Assembly: GCA_951406725.2 (NCBI GenBank)
Contig: OX597824.1
Location: forward strand, 36,394,001-36,458,000
DNA: 64,000 bases
Direction: 5' to 3'
DNA from: Octopus vulgaris
Taxonomy: Eukaryota
The notes under the pieces are model-generated. The model saw nothing but the letters and a program-made list of their open reading frames with translations, ran no database searches and was not told where the DNA came from. This document shows, in pieces, positions 1-64,000 of this stretch. Both the position numbers and the translations under genes were made by a program. Positions within the stretch are counted from its first letter, which is position 1. Each line of letters begins with the position of its first letter.

Positions 1-400
1 GTGCAGTATGTTCAGACCAACTGATATACCTTATCCATGACTCACCAGACTTGACGAATTTCCATATTCCCATCGTCGCGTAGGCTAAAGCTTTCCTGTG
101 GCACAGAGTTGCGATTTAGGGAAGCTACAGATCTTAGCTTTGAACGAACGTACATCAGTTGGTAGGCCAGGACGTGTCCGAAAGGTAATTCTGTTTTCGC
201 GCCGAGCCCTATCAGCGGCTAGATGGTATGCCCGCGCCTCAGTAGAGTTCGAAAACAACAGCTTAATCAATCTGGGTTTGGATCCTGGTCAGTCAAAGCG
301 GAAAGCACTTTTTGGAGGAACACAGCTTAGGTCTTTAGATGTGTTGCCAGTAAATGCCTGTAGATCTATCACATCTTCCGATAGAATCCCATTTCTATGA
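1..400 (-). mobile_element. CR1/L2-like LINE remnant (ORF1-like part); duplicate of 22442-22841
   Basis: Nearly identical to 22442-22841, which is contiguous with an APE-type endonuclease remnant. Minus-strand peptide (F)DRPGSKPRLIKLLF resembles LINE ORF1 C-terminal regions. Confidence 0.6.
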
Positions 401-1039
401 AAACATATTAAAATTAGAATTTTAAAGTTTTATTATTCACACTCAGCAAAATCTCTGCTGAAGTAAATGATGCATAGATGTCTCCATTAATCTTAATCGT
501 CTGGATCCTTAACTTTAAATGTAGAAACCATGTTATAGGTGGGGTTTAACTAAACTAAAACAAAATAGTTATAGTATTTTTTAAAAACTTTTCCAGACTT
601 TTATGAGATTGGAGAGACTTTTATGAAAAGAATGGATGAAAAATTATTTCAGAAACTAAAATGATACAGACTGATGAATAGAATAGATTACTGTATTATC
701 AATTTGAATCCGTAGTGATTATTACTAATTTACTGTTTGATTTCCTAGAATGTAACCAATTAAGATTGCTTCTAATTTTTATTGAGTGGATTCCGTAGCT
801 AAAGCAATTGATATTAACGAGCAATTGAGCAATTGATATTATAGATAAATAAGCACATACTTCGTTAATTCACCTTAAATGTCAGGTAGTAATTTACAAA
901 TAACTCGTGAATTATTTATAATGATAACAATTATTCAGTATATTGGTACAAAAATTTCTTCTCTTCAAGTGTCGGTAAGCAGTAGATTGAATTGATGTGG
1001 ATACTGAGGGGGGGGGGCCCACGTAATGATTAGACTGAC

Positions 1040-1049
1040 TATATAAATA
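1040..1049 (+). promoter_or_regulatory. TATA box of M4 protease copy 1
   Basis: TATATAAATA 85 nt upstream of the ATG at 1125; conserved in copy 2. Confidence 0.6.
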
Positions 1050-1124
1050 AGAGTCAGCAATGATTGAGATACATCTTGAGCTGGTTTTTGAAAAGAGCAT
1101 AGGATTTGTGAATATTACACAATC

Positions 1125-1173
1125 ATGAGGCATTTGATGGTTATATTTTATTCCTGGCATCTCCTATTTGGCA
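1125..1173 (+). CDS. M4 metalloprotease copy 1, exon 1 (N-terminal part of signal peptide)
   Basis: Reads MRHLMVIFYSWHLLFG plus one A, then a GTAAGT donor at 1174. The phase-1 junction joins the acceptor tttttttag|GT at 6385 (codon AGT, Ser), giving MRHLMVIFYSWHLLFGSLLLIKTSDA-AYRV, a plausible signal peptide. Confidence 0.88.
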
Positions 1174-1599
1174 GTAAGTATATTTTCAAGAATTTTTTAT
1201 TATTGAATTTACATGTATTTTATCTTTATATTTTCTGATTATGACAAATTACTTGTTTTCTACATGAAACATTTTATAGAACTTAGGTTTTACTTATGGA
1301 TATTATTTCAATACTTATATGATAGACAGTGGAAACAATGAAGGGTAAAGTTGCTATCACCGTCGAGATATGAACCCAGGTTGTAAATATATGATATTGA
1401 TCATAGCAAAATATGTATTACTCATCTCTAGCATTGCAGTCAGGAGTCTGCTGAGGCACATACACTCAAACACACGTTCGTTCGCTTTATTTTGGTCGCA
1501 CTGCCTTCCAGACGTGCGCCAAAAGTTGGCCCTCTTGTGTTTATGTATCCAAGCTTACTTTGATTGCTCCAGTTTTCTTTCTTGTGTTACAGAGTAAAC

Positions 1600-1720
1600 A
1601 TGGCTGCTCCACTGAAATTGTGCACCAAGGAAGAATAGAGATCTGTGACTTGTTTTTTCTGGTCTAAAGATGTGTTAGGGGCTGAAATTCATTGCAGGCT
1701 TTAGTACGATACAGAGATAT
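1600..1720 (+). mobile_element. Mariner transposase N-terminal remnant in intron (also 24069-24190)
   Basis: Decayed translation MAAPLKLCTKEE*RSV..FFWSKDVLGAEIHCRL matches the mariner N-terminal HTH pattern. Confidence 0.55.
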
Positions 1721-3646
1721 CACTCTACAACTTAGAAGTTCAATAATGGCAAGTCAAGCATGAAGTTTGCTGCCAATGAACATCATTTGAATTTGTAGCA
1801 CCCTCTTTTTTCCTTCATTGAAGTACCTTACAAAAAACAGACCACAAAACTTGTTTGTGACACGATCATATTTTACAAAATTGGCGTTGAATATATCCAC
1901 TTTTCATATATTTTAGCTTTGCCATTATTTTAAACATGTTCCAAACGACACCTTGCTAATTTTGAATATTTGGAATCAAATATGATTTCAGCTGTATTTG
2001 ACTGAATACACTTGTTGCTGATAAATATTGTTGCTTTCTTGCTTGTGTTCTGAGTTTTGTTCTAGACTGCGTTGTATTACTGTCTCTATAATTTTGTACA
2101 ACTGCTTTAAAGTTTGATTAGCTCGGTGAAAAGCTCGGTGAAATCTGCATATTCACTTGTTGATTTTTTTTTTGGTATGGTTCCATATATTATCAATTTG
2201 TTTTAGTTAAGATCGAAATTTTAGAGATCTCTTTTGGTTCTTATAGGATATCTGTGTTTTTGTCTTCCCACATGAGTCAGACTTTGCTGACGTTTTTCTT
2301 CTTTGGATGGTAAATGTGAACATAGAACTAAGTGGGTTTTTTTCATGTGCAAAGAAATATAAAGAAAAGATAAATTGAAAATGCGCTTGAAATTCTTGGA
2401 AAAAAAATATTTTTATTTACTTAAATGGTTTCAAAATGTCATAATTTCTAAATATTCTGTGAACTGGAGAGATGCAGAATTGGAGGTATATTTTTATAAT
2501 AATATACATACATGCATACATACTTATATACATATATGCATAAATACATACATACATACATACATACATACGTACATAAATACATACATATATACGTACA
2601 TACATACATACATCACTGGAACTGTAAAAATCTGTAAAAGTTTTTAGTTTATGATTGAAAAATGACCATATCTAGATATGTAAGTATATGCATGAGAAGG
2701 CATACTTAAAGCAAAAAATACAAATCTGCACGTACGCGTACATACAAACATACAAACATACATACATACATACATACATACATACAAAAATACCCTGTTG
2801 ATGTTGAAGTTCCAATGAAGGAGCCTTGGATGTTGGGTGACAAACACATACACGCAAACATATACACACACATAGCTAAGAGATATAAAATCCGTATGCC
2901 GTCTTCAGTATAATATACCCGAAAAAATATAAATGCAAATATCTTTACATACTCAAACGAATAATACATATTCATACATACATATACATAAATCTGCACG
3001 TATATACAAGTCAAATTTAATTCAATCACCTCAACCACATGCGTTTACGCTCAAAATAATACCCCAGTGAATATAAATTGATCGGAGTAAAACATATATA
3101 TTTATACATGATTAAGGAAAGAATCATTGTAAAGATTTTATCAAGTGGCCAGTGTATAATAAAAACCATATAGGGACAATTAATACTGATATATAATTAT
3201 ACAGATACAATTATAGTAAATGGTTCTGATAAACATCAACACGCTAGAAGTAGACATCAAATAGCTCTAAACTATCTACTACCAGTCAACTTACCGCACC
3301 AAATTCCTTCTTCCTCTCACTCTCTCATATTTTTTCTTCATTCTTCCTTTCTCCCTACATTTATATACCTCTTTCATACTGTACCCTCTACACATTCTGA
3401 TTGAATCTTCTTTGTGTCAAATGGTACCTCCTTGCAACAATATAGCCTTTAATCTAATCAAGATATACTTGGCCTTAAGAGTAGCCCGCGGTATACGCCT
3501 CACTTGGATTTTACCATTTCTGAAATTCCACTTGGAGAAGAGAAGTAACGCGTGCGTTCGGTCATATAGTAATATAATAAATAAAAAAAATATATGCATA
3601 TATACATACATATATGTACATACTTACATCTACATGTATATATACA

Positions 3647-3690
<44 letters not shown>

Positions 3691-3852
3691 TACAGGACCC
3701 CACAAATAAACGTAGAACACAACGAGAGACGAGAATATAAAATCAAACAAAGAAACGGACTTTTTTTAAACAACGAAAAAACAGAGTACAGGACAAACAA
3801 TAAAAGGAAAATTCCCCTTCATCAGCTGTCCCTGGTTCGACTCAAAATGTGT

Positions 3853-3886
<34 letters not shown>

Positions 3887-3904
3887 TGTGTGTGTGTTTG
3901 TGTG

Positions 3905-3942
<38 letters not shown>

Positions 3943-3993
3943 GAGAGAGAGGGGGGCGGAGAGAGGAGAAAGAGATAGATATATACGTATATG

Positions 3994-5194
3994 TACTGGG
4001 TCGGGAAAAAGTTTGTACCAGTTTTTATGTAAAATTCATTAACAATACTTAGATTGTTGTACACACCTTTACTCAACCACATACTTGCCAATTTGTTCCA
4101 CTACTTTTCGTCATCTTTGAAGCAGCATCATGATCCCATCCTCCCAGAGCTTAGCATTTTCCTGGGTCAATGACTGGTCTAAGTGGCTATTATAAATGAT
4201 AATCCGAAGGTGCAAGGTCAGGTAAGTACGATGTGTAGGGCAGGACATCCAACCCAAACTGCACCAATTTCTGCCTGGTCTCCAAAGAAACGTGTGGTCT
4301 AGCGTTGTCCCTTTTGGTTGGCCAATTCTGAACGTTTTTCATCAATTGCCACCTTTAAACAGTCTAATTGGGAACAATAATAGTCTGAATTTAACGTCTG
4401 ATTTTGTGGAAGTAGCTCATAATACACAGTACCCTTCCAATCCCACCAGATACAGAGCATCACCTTCTTCGGATACAGACCAGTTTTGGAGAAATTGAAG
4501 GTGGTTCATCTCGTTTTCACCAGGACCTCTTTCGTTTTATGTTGTTGTAAATAATCCATTTCTCATCACACGTGACTACTCATTTCCAAAATGTATCAAT
4601 TTTGTTTCCTCAGATTAGAGAACCGTAGATGGAAATGCGCTCGATTAAATATTTTTCTGTTAAGCTTTGAGGCACCCAAACATCGTAGCAATTCATATAA
4701 CCAAGTGTTTTTAAATATTTTATAACGCTCGCATGAGATACGTGGATAATCTCTGCGATGTCTCGTACTGTGTAACATAGGTTATTGTATTTTCATAAAA
4801 GTCTCAATTTGTTCATTATCAACGACTGTAGGCCTGCCAGAAAGTTCACGATTTCCAGGTCAAAATTTTTGGTTATAAACCTAGCGAACGACTTACAGAG
4901 AGTAGTTTCAGATATAACACCATCTCCGTAAACAGCGCATATCTTCTTTGCTGTTTGTCCAGCGTTTTTGCCTCCCCGGAAACGAAAGAGCGTTAAATGA
5001 GGAATATGAATTTCATGCTCTTTCTTTTTCAATTTTATCGTAAGAACAGTAGAAGTAAATAATCCGCACAAATTTAAAACTGCAAAATGCGTTGAGATCC
5101 ACTTTTCTAGAAAATATACTAGTCATTTTCTGTCACGTGATAAAACATATCACCTATTGAAGAACGCGACGAACTTTTTTACCAACCCAATGTA
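3994..5194 (-). mobile_element. Decayed near-full-length mariner element in M4 intron
   Basis: Imperfect TIRs (TActgggtcgggaaaaagtt / aactttttt-accaacccaatgTA). ORF 4793-5071 (GKNAGQTAKKICAVYGDGVISETTLCKSFARF) is a mariner HTH region. Confidence 0.85.
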
Positions 5195-5487
5195 TGAATA
5201 TTTGTATCCATATATTTGTATGTATATGTATATAGATCTGGGTGTGTGGGTATACTTTTCATGTGATAATGTATACACATATTTTCACTGATAGATCTAA
5301 TTACAGTTTCTTTGCATCTATGTGTACCTTTCCTTATAAAGCCTTAACATTAATGTTATTTCAAGGGAGTGGGGCCTTGAATGTCATTCCTTTCACACAT
5401 GTGTTTATCTTCTCACTGCTAATGCTTTTGGATGTATATGCATAAATGTAGATGTTTCTTCCCAAATAAATTTCACTTCATATTTCA

Positions 5488-5568
5488 GGCTCTGATGAAG
5501 CAATGTTTGTTTCGCAGGAACTCAACTATGAGTCTACATCATCTTACTGCAGAAACAGTTGTACAGTA
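5488..5568 (+). ncRNA. Degenerate hammerhead-ribozyme-like motif in intron (also about 28224-28308)
   Basis: CTGATGA(5492)...GAAAC-AGTT-GTA(5552-5563); stems I and II are imperfect. Confidence 0.3.
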
Positions 5569-6384
5569 ATGACGTTCACAATACAATTGTTTATCACTCT
5601 GTCGTCTGATTTTCGATACTCTGACGATTAGTGGAGCCTGGGCTGATAGCTGAACATACAAATTCGTCGCAGAAAAAGGTGTCACAGTAATTTAACTTAC
5701 CTGTGGATACAGGGAAGAATGACTTTAGAAATCTAAGAGAAAGATGTCATTGCTAGGAATAATGGATTTACTGACATAAATCTTACATACCTTTGTTGAG
5801 ATCAATGGCTCGGGAAGTGAATTTCTTGGGAACAGAATATAAAACTTAACTCACTTTATGCATCAAGTGCCATTTATTATTTATGCCGTGGTGTACACAT
5901 GTAAATGAGTTACAATAGAATCTTTATAGAAAACATTTGTAATGTGTTTGGAATTGTTCACTTTTATGTTCTGTTGAAATAATACATAACCGATGTGCAG
6001 ACCTTAGTTAACTTGTAGTTTCCAGATACTGATCGTTGTTTTACTAAAAGAACACTCGCTTCCATTCGCTTAAAACTAATCACTCCTTGTAACAAATCAC
6101 CTCCCTATTTCATCAAATATTAAATTAACTGCATGAACAAACTGAATATCTCTTTGGATGAATTTATTCGCACTAAAATAGGTTAGACTGATGTAATTTT
6201 TTTTTATTGGGCAATATATATTATATTATAAGCTCATATTTCTATTAATTTGAATTGTTAAATAATTTAATTCTTTGTTGTTCCGTCACTATGTTTGTAT
6301 GTATTGTTAAAAAATTAGTCTTTTTTAAAAAAAAATTCTGATGGTTCTGTTATTAATAATTGTAATGTTTTCTTTTTTTTTTAG

Positions 6385-8305
6385 GTTTGTTACTGATAAA
6401 GACATCTGATGCAGCTTATCGTGTTGATGCCCATGAAAGAGCAAGGAGGATGATTTATCATCCCTCAGCTCCGTTTCAGCGGCGTCATTTAGATAAAGCT
6501 GAAGTAACAGTCAGAGATCTTCTTGGTTTGAAGGAGTATGAAGAAGTTGAAGAGTCAAACCGTATCAAAACAGTTGAAGGCACAGAAGTTTTACGCTTAC
6601 AAGAGAAGTTCTTAGGTGTTCCTGTTTTTGATGCTTCATTAACTGTTACAGAAGATAAAGATGGACATTTGACTGGTGATGCAACAGGAACATTTATTCA
6701 AGGAATTGAAGATGATATTACAAATGTAAAACCAAAGCTTTCCAAATCAGATGTCTTTGATATTGCTTTTAAAGCAGAGGGAGATGAGATTTACGCAAAT
6801 AGTATCGAACCAGAATATGAAATTATGATTTTCATGGATGAAAATGACAAACCTCGATTAGTATACAATATTAATTATCGAATAGAAAATGAAATAGTTA
6901 TTAAACGGCCTACATTTGTCATTGATGGTAACACTGGAGAAATACTGTTGAAATATAACAATTTAGATACAATTTCCAGAGTACTGACTGGTTCCGGCGG
7001 TAATGAAAAATCAGGAATATACAAATTTAGTGAGAAAAATCACAAAGCTTTTGTAACTCAAATTGGTGACATGTGTTTCCTTGAAAACAATTATGTAAAG
7101 GTTATAGACATGAAAAACAGTTTTGAGGCAGACTCTAATAATACAGATCCTATGTATTATCTTTGTGACGTTGGTTTTAATGATAGTGTCAATGCAGCGT
7201 CATCTCCAGCACTTGATGCTTTCTATTACGGCAGTGTAGTATCTCAAATGTTTCAGGAATGGTATAATACTTCAATACTAAACGAACAAGCTATATTGCG
7301 TGTTCACTTTGGAGAAGATTTTGAAAACGCATTTTGGGATGGGACATATTGCACATTTGGTGATGGCTATAAATACTTTTATCCTTTAACAGATGCTGAT
7401 ATTATCGGGCATGAACTTGCCCATGGCTTCACAGAACAACACTCTGGATTGCTTTACTTTAATCAGTCTGGATCTATGAATGAGGCTTTTTCTGATATGA
7501 CTGGAGAGGTCACTGAAGCTTATGCAAGTGGGAATGACTGGTTAATTGGCTTCAACATCATGAAAGATGAGGAAGCATTGAGATTTATGGCAGACCCATC
7601 CCTGGACAATATATCTATAAGTCATGTAGATAACTTCACAGAAAATATGAATCCCCATCATGGAAGTGGTATTTATAATTTTATTTTTTACTACATTGTG
7701 CAGGAATTAAATATGGATATCAAGGAAGCTTATCGAGTTTTCCTTATTGCCAATGAAATATATTGGCATCCTCATACAGATTTCACTTCAGGGGCTTGTG
7801 ATACTTTGAAGGTTGCCTATGATCTTGGGAAAGATCTAACCCCTTTATTAAAGCCTATGAACTTGTGGGAATTAAACCATGTGATGTAGAGAAACATATT
7901 CGAGGATTGCCATTTAACAAAACAGTCTCAGGTATCACAGTGTCAGTTAAAACAAACCCAGTCTTTGATTTTGTTTATCCAAGCTGGGCTGGGAATATTA
8001 CAATTACTGCCACTAGTATGTGTGGCAAAGTTCATATTAAGGTATCAAAGAGCAATATGATAACAGAGGAAGAAGGTTCAGATGGTTCAGATCTAGTTAC
8101 ATTATTAGCTGAAGGCACATCAGAATTGAATTTGGGGAAGCCTGAAGGACATAAGTTCTTTGTCAAATTATCTCCAGAATCTACTGAAAATTTACAGGAT
8201 GTTAGTATACGTGTTACTTATGGCTGTGATCCAGATTATGTTGGAGAGTCATATATGAGTTATATAGTTCAAATGATGATTTGTAATGAAGATTATGGGT
8301 ATTAA
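6385..8305 (+). pseudogene. M4 (pseudolysin/vibriolysin-like) metalloprotease copy 1, exon 2; frameshifted near 7841 (pseudogene or sequence error)
   Basis: ORFs 6387-7889 and 7865-8305 together align to the single 634-aa ORF of copy 2. HELAH at 7410-7424, GSMNEAFSD and PHHGSGIYN are present. The C-run has 4 C (7840-7843) versus 5 C in copy 2 (30598-30602). Confidence 0.9.
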
Positions 8306-8318
8306 ATATATAATCAGA

Positions 8319-9251
8319 CTAGCTTAAGGTGACACGCTCTACGCGCGGGTGAGTGTGTGGTTGTTACTTTGTGTTGCTTCCTTTCTATATCTTATCAGCA
8401 CATTCTCCCTCTTTGTTTCTCTCTCCTTTCTCTCTCACTTTCCCACTCTCTTACTCTTCCTTTCTCTCGGACTCTCCCTCGCTTTCTCTTACTCTCTATC
8501 TTTCTCTATCTATCTATCTCCCATTTATAAAGAACAAAACATCTTGAGTGAGTTGAGAAAGAAGTATTTTGTAAGATCAATCACAAATATCAGGCAGCGA
8601 CAACGAAAGGCCTGCTTCAAGGCAGACAGCAAAACACTAAAATTTAGAAGGGACAGGCGAACTTGCGAGCTGAACAAAAATGAAAAAATATTGGAAACTA
8701 AATTTTTTATCTTGATGTAACAGAGAATTCCTAAACACACCCTCCTGTGAATTTTAATCCCCTTCCAGTCCCATTTAGACCCCTTTTCATATAGAAATCC
8801 AATTAGTATCAACGTAATCATTCACCGTTCTGAAAGGCCTGTGGCGGGAATATTTAAACTTTTGCGGTTGTCAAAACTTTCTCTCTATAAATACAGACAG
8901 ACATACAGTAAGAGAGGTAGTGATAGAAAGAATAACAGCGACGGCGAAGCTGTCAAACGTCGTTATAGAGAGTAATTGGAGGGGAGGTAGGAAAGAGAGA
9001 GACGGAGGAAGAGAGGGTGATATACGAAAGGGAAAAAGCACAAACACTTGTCAAAATGTGGGTTTTGTTGCCCTAGAAACCACAGCTTTTGAGATAGGGG
9101 TTTCTAGCACTAGTCCACTCACTTCCTCGCCTCTTTTTACATGTCTCTGTAAATTTTGGAGCCAATCCGATCCCATCTAGTACCCCTTAACCCGTTCCAA
9201 TCGCAAAATGAGACAAACAAACTTTTCGCTTTTCAGCTTTATAGATGTTGA
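8319..9251 (-). mobile_element. Non-autonomous Helitron inserted in 3' UTR of M4 copy 1
   Basis: Minus strand reads A|TC...CTAG|T with no TSD and a GC-rich hairpin near the CTAG end. The empty site taatcaga|tttttaac is visible in copy 2 at about 31047-31062. Confidence 0.92.
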
Positions 9252-9962
9252 TGTTTAACTAATGATTTCATGAATAATTAATATATCCAATAATCTACAA
9301 TTTAATCAATAGATATTTCATAATTGCTTGCATTTGCAGATGAGAGCAATTTTTTTTTTTTTAATATTTAATTGAAAATACAAATGGAAAATGAAAACAT
9401 ACATAATTTGAATCTTAATTGTTACATTAAAGAATACCATATTTCAAATTTCAGAATTATCCTCTTTTATTTTACTGATGTACTGCATTTGTAATGTTTG
9501 CAGACTTTTGAATGTTGCACTGCCACTCAGAGTTCCCATGTTAAATCCACTACAGTAGTAGTTGGAAATGGAAAATGAAGCCAGTAGTAGAAAATAAAAA
9601 AAAAAAAAAATAAAATATCCAGCTGTATGCCTAGAGAACAGATAAGCGATAAGCATAGGGTTAGACCCAAGAATATGCAATAGTGTGTCGTTTAGATTTG
9701 AAGAGTAGGAAGAAAAAGAGAGAAAAGGGAACAAAGAGGAACGAAAGTAAAGAAAAACAATGGTCATCATTAAGTGGAAAAACTAACAGAAGTGAGGAGA
9801 GATTTTACTGACTGCCACAATCTTGTCGTCCAATTTAGTAAGGATAAAATGGTGATGTTCTCTCTGCGGATATACAAGGCGCTAGTACAACCGGTCTACC
9901 CACCTACTTCATAGAACATACACCTACACGCCAACAGAAATACACGTAGATATAAACAGACA

Positions 9963-10005
<43 letters not shown>

Positions 10006-10156
10006 TAACACAAACACACACACACACACACACACACATGCATGAACACACAGAACATGTAAACACGTATTCGCACGTAAATACATATACAAACACACGT
10101 GTGGCTAATGGCGCGCGGTTACCCATAGCACACACACACACTCACACACACACACG

Positions 10157-10191
<35 letters not shown>

Positions 10192-10324
10192 ACATACGTT
10201 CGATATATATATATATATATAAATGAAAGAATGGAGTCGAACGAAGATGTTAACAAAATTCCTCTACCATGCTGATGATAAACATAGGATAATTCATTCA
10301 CCTATTTAAATATATATATATATA

Positions 10325-11404
10325 CTAGCTGAAGGTGACCCGCTCTACGCGCGGGTAAGAGTGTGGTTGTTACTTTCTGTTCAAATCTCTTTATTACATT
10401 CGTGAAAACACGTGATTATACTTCGTAAACAGTTCATCTACAGTTTTGTACAACGATCGAAGTGTAATTTTAATTCCGTGAATTTTGGGAGATTTTTTCC
10501 AAAATTTGTTCCTATTGTGTTTTCAAACTTTGTAATTCTGACAAAAAATGGATACGAATTTCCTCATATCAAGCAGCGAGTCAGAATTCGAAGGATTTTC
10601 TACTGAAGACCTTGATAAATCTAACTCTATGACTGAAAAAAAAAGCACGTGGTATTTGATAATGAATCTGATGTTTCATTTTCCGAAAGTGAAAACAGTG
10701 AATCCAAGAGCTCCGACAGCGATAAAGAAAATGAATTGGCACCTGAATGGAGGGAAAATTTAAAAACTGTTTCTTTCGGTGATTTTTCTGAAGAAACTGG
10801 ACCAAGCCACAGACTTTCCCAGGAGAGTAAAGCCTTAGACTATTTCTTTTTACTTTTTCGAATGAGCCTATTAGAAATCATTACGGCGGAAACGAACCGT
10901 TACGCTAAATGTAAACAAAGCGAAAGAAAGGATAGTTAGTGGTTTCCAACAACCTTAAATGAAATTAAGACTATTTTGCCATAAATATTATTATGGGTAT
11001 CAGAAAGTTACCCAGAATAACAAATTCTATCGTAAAATTTTGTTGTATACCCAATTGAATATAAGCTAATAACCCATTTTCTATAGCGATGTTTGAACAA
11101 AATTTTAATAATTTTATATTTTGTTGAATTTACCTGTATCTACCTGCAATTAGAGTCACTTTGTGACAAAAATTATAGTATAGAATTGGTTGAGAACATT
11201 TCATTCAATTATCTTCCAAAATTCACGTTAATATATTGATAAATAAAAAAGTTATAGTTGTTTAATGAAACCAGACTAACTTTATGATTATGTTAGAAAT
11301 TAATTGAAACACATAAGGGGTGTATTTTGGTCAGAAATATAGTAACGAAAGGGTTCATAGGTGTGCATATTTTCAGGTGAACTGACCGACCACATAATGC
11401 ACAC

Positions 11405-11470
<66 letters not shown>

Positions 11471-12150
11471 CGCATTATATATACAAATTATATATATATG
11501 TATAAATTAAATTAGAGATAAAACCACTAATAGGCAAAAAAAAACAAAAAAAAACATAAAAATATAATATAGAAAATATATAAAATTGAAAAATTTAAAT
11601 TATTTAAATTTAAAATAAAAATTATTAAATTATATTTATAATTTGTTTAAAAATATATATAACTATCAAAAAGTATTAAAAAGTTTAATATACATAAATA
11701 CAGATATATACACTTTGTATATATACATTATATATACATATTTATATATCGAACACACACACACACACACACACATATATAAATGAACGCAATGAATATC
11801 TGATTCATAATATTTGTTCTCATGATTGTGTGTTGTTGGTAGCGATGATAATTCTCCCTATGAATACATCAAAGAACGCCGCCTGACGAACTTATAAAGG
11901 GAAAGTGAAAGGGAGTTGAGCGGAATACATTAAACAACGGGAGTGGAATTCTCAAAGTTATTATGAAGGGGAGTAAGAGAGGGAAAGGAGGAAATAGCGT
12001 GAGTGAGGAAGATGGCCCCTAGCAACCACACCTTTCAACATAGGGATTTCTAAGGTAGCCCACGGGCATCGTCACCTCATTCTACATGTCCCTGTAAATT
12101 TTGGAGCAAATCGGACGGGACGTAGTGGCATTGAAAGTTTTATATATATA
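10325..12150 (-). mobile_element. Non-autonomous Helitron (same terminus family), carrying a piggyBac fragment
   Basis: Starts ctagctgaaggtgACCCGCtctacgcGCGGGT like 8319 and 12151. Its 11355-12140 segment matches about 13285-14320 of the next copy. Confidence 0.8.
10400..11353 (+). mobile_element. piggyBac transposon remnant (transposase N-terminus and right TIR)
   Basis: Acidic N-terminus then ALDYFFLLF..LLEIITAETNRYA..WFPTTLNEIK, typical of piggyBac transposases. The end gtaacgaaaggg (11342-11353) is the same TIR as the MITE at 62139-62359. Confidence 0.8.
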
Positions 12151-12216
12151 CTAGCTGAAGGTGACCCGCTCTACGCGCGGGTAAGAGTGTGGTTGTTACT
12201 TTCTATTGCTTCCTTT

Positions 12217-12522
12217 CAGCACGTAAAAAGCACCATCCGAACGTGGCCGATTGCAGCGCCGCCTTGACTTGCTTCTGTGCCGGTGGCACGTAAAAAGCAC
12301 CAACCGATCGTTGCCGCTGCGAGCCCCCCTGGCACTTGTGCCGGCGGCACGAAAAGAGCACCCACTACACTCACAGAGTGGTTGGCGTTAGGAAGGGCAT
12401 CCACCTGTAGAAACACTGCCAGATCAGACTGGAGCCTGGTGCAGCCTCCTGGCTTCCCAGACCCCGGTCACACTGTCTAACCCGTGCTAGCACGGAAAAC
12501 GGACGTTAAACGATGATGATGA
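12217..12522 (+). mobile_element. SINE 3' portion inserted within Helitron
   Basis: Contains ggaagggcatcca.ctgtagaaac and ends gcacggaaaacggacgttaaacgatgatgatgat. Absent from the equivalent site of the 8319 Helitron. Related copies lie at about 47560-47750, 56770-56960 and 59900-60070. Confidence 0.75.
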
Positions 12523-13370
12523 TTCTCCGTATTTGTTTCTCTCTCCTTTCTCTCTCACTTTCCCACTCTCTTACTTTTCTTTTCTCTCGGACTCTCCCTC
12601 GCTTTCTCTTACTCTCTATCTTTATCTATCTCTCTCCCATTTATAAACAACAGAAGATCTTGAGTAAGTTGAGAAATAAAATATTTAGAAAGATCAATCA
12701 GAAATATAAAGCAGTGGCAATGGAAAGGTCTGCTTCAAGGCAGACAGCAAAACGCTAACATTTAAAAGGGACAGACGAACTTGCGAGCTGAATAAAAATA
12801 ATAAAATATTGGAAACCAAAGTTTGAAGGGATAGAATCTGAGGATAGTAGAGTCACCATGGCTGGCATTTCTTAACGACGGACAGCAACGTAGTGACAGT
12901 TTAACGGCTGGCGTAAAATTTTGAACTTGATGTAAAAGAAAATTCGTAAACACCAATTTTTGAAGTGATTCTTTCTCACGACAGTAGACTCACCATGGCA
13001 AGCATTCAAAACTTCTTTATCATGGACGGCAACACATTGACGATTAAAAGGCTGGCGCAAATTTTTTAGCTTGATGTAACAGAGAATTCCTAAACACCCG
13101 CTCCTTGAAATTTTAATTCCCTTCCAGCCCCATTTAGACCCCTTTTCACATTTTGGTTAATATAACCCGATTTCATTCGGGTCTACTGGGGCCACATTTT
13201 ATAAGATGAGGAATTTTGTCCTAGAGGTGACGCCTTTCATTTGAGGAAAAAAATAGTTGTCATGCAAACTTGCCAGCACTTTTAACATAGGTGTGCATAT
13301 TTTCAGCTGAATCGACCGACTACGTAATGCACACATTATATATATATATATATATATGTGTGTGTATATA

Positions 13371-13439
<69 letters not shown>

Positions 13440-13719
13440 ACGCATTATATATACAAATGTATACAAATGAGATATATATCTGTATAAATTAAATTAGAGA
13501 TAAAACCACTAATAGGCAAATCAAACAGTGAAAAACCAAAAACAAAAACATTAAAAAAATATATAATATAGAAAATATATAAAATATAAAATTGAAAAAT
13601 TTAAATTATTTAAATTGAAAATAAAAATTATTAAATTATATTTATAATTTGTTTAAAAATATATATAACTATGAAGAAGTATGAAAAAGTTTAATATACA
13701 TAAATACAGATATATACAC

Positions 13720-13955
13720 TTTGTATATATACATTATATATACATATTTATATATAGAACACACACACACACATACATTATATATACATATTTATATATA
13801 GAACACACACACACACACATACATTATATATACATATTTATATATAGAACACACACACATACATTTTATATACATATTTATAAATAGAACACACACACAC
13901 ACACATACATTATATATACATATTTATATATAGAACACACACACACACACATATA
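13720..13955. repeat. Minisatellite, about 5 units of about 40-46 bp
   Basis: Repeated atacattatatatacatatttatatatagaac(ac)n. Only one unit is present in the sister Helitron at about 11720-11780. Confidence 0.85.
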
Positions 13956-15156
13956 AATGAACGCAAGAATATCTGATTCATAATATTTGTTTTCATGATT
14001 GTGTGTTGTTGGTAGCGATAATAATTCTCCCTATGAATGCAAACAGATACATCAAAGAAAGCCGCTTGACGAACTTATAAAGGGAAAGTGAAAGGGAGTT
14101 GAGGGGAATACATTAAATAACTGTAGTGGTTTCTCAAAGTTATTATGAAGGGGAGTAAGAGAGGGAAAGGAGGAAATAGCGTGAGTGAGGACGATGGCCC
14201 CTAGCAACCACACCTTTTAAGATAGGGATTTCTAAGGTAGCCCACGAGCTTCGTCACCTCATTCTACATGTCCCTGTAAATTTTGGAGCGAAAGGGACGG
14301 GATGTAGTGGCATTGAAAGCGATCCAAGCGGTAAAAACGCATTTCAGTTTTATATATATATATATATATATAAGGCGGGGTGTGTAAATCACCCAAGGAA
14401 GAGTCAAGAAGAATAAAAGAAATATAATTAGCAATCCCAGAAAATCCTAAACGATTGGAAACTGGAAGACAACAGATAGTGAAACAGGTTGAAATGGAGA
14501 CTAGAGAAATATACGGCCACTTGCTTCAGAGGTCTGCGTAAAAAAGAAAGGAGAAAGAGAAAAAATAAAAAGGATGACCACGGGTCATGTGTGAGTAGCA
14601 GGAGGGAGAGAAGTGGTAGCGAGCAGAGAGGGAAGAGGAAAAAAGAGGGAGAGAAAAAGAGAGGGGGAGAGAGACAGAGAGAGAGAGAGACAGACAGACA
14701 GAATGACAGAGAAAGAGAAAAGGATGTACAGCGAAACAGGTTGAGGTGCAGACCAGAGAAAAATACGACTGGTTGCTTCAGCAAGAGGAGGAAGAAAGTA
14801 AGCATGAGGGAGAGAGAGAGAAAGAGGGAAAGGGAAAGAAGAAAGAAGAGGGATACAAATAAAAGTCATACGAATATATGAGCACTTACTATGAATAAAA
14901 TCGAAGGTACGTAGTGTTCTATTAGTTAATAAGTGGGGAAACATATAACAAATGCATAAACGAACGGAAAACTGACATAGCATCAGTCATCAACCACAGG
15001 GTCGAACGCAATTTCGTATTTTTAACGATAATGTTGTTTCCTTTCCGGTGGTGCCGGCATGAGAAAATACCAAGAAATGGGACCAAAACATAACAGAACG
15101 AGAACGAACAAGCAATAAATAGATAAACAAGCCTTACAAAAGTGGACATAGGAACA

Positions 15157-15233
<77 letters not shown>

Positions 15234-15329
15234 ATCCAAACAAGAAAGCACAAAAAAAAACACAACAACGCGAGGACGTGGAACAAAAATGGTATTATTG
15301 GACGCTCAGGAAAGTAGGAAAGAAGGAGG

Positions 15330-15364
15330 GTTTAACGTTTCGAACGGAGCTCTTCGTCGCAAAC
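15330..15364 (-). ncRNA. Minimal, degenerate type-I hammerhead motif
   Basis: Minus strand: GTTT-GCGACGA-AGAGCTCCGTTC-GAAACGTTA-AAC, with palindromic stem III (AACGTT). The first core box is mutated from CUGANGA. Confidence 0.5.
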
Positions 15365-15516
15365 ATAGGAGAAGGAAAGATCCAGAGAAAAAAAAAATCG
15401 CCAACGGTACACACGAGGTCACATTTTGAACGACCGGAAGGAAAAGGGTGAAGAAAGATGTTTTCAAAGACAGAAGAGTAGTATTGTCAAAGACATCAGA
15501 ATGGTAGAGGGGGGAA

Positions 15517-16625
15517 TGTGTGTGTAAGTGTGGATATGTGCGTGCACGGAGGTCTGTGTGTGCGTATGTGTGTGCATGTGTGCAATGATGACACGTGTGT
15601 GTGTGTGTGCGTGCGTGTGTGTGTCTATGTGTGTGTGGTTGTGGCTGTAAACAAAGGGCTAGTAGTAAGGCTGGCTAGTTTGTAAGGCTAGTAGAATAAG
15701 GAGTGGTGTTTTTGTCCCTGCCACAGGTCAGTACTGTTACTTTGAAGTATGTGTGTGTGTGCGTGTATGTATATGTATCGTGTGTGTATGCGTAGAGTTT
15801 GGGTGTGTGGCGAATAACTGTGCTTTACTTAGTGTATGTGTGCGTGTGTGCTTGTACCTGCGTATGTGTGTATATATGTATGTATAATTGTGTGCCGTAT
15901 GTATGGGATGTATGTGTGGGTTCATTTGTGTGTGTGTGTGCATGTATGTGCGTGCGTGTCGTATGTGCGTGTAGTTGTGTGTGCGTGTACGTGTGCGTTT
16001 GTATGTGTGTGTGTGTAAGTTTATATTGATGTATATGCGTGTATCCGTGGTGTTGTGAGTTTTGGGTGTGTGCATTGGTGTGCGTGTGTGCGTGCGTATG
16101 TGTGCGCATGTTTATGTGTGCGTATGTGTGTGTGTGTCTGTGCCTATATGTGTATACGTATGTGTATGTGTGTGTGCGCGTGTAGGCATATATTGTGTGT
16201 ATGTATATGTATCGGTGTGTATGTGAATTTGTGTATGCGTGTGTGGGGGTGGAGTTGTGTGGGCGTAATGTGCGTGCGTGTGCTTGAGTGCGCTTACGTG
16301 CGTGTATGTGTGTGTGTGTCTGTGCCCATGTGTGTATAAATGTGTGCGTATCTGTATGAGTATTGTTTGTTGGCGGTATATGTGGGCATCTGTGCTGGTG
16401 TGTGTGTATGTACGTGTGTATGTGTGTGTACGTGCGTGCGAGTGAATGTATGTATACATGTGCGTGTGTGTACAAATGTAGAGGTTTATATGTGTGTATA
16501 TATATGTATGCACGCACACACGTTATAATTGAAAGATTGATGGGAAAAAAATTGGTGTGGGTGTATGTGAATCCACAGGCACACACATAGATACACTGAC
16601 GCACGCCTGCAATACAGCCAACCCC

Positions 16626-16660
<35 letters not shown>

Positions 16661-17330
16661 TGTGTGTGTGAATGTATGCGTGTGTGTGTGTGGGGATTTT
16701 TTTTAGTTGTGTGGGCGTAATGTACATGCGTGTGCTTGTGTGCGTGTGTGCGCTTAAGTGCGTGTATGTGTGTGTGTGTATGTGCCCATGTATGTATAAG
16801 TGTGTGCGTATCTGTATGAGTATTGTTTGTTGGAAGTATATGTGGGCATCTGTGCTGGTCTGTGTGTATGTACGTTTGTATGTGTGTGTGCGTGTATTGT
16901 GTGCGTATGTACGTACGTGTGTGTGACCGTGGAGATGTGTGTTGGGTTGTGTTCATTTTAATGTGTGTACGCGCGTGTGCTTGAGTATGTGAGCGTATGT
17001 GGCTATGTGTACGTTTATGTGTGTGTGTCTAAAGGTATGTGTCTAAAGGTTTGTGTGTCTGTGTATGCTGGATGGGATAGGTTAGGTTTCTGTGCATTCT
17101 TGTGCGTTTGTGTGCGTTTGTGCACGTGTGTGTGTGCACGGGCTTATGTGCGTGTGCGCGTGAGGGTTTGTGGGTGTGTAGGTGTGTGTATTTTTGTGTG
17201 TGTGCGTGTGTATATATGTGTTGAAGTATGTGTGCGTATATGTGCATGTATGTTGTATGTGCGTGGTGTGTTGGAAGTATGTGTGTGTTCGTGGATACGT
17301 GAGTATGTGTGTGTATGTGTTTCTGTATAA
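15517..17330. repeat. 1.8-kb degenerate (TG/CA)-rich low-complexity tract with internal duplication
   Basis: TG-dominated sequence; about 16250-16440 is repeated at about 16705-16925. Confidence 0.9.
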
Positions 17331-18032
17331 GGACAATAATTTATAAAAACAATAAAATAATAAAAAAACAATAAATAATATAAAAGACGTTATAGCACGT
17401 AGGGAAAGGAATGAAAAAAAGGGAAGGAAGAAATAAGAAATAAAAAAAAGTTGCTTGTTGCGGTAGGTGGAGCGCAGTCACTAAGAGGAGGGGCTGTGTT
17501 GAGTCCGTGCGGGGTATTAGTCTGTAAAGTGAATATGAACCGTTGCTCCAAGTGAAGCCTGGATTGTGGAGGACCGTTGTGTGGGGCGAGACCAAACACA
17601 GAGATGTCATCGGGGAATGGCTGGCCGAGCAGAAGTGGCGTGCGACGGGAGAATTGGAACGCAGCCGAACACCCCTTAGATGTTCGGCGAATTGTTCGAC
17701 CAACCGGCGTCCCGTCTGTCCTACATACAGCATCCCGCAGAGGGTGCATTTTATGCAATATATGAGACCAGACGAAGTGCACGTAAATGAATGTCTAATA
17801 CGTACAAGGATTAAATCTTCATAAGAAATTATCAAGTAGTTAGCGTGAAAAATCCCATAAGAGAAAAAATCTGTAAATTTTTTCACTTGAATATATTTAT
17901 TTATATTATATAGAGGGCATTATTACACATAAATGCCGCACGCTAGGAGGAACTCTTAAAGTCAAAACTACCAAAATAAACATATCGTACCGAATGCAAG
18001 TCTCGAAGCAAGTCATTTAAAAACAGAATTTA

Positions 18033-18097
18033 GCTGCAGATCACCAGTGATTTCGTAATCAACGCAGTGGCTGCGTCCCTTACTCATCAGTGACAGC
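18033..18097 (-). ncRNA. Type-I hammerhead ribozyme
   Basis: Minus strand: GCTGTCA-CTGATGA-GTAA(gg gACGCAG cca CTGCGTt ga)TTAC-GAAA-TCAC tg GTGA-TC-TGCAGC. The core is intact and the cleavage triplet is AUC. Confidence 0.8.
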
Positions 18098-18205
18098 GTG
18101 ATTCAAGATTTATAATAAATGAACAAAATGAACATACCAGACGAACAAGCATCGTATCCACCGCAGCATATAGAACAGTTCACCCCTTATACATCTATGT
18201 AAATG

Positions 18206-18270
18206 GCTGCACCTGATGAGTAAGGGACGCAGCCACAGCGTTGATTACGAAATCACTGGTGATCTGCAGC
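18206..18270 (+). ncRNA. Type-I hammerhead ribozyme
   Basis: GCTGCA-c-CTGATGA-GTAA...TTAC-GAAA-TCAC tg GTGA-TC-TGCAGC. The core is intact, with 6-bp stem I, palindromic stem III and one extra C before the core. Confidence 0.75.
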
Positions 18271-18402
18271 TATATTCTGTTTTTAAATGACTTGCTTCGA
18301 GACTTGCATTCGGTACGATATATTTATTTTGGTAGTTATGATTTTAAGAGTCCCTCCTAGCGTGCGGCATTTATGTGTAATAATGCCCTCTATATAATAT
18401 AA

Positions 18403-18452
<50 letters not shown>

Positions 18453-19009
18453 TAATAAATAAAATATATGCATACATACAAACATATGTGTACGTACCGA
18501 CATCTATATGTATATATACATGCATATATAAATATATATACGTACAGGACACCACAAGAAGACGTGGAACAAGACGAAACGAAAACGGGAAAAACAATTA
18601 TGTACAGCAGAAAAACGAAGTACAGGACATGCTGCACAAGGAAAAATCCCCTTCATCAGCTGTCGCTCGCAGACATAGCGTGTTTCGAAGGCAAGACTGG
18701 ACACGTCTGTCCATGCTAGGCCTTCCTACGAGAGAATTAAAATAAAATAACCTTGTAGAGGGGTAAAACGAGCAAAAAAAAAAGTAACACAAAAAGGGAC
18801 GTAACAAAGAACTGCACAAAAAAAAACAATACAAAATTAAAGATACATGTAATACACTCATGTAAATATATGTAAATGCTTATATATAATATACAACATT
18901 TATATACACATATAATTTTAAAAGCCAAAGAAGCTACAAAACCCGTACCTATGGAATATTTGCTTCTTTCATCAAATAAATGAATAGATAAATAAATAAA
19001 TACATGAAT

Positions 19010-19010
19010 A

Positions 19011-19083
<73 letters not shown>

Positions 19084-19430
19084 TGATAATGATGATAATG
19101 ATAATGGTTTAAATTTTGCCACAAAGGCAGCCATTTGGGGGGAGGGTATAAATCGATTACATCAATCCGCAGTTTTTCACTGGTACTTAATTTATCGACC
19201 TAGAAAAGATGAAAGGCAAAGTCAATCTCGGCGGAATTTAAACTCAGAGCGTAGCGATGGGCGAGCTAACGCTTAGCATTTCGCCCGGCGAGCTACTGCC
19301 AGCTCACCGCCGAACAGCTAAAATATTTAGGAGAGATTTTGGTATGTGAGGCTACCTGTTGTAACCCGATGTTAAGGACTTTTCTTTTCCAACAGTCTAA
19401 TCTGTTCTGCATGTATGAAATAGTAATAAC

Positions 19431-19481
<51 letters not shown>

Positions 19482-19610
19482 GAGGAGGAGGAGGAGGAGA
19501 AGGAGGAGGAGGAGGATGAAGAAGAAGAAAAAGAAGAAGAAGAAGAAGAAGAAGAAGAAGAAGAAGAAGAAGAAGAAGAAGAAGAAGAAGAAGAAGAAGA
19601 AGAAGAAGAG
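19010..19610. repeat. Trinucleotide microsatellites: (TAA)n and compound (TAG)n(GAG)n(GAA)n
   Basis: Directly visible at about 19010-19082 and 19430-19610. Confidence 0.95.
19110..19312 (-). mobile_element. tRNA-derived SINE (octopus-type)
   Basis: Shares the block ggtacttaatttatcgacc..aaag.atgaaaggcaaagtc.a.ctcggcggaattt.aactcaga with copies at 20977-21560 and 57807-58020. The minus-strand head has A/B-box-like motifs. Confidence 0.8.
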
Positions 19611-20069
19611 CTTCGCGCGAATAATAAGATAAAATGCTCCGCGCTGAATAGCAACATGGATGTGCTACACCGGGCTCTCCATTCAAAAACAAATCTAATC
19701 TAACAACATTGGTGGAATGGGATAAAGGAACCTGTGGAAGACTTGAAGGGAGAGGTCTTTTAATGAAAATAATCACAAAAATGAAATTTTACTTCCATAC
19801 AAAGCACACTTTCTCCTATGCACGATGTCTCAGAAAAAACATGTGCGAAACACACACGCGAAATCAACACCAAAATGTTGACAAATTATAAAATATAAAT
19901 GGAACAAAACAGTAAGTAGATAAATAGAGTACTTACACGTACATTTGAATGTCTACGCAATCATATATACATTTTCAATCACAAACATCCTATACAACAC
20001 ATAATAAGCCAACATCGATTTCATGAAAAGAAACCTCAAAAAATCCTCATTGGGACCATATTAGTTTGA

Positions 20070-20700
20070 AATGCTAAAAGCACAATTTCTACTCATATCG
20101 ATCATGTTGGTTTTAAATGCAAAACAACACAATCTCTACTCATATCAAAAAATCACTACCAGCATTGTTACATCCTGTGTAGATGAGTGCCACGCAGTTA
20201 GAGCCATTGCAGTCACTTCAAATGACAGGCCTCGCTATCACCAAGAATCTCTCAGAATAAAAGTCCATCCATAAATATAGCTGGTACTACGTAACAGAAA
20301 CTGGCCCTTATCTACATGATAGAAAAATTTCAGCCCCCAACAAATTCTGATATCTTGCAAATCTCAAGTTAATACCATAATAGAGTGCTCCTCTCAGATT
20401 TGGGACAGTGCTGCTGTTATGTGCAGACTCATCCTGGAATGCATCCAAAGAAGGACATATGGATTGAGTGACACACAATCGCTAACAGACATGCAACAAT
20501 AACTGTTCCATATGCATTTAGTCATCACTCTCTGTCTTCCACTTCCATCAATCATAGACATACTTCAGTCACTAGTCAACGCGTGGATGGTTCCCTGTCC
20601 ATATTTTCTATTCAATCCATATATGACATACTACAATCACTTATCTACAGGCGGCTGACGCTCCTCTCTTTCCAATAATAAAGGACCCACTGACCTACTT
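20070..20700 (+). mobile_element. Highly decayed LINE 3' (post-RT) remnant
   Basis: Fragmentary peptide SQIWDSA....LECIQRR resembles the C-terminal region of LINE ORF2 proteins. Confidence 0.35.
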
Positions 20701-20976
20701 CAGATATATTTCCTAGTTCATGAAGGTGAGTTATGGTTGTAGTGTCTTGAATTCTCATGCAGTTTACATTAATTTAGTCATGTAGACATGTTGTTAAGAT
20801 AGACCCAAAGACAAAATTATAAATTTCGAAATTATTTACACCATGTGCCTGAACAGTGATGGGACATGTCAATATGTTCTCACCTGCATCTGTATTGTTT
20901 TCGAGACTGAAATCATATTTGGGATTTCTTTAAAGACGACTAGAATTGAGAAAGAAGTTAACAATGTTAAAATATT

Positions 20977-21560
20977 CTTTTCTACTCTTGACACGAGGCC
21001 CGAAATTTTGGGGAAGTGGCCAGTCGATTATATCGATCCCAGTACGCAACTGGTACTTGATTTATCGACACTGAAAGGATGAAAGGGAAAGCTGACCTCG
21101 GCGGGATTTTAAACTCAGAACGTAACGGCAGAGAAAATACCTTTCTTTACTACCCACAAGGGGCTAAACACAGAAGAGACAAACAAGGACAGACAGACGG
21201 ATTAAGTCGATTACATCAACCCCAGTGCGTAACTGGTACTTAATTTATCGACTCCGAAATTGTCGAAAGGCAAAGTCGACCTCGGCGGAATTTGAACTCA
21301 CAACGTAACGGCAGACGAAATACCACTAAGCATTTCGCCCGGCGTGCTAACGTCTCTGCCAGCTCGCCGCTTTTACAATGTTAAAATATTAATTTCTTTA
21401 TTGCCCAAAGGGGAATAAACATAGAGTGGACAAACAAGGATAGACAAAGGGATTGAGTCGATTACATCAACTCCAGTGCGTAACCGGTACTTATTTAATC
21501 GAGCCTAAAGTATGAAAGGCAAGGTGGACCTCGGTGGAATTTGAACTCAGAACGAAATAG
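20977..21560 (-). mobile_element. Three adjacent copies of the tRNA-derived SINE
   Basis: The core block gtcgattac/tatc.accccagt.cg.aactggtactt...gacctcgg.ggaatttgaactca recurs three times. Confidence 0.85.
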
Positions 21561-21589
21561 CAGAATGTTATGAAGTATATTGTTCACAT

Positions 21590-22841
21590 CTCCAGAGGCA
21601 TAAAATTCGAGCCAGTTTCCGCGTCACAGCTCCGTAAATAAGAGTTCCAGTCTGCTTTATTCCAGTCAAATCGGGCAGTTTGAAGACAGTTGTGGTTTTT
21701 GTTACAACCAGAGACAAGTCGGCCATGATCATGGAATGATCAGAGTCACCTAAAGGTTCTTCAGTAGTGACACTAATAATTGTTTCAGGAGAAGCGGTAA
21801 ATAGCAGATCTAAAGAGATGTTACCCCTTGTAGGGGAGTTAACGACTTGAGACCAATTTCAATTCCGCACCAGTTCAAGGAAATCGTCTGCACTTTGCGG
21901 CCAACGGAAGGCCTCTCAGTCAATCTCAGGAAAATTGAAGTTCCCCGCAATATAAACATAAGTGGCTGTTTTCATGGCAGCAACTCTGAGGATATCAAAA
22001 TGTTGTGTGTCTTGATGATAATTTGGGAGACGGTAAACAACTCCGAGTAGAAGTGTTGACATGGTCATGTGTATATTGCAGAAAAATACTTCCTGTTGAG
22101 ATTGGTTCAAATCATCACAAGGAATTGCCGATAGATTTGAACGAACGTAAACCATCACACCCCCACCACGGCGATTAATGCGGTCTTTGCGGAACAGGTT
22201 GTAGCCGGCTATGCTGAAAACCCCATCACAGAGTGCAGAGTGTGCCCATGTTTCCGTGACTGTGATGCAATCTTGGTCGATACTTTTGACGTAAGAGTAA
22301 AAAAGATGTACTTTGTTGCATAAACTACGGGCATTTAAAGACAACAGTTTGTATCTGGATTTCAGATGACGATGATATACAGGGGATGGCTGATTGTTCT
22401 TGTTTAGTTTTCCATGATTTTTGTATTGCCAGTTATTGTGGGTGCAGTATGTTCAGACCAACTGATATCCCTTATCCACGACTCACCAGACTTGACGAAT
22501 TTCCATATTCCCATCGTCGCGTAGGCTAAAGCTTTCCTGTGGCACAGAGTTGCGATTTAGGGAAGCTACAGATCTTAGCTTTGAAAGAACGTACATCAGT
22601 TGGTAGGCCAGGACGTGTCCGAAAGGTAATTCTGTTTTCGCGCCGAGCCCTATCAGCGGCTAGATGGTATGCCCGCGCCTCAGTAGAGTTCGAAAACAAC
22701 AGCTTAATCAATCTGGGTTTGGATCCTGGTCGGTCAAAGCGGAAAGCACTTTTTGGAGGAACACAGCTTAGGTCTTTAGATGTGTTGCCAGTAAATGCCT
22801 GTAGATCTACCACATCTTCCGATAGAATCCCATTTCTATGA
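21590..22841 (-). mobile_element. CR1/L2-like LINE fragment (ORF1 end plus APE endonuclease)
   Basis: ORF 21916-22344: SLNARSLCNK..ITVTETW..GYNLFRKDR..RGGGVMVYV..GVVYR..GNFNFP, the APE-type endonuclease motifs. Confidence 0.85.
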
Positions 22842-23508
22842 AAACATATTAAAATTAGAATTTTAAAGTTTTATTATTCACACTCAGCAAAATCTCTGCT
22901 GAAGTAAATGATGCATAGATGCCTCCATTAATCTTAATCGTCTGGATCCTTAACTTTAAATGTAGGAACCATGTTATAGGTGGGGTTTAACTAAACTAAA
23001 ACAAAGTACATGTTTTGCGAGTTATGATGGTTCAGTCAAGGTATTTTTTAAAAACTTTTCCAGACTTTTACGAGATTGGAGAGACTTTTATGAAAATAAT
23101 GGATGAAAAATTATTTCAGAAACTAAAATGATACAGACTGATGAATAGAATAGATTACTGTATTATCAATTTGAATCCGTAGTGATTATTACTAATTTAC
23201 TGTTTGATTTCCTAGAATGTAACCAATTAAGATTGCTTCTAATTTTTATTGAGTGGATTCTGTAGCTAAAGCAATTGATATTAACGAGCAATTGAGAAAT
23301 TGATATTATAAATAAATAAGCAAATACCTCGTTAATTCACCTTAAATGTCAGGTAGTAATTTACAAATAACTCATGAATTATTTATAATGATAACAATTA
23401 TTCAGTATATTGATACAAAAATTTCTTCTCTTCAAGTGTCGGTAAGCAGTAGACTGAATTGATGTGGATACTGAGGGGGTGGGTGGCCCACGTAATGATT
23501 AGACTGAC

Positions 23509-23518
23509 TATATAAATA
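23509..23518 (+). promoter_or_regulatory. TATA box of M4 protease copy 2
   Basis: TATATAAATA 85 nt upstream of ATG 23594. Confidence 0.6.
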
Positions 23519-23593
23519 AGAGTCAGCAATGATTGAGATACATCTTGAGCTGGTTTTTGAAAAGAGCATAGGATTTGTGAATATTACACAATC

Positions 23594-23642
23594 ATGAGGC
23601 ATTTGATGGTTATATTTTATTCCTGGCATCTCCTATTTGGCA
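23594..23642 (+). CDS. M4 metalloprotease copy 2, exon 1 (signal peptide)
   Basis: Identical to 1125-1173, with GTAAGT donor at 23643 and a phase-1 join to the acceptor at 29142/29143. Confidence 0.88.
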
Positions 23643-25027
23643 GTAAGTATATTTTCAAGAATTTTTTATTATTGAATTTACATGTATTTTATCTTTATAT
23701 TTTCTGATTATGACAAATTACTTGTTTTCTACATGAAACATTTTATAGAACTTAGGTTTTACTTATGGATATTATTTCAATACTTATATGATAGACAGTG
23801 GAAAAAATGAAGGGTAAAGTTGCTATCACCGTCGAGATATGAACCCAGGTTGTAAATATATGATATTGATCACAGCAAAATATGTATTACTCATCTCTAG
23901 CATTGCAGTCAGGAGTCTGCTGAGGCACATACACTCAAACACACGCTCGTTCGCTTTATTTTGGTCGCACTGCCTTCCAGACGTGTGCCAAAAGTTGGCC
24001 CTCTTGTGTTTATGTAACCAAGCTTACTTTGATTGCTCCAGTTTTCTTTCTTGTGTTACAGAGTAAACATGGCTGCTCCACTGAAATTGTGCACCAAGGA
24101 AGAATAGAGATCTGTGACTTGTTTTTTCTGGTCTGAAGATGTGTTAGGGACTGAAATTCATTGCAGGCTTTAGTACGATACAGAGATATCACTCTACAAC
24201 TTAAAGTTCAATAATGGCAAGTCAAGCATGAACTTTGCTGCCAATGAACATCATTTGAATTTGTAGCACCCTCTTTTTTCCTTCATTGAAGTACCTTACA
24301 AAAAACAGACCACAAAACTTGTTTGTGACACGATCATATTTTACAAAATTGGCGTTGAATAAATCCACTTTTCATATATTTTAGCTTTGCCATTATTTTA
24401 AACATGTTCCAAACGACATCTTGCTAATTTTGAATATTTGGAATCAAATATGATTTCAGCTGTATTTGACTGAATACACTTGTTGCTGATAAATATTGTT
24501 GCTTTCTTGCTTTTGTTTTGAGTTTTGTTCTAGACTGCGTTGTCTCTATAATTTTGCACAACTGCTTTAAAGTTTGATTAGCACGGTGAAAAACTCGGTG
24601 AAATCTGCATATTCACTTGTTGATTTTTTTTGGTATGGTTCCATATATTATCAATTTATTTTAGTTAAGATCGAAATCTTAGAGATCTCTTTTGGTTTTT
24701 GTAGGATATCTGTGTTTTTGTCTTCCCACATGAGTCAGACTTTGCTGACGTTTTTGTTCTTTGGATGGTTGTGTTTTTTTTTTCATGTGCAAATAAATAT
24801 AAAGAAAAGATAAATTGAAAATGCGCTTGAAATTCTTGGAAAAAAAATTTTTTATTTACTTAAATGGTTTCAAAATTTCATAATTTCTAAATATTCTGTG
24901 AACTGGAGAGATGCAGAATTGGAGGTATATTTTTATAATAATATACATACATGCATACATACTTATATACATATATGCATAAATACATACATACATACAT
25001 ACATACATACATACATACATACATACA

Positions 25028-25061
<34 letters not shown>

Positions 25062-25968
25062 CGTACATACATACATACATACATCACTGGAACTGTAAAA
25101 ATCTGTAAAATTTTTTAGTTTATGATTGAAAAATGACCATATCTAGATATGTAAGTATATGCATGAGAAGGCATACATAAAGCAAAAAATACAAATCTGC
25201 ACGTACGCGTACATACAAACATACATACATACATACATACATACATACATACATACATACATACATACATACATACATACATACAAAAATACCCTGTTGA
25301 TGTTGAAGTTCCAATGAAGGAGCCTTGGATGTTGGGGGACAAACACATACACGCAAACATATACACACACATAGCTAAGAGATATAAAATCCGTATGCCG
25401 TCTTCAGTATAATATACCCGAAAAAATATAAATGCAAATATCTTTACATACTCAAACGAATAATACATATTCATACATACATATACATAAATCTGCACGT
25501 ATATACAAGTCAAATTTAATTCAATCACCTCAACCACATGCGTTTACGCTCAAAATAATACCCCAGTGAATATAAATTGATCGGAGTAAAACATATATAT
25601 TTATACATGATTAAGGAAGGAATCATTGTAAAGATTTTATCAAGTGGCCAGTGTATAATAAAAACCATATAGGGACAATTAATACTGATATATAATTATA
25701 CAGATACAATTATAGTAAATAGTTCTGATAAACATCAACACGCTAGAAGTAGACATCAAATAGCTCTAAACTATCTACTACCAGTCAACTTACCGCACCG
25801 AATTCCTTCTTCCTCTCACTCTCTCTCCTATTTTTTCTTCATTCTTCCCTTCTCCCTACATTTATATACCTCTTTCATACTGTACCCTCTACACATTCTA
25901 ATTGAATCCTCTTTGTGTCAAATGGTACCTCCTTGCAACAATATAACCTTTAATCTAATCAAGATATA

Positions 25969-26057
25969 CTCGGCCAGAAGAGTAGCCCGCGGTATACGCC
26001 TCACTTGGATTTTACCATTTCTGAAATTCCACTGGCTATGAAACATATGTAGCTGGG
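25969..26057 (+). ncRNA. Type-I hammerhead motif with one core mutation, in M4 copy 2 intron
   Basis: CTCGGC-CAGAAGA-GTAGCC...GGCTAT-GAAAC-ATAT-GTA-GCTGGG. Stems I and II pair over 6 bp each and stem III is the palindrome ACATATGT. Confidence 0.7.
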
Positions 26058-26082
26058 ATTTTTCCTACTCCATTCCATAACT

Positions 26083-26199
<117 letters not shown>

Positions 26200-26496
26200 T
26201 GGAGAAGAGAAGTAACGCGTGCGTTCGGTCATATAGTAATATAATAAATAAATAAAATATATGCATATATACATACATATATGTACATACTTACATCTAC
26301 ATGTATATATACATGCATATATATATATATATATATATGAGTACAGGACCCCACAAATAAACGTAGAACACAACGAGAGACGAGACTATAAAATCAAACA
26401 AGGAAACGGACTTTTTTTAAACAACGAAAAAAACAGAGTACAGGACAAACAATACAGGGAAAATTCCCCTTCATCAGCTGTCCCTGGTTCGACTCA

Positions 26497-26601
<105 letters not shown>

Positions 26602-26613
26602 TGTGTTTGTGTG

Positions 26614-26669
<56 letters not shown>

Positions 26670-26732
26670 GAGAGAGAGAGAGAGAGAGAGGGGGGCGGAG
26701 AGAGGAGAAAGAGATAGATATATACGTATATG

Positions 26733-27930
26733 TACTGGGTCGGGAAAAAGTTTGTACCAGTTTTTATGTAAAATTCATTAATAATACTTAGATAGTTGTA
26801 CACACCTTTACTCAACCACATACTTGCCAATTTGTTCCACTACTTTTCGTCATCTTTGAGGCAGCATCATGATCCCATCCTTCCAGAGCTTACCATTTTC
26901 CTGGGTCAATGACTGGTCTAAGTGGCTATTATGAATGATAATCCGAAGGTGCAAGGTCAGGTGAGTACGATGTGTAGGGCAGGACATCCAACCCAAACTG
27001 CACCAATTTCTGCCTGGTCTGCAAAGAAACGTGTGGTCTAGCGTTGTCCCTTTTGGTTGGCCAATTCTGAACGTTTTTCATCAATTGCCAACTTTAAACA
27101 GTCTAATTGGGAACAATAATAGTCTGAATTTAACGTCTGATTTTGTGGAAGTAGCTCATAATACACAGTATCCTTCCAATCCCACCAGATACAGCGCATC
27201 ACCTTCTTCGGATACAGACCAGTTTGGGAGAAATTGAAGGTGGTTCATCTCGTTTTCACCAGGACCTCTTTCGTTTTATGTTGTAAATAATCCATTTCTC
27301 ATCACACGTGACTACTCTTTTCCAAAATGTATCAATTTTGTTTCCTCAGATTAGAGAACCGTAGATGGAAATGCGCTCGATTAAATATTTTTCTGTTAAG
27401 CTTTGAGGCACCCAAACATCGTAGCAATTCATATAACCAAGTGTTTTTAAATATTTTATAACGCTCGCATGAGATACGTGGATAATCTCTGCGATGTCTC
27501 GTACTGTGTAACATAGGTTATTGTATTTTCATAAAAGTCTCAATTTGTTCATTATCAACGACTGTAGGCCTGCCAGAAAGTTCACGATTTCCAGGTCAAA
27601 ATTTTTGGTTATAAACCTAGCGAACGACTTACAGAGAGTAGTTTCAGATATAACACCATCTCCGTAAACAGCGGATATCTTCTTTGCTGTTTGTCCAGCG
27701 TTTTTGCCTCCCCGGAAACGAAAGAGCGTTAAATGAGGAATATGTATTTCATGCCCTTTCTTTTTCAATTTTATCGTAAGAACAGTAGAAGTAAATAATC
27801 CGCACAAAATTCAAATAGCAAAATGCGTTGAGATCCACTTTTCTAGAAAATATACTCGTCATTTTCTGTCACGTGATAAAACATATCACCTATTGAAGAA
27901 CGCGACGAACTTTTTTACCAACCCAATGTA
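26733..27930 (-). mobile_element. Decayed mariner element (duplicate of 3994-5194)
   Basis: Same TIRs and transposase remnant (ORF 27529-27807). Confidence 0.85.
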
Positions 27931-29142
27931 TGAATATTTGTATCCATATATTTGTATGTATATGTATATAGATCTGGGTGTGTGGGTATACTTTTCATGT
28001 GATAATGTATACACATATTTTCACTGATAGATCTAATTACAGTTTCTTTGCATCTAAGTGTACCTTTCCTTATAAAGCCTTAACATTAATGTTATTTCAA
28101 GGGAGTGGGGCCTTGAATTTCATTCCCTTCACACATTTGTTTGTCTTCTCACTGATAATGCTTTTGGGTGTATATGCATAAATGTAGATGTTTCTTCCCA
28201 AATAAATTTCACTTCATATATCAGGCTCTGATGAAGCAATGAGGTGTTTGTTTCGCAGGAACTCAACTATGAGTCTACATCATTTTACTGCAGAAACAGT
28301 TGTACAGTAATGACGTTCACAATACAATTGTTTATCACTCTGTCGTCTGATTTTTGATACTCTGACGATTAGTGGAGCCTGGGCTGATAGCTGAACATAC
28401 AAATTCGTCGCAGAAAAAGGTGTCACAGTAATTTAACTTACCTGTGGATACAGGGAAGAATGACTTTAGGAATCTAAGGGAAAGATGTCATTGTTAGGAA
28501 TAATGGGTTTAGTGACCTAAATCTTACATACCTTTGTTGAGATCAATGGCTCGGGAAGTGAATTTCTGGGGAACAGAATGTAATACTTAACTCAATTTAT
28601 GCATCAAATGCCATTTATAATTTATGCAGTGGTGTACACATGTAAATGAGTTACAATAGAATCTTTATAGAAAATATTTGTAATGTGTTTAGAATTGTTC
28701 AACTTTTCTCATGTTCTGTTGAAATATTACATAAACGATGTGCAGACCTTAGTTAACTTGTAGTTTCCAGATACTGATTGTTGTTTTACTAAAAGGACAC
28801 TCGCTTCCATTCACTTAAAACTAATCACTCCTTGTAACAAATCACCTCCCTATTTTATCAAATATTAAATTAACTGCATGAACACACTGAATTTCTCTTT
28901 GGATGAATTTATTCACACTAAAATAGGTTAAACTGATGTAATTTTTTTTATTGGACAATATATTTGAAATTGTAAGCTCATATTTGAGCTTATATTGCTA
29001 ATTTAATTCTTTTTTAAATAGATACAGACCTATGTCTGTTGTTCAGTCACTATGTTTGTATGTATTGTTAAAAAATTAGTCTTCTTTTAAAAAAATTCTG
29101 ATGTTGCTGTTATTAATGATTGTAATGTTTTCATTTTTTTAG

Positions 29143-31049
29143 GTTTGTTACTGATAAAGACATCTGATGCAGCTTATCGTGTTGATGCCCATGAAAGAGC
29201 AAGGAGGATGATTTATCATCCCTCAGCTCCGTTTCAGCGGCGTCATTTAGATAAAGCTGAAGTAACAGTCAGAGATCTTCTTGGTTTGAAGGAGTATGAA
29301 GAAGTTGAAGAGTCAAACCGTATCAAAACAGTTGAAGGCACAGAAGTTTTACGCTTACAAGAGAAGTTCTTAGGTGTTCCTGTTTTTGATGCTTCATTAA
29401 CTGTTACAGAAGATAAAGATGGACATTTGACTGGTGATGCAACAGGAACATTTATTCAAGGAATTGAAGATGATATTACAAATGTAAAACCAAAGCTTTC
29501 CAAATCAGATGTCTTTGATATTGCTTTTAAAGCAGAGGGAGATGAGATTTACGCAAATAGTATCGAACCAGAATATGAAATTATGATTTTCATGGATGAA
29601 AATGACAAACCTCGATTAACATACTATATTAATTATAGAATAGAAAATGAAATAGTTATTAAACGGCCTACATTTGTCATTGATGGTAACACTGGAGAAA
29701 TACTGTTGAAATATAACAATTTAGATACAATTTCCAGAGTATTGACTGGTTCCGGCGGTAATGAAAAATCAGGAATATACAAATTTAGTGACAAAAATTA
29801 CAAAGCTTTTGTAACTCAAATTGGTGAAATGTGCTTCCTGGAAAATAACTATGTGAAGGTTATAGACATGAAAAACAGTTTTAATGAAGTCTCTAATAAT
29901 ACAGATCCTATGTATTATCTTTGTGACGTTGGTTTTAATGATAGTGTCAATGCAGCGATATCTCCAGCACTTGATGCTTTCTATTACGGCAGTGTAGTAT
30001 CTCAAATGTTTCAGGAATGGTATAACACTTCAATACTAAACGAACAAGCTATATTGCGTGTTCACTTTGGAGTATATTTTGATAACGCATATTGGGATGG
30101 GAAATATTGCACATTTGGTGATGGCTATAAAAACTTTTATCCTTTTACAGTTGCTGATATTATCGGGCATGAACTTGCCCATGGCTTCACACAACAACAC
30201 TCTAGATTGCTTTACTTTGATCAGTCTGGATCTATGAATGAGGCTTTTTCTGATATGACTGGAGAGGTCACTGAAGCTTATGCAAGTGGGAATGACTGGT
30301 TTATTGGCTTCAACCTCATGAAAAATGAGGAAGCATTGAGATTTATGGCAGACCCATCCTTGGACAATATATCTATAAGTCATGTAGATAACTACACTGA
30401 AAACACGGATCCTCATCATGGAAGTGGGATTTATAATTTTATTTTTTACTACATTGTACACGAATTAAAAATGGATATCAAGGAAGCTTATCGAGTTTTC
30501 CTTATTGCCAATGAAATATATTGGCATCCTCTCTCAAATTTCACTTCCGGAGCTTGTGATACGTTGAAAGTTGCCTATGATCTTGGGAAAGATCTAACCC
30601 CCTTTATTAAAGCCTATGAACTTGTGGGAATTAAACCATGTGATGTAGAGAAATATATTCGAGGATTGCCATTTAACAAAACAGTCTCAGGTATTACAGT
30701 GTCAGTTAAAACAAACCCAGTCTTTTATTTTGTTTATCCAAGCTGGGCTGGGAATATTACAATTACTGCCACTAGTATGTGTGGCAAAGTTCATATTAAG
30801 GTATCAACGAATAATATGCTAGCAGAGGGAGATGGTTCAGATTCAGTTACATTATTAGCTGAAGGCACATCAGAACTGAATTTGGGGAAGCCTGAAGGAC
30901 ATAATTTCTTTGTCAAATTATCTTCAGAATCTACTGAAAATTTACAGGATGTTAGTATACGTGTTAATTATCGCTGTGATCCAGATTTTGATGGAGAGAC
31001 ATTTCTAGATGATTTCTTTCACGAGTTGATTTGTGATAAAAAAATGTAA
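29143..31049 (+). CDS. M4 (pseudolysin/vibriolysin-like) zinc metalloprotease copy 2, exon 2; full protein 651 aa
   Basis: Polypyrimidine-AG acceptor at 29142 and FTP/PepSY-like propeptide. Mature domain GSGGNEKSG, VHFG..FDNAYWDG...FGDG...FYP, HELAH (30168-30182), QSGSMNEAFSD, ALRFM, DPHHGSGIYN, SGAC..VGIKPC. PPC-like C-terminal domain; TAA at 31047-31049. Confidence 0.95.
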
Positions 31050-32171
31050 TCAGATTTTTAACTAATGATTTCAGGAATAATTAATATGTCCAATAATTTA
31101 CAATTTAATCAATGGAGATTTCTTAATTGCTTGCTTTTGCAGATGACAGCAATTTTCCCTTTTTTAATATTTAATTGAAAATACAAATGGAAAATGAAAA
31201 CAAACATAATTTGAATCTTAATTGTTACATTAAAGAATACCATCTTTCAAATTTCAGAATTATCCTCTTTTATTTTACTGATGTACTACATTTGTAATGT
31301 TTGCAGACTTATACAAATCTCTCTCTCTCTCTCTCTCTCTTTCTTAGTCTCAGTCTCACTCTCCTAATGTATGTGTGTGTGCGTGTGTGTACATACAGAC
31401 ATATATATATATATGTATACATACATGCATATATCCAAATTGAGACAGTGAAACAGGTAAAACGCATGCTGCATGTTTCTTATCTAGTTGAGCCCCTTAA
31501 TGTAATAGTTTTGCAACGAGTAATACTGAATGTAATTAATCATCTGGCTGAGATGATCTTAATGAAATGAATGTTACACTGCCGCTCAGAGTTCCCATGC
31601 CAACTCCACCACAGTAGTGAGTGGAGATGGAAAGTGAAGCCAGTAGTACAAAATAAAATTAAAATTAAAAATCAAAAATGTGAAGATGTATGCCAAGAAA
31701 ACCGATAAGCGATAAGCATAGAATTAGACCCAATATGAATATACAAGAGTGTGTCTTTAGATTTGAAGAGTATGAAGAAGAAAAAAAGAGAGAAGGGAAG
31801 AAAGACAGATAGAGAAAAGAGCGAAAATAATTGTCACCATTAAAGGAAAAAAAGAAGATAGGTGACGAGAAATTTTGCTGACTGTTAGAATCTTGTCGTC
31901 CAATTTAGTAAGGATAAAATGGTGATGTTCTCTCTGCAGATATACAAGGTGTTAGTACAACTGGCTTACCCACCTACAACACAGTACATACAACTACGCC
32001 CCAACGGAAATACAACGTAGATACAATCACACACACACACCAACTGCGTGCGCACACAGAACACTTAAACACTCATAAACACATAAACACTCGTAAATAC
32101 CTACAGAGACGCCCGTGTGCCTAAAGGCGTGCTGTTATACATAGGTGTGTGTATGTATGTAAGTATATATG

Positions 32172-32560
<389 letters not shown>

Positions 32561-32569
32561 ACATAGATT

Positions 32570-33265
32570 TATAATAGAAATATGTTACAAAAAGAAAATA
32601 GAAACTACACGTCGAAATGTAAGGGAAAGTAAGAAGAAAAATAAGCGAAAATGCACATTGGAAATCAAAAAAGTAAACGCTTTTTATGAAAAGTAACGAT
32701 AGATATAAGTCATTATTGTGAATTGTTAAAGAGATTTCAAAGCATACCGGTTTCGTGAATTTACTAATCATTCCTTTGAATGCGTACCGATTAATGAACG
32801 GTGTCAGGTCTACTAGTCCCTGAGTAAAACGATTGTGTGTAAGGGAGGTAAGTAGTTCTGGATTTGGTGCAAGTAGGGAAGATATAAATCAGTAATCTGA
32901 ATGGTGTATGGGATGTATGGGGGTTAGTGGTATTAATTGAAAGGTTAGTAGCGTTCTGTATTATGCTACGTGTTCATATTGAGTTGTGGAAGATATCTAT
33001 TGATGAAAGTTGCCTCTTTATTCATTCTTTGTTGTACTGAAGTGTTCTGTGAACATTGATAGGAGGGGAAAATTAGGAAATTAGGATTAAGATTTCTAGC
33101 ACACCTTTCTATGTGTTCACTAACCTGTATCTGTCTGTATTGTGGGTGTCGGATTTGTTCTTTGTGGAGAGTGGGTCTTCGACGCAGTGATATTCCTGTT
33201 TGGCTAATGTAATTGTTACCATACCCTAAACATGTAATAGATAAGATTTTCCGTCGCTCTGGTGA
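32570..33265 (-). mobile_element. Penelope-like fragment (GIY-YIG C-terminus plus degenerate hammerhead at about 32742-32783)
   Basis: ORF 32966-33292: ITCLGYGNNYISQTGISLRRR.TLHKEQIR..VSEHIERC..RMNKEATFINRYLPQLN. Downstream on the minus strand: GCAT..TGA..TCAC-GAAACCGGT-ATGC. Confidence 0.8.
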
Positions 33266-33538
33266 AATTTGATTTGATCTTAAATATTTCACCTTGTTTA
33301 AAGTAGAATTCTGATATATATATATATATATATATAAAAAAGCAACAGGATATCAAGTACGACTGTTTCAAGCGACTCCATTCAATTCAACAATGCAATC
33401 ATTACATCAATATACATGCAGTGCCATTTTCAGCTGCACAAATAAATAAAATAAATGTATATATCGTTTTTTTAGGAAACATAAATCCGGAGAAAAAGCA
33501 CTCTCTAAGAAGTAGAGCAGTCTATGTTTATTACTGAA

Positions 33539-33586
33539 GGCCGGTTTCTCGCCATAAAGGGTACCTTTATGGCGTATCTTCAGACC
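33539..33586 (-). ncRNA. Degenerate hammerhead-like motif with perfect 11-bp hairpin
   Basis: Minus strand: CTGAAGA-ta-CGCCATAAAGG tac CCTTTATGGCG-a-GAAACCGGCC. The cleavage triplet and stem I are not intact. Confidence 0.4.
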
Positions 33587-34150
33587 ATAAGACCTGTTGG
33601 CTTATAGCCTCTTTATAATATGGAGGGGGAAACGATATAGATATAAACAATGGGGATTATCATCTTTTGGTGTTGGTCATCGGTTTCCGACTGTGTCGTC
33701 CTCCTTCAGCTATGCCACCTGTCGGATATGAGGGTAAAACATAGGGTGTTATCTCCCACTCTCATCAGCAATCAATTTCCTGGTGTGGTGTAATTATCGC
33801 TAATACCGTTATTATCGCCATTATGCTGTTGCCACTACGCTAACAGGAATCTCCTGAAATGCAAGCACGGCCCGAAAATCTCCAATCTGGAGTTCAGTAT
33901 GGTCCCTAGTACGTGCAAGTTTTCCAGGATTTTCATGCGTTAGGCTACGCATAGCTTGCATCATTTCGTTTCATTTATGTACAGACTCGGACGGTGGAGG
34001 ATTTTCCATGATATCGAGTATGGAATTCCATCTTCCTTCAGTTTCCAGTTATGGCTAGCCAGCGATGTTACGTATCTCCTATTCGGGACCCTGAAGGACA
34101 GGATCTATGTTTGGAAAGGCGTTTCTTAAAGGAAGTTCCCGCGAATATAC

Positions 34151-34211
<61 letters not shown>

Positions 34212-34314
34212 ATGTTTCACTACTTGGTATCTCGTTGAGAGAGCACATCAGTAGCGAGATCATGAGAAAGAAGTCCGGCGTGAGGGATGTCATCGCAGAG
34301 TATACACGCAGCAA

Positions 34315-34934
34315 GATCAGCTACTCATCAATAAGATGATCTTGGAAGATTGTCTCAAACGACACAAAAACAGGGTAGACTATAAAAAAGCTTTTGATAG
34401 TCTACCACATAGCTGGATTAAGAAACGTTTGGAAATGTATTAAATAGCACCTTCTCTGCGAAACTTCTTGTCTGGGAGTATGAGATCATGGAGAACCACA
34501 CTGACTTTGAACAGTGACAATGAATCTATCAATGCTGGAGATGTATGAATTTCATGTGTCATTTTCCAGAGTGACTCTCTATCACCACTCCTCTTTTTTC
34601 TAGCCTTAATACCTCTCTCGAAATTGCTCAATATAGCTATAAAATGTTTGATAAAAATATAAATCATCACTTTTATATGGATGACTTAAAGCTCTTTGCA
34701 AAAAATGACCAACAACTACAGGGCTTACTAACAATTGTTAAACAATTCATTGATGACATCTGGATGCAATTTGGCCTCAATAAATGTGCAAAAGCTACCT
34801 TTATCAAAGGAAAAATGACAGAAACATCCAACGTTAATCTTGACCAGCAGAATGTCATGAAGGTGTTAGAACCAGCAGAGCGCTACAAATACCTAGGGGT
34901 ATTTGAAGATGATGGAATCAAACATTTATGGTAA
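34315..34934 (+). mobile_element. R4/Dong-like (RLE-clade) non-LTR retrotransposon RT fragment
   Basis: VDYKKAFDSLPHSWI, IFQSDSLSPLLF, INHHFYMDDLKLFAK, FGLNKCAK and YKYLG motifs, with stops. Confidence 0.8.
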
Positions 34935-35049
34935 GATATGACCAAAGAATAAAGGGTTACCAGCAGAATAGGTTATTCAGAGTAGATCAGAAGAGATTCT
35001 ATAAAGAAATAAATGGAGAGTGCACAGATGAAAAGTTGCAGGGAGCTAT

Positions 35050-38000
35050 GATCGCTTGATGGCACTCGAGGTGTCAAGTACCCTTCCTTGATCTACGCTT
35101 AATCTAGGATTGCTGTTCAGTCAAAGAAACGAGCTGAGGTAGAGCGAGTCTAACAAAGGGTGACCACACCAACTCACCGTCAGGGAAACACTGGAGATAT
35201 CGCTGCCTGAGCGCATGTCTGCGTATCAACAACCACAGCATGTCTAGGCCCCAGTTCAGCGGCTGTTGACGGCAGATGGAGAACGTTACCAGCGGAAATC
35301 AATCCCTCCACAAAAAGCGGACATAAAGGACAAGGGACGACGGTCAAGCGGTAATAGATGACGGATTCGATGTACGCATTCGTCAGCTTGGCTCGACCTT
35401 TCAGGGACAGCTTCCTATCGGCCCATTTCTGGGTGAGATTCGCCACCCTGTTTGTTACATCATCCCAGTTTTTCTCAACCTAGATTTCTGGACCAAACCA
35501 AATTCCGAGCAATATAACTAGACCGTCTGTCCAGCGCTCTACAACGTTGTTGGACGGCATGGACTTACCTCTCCAGGTGCCGAGTTTCAAGTCCACTGAT
35601 TTTTCTGCGTTAAATTTTGCTCTTGTCACCGCTTTATATTCTTTTAGTGTGTCGCTAATCAGGTTTATGTGCCTGTGACTCGATAGTGACATTATCGGCA
35701 TAAGCAGACACGCTTCTCCCACTTTCTAAATCATGCGGGACGCCCTCAATGTCTCCAGCTTCCGCAGAAGTGACTCAAGAGTCAGTACATACAGAATGGA
35801 GGAGAGACGGGCCGAGTGCAAGATGCTCAGTGGTTCTGACAGGTGACCACTCACTCGAACTACTGAGCAGATACCGCTGTACAAAGCAGCGATCCAACTG
35901 CGGAAAACTGGACTGAAACCGGCTGCCGCGAGAACAGCTGCCAAGTATTGATGGTCGATCCTATCGAAGGCTTTAGATTGATCTAAATTGATCAGAGCCC
36001 CTCCCATACCAGTTTTGTTACTCATCCTCTCTATGATGTGGCGTATGAGGTGGAAGGTCGTCTTGAATAGTCCTAGTTAGAATGGCGCATTTTGTCGAAT
36101 CGCCAATCAGCTTGTCCACGACAAGTGCCAACCTCTTGGCTAACACCTTGGCCAAAATCTTCAACTCTGCATCAAGCGGAGTGATGGACCTGAACTTCTC
36201 TATCATGCCCCCCTATCATGCCACTCGACAAACAAAAATGGAAATTCTCCTATTCTGTTGCCAGTTGCAGTAGACGTCTGCTAAGAAGCCCGCAAACAAG
36301 TCTGACATAGAAATATAAAGTTCGTAGGGCAGACCATCCAAACCCGGCGATCTGCTTTTTACGCGGACCTTCATCGCTTCCTATATTTTCGCAGCTGTTA
36401 TCGGATTTTCGCAGCACTCCGCCTCGCTCTTCGAGAGTCGCGGCAGGCTGTCCAGGCTGTCCCACCACTCGCCCCGAACAGTCGAGCAAAATGCAGCTGA
36501 AAGGCCGCACAGATCTGCTTCGGTTCAGACATCTCGCACCCGTTCTAGTCCACCAAAGATCGAATGGTGACTTTGTTGCCACGTTTTGCCTCCGCCACTC
36601 GGGCCCGTCGAGCGGCTTTCATTCCGTCCCCGCTTAACTCTAACAACACAGCCTTCGTGTTTGATGTCGAAAAATTGGTTGAGGGCCAACCTCGCTGCCA
36701 ACATGTCGGTTGCGATGCCTTTCCTAAGTGACTCATCTAACTTTCTAACTAAATCTCCCTCTATTCTATTTCTACCGCTAAAGCTTCACTAATCTTAATG
36801 GATTCTACTCTAATTGCTCTTTTAAGAGAAAACCACCAGTTGTTGTTGATGATTGATCCGTCAACGCTAATCCGGTCTCTGTAAGCTTGGCACGCCGCTA
36901 AAGACGTGTTCAGCTTCCAGTAACTGGGGTCCTGTCTACGAAGCCTATCTAGGCTGACCGTACAGATCACGAATTTGTGATCTGCGTAACCGATCATGTG
37001 AAAATGTGGACAACCTATACTATCCTTATCCTTTGGCCTACAGAAAACTCTATCTAAATACGATCTAGATGATCCGATGCGATTTGTCTAGGTCCACATT
37101 GGCACATTCAGGTAGCCTAGTCGGTAGCTATCAGACAGCTGAAAACGTCTGAGCAGGTTTTTGAGGCTTGTGCACCCGCTTCTCTTATCAGATAAATACA
37201 CGCAATCCAAACGTCCACCTAAGACAGTGTTCCAATCCCCTACTAACACTAAAGTTCGAGACGTTCCCAGGAAAACCTCCAGACACTTGAAGTAATCCGG
37301 TCGCCCTGCTCCTGTCGGAGCATAGGCAACCACTAGTCTGAAAGCACTGAGACACGGAGATAGGTAGATCTCGTATCCAGCTAAGAGGGACATGAAGGCA
37401 AGCGGGCGGAAAGTCTGGTTTCACTAATGGCTGCTACGTCTACACTAAGAGACCTCAGGTCGTTTAAAAGGTGACCTTGTTTCCCAGGCATATATGCAAC
37501 CAATTTTGAGCACGACCATGCTGAAAAATATTAATGGAGGAGAGCGCTACTTACTGCTGTTGTTTGGTGAAGTGACCGACCCCCTTGTTCCTTGGTGTGG
37601 GTGTTTCCACGAGAAGGATTTTGTAGAGTCTTTTCGAAAAAGTTTTTGGAAACGACCTAACAGCCTCAGGAAAATTTGTTTTTAATGTTGCATGTGTGCT
37701 GTGTAGTTTTTAGAATTTGTATGTGTTGTAGTGGTGCATTGTGTTGGGAAGACAAAATCTTCCATTGTGGTGTCTGTGTTGTTCTTTAAGTGTGTAACAA
37801 TATATATTGTCTGTGTTTAAGGCAGTGAGGCTGGTAGTGCTTGTGGAGTCTGTGTGGAGTAATTTGTGTTTTTGTATGTTTGAGGTGGTAGTGCTGGTGA
37901 AAGTGGTGTTATTGTTAGTTGTGTGTGTGTGTGTTGCTGCTGTTGGGAAGTCCAGCTTGTTTGCGCCTCCCCTTTTTTCTAATAGTTCTTCAGTTCTATT

Positions 38001-38870
38001 TTTCTTTTTGGTGGGGCACTGTGTGCCACTTCCCCTTCTCGACCTCAGCACTAGAGCAGTCCGAGTTGTTTGGGTCGGGAGGGAGAATGTTTTGTGGGTC
38101 ATCAACTTGTGCGTGTGTGTAGGGGGAGGGGGTCATTTGTTGCTGGTGGTTCCTCTGGTTTTTGGTATTGAAAACTCAGTGACGGCTGGAGGCAATATCG
38201 CTATTGCTGCTGCTGCTGGTGGTGATGGTGCCAGAACTGCCCTTGGTGCATCGACCGCTGGTCTCTGCTGCTGCTGCACCTACTGTTGCTGTTGTTGCGC
38301 TGGAGGTGACACTGACACTTGTGTTGGTAGTAGTGCTGGCCGTTCCTCCCCTATCTTTCTGGGGAAGAGACCTTGAGGTGGTTCTTATCACCACAGAGGT
38401 AACACCTCGGCCTCCTGCCCTCTACGGTCATGTATAGTCTTGTGTCACCTCGCCGGACTGAACGAGTCGGGGATAAGCTCTATGCTCTCTTGTTCCACTT
38501 GGATTAAGAGCTCCACCCCCTGACCCGACCAATTTTGTTAGTGCAACTTGTGTACCTCCAGTATTGTGGCGGTGTCCTCTATGTCTAGGAGGACTATCGT
38601 CACCAGCCAGCATATATTCATTTCCCCAATTGTTATTTTTGTTACGCGCCGACCAAAGTACGTCGGCACAAGTATATCTTCACCTTTTAGTGGCACTGTG
38701 GAACGGCGTCTTGCTTCTTGCTTCGTTGCGAAACACACATCCGCAATGCCGAAACGTTTTCCTGTTACATAGGTCTTTACGTTCCGTACTGGCTTGAGTA
38801 TGAGTTCAAGTTGTTCTTGTGTTGCTTGTTCTGTTCTTTTTTTGTTTTGTTTTGAGTTTGCGCATATGTC
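35050..38870 (-). mobile_element. Decayed L1/Tx1-clade LINE (ORF1, endonuclease, RT)
   Basis: Fragments YAPTG..VLVGDWN, DHKFV..YWKLNTSL, FRSITPLDAELKILAKVLAKRL, LDQSKAFDRIDHQYL, LLGIWFG and WADRKLSLKGRAKL occur in collinear order. Confidence 0.9.
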
Positions 38871-39384
38871 TTCGTAGTTTTTATGAACCCTCTACATCTT
38901 CCATATACGACAACTACCATCTCAGATGACCTTCCTACTAATCCGCTGCTCCTCTTGTGTGTCCATAGCTTACACTAGATACACCAGCGTTTATGGACAA
39001 TCTCCATTCTGTCAACACCTCAAATTCAAAAGTTCTTCCCTGAAGATGGAGGCTGGTGTTATCTGATGATGTAATAAATTTGTAATCATTATTTTGGACC
39101 ACCAAGTCCCTAGAAACAGCTGTTGGATTCGTAAAACATTTATTCAACCTCTTTGATTCTTGATAACATTTCTGTTCTGTGCAAATCGGGCCTTTTTATG
39201 TACATTTTTTGTATTACATGTATGTAATTTTCTTTTATATATCGATTTGCCTAACTTGCTTATCCTTACATTTACTCTTCTACCTACTCAGGTTTAAATC
39301 TCTTGAGCACTTCGAAGTGTATTCTACACAGAGAATATCAGTCCCTATTCTATAAACTATATTTATGTATGTATATATATATAT

Positions 39385-39704
39385 AATATGAATTGGACAT
39401 GGGTGACCGTTGTATTCTTTCTTGTCTTGAGGTTCACAGTCAAACAGCTGGGTGGACTCGTGTGAAAAATGGCACATATGTGGAGACGGGTGCATAGATT
39501 GGAATGCAGTTTGTATTTTTTCTTAGCCCCCATAGTTACCGAGAAAATCGATTAAAACTTTTCCAATGGAATTCCCCCGCCAACATACATAACCTCTCTC
39601 TCCTTTTCTCTGTCACTCACACATTTACTCACTACAATAAGTGAATAACAAAATTTCAGTTAACTCTCTCGGCCATATCGCATACTCCATCAAGTATACA
39701 CACA

Positions 39705-39770
<66 letters not shown>

Positions 39771-42700
39771 TACGCACATAAATTCTTCCGCTTCACGCCA
39801 ACTTCAAAAGAACTTCACTCATACAATCGTGCTCTCTCTGTCTCTTTCGCTTTCACGCCGACTTCAAAGAGTGAAGGAGTAAAAAACAAGATATTTTCAC
39901 TTGTCCGGGCATTGCTATTACAGACAAATTAACAACAATTCGACTCAAGAGATAAACACAAACCACCCCGTGCTAACTGCAAAAATCCCGCCAAATTAGC
40001 CGGAAAAACACACACACGTCCATTTCATATATCTTCTTTCAATTTCTGCTCTCTGATTACACATATGTCCTATACAATAGTTCTCAGCTACATTTTCTTC
40101 TCTAAAGTGTCTATTTTTTCTGTAAGCGTATAACAATGACTTCTATACTTCTCCACTTAGCTTTTATCTTCACTTTTCTTAAATTGGATATGTCTGCTAT
40201 TAAGTTGCAGAACTTTAGCAGTACAGTTAAAAATCATTTCTGCTTTACTTCTTACATACAATTTGCCTGTAAATTCTTACAACTTCATTTTTTGGTGATG
40301 ACTGAAATGTTAAACATTTTCTAACTGTTAAAGCAATTCTTAACGTCAACTTCTTAATGCCTCTTTTATTTTTTTCCTAGCACCCATACTTACCAAGATC
40401 GATTAAAACTTCTCATGAAATTCCCTCTTTGTTTCCCCATTAAAACAACCAGTTGCTCACACAGCCGCCATATAACAAGGGGCCTATAGGGTGACAGTCA
40501 GCCCAAACTTTCCTTATGCTGTCTCTCTTCTTTCACCTCTTTGTGGGGTTAACTATCTTCATCTTTAGTTACAGTTTCTCATTCAAACTACATAATACGC
40601 AGAATTGTCAGATTAATACAGTAAGGTGTTTTGAGGGAGATTTTGCTGCTATTTCTACCAGATCTACCTACCATGTAGACGTCTGAACTTAATTTTCATT
40701 CACAGATTTGCATTTCAAAAATTTCACATAATCTTTTTCCATAAATCAACTATCGTAAAAATGTTCTAACATGACCTTACATTTTTTATGTATGTGTGTA
40801 TACCTTAAAAGACGTTATTAGACAGAGGTCCAATAGAATAGTTCTCAGAAACAGACTACGTAAAAATTCTTTCATCAGAACTCCTGAAGCTGTTTTTTGC
40901 GAAGATATTTTCACTTGTCCGGGCATTGCTATTACAGACAAATTAACAACAATTTGACTCGAGAGATAAACACAAACCACCTCGTGCTGACTGCAAAAAT
41001 CCCGCCAAATTAGCCGAAAAACACACACACACACACATACACACGCATGTCCATTTCATATGCCTTCTTTCAATTTCTGCTTTCTTGGATGCTCCCGGCG
41101 GAACCGGAAAAACTTTTCTCATGAACCTCCTGCTCGCCACAATTCGCCAGGAAAATCAGATTGCCATAGCGGTTGCATCAAGCGGCATTGCGGCAACTCT
41201 ACTGCATGGCTGTCGTACGGCACACTCAGCCTTCAAATTACCACTAGACTTGACCAAACAGGAAAATCCAACTTGCAATGTTAGTCGTGGCTCAGCCATG
41301 GGGAATCTCACTGAGTGCAGCCTTATAATTTGGTATGAGGCAACCATGTATCATAAGGCGGCTTTTGAGGCGCTCGATCGGTCTCTTCAAGACCTAAGAC
41401 GCAATATGAGAGTGATGGGTTGAGTGACTGTTCTGCTTGCTGGCGACTTCTGACAAACTCTACCAGTCATTCCATGGGGGACAAGAGCTGACGAGGTAAA
41501 TGCTTCCATAAAATCATCCTACTAATGGCACCACACCGAGAAACTTCACCTGACTACGAACATGAAAGTTCACGTGCATGGCGACGAAAACGCGGCCACA
41601 TTCTCGGCACAGCTTCTCGACGTTGGTAATGGAACTGCAGCTAGTGATACTGATGGTTCCATCCATTTACTATCTGGCAACTTTGTGCCTACCGTGGATG
41701 ATTTGATTCCTTCAGTTTTTTCTGACATTGCATACCAAAGCCTTGACACAACTTACCTACAAGGAAGAGCAATTTTGGTGCCTGACAATAAAACAGTCGA
41801 CGCTATCAATAATAAACTTCTCGATATGCTTCCTGTAGAAAAACTCTCCCTTCAAAACCATTGGCATGCATGAAAACCCGGATGATACGACCGTTTTCAC
41901 AACAGAATTCCTTAATTCCTAAACGCACGCAGGACTTCCGCCTCACGAACTCCATCTTAAAGTTGGCGCGCCCATCATGCTGCTGCGGAATTTCGATGCT
42001 CCAATAATGTGTAACGGCACGCGGATGATAATCAAAAAATTATACTCCCGAGTTCTGCAGGCAACTATCTTGAATGGACCAGCTGCTGGTCAAGATGTTC
42101 TTATAACTCCAATGTCCGTCACTCCCTCCGATACGATCTACAAGTTTAAGCGGCTCCAATTTCCTATCAAACTCTGCTTTGCAATGTCAATAAATAAGGC
42201 ACAGAGTCAATCATTGCAAATGATTGGTTTAAATCTCACAGAGCAAGTGTTCTCCCACGGTCAACTTTACGTTGGATGCTCTCGTGTTGGCAGACCACAA
42301 AGTCTATACTTTGTACATCAGAAGGGAAAAAGAGAAACGTTGCCTACAAAGAAGCGCTCCACTGAAAAGACGGCATTTCTTCACATCTTTCAAATCATCC
42401 CAGTCTGCCGCCTCAAAAGCTTCGTCTTCGCCATGCCAGCCAACGTAACTCAATGACACACACCTTCACTCACTTGCTCTATCTCACCCTCTTTCTCTCT
42501 CTTACATACACACACACAAGCACGCACGCACACACACACACACGTCCATTTCACATAGCTTCTTTAAATTTTTGCTCTCTGCAAATAAATTTTTACGGAT
42601 ACAACTGCTTACAAAAATAGGGGTTAATGTATAATTTCTTTCTATGTTCATAGTTAAATAAATGTTTTAATAATTAGACAGAGGTGGTTTGTAAGTGATT

Positions 42701-42979
42701 TGTCGTGTGTTCCCATATCAAAAGATCGCCCAATGTTTTAATGATTAGACAGAGGTCCAATAGAATAGCTCTCAGAAACAGACCACGTACAAATTCGTTT
42801 TTCACAACTCCTGAAGCTGTTTTCTGACAAGGGGGTAGGGAATTTTTAAAACAGCAGGAGGCTCCAACCAAAACAGGGGACCCGAAATGATAAGGTTGAG
42901 AAACTCTGTTATAGATAATGTCTAACTGAAAACGATCACGGCTACATCATCCAAACAGACCGGCCGGCTTAGCTGCTAG
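39385..42979 (+). mobile_element. Helitron with decayed PIF1-type helicase (RepHel C-terminal half)
   Basis: 41085-42360: DAPGGTGKTFL, AVASSGIAATLL.GCRTAHS, LLRNFD..MCNGTR, QFPIKLCFAMSINKAQ, FSHGQLYVGCSRV, with stops and frameshifts. 3' end ccggccgg...CTAG|T at 42976-42980. The 5' boundary is approximate. Confidence 0.85.
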
Positions 42980-43648
42980 TATATATATATATATATATAC
43001 GAGCAAAACAACTCCCGTCCAATGGACGGTACTGAGCTGTCAAATATTTAAACCAAATTTTCTCAAAACAACTTGCCCGACCGTCCCATATCGCATGGGC
43101 TTGTCCCAGATTATCATGCTGTAAACACTAACCTTTATGCCCAACAACTGCAACAAGTATATGATGCTTTGAAAGCCCTCTACCTGGCATTGAGCAATCA
43201 AAGACATGCACACCTACAGCATGACACAACCTCATCACATGCTGAGGAATTCAAGATTGGTTTTCCATGGAAGCTCCTCTATGCTGATGACATTGTTCTT
43301 TATAGCTGATTATCTACTAGAGAAACACTGATTTAACCTAAATTTGAGACACCAGCAAAAGAAGAAATAAAGATAGATTTTTTTCTATTCCAAGAAAAAC
43401 GATTTTACAAATGCACGTTCTCACGGCTTTATCGATCGCATTCTCACCTGGAATTGATTTTTGTAATTTTCCAAGACTTATACACGCCCTGATACCGTCG
43501 GTATCTACATATCAAATTTGAGCACAATCGGATGGAGGATGCCCGAGATCCTGGAAGACACACACACACAGACAGACAGAACGGATTTTATATAATGTAT
43601 ATTGATTGATTCTAGTTTCAGCTCACGAGCTGTAGCCATGCTGGGGCA

Positions 43649-43694
<46 letters not shown>

Positions 43695-43737
43695 TATCTA
43701 TATATAATGTGTGTGTGTGTGTGTGTAAACACACACC

Positions 43738-44440
43738 ATTAATAATTAAGAGTACTAACAAACAGTGCCGGTATGCTAAATATAGCAGTCAAAATGACCA
43801 AGCCACAAATTTTCGCTTAAAGACAAAGGTGAAAGCGGGCAAATGAATAAAAATCCTAAAACCACGTACCAATGACGAAAATAATCGAAAATTGAAAAAG
43901 CCAGATATACCTGTATCACCGCGATTTCGGACTCTTAATTCATCTTCAGCAAGCCTTACTGACCCCATGGTTATAGAGATTATTCATCTCACCAATGTGT
44001 ACGATGGCCGTTTCTAATGCCACAGCAAATTTTAAAATGGTGACCGAAGTGAATAAATATTATTTAAATATACATGCGGATATCAGTGTTTATAATAATA
44101 TCAGTGGCTTAGCATACGTGAAAAAAAATCCATAACGGTGAAAAATTGTCAATTAATAATTAAGAGTGCTAACAAGCAGTATCGATATGCTAAATATAGC
44201 AGTCAAAATGACCAAAACACCGGGGTTTTAGGATTTTTATTCATTTACTCGCCTTCACCTTTGTACTGAAGTGAAAATTTGTGGTTTGGTCATTTTGACT
44301 GCTACATTTAGCTTGCCGGTACTGCTTGTTAGTACCCTTAATTATTAATCGCTAATTTTTTTTACAGTCATGGGTTTTTTTTACGCATGCTAAGCCACTG
44401 ATATTATTATAAACAATAATATCTTCATATAAATATATAT
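43738..44440. mobile_element. Rearranged direct plus inverted repeat element with hammerhead motif (Penelope pLTR-like)
   Basis: 43738-43805 is repeated directly at 44152-44219. 43738-43863 is inverted at 44224-44350, and 44066-44219 is inverted at about 44283-44440. Confidence 0.75.
43910..43953 (-). ncRNA. Minimal type-I hammerhead motif
   Basis: Minus strand: CTTG-CTGAAGA-TGAATTAAGAGTCC-GAAA-TCGCGGTGA-TA-CAGG. The core is intact, with a mismatch at the base of stem II. Confidence 0.6.
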
Positions 44441-44444
44441 TGTT

Positions 44445-44660
44445 TTATTCTTTTACTTGTTTCAGTCATTTGACTGCAGCCATGCTGGAGCACCACTTTT
44501 AGTGGAACAAATCGATCCCAGGACTTATTCTTTGTAAGCTTAGTACTTATTCAATTGGTCTCTTTTGCCGAACCGCTAATGTTATGGTGACGTAAACACA
44601 TCACCATCGGTTGTCAAGTGATGTTAAGGCGATAAACACAGACGCATAAACTTATACACA
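44445..44660 (-). mobile_element. SINE 3' portion (same family as 58585-59010)
   Basis: Reverse complement of the tail gcaaaagagacc.at.gaataagta.ta.gctt.caaagaataagtc...agcatggc..cagtcaaatgactgaaac.agtaaaa. Confidence 0.75.
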
Positions 44661-44689
44661 CACACACACATACATACATATGTGTTATA

Positions 44690-44750
<61 letters not shown>

Positions 44751-44765
44751 TATATTTATATATAC

Positions 44766-45665
<900 letters not shown>

Positions 45666-45769
45666 ATTTCAGTTCTTTGGCACAGAATAACTGCTTGGCT
45701 AGAGGTGGCGCTGCAAAATTTCTGTTCAAAAATATATATAATTTTCAAAGTGACACATAGTCACTGATC

Positions 45770-47150
45770 TAATAAATAGAAACATTATGAAAGACTATCA
45801 AATGTAGTTAATGCATAAGAGGAGTCTACCTAATGTAGACCCAACAGAGGGACCAGCTATCCAAGCTGACAGCAGTATGATAGATAAAGCAATTAATGAT
45901 ATAAAAACTGGGAAAGTACTGGCCCATCAAGGAATTACACTGCAATGCTTAAAATATCTGCCAGAGTAAGATATGGCCTAGTCACCTATATAGTGAACCA
46001 GGTTGTCCAGGGAAGGGTCATACCCAATTACTGATACTGCAGCATTATAGTCAAGTGCTACAAAGAGAAAGGTGATGCTTCAGACAGAAGTAGTTACAGA
46101 GGTATCAAATTACTGTCCAGATTATGAATATTACAAAAAGGATCGCAGCTCAACTAATTAGGAAGGGAGTTAACCTAGATGAGATGTGGTTTGACTTTAT
46201 GCCAAGGAAAAGCATTATTGATACTATCTACCTAGTAAGGCAACTGCAGGTGAAGCACTTAGCATTGACAGGAGAAGCACTTAGTCACTGGCAGGGTCCC
46301 TTGCTCCCTCATATAGTGGTTGATGCAAAAGCTAGGGGTAAATGAGTGGTTGGTGAGAACTGTCTGCATCATATGTTGGATACTGTCAGTAAGGTGAAAG
46401 TCAGCACGGAGTACAGGGATAAATTTAGTGTGTAGGTAGGAATTCATCAAGGATCGGTTCTCAGCCCCCACTTATTTATCATCACAGACCTCCAGGACAT
46501 AACTGAGGAATTCAAGATTGGTTTTCCATGGAAGCTCCTCTATGCTGATGACATTGTTCTTTATAGCTGATTCTCTACTAGAGTCAGAAGAGAAATTTCA
46601 GGAATGGAATCAAGGACTGAAATCTATGGACCTTGGAGTTAATTTAGCAAAGATCAAAGTACTATAAGCAGACAAATTACTAATCCCTTTCAGGAAATAG
46701 CCCTATATAATATGTAGAAAAACTGTAGATAAAACTCTACTTGGTGTAACCAGTGCAAGCTATGAAGTCAGAGGAAGGTTAACAGAGAAAGTACTCTTTG
46801 GATGTATTAGATACACAGATACAATAAACACTAAGAATGTAAAAGACATAAATTTCTTCAAATCCAGGAGCCCTTGGAGGTAGAAGATAGTTTTCATTGC
46901 CTAGGTGACCAAATTAGCAGTGCAGAGGTTGCTCTGAAAGTTTAGTTCCTAGTTGAACTGTTATGGTCCTGTGATGCATATAGATGAGGACAGCTGCATG
47001 AAGAAGTGCCAATCTCTAATTGTGGAGTGAACTTGTGGAAGAGGAAGACCAGGAAGATGTGGTACAAAGTGGTGAAATGATCTTCAGATGCTGAGCCTCA
47101 CCAAAATGACAAAGGGCCGAGACAGCTGGTGATATGCTGTACTTGAAAAG
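45770..47150 (+). mobile_element. Decayed RTE-clade LINE (RT and 3' end)
   Basis: CYKEKGDASDRSSYRGIKLL, FMPRKSIIDTIYLVRQLQ.K, VGIHQGSVLSP and PWKLLYADDIVL fragments. Confidence 0.85.
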
Positions 47151-47774
47151 ACTTGCCAAACAAAGTAAAATCTATTTCCGTGACCCTTTCCCTACCCAAC
47201 AACCCATCCAGGCTCACCACCAGTTTCCCCTCTCCCATCCTTTCTCCTTCATGTATCCACCTACCTATCTACACAATATACCCCTGTCAAGTCTCTTCCC
47301 TTCCTTCTCATCTCTAGCTCCCACTCTCCTTTCAAAATCTTGTGACTCCACCCACCCACCTCTCTCTCCAATCCCCAGTCCACTTCACTACATAAATCAC
47401 CCTGTAACTTGGCTGTATGACCCCTGCCTCCTCTCTGTCACGTTTTCACCATTTTTCTTGTCTCACTCTTTTGTCCATCTGAGGAAGTCATGTCTCTTCA
47501 AATGCAAGACACATTTCTGTCCCTCAATACTGCTCCTCACCCCCAGTTGATGGGTCTTGTCCTGCCAGTTACTTGGGGATCTCACTGATGTTGTTACCAT
47601 GTTAAAAACACCCATAACACCCTGTAAAATGCAAAGGGCATCCATCCATAGAACTAGACAGTGATGCATGCTGACTTGTCTGCTGCCATCAAACCATCCT
47701 ACCCATGCCAGCATGGTAAACGGACATTTAGTAACAGCAATGATGATGATGATACATACACACACACACAGATA

Positions 47775-49035
47775 TACCAGGTTGAGTCAAAAGTTCTTTT
47801 GGATTTTCATTCATAATTTCTGGTAACTCATATCTCCATGTTATATCATTAATTTGATACAACCTGTTCATTCATTGCTGAATTGTTTATTCTTTATTCT
47901 CATATATAAAATGTGAACAATAATTGTTTATTCTTTATTTTACAGCTTTGATAATATGTGGTGAAAAAAAATTGGAATAAGAGCCATTTTACACTACCTG
48001 TGAAAAACGGACTGAATGCATAGGCAGTGGCAAAAGAAATTAATGATGTGGAAGGCCCAAGAAGTGTCAACAAACATGTGGTTCAAAACTGGTTCAGATA
48101 TTTCAAGAAAGATGACAACAGCTTCAAAGACAAATCACGGTCAGGACGACCTTCTGTTGTGGAGGATGAGGCCTTATCTGTAATGGGTGGACAGTCAAGC
48201 ACAAGTACTCATACATTGTTGATAGAACTTGCTCCTTCACAAAACACCATCAATTGACACCTCCATAAGCTCAGCCTTGTGAATAGACACTATCAATATA
48301 CTTCTTGTGAACTGACCAATGATCTGCTCAATGATACGTAAAAATTTGCAAACAACTGCTAATAAATCCTCAAGATGCCTGTTTTTGGTGTTGAAATGCA
48401 ATGGGGATGAAAATTGGATCTATTTTCATAATCTTAATAAGAAAAATCAGTGGCTTCACTCTGATAACACTTCAGAACCAGTTGTCAAACAAGGGTCATT
48501 TGAACAGAAGGCCTTGTTGTATGTTTTGGTGGAATCTCAGTCAGGTGTTACATTTTGGGCTTGTCCCAGATTATCATGCTGTAAACACTAACCTTTATGA
48601 CCAACAACTGCAACAAGTATATGATGCTTTGAAAGCCCTCTACCTGGCATTGAGCAATCAAAGATATGCACACCTACAGCATGACACAACCTCATCACAT
48701 ACTGCTAATGTAACCAAGAGCAGACTTGAGGAAGTTGGGGGGCTGGAAGTGCTACTTTACCCTGTCTACAGTCCAGATTCTGCACCATCAGATTACCACC
48801 TTTTCTGAGCCATAGCTCATTTCCTGGATGGACGGAGGTTCAACAATGTGGATGAGGTTTATTTCCAAACCAATGAAATTGTACACGTATGGAATTGAGT
48901 TTCTGGTTCAAAGATGGCAAGAGACAATAGAATATGATGGAATATATTTTGATGGATAAATGCTTTTCCTAAGTACTTTGATTGAACTATTAATTAAAGC
49001 TTGAAATATGAGAAAACTTCTAACTCAATCTGATA
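47775..49035 (+). mobile_element. Decayed mariner element
   Basis: TA-flanked imperfect TIRs (ccaggttgagtcaaaagtt / aacttctaactcaatctga). Fragments VVQNWFRYFK..RSGRP, GDENWIYF and YSPDSAPSDYHLF. Confidence 0.9.
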
Positions 49036-49387
49036 CACATACACAAACACACAAACATATATATATATATATACACACATACACACACACATAGTGTTAA
49101 AGTAGTAACAATACTGAAAAGTAATTTTTTGTTACCACTGCAACATGGCTGTTCTGTATGGAATTACATTGCTATCATTTTTTAACTCCAGAAGTCTTGG
49201 CAAACTAGTCTTTTTTACTGCTAGATGGTAGGTGTTGTGCCCCTGCTCACAATGTATCAGACACAGGTTGTGTTATTAACCAGTCAGAGATGTCCTCCTG
49301 AGGTTACAAAATGGTAATAATGTAGTTCTGTATTGAACAACCATGTTGCAGTGCAACAAACATTACTTTCATATATATATATATATA

Positions 49388-50567
49388 TACAGGTTGCGTA
49401 AGGTATTTGACAATACCCTCTTTTTGGGCATTGCTGCATTTTTTGCAAACTCTATATAATCTTTGTTTCAGAAAATAATAATAGCAGACCCTTACCTTAC
49501 TCAAGAAATGAAGAGGCATGTTGTTATCATAGCTATAAAGGCTGAGCATAGCGATTTAGAAATATCTTGATTTGTAAAAATTACCAGATCTTTCATCTAC
49601 AAAGTTCATAAGGATTTAGAGACCAAAGGTGGAAACATATCAAAGTGTAAAGCATTCTAAATACTCTGAAATCATCAGAACACCAAGTTCAGCAGACCGT
49701 TGATTACAGCCTCAGAAAATCCATAAGGTCTATTGCAAAGATCTCCATGTGTCAGAAGGAACAATCAAAAATGTTGTCCACGAAGACATCAGATATAATT
49801 CTTATATGATGAGAAAAGGTCAATTTATGTCAGAAAAAGAATATTGCTACACCAGATCTAAAAGGCTCTTATATCAACTGAAAAAACCAGCAGAAGAAGA
49901 TCTGATTTGGTTTTTCTCAGATGAGAAAAACTTCAACTAAGATCAGAAAGTTAACAAAAGAAATGTGTTATACCTATGAAATTTGCTGTAACTGTCATGA
50001 CTTTAGGGGTTGTCAGCAATGGAGAACATGTGATGCCTCCTTACTTCTTTCCACAAGGGTTTAGAGTTAATTCTGCCACCTACATGAGGTCCTAGAAACA
50101 GTTGTTAAGCCCTGGATAGACAGTGGACACAATGGAAAGCCATGTGTTTTAGCAAGACTTTGCACCATCACACAAGGCTCAAGTAATGCAGGAAAGGATG
50201 GCTGAAAATTTTCATGATCACAAAACCTCTATCATTTGGACTTCTGATTCCCCAGATCTCAATCCATTGGACTATTACATGTGGAGCATTGTTGAGAGAG
50301 GTCAATGAATACACCCATAACATCAAAGATTCTTTGAAAGCTGTCATAGAGTAATGTCAAAAATGAACCAGGTCCACTTGATTCAAGCATGTAGGTGATT
50401 TTGATTTTGTATAGAATCAGCTAGTGTAACTGAAGGTGGCTTTATTGAATAACATTATTGAAAAAAAGGTTTATTTTCATCCTCATAGCATTTTTTGATA
50501 ATAAAGTTATTATCTGTTATTTATTTACACACATAAATCTGTCCCCAGATATCTTATGTATCCTGTA
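49388..50567 (+). mobile_element. Decayed Tc1/mariner element (DD37D/maT-like)
   Basis: TA-flanked TIRs (caggttgcgtaaggtat / atatcttatgtatcctg). WFFSDEKNF, QDFAPSH and SPDLNPLDYYMW motifs. Confidence 0.85.
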
Positions 50568-50809
50568 TATACATACATACATTTATATATATATATACAA
50601 GCAAAACGCCCCCCCCCCGTCCAATGGATGGTGCTGAGTTGTCAAATATTTAAACCAAATTTTCTCAAAATAACTTGTCTGACCATCCCATAGGCCTCCC
50701 CTTTGAAAAACACTGATTTAAACTAAATTTGAGACACCAGCAAAATAAGAAATAAAGATAGACTTTTTTCTATTCCAAAGAAAAACGATTTCCCACGGCT
50801 TTATCAATC

Positions 50810-51310
50810 AGATGGCTTTGTGAAGCTTCTGGAGACTGTGATGAAACCCTGGCCTGGAAGGCTACATGTGTGATAACAGGATTCAGCTCCTTGCCAGACC
50901 TCCAGAAAGAGTTAGAAGTGGTTGTTGGAGAATTTCTATGACTTCACCAGCCCCAATTCCTGTTGTTCTAATTCCACTGATTGTAATCCCATGGATTTAC
51001 TACATGTGAAGTGTAGTTGAGAGAGACACCAGCCACTCTGTCTGCAACACCAAGGCTGAGTTGGTGGCCAACATCAAAGAGGTATTCAAAGACCTTCCCA
51101 GGGACACTTTGGGAAAACTCATGCCAGGTTCTGGAGCCGTCTTGAGGCTATAGTGGAAGATGAGGACAGCTACTTTGAGTAAACTGTTATCTCCAAGCCC
51201 TTATTTAGCTGATATTTTTTCTTTTTTTTTAATATTTTCATTCTTGGATGCAATATTGTGTTTTCTTTACATTTTCAGCAAACTGTCAAATTTAATCCAA
51301 ACACCCTGTA
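50810..51310 (+). mobile_element. 3' half of a second DD37D/maT-like element
   Basis: LETVMKPW, QDSAPC.TS and STDCNPMD fragments; ends caccctgTA. Confidence 0.7.
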
Positions 51311-51448
51311 CACACACACACACGCATGAATACACACACACACACACACATATATATATTCACACACAAACACATACATGCGTACATACATACACATGAA
51401 TATATACATATATATATAAATATGTATTCACATACACACACATATATA

Positions 51449-52665
51449 TCAGGTCATTAAGAATGAAATGTCTGATTTTCTTAAGCACCAAATTTGACAA
51501 TCATTAACTCTAATGTTTTTATCCTGACAATTCTTTGTTTTACATCATCACTTTACAAAATGCCATTCATGGTGTCTGATTATATTGTGAGTTTTCTCTT
51601 GTAAATCAATTTTTGTGAAACCATCGATAGATCAAAAATTTGTGTTGTTTATGAATATGAGTTCCATCGTGGAACCAATGCATCACAGATAGCCAGAACC
51701 ATCTATGAGGTGTTTGGTGAAGATGTGGCAAATGGGTGCATTGTATGTCAATGGTTTGAGAAGTTCCGGTTTGATAACTTTACTCTTGAAAATCAGTTGA
51801 TGAGCTGGAAACTGTAGTGGAAGCAGGTACATCTCAAACTATGCATGAGTTAGCAGCAAGGATTGATGTTTTGATTCTAACTGTACTGGACCATCTGAAA
51901 CAAATTGGCAAGGTAAAGAAGCTGGACAAGTGAGTACCACATGAAGTGAACAAGTATCAAGTGATAGGTCATCTTGAAACTTGCTGTTCTTTGCCTTCAC
52001 AGCATAAAAGCAAACCATTTTTGCATCGTAGGAAAAATGGATTCTTTTCAACAATAGCAAGCATTCTGCACAGCGGTTGGATAGAGATGAAGTGCCAAAA
52101 CACGATCCAAAAAAGAATATTCACCAAAAAAAGCTAATGGTGTTTGGTGGTTCAATGCTGGTGTCATCCACTACAGCTTCATGAGACCTGGCAAGTCAAT
52201 TACAGTGGATATATACATCAACCAATTGGATGAAATGATGAGTGAACTCACAATTAAACAACCAAGATTGGTCAATAGAGACAGGCCAATTCTCTTGTAA
52301 GGCAATGTTCAATCACATGTTGCACAAAGAATGCTACTCAAGTTACAGGAACTGAACTTGGAAGTACTCTGTCATCCAGCATATTCACCAGACCTTGCAC
52401 CGACTGTCATGTTTTCCAGGCAAAAGACAACTTTTTGCAAGGAAAAACTTCAAATCTGAAGAAGATATAAAAACAACCTTTCATGAGTTCATCACCTCTT
52501 GCACTCCAGAATTCTTCACTGCCAGCATACATAAGCTACTGGTAAAATGGCAAAACTGTGTTGATAATTTAGAGGCATACTTTGATTAAGTGCATTGCTT
52601 TTTGTTGAGATAGAGTAAAATAAACTTTCAGTTCAAAATCAGACATTTCATTCTTAATGACCTGA
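51449..52665 (+). mobile_element. Mariner element with perfect 31-bp TIRs, decayed transposase
   Basis: TA-tcaggtcattaagaatgaaatgtctgatttt ... aaaatcagacatttcattcttaatgacctga-TA. Fragments YEFHRGTNASQIARTI..QWFEKFR, VPHE and HPAYSPDLAPTDCH. Confidence 0.92.
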
Positions 52666-52714
52666 TATATATATATGTGTGTGTGTGAGTGTGTGTATGT
52701 GTGTGTATGTGTGC

Positions 52715-52757
<43 letters not shown>

Positions 52758-55063
52758 CACACACTCACACACACATATATATATATACTTTCATACAGGT
52801 ATACATGTACATATATCCATACATTCAGAAATTTATACATATATATATATATATATATACACACACATACATGTATACACACGCACACATGCATGCATAC
52901 ATATACACACCACACCCACACACACACACACGTATTTATGTATGCATGTATGTATATACATAAATACAAGTATATATTATTGATTGAAGAAAGAGGAAAC
53001 TCATCAACACCAGCTGTGATGTTGCCATTGTTACATTCTCATCTTCTATTCTCTTAGAATACATTCCTTCACCTTATTTTGATCTGCAGAATGTTGAATG
53101 AAACATTCAATTAATCACTCACCAAATGTGTCTGAATTTTCAGACACAGTAAGTAATTTTATGAAAATTATAATTAAAAATTGGTTTGTAGATTGCAGAA
53201 GTTTATAATGAGTTTAATCAACTGATTGGAAACAAGTTAATATTAAATATTACATATACATATTAATTTAAGTGAATCCTTTCACAAACTGCATGGGTTT
53301 ATAAAGCCTTCACTTCATGGCAGTTTCTGTAGAATTAAGCAGATAAGAGACAAATCTATCATGGAACAAAGCATAAGTCAACCATGTCAGATATAGAAAT
53401 GATATGGTTGAATAAATATACAGTATTGGACAGTCGGCTTAGGGTTCAGGAGTTCAAACCCACTGCTGGTGTTTCGTTGTGTTACTGGATAGGATGTTTC
53501 ATCCTACTTTGCCTCTGTTATTCAAGTTGTGGAGTATAGGCACCAGAGATTTTTTTTTTATTGGAAAGTTACATGCTATGGAACAGATTCGTATCCAATA
53601 GAAGATTTGTATCAAATCTGCTTAAGACTAGGGAAACCAGAGTTGAGCACTGCCCATAGAGAAAACAAAGAAAGTTGAGAAAGGACTAACTTTGTACATA
53701 TTGAGGTTGGAACAGTCTAAAAACAAGATATACCTCTGAAAATACTCCTTTTTTTTTCCCAAATAAGTTTTAAAATTTTTCTTTCTTCTTTCATTTCTTT
53801 CTTTTTTTTTTCTTTTTGTTCACTGGTTTTGCAACTAGCAGCATGGAAGAGTTGCAACACAGTTCTAAGAGCACCTATACTTACTAATATAATCCATGAT
53901 ACCTTTTATTTCAAGATATATATTTTTTTTTGAAAGAAATCATAAAATAGTAAGAGTCAAAAATAAAGAAAACAATTAAAACAATTTATACAAAATTAAA
54001 ATTAAGAAGAAAAAAAATAAACATCATAGATTATATCAGTTTGGGTTTAAGTGTATTTCTGGCAGAGATCCATGTGTGTGTGTGTGTGTTGTGTGTGAGT
54101 GAGTGTGTGTGTCTTGTGTGAGTGAGCATGTGTGTTGTGTGTGAGTGAGTGTTTGAGTGTATGTATGCATGTGTGTATGTATGTGTGTGTGTGTGTGTGT
54201 ATGTGTGTGTGCATGTGTGTATGCCTTCGTGTGTGTGCATGCAGTAGTACTGAGAGAGAGTTATGTGATACTGGTGTGAAAGCACTGTATTACAAAAAAA
54301 AGCTGATTAAAAAGTAAAGCTTAGAATGTAACAAAAACCCCCAAAGTAAAATTTAAATTACCAACTTACTGCTACATAACAACACATGTATACATACATA
54401 AAACCAACCCCAACAAACATATACACACACAGGCATGCACACACACACACGCACAAACATACACACACACAATGCTATCAACTTCAGTACTTATACGCAC
54501 AAACATACATAATGATCTTATACATGGTTGCTACAAAAGAACTTTTAGAAACACATATAAACACACTCTCATTTAACAATAAACATTTTCACTTGAGTCT
54601 GAGCAGACATAACCATAATACATATGTGTGATCCCAAAATAAATAAAAAAAACTCTTATTTTTAAATAGAAAATGAAAAGAAACTCAAAAGAAAACCATT
54701 TGAATCTGTGTCCACATGCATCAATGTCGAAGAGTTAAACTTGTTTAAACCAGGCATTCTCAAAGAATTCACTTTATTTTTCAGGAGAGAAAAAAAAAAT
54801 GTTCTCATGAACCAAGCATTCAGAATAAGGATCATGCATGACTTCTTTCAATAAACTAGAAAACTGTTATCAGGGGTCTTAATTTTTAGGGCTGAAACTT
54901 CTTCAGAGCACAGGATATATATATATATATATATATGTATTTATATATATACACACACACATATATATATATATATATACATACATATATATATACATAC
55001 ATATATATATATGTGTGTATATATACATACATACATATATATATATATACATATATGTATATA

Positions 55064-55174
<111 letters not shown>

Positions 55175-55767
55175 CATACATACATATATATATAGTCCAG
55201 TAATGTAATTGATGAAAAAATTTTATGATGGTCAAAGTCAGGCAGATTATGAAAGAAAATGTCTCTACATATTTTTCTGTTGTGTTACACCCTGTTCTTC
55301 ATGCTCAAACTATCAATTGATCTGAATTGGGGGGTTAAAAACAAAACAATAACCAGAAACAGACAAAAAAAAAAAAAACTACATGACAAGAAAAGCTGAA
55401 CAAATGAAGAAAGTAACAAAATACAGAAGCTTACATTGAATAAAAATCAAAATAAATGAAACAAATATATTTTTTTTTTAAATGTAGGATTCAATACTGG
55501 CTGCATTTTTACAGAAGGAGGGAAAAAAAAAAAGAATTTTTAATGCTCATTTGACAGAATATAAAGATATAGCTTTTGATTAACAGAAGCAATTAAAAAT
55601 TAATAAAGCACTAATTTTTAACATATTTCAGCATTTAAATCACACCTTTACTTTCTTATATATATGTGTGTGTGTGTATATATATGTATATATACACACA
55701 CATATATATATACACACACACACACATATATATACACATATATATACATGCATATATATATATGTAC

Positions 55768-55864
<97 letters not shown>

Positions 55865-56406
55865 TACATATATATATGTTTATTATATATATATATATTT
55901 ATATATACATACATACATACATACATACAAAGATATATATGTGACTGTATATACATATATATAAGTACAATAAAACTGTAACTCAGAGAGAGCTTGAAGA
56001 AATGAATAACTCTCTACAAGTTTCATTTACTGGGAGGAGGGGGGCAAAAAAAAACAAAGAAAAAAGAAAACAAAACAAACTGTATTTGTTCCCAAATAGT
56101 TAACGGCTAGGGAATGAAGACAATGTCCTCGACAAAAGCTCAGTAGCTTTGAATGCACCACTATTATAAAACAGTTGCAACAGATTCCCCCATATCATCT
56201 TCACAGGGTCACAGTCATTGGATGGGGGAATAGAAAACTGAAAGAAGATGGAATCGGTATAAGTTAGGAGCAGCACAGCTCAGCTGAATTATTGGATTCA
56301 TTGTCCAAGCACTTTGCTTTGTTGGAATTCAGTTGTGACTTGTGTATTTTAGAGTTTGTTTTACTGTAGATCCTACACGAACAAGCTTTATGGTGTAAAA
56401 TGCTAG

Positions 56407-56553
56407 CTAGCCTGTATCGTGGTAATTCCTGCTTGACTCTCTTACATCTGCACCACTGCTAATGTCTGGGTTATGGCAACTGGCTTGCATTGAGACAGAG
56501 CGATAACGTAATTCTTCAACATAATCCTTGATCAACTGAGAAATTTGAGTTGC
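56407..56553 (-). CDS. MyTH4-FERM unconventional myosin (class XXII/VII-like), last coding exon
   Basis: Acceptor tttctgtag|, phase 0. ATQISQLIKDYVEEL is the FERM F3 terminal helix; TAG at 56409-56407. Confidence 0.75.
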   Translation of the reverse strand, partial: ATQISQLIKDYVEELRYRSVSMQASCHNPDISSGADVRESSRNYHDTG

Positions 56554-57806
56554 CTACAGAAAAACAGAAACAAGAAGACATGGGAAATGAAAGCAGCTGA
56601 GAATAGTTAAGATTGAAGTATTCAAGAAAAACAATTTTTAAAGACATATATTAATACAAAAATACAATACATGTGCATATGATATATATGTGTGATTGAG
56701 TGTTTGGGTGTATGTGTGCATGTATGTGTGTATGAATATATGTATATAATGTTGAAGGGTCTTGCTGCTGGTGCCATATAAAAAGGACCCATTGTACTCT
56801 GTAAAGTGGTTGGGTTTAGGAAGGGTACCCAACCATAGAAACCATACCAAAGCTGACACTGGAACTTGGTGCACTCCTCTGCCTCACCAGCTCCTGTCAA
56901 ACAATCCAATCTATGCAAGTATGGAAGATGGATGTTATATGTTGATGATGGTGATGATGAAGGTTCTTGTAGGCACATTGACAAAGTTGTTAGAGTGTCA
57001 GATGGAAACTTCACATTATTTGCTCTGACTCTGTGCCCTGAATTCAAGTCCTATCAAGTCAGCATTGATCTTTTCAGGGTTAAAAAAAATGCACCATTCC
57101 AAGGTAGCTGCTCGGTAGATTTAATCACAAAAGACAAATAAAGGCACATTAAATATCACACAAGATAAATTCCCAGCTTATTGAAACTGCCATTGGCTAC
57201 TCTGAGTTATTTCTCTCAGCTCATTTTACTTTTATTTATACTAATTACTGGAGCCATTGATGTGTTCTGCTTTTTCTGCTGTATATGTCTAAGTGATGAA
57301 TTTTTATGCAACTAAGGGTGAGTAACTGCTGTGCTGGTGATGCCTACTGAGGCAGGATCAGGAGTCCATAACTCTTCTTGTCTCCATACAACCAGTGTTT
57401 TTTTACCTTAACAATATGTCAATTTTAGATACATACACAAATAAATATATATATACACACACATGTATATATATTTCATCCAAAGCAACCTTAGCCTTAA
57501 ACTGTGCAACAGTCACTCACCATCACAATGGTTAATTCTGTCAACATCCTTCCAGTTCAATAGCGTGATATAAAAGTTACACATCTCTGACGATTTAACA
57601 ATATGTTTTGATTATATAACTAATAATCAATTTATGTTAATGAAATGTATGAGGGTGTGTGTGTGTATGTATGTGCATGCATGTTTGTATGTGTATGTAT
57701 GCATGTGTGTGTATACATTGTGTAATGCCAATTGATTTTTCCATTGAACAACAGAAGTTATAGCAGAGAGCTGCACATGAAGCAAGGCAGTAAAATTATA
57801 GTTGAC

Positions 57807-58020
57807 CTTTTCTACTCTAGGCACAAGGCCTGAAATTTTTGGGGCGGGGGTCAGTCGATTAGATCGATCCCAGTATGCAACTGGTACTTAATTTATCGAC
57901 CCTGAAAGGATGAAAGGCAAAGTCGACCTCAGCGGAATTTGAACTCAGAACGTAAAGACAGACAAAATACCACTAGGCATTTTGCCAGGCATCCTAACAT
58001 TTCTGCCAGCTCGCCGCCTT
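57807..58020 (-). mobile_element. tRNA-derived SINE in myosin intron
   Basis: Same family as 19110 and 20977-21560, with apparent TSD aaattatagttgacct on both sides. Confidence 0.85.
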
Positions 58021-58243
58021 AAATTATAGTTGACCTAAATGCGATATTTAATCACTGATGAGTGCACACCAACTCAACAGGTGTCTGTGAATTAAGAAAG
58101 CAGGTAGAATGAAGCCTCAAATATACAACATAAAGTAAATAAAGAATATTTACTACAAATTAGCTTGTACAATGTCCAATGACAGAAAAACCAATAAAAG
58201 AATTTTAAAAAAGAATAACAAGGAGATCAAAGTTCAGTTTTAC

Positions 58244-58363
58244 CTGATTGGTATTAAACATATATTTGGATCCTTTGGCAACATGACCAATAACAATCAT
58301 TATACTGGTCAAAGAAGGACTGGAATGAGCAACTTCTGAGTATGAAAATGAAGAGATGACTTT
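58244..58363 (-). CDS. MyTH4-FERM myosin, penultimate exon
   Basis: ttgcag|KVISSFSYSEVAHSSPSLTSIMIVIGHVAKGSKYMFNTNQ|gtaaaa; 120 nt, phase 0-0. Aligns with FERM F3 of myosin VII-type tails. Confidence 0.85.
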
Positions 58364-58584
58364 CTGCAATGAAAAATTGATATAAGTTTTATGAGGAGGA
58401 ATTTCTAGACTGTGTCCATAAGTTAAGCAAATCCCAGCAAATATATATAAGTATATATAGATAGCTCTTGACTAAAGTATAACAAAGTCATGTATCAACC
58501 CTGTATCAACTAGTTTAATTTGTGAATTATATGACTGATATGTAAAATTTAGATTTATGGATGTTTTGATCCTCAAAACTATGT

Positions 58585-58752
58585 AGAGGTGCAGCAGTGG
58601 CTGTGTGGCAAGTAGCTTGCTAACCAACCACATGGTTCCGGGTTCAGTCCCACTGCATGGCCCCTTGAGCAAGTGTCTTCTACTATAGCCTTGGGCCAAC
58701 CAAAGCCTCGTGAGTGGATTTGGTAGACGGAAACTGAAAGAATCCCGTCATA

Positions 58753-58805
<53 letters not shown>

Positions 58806-59010
58806 ATATGTTTGTGTGTCTGTGTTTGTACCCCCAACTCGCTTGACAACAGATGTCTGTGCTTATGTCCCCGTAACTTAGCGGTTCAGCAAAAGAGACC
58901 GATAGAATAAGTAATAGGCTTCCAAAGAATAAGTCGTGGGGTCGATTTGCTCGACTAAAAGGCAGTGCTCTAGCATGGCCACAGTCAAATGACTGAAACG
59001 AGTAAAAAAG
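58585..59010 (+). mobile_element. tRNA-derived SINE (second family) with internal microsatellite
   Basis: Head gtggctgtgtggcaagtagc...ggttccgggttcagtccc (A/B boxes); tail gactgaaacgagtaaaa. Confidence 0.8.
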
Positions 59011-60190
59011 TAAAGTATACAGATCTCTAACAATATGAGTGTTTAAATAGAGATCAAACAGCTATAGATAGTTCTAATAACCCTTTACAAATAGCCTAAG
59101 AAAGTTTAATTAGTATTTGCTAGTATTTTGTAGCAAGCTATACTAAGTAAGAGAATTAACATAGATCTAATTAGTAACTTGTAATCCAGTAGTTGTAGAA
59201 ACCATGCTAAAGAGACAACAGAGCTTGCCACAGCCCCTCAGTTTAGTTTGTTAGTGCTTGTCAAACAGTCCAGCCCATGAAAGCATGGAAAAGGGATGTT
59301 AAATGATGATGTTTTTTCAAATCAGGAAAAGGCTAAATATGTCAAAAATTGCTTTCCTTTAGTTCCATGATCCTTAACATAGATCTGGTTATGATTTAGC
59401 TGAACAATAATGGCAGTTATTAAGGACATTGTTGTTAGATTTAATTGATGAACAATTATTGGTAAGTCTATCAAAGAATGGTATTAGAATCATGACATTT
59501 CCCTTCTAATTGCCAGAAAATTATTAGAATTAGGTTTCAAGAGGTGAATATGAGAAACTAAATTTGTTCAGTATCTTACAGAGAATTTTTTAAAAATGAG
59601 ATACACATTCCAGACTGTAATCTTGTGAAATTGGGACAACATGGAGTAGTTAAATTATTTTGATTTAAAATCCATTTCTTTTTCAACAAAATTTTCTCTA
59701 AATAGAGAAATGGTAAAGCTAAAATTGTTCAAAAAGCTCAGCTAAAATGGCAGAAAAGTCTCATATCTAATTCTTCCCACTAGGTATGCTGACGCCAAGT
59801 AAAATTCGTCAGTGCTGTAGCATACATTTGGGCCATCTTGTGCAGTAGCCAAATTGGTCTACCCCTTGTTTAAATATAATATAATCTTCAACTATAGTAA
59901 ACATCATCATCATCATTTAACGTCTGTTGTCCATGCTGGCATGGGTTGGGTGGTTTGACTGGGCTGGCATGCTGGAAGGCTGCACCAGGATCCAGTCTGA
60001 TCCAGGATCTAGTCTATGGCTGGATGCCCTTCCTAACACTAACCACTCCAAGAGTGTAATGGGTGCTTTTACAGGCCACCGGTACTGGGTGCCATTTGCA
60101 TGACACCAGTATCTGCCATGACTGCAATTTTGCTCAGCTTAATGGGTTTTCTTCTCAAGCACAACATAATGCCAAAGGTCTTGGTCATTG

Positions 60191-60390
60191 CCTCCATGAG
60201 GCCCAGTGCTCAAAAGGAGCTCAGCCACTTTGCCTTCATGAGGTCCAATGCTCAAAAGGAACTCAGTCACCTCACCTCCATGAGGCCCAACACTTGAAAG
60301 GAACTAATCCACTTTACCTCCATGAGGCCCAGGAGCTCGGTCACTTTGCCTCTCTGAAGCCCAATGCTTGAAAGGAACTCAGCCACCTCA
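60191..60390. repeat. About 5 tandem units of about 42 bp within a SINE-like repeat
   Basis: Unit cctccatgaggccca.tgct..aaaggaactcagccac.t.. Confidence 0.8.
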
Positions 60391-60722
60391 CCAGTCACCC
60401 TTCCACCCTGTATGGTCTGCTGCACACCTCACACACCCCTGAGTACACTGACCAATAAAATATTTGGTATGTAGCTGAGTTTTTAGCTATGTTGTTAAAT
60501 GATTCAACAGATATGAGTATCTCTCAGGTGTGGACTTTTAAATTACAATAGAAAAATGAATATGGAAGATGATGAGCCAATAGGTATATTAAATACTGCA
60601 TAAGTCAAATGAGCAGAAGATTTGCTACAGTAGATCTTAGTGTACACAAGATATGATGTTTTATTAGTTTGTCTTGTTTAAGGCTACAAAAGAGAATGAC
60701 ACAGTATATATATATATATATA

Positions 60723-61235
60723 CTAGCAGAAATATCTGTCGTTGACCGGGTTCAGAAAGAGTCTTCAAAAATCATACCCTGATTTATGAAAGTTACTGCT
60801 TTGATATTATTGAATGTTTTGTAGTGGAATTATTGCCAGGTTTCAGCCCAAAAAGTTATAATATTTTACTAATGGGTCTGCTGATAGTCAGTCTCTTCAG
60901 CTCTTTCTCTTTTCCTATGCTGAGATTGCTTAGGTAGTCCAAATTTAATTTTTTTTTGAGGCATTGTAGTAGGGTGAATTAATCCATAAGACAGGGGACT
61001 TAACTCATATTAGCAAACTTATGGATTTCACTGATGTGAAAATTGGTGAAAGTTATGGCTAAAAAGCTATTTTCACTGCTATCTGTGTGTGCCTCGGGAA
61101 AAATAAGTTGACAAAAGCACAGCCATGGTTGTGACCAACGTCCTCCTAAAATTGGAGCAACATGCGTGCTAATTTGTGGCCATGCATAAAGTACATTCAT
61201 ACACCCACACACACACATCCTGCCTTTTATATATA
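60723..61235 (-). mobile_element. Non-autonomous Helitron-like element
   Basis: (TA)n-ACTAG start with adjacent GC-containing imperfect hairpin; ends ctgccttttatata, the same layout as the 8-14 kb Helitrons. Confidence 0.5.
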
Positions 61236-62138
61236 TATATACAATGAACTTTAGAGTATTAAAATATATGATTAAATTCCACTTATGAGATGAAATTATC
61301 ATCTTTCAACAATCATTGCCTCCTTGTTGTTGTAAAACCTTTCATAGCTCAATAAGATATTCACATTATAAATTCCTGAAAATATGAGTTTAATAAAGAA
61401 TGTTTTGTTACATTTCATACATCTGAATCCAACTGAATAAAGGAATTAGAGTCTTTATTCAGAAGCTGAGTATTGAAACAACTCTTTATTTCCTTCCTCA
61501 AACACACGAGAGAAAATTGAACTCAGAATTCCATTGTCTCTCTAAAAAACCTCAATTATGACGATGTCACAACATAAATAACAGTGATGTGATATAATCA
61601 ACACTTCAGTCAATATTTCTACACTGACATGGATTTGGTCAGTTGAAACTCAACAATGTAATCTCTGGATGACCTAGACTGAACAGGCACATGATCAAAG
61701 GCATTCCAGCTGTGACCACACTACCTAGGTTTTAGGAATCCTGTATCCATTTATTTCACATACCCTTCCATACGTTTTTCATGTTTTACATGATAGGGTA
61801 TAATATGAGGGCGATTTGGCTGCTATTCCTAGTATGTTGAGCAGATGCATAGCAGTTTCCTTTATTGACATGGTAGAGTCAAGAATAACCATAGAGATGA
61901 CAGAATGAGTTAATCCTGCTTACTTCTGACTGAGCAAAAGGCTAATTTTTGTAGAAGAGGAGCTAAAGTTGATATAATCAGCCCTAAATATACAATTATT
62001 TGTATATTCACCACAGAAAGTTTGAAAGGCAGAATAAAGTATCAATAGAATGGCCTATAGATTTAGAACATGGAAAATCTGTAAAGTTATGAATTTTGCT
62101 TGCTTCACACTGCACTAAATGTTTGGATTTTAGATTAA

Positions 62139-62359
62139 CCCTTTCGTTACTGTATTTATTTTGAGATGCTCTGTGTTTCTTTCAAATATTTTAAGTATAA
62201 CAAAGTATTTAGTAAAATAACTTAGTTATAATTAAGCTAGTGTTAGGAACATAAATTGTGACTAAGGTTTGGTGGAAGATTTTAAATCAGAACTTTTAAA
62301 AACAAGACATTTGTACTACAAAGCCAGAGCTGGTTTCAGCCAGGTTGGTAACAAAAGGG
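62139..62359. mobile_element. piggyBac-type MITE
   Basis: TTAA|ccctttcgttac ... gtaacaaaaggg|TTAA: TTAA target duplication and CCC/GGG termini. Confidence 0.9.
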
Positions 62360-62447
62360 TTAAAATGTGATATAAGAGTGTCTGGGGGAGAAAAGGAATA
62401 ACCAGTCTGATTTGTTAATAAAGCTTGTCAAGTTTCATTATACTTAC

Positions 62448-62531
62448 AAAGGACTTCAGCTCTAGAAAGTGAATGCCATGCTGATGCACTGCTAAAAGCA
62501 ATGTCTTTGGTAAACTTGATGTATAAGATTG
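62448..62531 (-). CDS. MyTH4-FERM myosin, third-from-last exon (gene continues off the right edge)
   Basis: ttctag|QSYTSSLPKTLLLAVHQHGIHFLELKSF|gtaagt; 84 nt, phase 0-0; first strands of the FERM F3 lobe. Confidence 0.85.
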
Positions 62532-64000
62532 CTAGAAGAAAAGAAAAATATTCCAGTTAGAAGAAATGAAGAATATAAATGAAAATAATGGCTGGTTGTG
62601 ATGTGTTGTATTGAGTGGTGTGCCATATAAAGCAGTGTGCCACATAGAGAGTATGAGTGTCATATACTCTTTGACATGTGAAACAAAATGTGATTATGTT
62701 GACAAAGTAAACTTCAGTTTGCTTGCTTTAGCAACAACTTTGTTGTTCTGTCACAGATATTTAATGTCAATTACACTGATTTAAATTCTGCAATCACAGC
62801 AGATTGAAACATTTGTGTAATACATCATCATCATCATCATGACAACAACAGTGGTGGTGGCAGCGACGATGACGACGATGAGGACAATGATGATGATGCA
62901 TGATATAGGGACCAGTAGAGTGATATTAGAATGGTCAGTGATAATCTGCATTGGTATGAACTTTTTAGAGAATATGAAAAAAAGAGCTATTGGTACATCA
63001 TGAGAAATAGAGACTAACACTTTTAAGGATAAAATAGGACAAAAGTATTGAGGAAGAATCCGTTCTTTTCATCATCTACGTCTTTCAGTTAGATGGACAT
63101 CAACCACAAAGACCTCCAGTTGCACAGCCCTCTAAATTTCTGACTCCAATTTTTCCAACCTAAACAACTGCTTGACTATCATTTGTTTTTAAATTAAGGA
63201 CAACTGTCTCATTCATTGTGACTTCTTTGTTCATGATTCCTCTAATCCCTTGTTACTCAATGAACACTACTTGCACAAAAACCCTTTTTTTTTTGTTATT
63301 CTTAAATCTCTGCTTTGTACAAGATATACACAGCAGTGATGTTACAATAAATAAATAAAGCAGTGGTATATGAATGTCAGTAGAGGCCAAAATATAAAAT
63401 GTAAAATGATTTCAAAAATAGAAATATTACATTTCTAAATATCTCAGAGATATATAAGCAGTAGTGGTACGATGTATACTGTCAACTTAATGTGACAGTC
63501 TCATGAAGGGAATCACACCACTGCTATTTAGCCCTAGGAAGCATCAACGCTGCCTATTGGCCTTGACACATTTCCTGTGTCCTTATGTTTACAAGGGGGA
63601 GACAAGCACCCCCATCCAGCTAAGCCTGCACCCAGAGACTAGTTTCTGAGTCTTGCTCGTCATCAGTCTGGAGTAGCATAGCCTGCTAGTTGGAGATGCT
63701 TGTCTAGGCCTTGTAAACATATAAGAATTCCAGTGAAATAAACCCACATATCAACAAGAAGGTAATGCCACTGTATTGTAATATTATGTAAGGTACAATA
63801 CTTAGCAAATTATTTTGTTTAATATAGGATATTTTATCTATTGATTTGATCGGGAAGATGGGAGTACAGCCATGGTCAAGGACTGGTGAGATCATGTGGT
63901 TTGATGTTCCTGTTGATTGCTTCTAAGTTGTTGGTTACAGGAAAATCATGAACTGAGAAGATATTCCAGAGAATCAACAGTCTGGGGATGAAAGACTTGA

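Follow-up and report, generated by a model that had tools for sequence, protein, structure and literature searches.

The window analysed here, 64,000 nucleotides of Octopus vulgaris DNA, carries on its + strand a two-exon gene for a peptidase that, judged by its sequence, belongs to the LasB/vibriolysin type of family M4 with an intact active site, together with a tandem twin of that gene. The features are as follows, with residue numbers referring to the 651-amino-acid product.

1040..8305, + strand: tandem twin (TATA box at 1040, coding exon 1 at 1125-1173, exon 2 at 6385-8305, frame break near 7839)
23509..23516, + strand: TATA box, TATATAAA
23540..23642, + strand: exon 1 (5' UTR from about 23540, coding part 23594-23642), from contigs of runs X5, X6 and X8 that end at the donor
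23643..29142, + strand: phase-1 GT-AG intron, 5,500 bases long and containing microsatellites as well as some interspersed repeats
29143..31049, + strand: coding part of exon 2, free of further introns, from the open frame and contigs starting at 29143
29172..29729, + strand: propeptide (FTP and PepSY), residues about 27-212, from Pfam and a sequence and fold match to the propeptide of vibriolysin MCP-02 (3nqy_A/3nqz_A), with probable boundaries placed by alignment with LasB
29730..30641, + strand: M4 catalytic domain, residues 213-516, from Pfam, structure comparisons and alignment
30168-30182, + strand: HExxH motif, within the M4 catalytic domain
30240, + strand: E383, third zinc ligand, within the M4 catalytic domain
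30657..30977, + strand: putative degenerate PPC (pre-peptidase C-terminal) beta-sandwich, residues about 522-628, from HHalign and Foldseek
30978..31049, + strand: C-terminal helix in the predicted models, bracketed by C628 and C647 (probable disulfide)

The coding part of exon 1 comprises 49 bases, or 16 codons plus one base, and encodes the first portion of the predicted signal peptide. Joined to the 1,907 bases of exon 2 (23594-23642 and 29143-31049), it gives a single open frame of 651 amino acids with a host-like coding GC3 of 26%, and the same splice join is found in a named Octopus sinensis protein (P0001, 651 amino acids, 99% identical). This near-identity, together with close matches in the genome to named O. 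vulgaris proteins, marks the window as octopus DNA. Contigs were aligned to the exon-1 and exon-2 sides separately because of an intronic repeat; the sequencing runs are presumed to be RNA, and none of the matching runs listed is recorded as such. In all four runs aligned (X1, X5, X6 and X8), contigs begin at 29143 with loose ends of exon-1 type, which carry the window's own exon-1 letters in X5, X6 and X8 and those of a paralogue's exon 1 in X1. On the other side, contigs of X5, X6 and X8 cover exon 1, end their match at the donor and run on into exon-2 sequence, and the final 680 bases of the intron have zero contig cover. One X6 contig crosses the exon junction without a mismatch and fits the twin equally well. 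A contig of X1, 139 bases long, agrees with this copy at every base of 30043-30181, a stretch in which the nearest paralogues carry eight differences. Among the contigs of the aligned runs, no single one ties the junction to the part unique to this copy. The gene is a genuine, spliced and transcribed host gene, for which both the splice junction and the transcription of this copy were observed.

A first-pass annotation made from the letters alone had proposed a GT-AG intron of 5.5 kb, the only one and inside the signal peptide, followed by an uninterrupted exon of 1.9 kb, giving 651 amino acids; the open frame bears this model out, and contigs of the presumed RNA runs join the exons at exactly the proposed junction, 23642/29143. 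Its 49-nucleotide exon stands as the coding part and not as the full exon, since exon 1 is at least 103 bases long. The intron had also been described as full of host transposons, which was overstated: the microsatellites and interspersed repeats found, by comparison with about 225 kb of DNA, cover about 1.7 of 5.5 kb, and the one mariner-like fragment tested gave no Pfam match. The proposed TATA box was confirmed 31 bases ahead of the furthest 5' contig end at 23540, on a contig carrying the letters of the neighbouring paralogue, and it is kept in the twin; since 25 motifs of TATATAAA type occur on the + strand of the window, this assignment rests on position and not on the motif.

The gene is the last copy of a head-to-tail array of about 120 kb, made up of five genes along with one fragment and orphan first exons, and its 22.4-kb repeat unit places the twin in the same window. 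The twin was missing from the first-pass account. L002, the neighbouring copy upstream of the twin, has an exon 2 that departs from the twin's at just 3 of 1,920 bases if the frame break is set aside, and blastn revealed no further array copies in the 20 kb examined past either end. A search of the octopus genome gave 13 matches from 20 scored candidates: nine are full-length catalytic frames that stay open, and the others are the frame-broken twin, a broken locus split into two pieces, and a fragment. The at least nine open copies fall into three lineages; those beyond the array lie elsewhere on contig C11, on C3 (53% identity) and on C28 and C29 (35-37%). In the genes of C11, C3 and C29 and in one gene of C28, the coding part of exon 1 is 49 bases long and ends in a phase-1 donor, and a single long coding exon follows. 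The phase-1 intron in the signal peptide is common to all three octopus lineages; for L008, the search did not reveal a first exon.

Purifying selection is evident in the catalytic domain, for which all 15 paralogue pairs compared have dN/dS values of 0.21-0.56. Relative to L002, synonymous differences number 2 in 131 sites of the propeptide and 18 in 198 sites of the catalytic domain (Fisher p 0.004), and the low divergence of the propeptide points to gene conversion or a mosaic copy. Positions of the substrate pocket differ among the copies, most of all in L006. The region of the C-terminal helix is the most variable part among paralogues, with 20 differences from L002 in the last 107 bases. 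Positive selection on the C-terminus was considered and not retained: dN/dS reaches 2.5 in one pair and exceeds 1 in only that one of ten pairs, with borderline, uncorrected Fisher p values of 0.047-0.115.

Pfam recognises Peptidase_M4 (E 5e-22, 79 bits against a cut-off of 22.4), M4_C (E 1e-25, 91 bits against 24.4) and, above its cut-off, FTP (E 8e-5); PepSY scores 0.009, below its cut-off. The most hydrophobic stretch of the protein is its N-terminus, a predicted signal peptide (residues about 1-26), and the fold match of the propeptide to that of MCP-02 has an E value of 3e-12. Among solved structures, the closest relatives are LasB precursors (E 1e-82), ProA (4e-62) and vibriolysin MCP-02 (6e-57), with thermolysin far behind (7e-27). 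The key residues of the catalytic domain are H359, E360, H363, E383, Y374, R416 and H441, to which we assign catalytic and zinc-binding roles by their presumed equivalence to H140, E141, H144, E164, Y155, R198 and H223 of LasB (LasB numbering via alignment); conservation extends to the calcium ligands and to the two disulfide pairs, C247-C277 and C488-C516. The zinc ligands, the catalytic Glu and the equivalents of Arg198 and His223 occur in 17 of 17 aligned rows, and that of Tyr155 in 16 of 17. The predicted structure (pLDDT 78, pTM 0.84) has TM scores of 0.82-0.85 to vibriolysin and LasB chains, and the model may lean on these known structures. A fold search gave vibriolysin, ProA and LasB as best matches (rmsd 2.3 A for the vibriolysin group), consistent with a thermolysin-like fold.

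The catalytic domain is about 39% identical to that of pseudolysin/LasB, the Pseudomonas aeruginosa elastase (PDB 1ezm). The octopus protein has counterparts of every zinc, catalytic and calcium site of that enzyme, and the two have both disulfides and the FTP-PepSY propeptide in common. Unlike LasB, which has no PPC domain, it appears to end in a degenerate PPC domain and a Cys-bracketed helix; its gene has an intron, the protein has eight predicted N-glycosylation sequons, and Phe, Ile and Leu replace L132, V137 and I190. In the order signal-FTP-PepSY-M4-PPC and in its best fold matches, it resembles the vibriolysin group (MCP-02 3nqx, V. cholerae HapA, E495 and Legionella ProA), although its score of 289 bits is far under the 900 bits required by the ProA equivalog model. 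Fungalysin (M36) and fungal protealysin-like M4 enzymes are likewise eukaryotic enzymes of thermolysin fold; they belong to other subgroups. The M36 Pfam score is weak (E 0.017), and the protealysin match reaches only 3e-19.

The tail has no Pfam match to PPC. Nevertheless, a profile of the tail family matched a profile of 20 bacterial PPC tails in HHalign with a probability of 93% (E 2.7e-7), against 0.8% for the reversed control, and lineage B, a second octopus lineage described below, reached 98%. Foldseek with the tail model gave the PPC domain 5sv5 as the top match (E 6.5e-5), followed by clostridial collagen-binding domains, with other beta-sandwiches scoring close behind. From these profile and model comparisons, the tail is best described as a degenerate PPC domain; in contrast to the vibriolysin group, its identity in the profile match is low, at about 11%, and the typical bacterial motif is missing in lineage A, to which the gene belongs. 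The first-pass annotation had likened the motifs and both disulfide pairs to LasB and vibriolysin, and the key residues and all four Cys are indeed kept; of its FTP-PepSY-catalytic-PPC layout the order is present, with PepSY below its cut-off and the PPC domain degenerate and Pfam-negative.

Relatives were sought among the best 150 of 2,052 strong matches, and 30 proteins were looked up by name; a second profile search gave no relatives beyond those of the first. The named relatives come from the chiton Liolophura and from Patella, Haliotis, Pomacea, Solemya, Pecten, Ylistrum, Ruditapes, Tegillarca, Pinctada, Ostrea, Argonauta and Sepia, and cover Polyplacophora, Gastropoda, Bivalvia and Cephalopoda. 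In trees built from 39-78 chosen rows, with 219 rows in one FastTree run, lineage A has a support of 99/96, A with C 100/99, and lineage B (octopus, cuttlefish and an oyster cluster) 100/99. All three together have 96/87, or 89/72 in another sampling, and A with B without C has 98/97. Since the named members of A+B+C are all molluscs, and the bivalve and cephalopod members cluster by class, the lineages descended vertically after acquisition. Auto-annotated mollusc genes named elastase-like, neutral protease-like or hemagglutinin-proteinase-like fall in the same clade, among them the Haliotis discus hannai metalloprotease AJF36072.1; such names are similarity transfers. The family is ancient and mollusc-wide, with vertical descent and duplication, and this is neither a lone nor a cephalopod-specific gene. 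Domestication in a cephalopod, as first proposed, is not supported, because relatives in chitons, snails and clams place the likely acquisition at or before the origin of molluscs; the accompanying caveat, that the transfer could be ancient and extend to other molluscs, proved right, with relatives from chiton to cuttlefish in one supported clade.

In free trees, the mollusc clade sits among bacteria of LasB/vibriolysin/ProA type, nearest a Legionella-like group, and the nearest bacteria vary. AU tests do not reject a placement of the animals outside all sampled bacteria (p 0.115 and 0.264). The ESM Atlas clusters closest to the protein are 98-100% bacterial, and a bacterial origin is most likely. 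The earlier proposal of horizontal acquisition from a marine gammaproteobacterium thus survives in its bacterial origin and not in its donor, given the varying neighbours and the AU results; the maximum-likelihood phylogeny that was to check it recovered the bacterial neighbourhood, and nesting inside bacteria is not forced by the AU tests. The features of an established host gene were all seen, namely a host chromosome, a spliceosomal intron, transcripts, purifying selection and orthologues in relatives.

Our reading as a whole, to which we give a probability of roughly 0.62, is that the gene passed from bacteria to animals once, when molluscs arose or earlier, and that its predicted product is a secreted zinc endopeptidase, which likely digests extracellular protein in the gut or glands; the transfer and the nature of the enzyme, taken by themselves, are highly probable. 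An intronless signal-FTP-PepSY-M4-PPC gene would have entered animals and gained one phase-1 intron early in its leader. Lineages A/C and B would then have arisen by duplication, ahead of the split between bivalves and cephalopods, and tandem growth in Octopus would be recent, with propeptides homogenised and substrate pockets diverging.

The odds are about even that the transfer was older and wider, in Lophotrochozoa or earlier, and that molluscs inherited the same enzyme. About 20 animal-like proteins, judged so by eye and forming groups D and E, have the same motif after the signal peptide as the mollusc clade and adjoin it (92/90 and 86/50), and some have intact PPC domains and short branches. 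Their sole label is the transcriptome of an apicomplexan, Siedleckia, whose host we take to be a polychaete, and the label may be carry-over from that host. However, the support for these positions is weak, no member of D or E is named as an annelid or another phylum, and long-branch pull may be involved. It is improbable that the gene was inherited vertically from an early eukaryote and lost from most lineages. The AU tests are compatible with animals branching outside all sampled bacteria of this subgroup, and other eukaryotes may exist besides the one protist label, the matches listed being the best 150 of 2,052; yet that Siedleckia label is the only named non-mollusc eukaryote among the relatives looked up, the full domain order of the bacterial subgroup is kept with a single intron, and family M4 is called almost exclusively bacterial in the part of PMC7851659 available to us. 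The bacterial-like sequence and the long intronless exon could also suggest contamination or a recent, cephalopod-specific transfer, whose probability is negligible: the contigs are spliced, tandem copies lie amid host repeats on a 100-Mb contig, and identity is only about 35% to the best bacteria versus 35-41% to non-cephalopod molluscs, which share the tail too. The mollusc-wide clade rules out both.

By analogy with LasB and vibriolysin, the signal peptide (residues about 1-26) would direct the protein to the ER, and the propeptide would assist folding and block the active site until self-cleavage near residues 212/213 would release the catalytic domain. Its zinc-bound water would cut before bulky hydrophobic residues, and the PPC-like domain would hold large protein substrates, as the PPC domain of E495 binds protein substrates according to the accessible text of PMC3327674. 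As a role we tentatively favour the digestion of extracellular protein, in the gut or in its glands, at somewhat less than even odds. In the available portion of the octopus ink data (PMC10142993), a propeptide peptide common to the C11 genes, and not specific to one copy, is represented by one spectrum in one of three samples. Ink is a gut-connected secretion.

A role of the same enzyme in tissue remodelling, hatching or mucosal defence is a serious possibility, at about one chance in three. Animals of all feeding types have retained the family, Solemya among them, funnel-organ mucus is part of ink (PMC10142993, as far as available), the PPC-like domain resembles collagen-binding domains in the model, and the pocket divergence among paralogues fits varied targets; against this, a skin-mucus proteome supplement (PMC10138644) shows no trace of it in the part that could be searched. 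Recruitment as a salivary or venom component in octopods, a role raised in the first-pass annotation, would explain the tandem array and is doubtful. The array growth is recent, metalloproteases of unstated family are reported in octopus posterior salivary glands in the accessible part of PMC7693380, and one pair has the raised C-terminal dN/dS of 2.5. However, that pair is the only one of ten, at the borderline p values given above; the searchable part of the salivary-gland proteome supplement (PMC7693380) has no M4 name or peptide motif, the family is unmentioned in the available parts of two more gland papers (PMC12607849 and PMC7656900), and filter feeders and grazers carry it too.

A literature search that covered few subscription journals found no paper on a molluscan M4 family, its origin or its function; the mollusc genes are already auto-annotated, and the deposited abalone protein AJF36072.1 may derive from an earlier cloning study. 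A mention of 'Peptidase_M4' in PMC2868825 proved to concern M41/M48. An M4 protein that carries two ShK domains clusters with V. cholerae HapA (99/98); a common origin with the rest is rejected (p 0.010, in a test picked after the tree was seen). Animals may, at slightly under even odds, have captured vibriolysin-type proteases at least twice: at the base of molluscs or before, perhaps in Lophotrochozoa, founding an undescribed secreted family of several lineages that the octopus is still expanding with altered pockets, and separately in another animal, fused to ShK.

The mollusc classes are more than 500 million years old. If our reading is true, a phylum-wide, spliced animal branch of M4 under purifying selection for more than 500 million years would rank among the older transfers of secreted enzymes into animals. 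Matches named 'elastase' or 'virulence metalloprotease', and M4-type activity in mollusc tissue, need not be those of Vibrio, which bears on studies of shellfish disease and digestion. M4 proteases are pursued as antibacterial targets, and the octopus array would offer a natural series for studies of M4 specificity.

The tandem twin of the M4 gene within the window is almost identical to the upstream copy L002 and is a very recent copy. The break in its reading frame may reflect a pseudogene or an assembly error. This copy and other features noted in the window and the array are located as follows.

Window 1040-8305: tandem twin of the M4 gene, frame break near 7839
Window 17341-17919, 21916-22452, 48395-48808: GIY-YIG (weak), endonuclease and mariner transposase fragments (Pfam)
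Window 40947-42456: Helitron-like PIF1 helicase fragments (Pfam)
G000:C11:36352253-36353194: paralogue L006
G000:C11:36304397, 36333048, 36367936; L013: orphan copies of the first exon/promoter, plus a fragment of exon 2, within the array

The GIY-YIG, endonuclease and mariner transposase fragments derive from host mobile elements. Since one contig of sequencing run X1 carries a 293-base leader, alternative first exons are possible for the array genes.

L006 retains an intact zinc site and is altered at substrate-pocket positions LasB 112, 113, 132, and 197; its specificity probably differs from that of the other copies. L003 stops ahead of the final Cys-bracketed helix. In L005 the first exon is truncated, with some 28 coding bases left, and the predicted signal peptide may be weaker as a result. 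On another contig (G000:C9), L011/L012 form a broken lineage-B copy resembling L009.

Among the related proteins, the lineage C members P0237, P0245, and P0233 have long Thr-rich inserts separating the propeptide from the catalytic domain. P0235, P0242, P0258, P0281, and P0265 are slowly evolving, animal-like M4 proteases (PPC domains detectable by Pfam in three of the five) and possibly provide a link to the bacterial ancestor. P0361, in which an M4 protease is combined with two ShK domains, clusters with HapA of V. cholerae; a different animal likely acquired it through a second transfer, independent of the first.

Follow-up and report, generated by a model that had tools for sequence, protein, structure and literature searches.

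Two neighbouring genes for M4 peptidases lie in the analysed window, a stretch of 64,000 nucleotides of Octopus vulgaris DNA, and they raise the question of what shaped the differences between their substrate clefts. A sequence-only reading of the window proposed diversifying selection on substrate or inhibitor recognition, as in venom or host-pathogen gene families. Based on the analyses presented here, selection probably keeps type-specific pocket residues while gene conversion evens out the remainder of the copies.

Gene structure, family and origin of the two copies

The window consists of microsatellite-rich animal DNA with a tandem duplication, and each duplication unit contains one two-exon gene made of a 49-base coding exon and one long exon (Table 1). 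The protein encoded by exon 2 of copy 2 matches O. vulgaris CAI9730016 along that exon. The public model CAI9730016 (P0098) joins the tail of copy 1 beyond its frame break to copy 2, bypassing the exon 1 at 23594, and this fusion is probably a misannotation. The frame of copy 1 is broken near 7840 (7836-7840) in a homopolymer run, past the catalytic residues, and CAI9730015 has the same break. As the unbroken, near-identical CAI9730014 is annotated beside it, copy 1 may have arisen by a very recent duplication or represent an uncollapsed haplotype; it may also contain a consensus error. About 940 bp directly after the stop of copy 1 (8310-9249) are missing in copy 2, and the shared 3' sequence restarts at 9250 on the copy 1 side and at 31053 on the copy 2 side. 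Pieces of a PIF1 helicase (Helitron-like), a mariner-type transposase and a LINE-like endonuclease were also detected in the window.

Table 1. Features of the two M4 peptidase genes and their surroundings (positions in the window; aa, residue number counted from 29145)
Feature	Position	Strand	Remarks
Tandem duplication, unit 1	1..8290	+	offset about 22.5 kb; unit 2 at 22442-31040
Copy 1 (type B), coding exon 1	1125..1173	+	
Copy 1, exon 2	6385..8305	+	matches O. vulgaris CAI9730015 (517 aa)
Copy 1, cleft segment	7314..7463	+	0/50 differences from CAI9730014 and from O. sinensis XP_029642704
Copy 2 (type A), coding exon 1	23594..23642	+	signal-peptide-like N-terminus, phase-1 donor
Copy 2, exon 2	29143..31049	+	open frame; propeptide, M4 catalytic domain, PPC-like tail
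Propeptide, FTP/PepSY	29145..29729	+	near-identical between copies, 3 nonsynonymous and 1 silent differences
Copy 2, cleft segment of the sequence-only reading	30072..30221	+	aa 310-359, LasB 108-157; edge strand, S2'/S1' loop, HEXXH helix
aa 313, LasB Glu111 (S2' rim)	30081..30083	+	Asp in copy 2, Glu in copy 1
aa 316, LasB Tyr114 (S1)	30090..30092	+	Tyr in copy 2, Phe in copy 1
aa 330, LasB Met128 (S2')	30132..30134	+	Asn in copy 2, Tyr in copy 1
aa 334, LasB Leu132/thermolysin Leu133 (S1' pocket)	30144..30146	+	Phe in copy 2, Leu in copy 1
HELAH zinc motif	30168..30182	+	unchanged; third ligand Glu at 30240-30242
aa 391, LasB Ile190 (S1')	30315..30317	+	Leu in copy 2, Ile in copy 1; outside the segment
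Silent-rich patch, likely conversion tract(s)	30360..30569	+	11/18 mature silent differences, codons 406-475
C-terminal beta-sandwich, PPC-like	30642..31046	+	PPC domain 5sv5, E 1.3e-4; without Pfam match
Mobile-element remnants	41085-42453, 48401-48805, 21919-22344		

The Pfam families Peptidase_M4 (PF01447) and M4_C (PF02868) were matched above the curated cut-off, FTP was matched as well, and PepSY scored below the cut-off. Residues H342, E343, H346, E366, H424 and R399, i.e., the HEXXH motif with the third Glu ligand and the catalytic His and Arg, are present in both copies, and five catalytic or zinc residues are all retained in 40 of 40 aligned sequences. The nearest solved relative by sequence is Pseudomonas LasB. 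A predicted model (pLDDT 92.6, alignment of 46 sequences) matched ProA, vibriolysin MCP-02 and LasB with E values of 1e-30 or better and an rmsd of 1.4-2.3 Å. This predicted fold resembles the LasB/pseudolysin-vibriolysin-ProA group (PDB 1ezm, 3nqx, 6ya1; target TM 0.87-0.96, 35-40% identity), with which the copies share the HEXXH and Glu zinc site, the FTP/PepSY propeptide, the equivalents of Arg198 and His223 and a PPC-like tail resembling that of vibriolysins. The match of the tail to 5sv5 is a weak fold match, and PF04151 on 23% of the Atlas members is a lead in the same direction. Judging by sequence and predicted model, the genes encode secreted LasB/vibriolysin-type M4 zinc endopeptidases.

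The two copies belong to an array of about five types of M4 peptidase in tandem, with CAI9730012-16 and CAI9730734 as its members in O. vulgaris. The types are supported by the tree and are labelled A (copy 2), B (copy 1), C, D and E. In O. sinensis there are five types and in O. bimaculoides at least four genes; Argonauta gave one match. Unlike the bacterial enzymes, the Octopus enzyme is encoded in an animal nuclear genome, by a tandemly arrayed gene whose intron is spliced, and some array types alter positions that the bacterial group keeps: the equivalent of Asn112 is Glu, Gly or Asp, and that of Leu197 is Tyr in type D. Every named eukaryote match was a mollusc (bivalve, gastropod or cephalopod). 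In a quick tree with thermolysin-like sequences as the root, the 16 mollusc-type sequences formed a single clade (SH-aLRT 100) within the LasB/vibriolysin-type group (99), with a sister support of just 83. The mollusc M4 genes are thus consistent with an old transfer from bacteria.

Amino-acid differences in and around the substrate cleft

The codon-by-codon comparison of the 50-codon segment revealed 11 single-base differences between the copies, of which 11 were nonsynonymous and none was silent. The recount gave exactly the figures and the same 11 substitutions listed in the sequence-only reading, together with an identical HELAH motif in both copies. Its description of copy 1 as more acidic and copy 2 as more neutral or basic was likewise borne out: the segment carries 9 acidic and 1 basic residues in copy 1 and 6 and 3 in copy 2, a five-unit charge shift. 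Transversions account for 9/11 differences, where about 55% are expected (P 0.064). The probability of no silent change among 11 was 0.066, 0.043 and 0.033 at kappa 1, 2 and 3, respectively. An equally clean 50-codon window appeared somewhere in 0.21-0.30 of the simulations with neutral labels, and shuffling of the observed labels gave P = 0.024 for a window this clean. By itself the 11:0 count is weak evidence (P 0.03-0.07, or 0.2-0.3 allowing for the choice of window), and dN/dS > 1 in the segment had a nominal P of 0.04, with an outcome that varies with the assumed clock. These probabilities also suit the main rival explanation, which we regard as unlikely, in which constraint is relaxed on redundant copies, the rim of the cleft is tolerant, and the lack of silent changes is luck in a window chosen post hoc.

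Across the whole gene, 29 amino-acid differences fall in the mature part (aa 196-484) and 2 in the pro part, as counted before. The silent differences, omitted from that earlier count, number 18 and 1, respectively, so the contrast of 29 to 2 loses its value as evidence of selection. The dN/dS between the copies was 0.45-0.58 for the mature domain, and thus below 1 domain-wide; it was 0.34-0.43 before the segment and 0.25-0.32 after it. Such flanking values (0.25-0.43 for the mature domain outside the segment) argue against relaxed constraint, as do the catalytic and zinc residues kept throughout the alignment. The propeptide is the most conserved part between the tandem paralogs (2/156 differ) and was probably homogenised by gene conversion; in several cross-species pairs it outpaces the mature part (scallops 47/156).

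The alignment with LasB is gap-free across the segment, and the LasB number equals the residue number minus 202, or minus 201 past LasB 181. A list of 15 residues of the S1, S1' and S2' subsites (LasB 111-115, 128, 129, 132, 137, 155, 186, 187, 190, 197 and 198) was compiled from passages of PMC9404851 and PMC4407726, the latter printing Tyr157, which is taken here as LasB Tyr155. Four of the 11 segment sites are on the list (equivalents of Glu111, Tyr114, Met128 and Leu132). Types A and B differ at 5/15 subsite positions and at 24/274 other mature positions (P 0.011), a test that is not blind, as the list was gathered knowing some of the differing residues. The remaining seven sites (LasB 108, 109, 118, 134, 148, 152 and 157) appear from the alignment to lie beside the edge strand and the helix of the zinc site. 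At residue 313, the copy 2 ortholog from O. sinensis has Ala. Residues 310, 311 and 330 vary across most M4 sequences, which would fit relaxed constraint, and the same may be said of aa 350 and 354, where copy 2 alone among the tested Octopus types is altered. At these two positions (30192-30206) copy 2 has Gln and Arg, most M4 sequences have the equivalents of Glu148 and Gly152, and O. bimaculoides XP_052827947 has Tyr and Glu.

The segment does span the edge strand and a residue of the S1' pocket, as the sequence-only reading stated, and it includes the S2'/S1' loop; the F-x-P-L motif places aa 334 at thermolysin Leu133. According to PMC12643060, the Leu/Phe exchange at thermolysin 133 changes the P1' preference and, in kinetic terms, explains roughly half of the P1' difference that separates thermolysin from EA1; the effect is about two-fold and invisible in an overnight proteome digest. 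Thermolysin and Geobacillus EA1 or TLP-ste carry Leu133 and Phe133 at F-x-P-[L/F], as copy 1 and copy 2 do. The Octopus copies are only about 25% identical to those enzymes, and an effect on their specificity is predicted by analogy.

The same subsite positions were analysed in other paralogs by parsimony, leaving out P0011 (mis-modelled N-terminus, also left out of the trees) and the near-duplicates P0102, P0103, P0010 and P0104. The Octopus sequences without types A and B had 1.33 changes per site at subsites and 0.65 elsewhere (P 0.015), and four paralogs of the apple snail Pomacea had 1.20 and 0.40 (P 0.0002). The corresponding values were 0.53 and 0.69 for Argonauta with four other cephalopod-like sequences, and 0.00 and 0.18 for three scallops. 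The share of subsite positions that differ exceeded the background in 11/13 pairs of presumed paralogs, of which 4 reached P<0.05, and in 3/13 cross-species pairs, of which none did, where cross-species orthology, and the same species for most ENA pairs, are presumed. Relaxed constraint would not favour subsites, which change about 2-3 times as often in the paralogs and not in the cross-species pairs. The Asn112 equivalent is altered in types C and D and in an O. bimaculoides gene; in type D, so are the equivalents of Leu132 and Leu197. The ENA records P0114-P0118, P0121 and P0122 form another multi-copy set of mollusc-type M4 sequences, and one same-contig pair in it differs at 7/50 segment residues and 7/237 elsewhere.

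The excess over the whole segment behaved differently from that at the subsites. It was absent between types C and D (10/50 vs 40/239, P 0.35) and not significant in Octopus without types A and B (rank 0.104), and it was rejected as a general feature of the array. One cross-species pair showed it, namely type E of O. vulgaris and O. bimaculoides (17/50, P 0.005). The changes appear, on the aligned positions, to be concentrated on the functional surface. For the proposed diversifying selection on recognition this means that the subsite enrichment, repeated in independent paralog pairs, stands. By contrast, the pair itself does not establish dN/dS > 1, most of its segment sites are off the subsite list, and the excess across the segment is lost without it.

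Silent differences and the neutral clock

The silent differences are distributed in patches: five lie at codons 230-237, 11 at codons 406-475 and a single one across codons 238-405, where 20 nonsynonymous differences were counted. A stretch of 169 codons with at most one of the 18 silent differences occurred in 0 of 20000 uniform simulations. O. sinensis type B carries type A residues at 421, 422, 439 and 442, and O. vulgaris type B has Met421-Asn422 in common with type D. Just ahead of the catalytic His, copy 1 reads Met-Asn (7647-7652) and copy 2 Thr-Asp (30405-30410), the Asp corresponding to LasB Asp221; the Met-Asn of copy 1 may have been acquired by conversion. In run X10, depth arithmetic on 11 listed places suggests that one contig (depth 7.6) is a mosaic, joining the type B cleft to type A sequence downstream. 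The patchy silent differences and the shared states are consistent, as far as the aligned sequences go, with gene conversion.

The non-coding divergence between the units was 0.018 over 4.8 kb upstream and 0.079 over the final 600 bp of the intron, which makes the neutral clock of the cleft uncertain. The end of the intron (5750-6370 vs 28491-29130) is 7.9% diverged, the upstream DNA 1.8% and the propeptide 0.7%. With a clock of 0.025, 2.8 nonsynonymous differences are expected against the 11 observed (scan-corrected P 0.009), and at clocks of 0.018-0.025 the P for 11 nonsynonymous differences in any window was 0.0006-0.009 even at omega 1. With a clock of 0.08-0.09, as given by the intron end and the mature silent sites, 11 equals the expectation at omega 1, and a uniform omega of 0.5 gave 11:0 in just 2-4% of runs. 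A uniform omega of 0.5 made such a window improbable (P <= 0.035) under 5/5 clocks tried, whereas a uniform omega of 1 was rejected solely at clocks <= 0.025. The segment departs from the rest of the mature domain under either clock. Relaxed constraint draws support from the higher clock values, as a clock of 0.08 with omega 1 yields such a window about half the time.

The pattern recalls the model of Teshima and Innan, in which copies remain alike along conversion tracts and differences are retained at functional sites. Under this model, silent divergence should reportedly peak close to the selected sites; in the Octopus copies, by contrast, it is lowest at the cleft (1 in 168 codons) and the patches flank it.

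Retention of the types, expression and possible role

Between O. vulgaris and O. sinensis, orthologs of types A-E differ at 1, 0, 0, 1 and 0 of the 50 segment residues, respectively, and different types within O. vulgaris differ at 10-19/50. Each cleft type thus appears, from the predicted proteins, to be preserved in two Octopus species, a further point against relaxed constraint. As both cleft types are kept in O. sinensis, the 11 differences are not the decay of the frameshifted copy 1. Decay of a pseudogene was rejected for copy 1, whose segment matches two unbroken proteins at every residue, one of them from the assembly of the other species, and the alternative of relaxed constraint on a dead copy, raised by the sequence-only reading itself, is excluded by the retention of the types. 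An artefact, whether a dead copy 1 in decay or an assembly error, would fit the frame break near 7840 and the adjoining unbroken CAI9730014, but it is highly improbable given those identities and the single difference in 50 between copy 2 and O. sinensis XP_029643300.

If selection keeps the pockets against conversion, each array type would, after duplication, have fixed its own residues in and around the S1, S1' and S2' subsites, and the fixed sets would give enzymes with different cleavage or inhibitor preferences. Conversion between neighbours would homogenise the propeptide, the upstream DNA and patches of the catalytic domain. Selection would purge conversions that overwrite the pocket, leaving a cleft rich in amino-acid differences and poor in silent ones.

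Ongoing diversifying selection, in an arms race with inhibitors of prey or pathogens as in venom families, was also considered. Venom families such as snake SVMPs and conotoxins evolve under positive selection, and the array resembles them in the tandem expansion of a secreted protease and in amino-acid change at the functional surface. The 11:0 count with nine transversions, the charge shift and the type E pair would suit an arms race. So would a hint that change has continued: orthologs in O. vulgaris and O. sinensis differ at 3/75 subsite positions and at 16/1370 others. Moreover, an insect inhibitor of M4 enzymes is known (IMPI complexes 7skl and 7skm). Unlike the venom families, Octopus has a whole-domain dN/dS below 1 and near-static orthologs. 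The pattern also occurs in the apple snail, to our knowledge a grazer not known as venomous. We therefore hold an arms race to be quite improbable; the near-static orthologs better fit a fixed specialisation, and nothing was found that ties the genes to venom. No M4 name occurs in the searched part of the O. vulgaris salivary-gland proteome supplement (PMC7693380), which may speak against an arms race of the venom kind. Likewise, no M4 entry was found in the available portions of the texts PMC12607849, PMC12032550, PMC7693380 and PMC12773714 or of the supplements of PMC12607849 and PMC10138644.

In a contig of run X10, exon 1 continues directly into 29143, which shows that one of types A and B is transcribed and spliced; the exon 1 sequence does not discriminate between the two. 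The copy 2 letters at 30192, 30204 and 30219 are absent from the listed contigs of X1, X3 and X10 and present in X8. The listed run contigs are unphased and cover 40/396 variant places and 32/221 pieces. In poly(A) RNA-seq of O. vulgaris paralarvae, PMC6635378 reports transcripts annotated from Vibrio as 'virulence metalloprotease' and 'neutral protease' whose levels in wild animals exceeded those in reared ones (log2 1.8-3.4). As RefSeq assigns the same names to Octopus M4 genes, these transcripts, matched by name alone, may derive from the genes described here. Going by these findings on PMC6635378 and PMC7693380, the most likely use is broad extracellular protein digestion, the digestive role being a guess.

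The databases name these genes after virulence proteases of Vibrio or Pseudomonas, and octopus transcripts could pass for bacterial ones. No paper describing the mollusc M4 family or its subsite pattern was found in the largely open-access literature covered. The process itself is well known, and the subsite divergence, which is real and replicated, concerns a family that is little described. On a wider scale, we tentatively suggest, as a possibility that is itself rather doubtful, that a bacterial protease of vibriolysin type gained in early molluscs went through separate amplifications in Octopus, in the apple snail and in one or more further lineages, with the same S1, S1' and S2' residues retuned by positive selection against conversion, and that the resulting panel of specificities also evades M4 inhibitors of prey or microbes. 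The array would represent a natural series of predicted M4 specificity variants in an animal, repeated in separate mollusc lineages, on which the divergence of duplicates under gene conversion can be tested.
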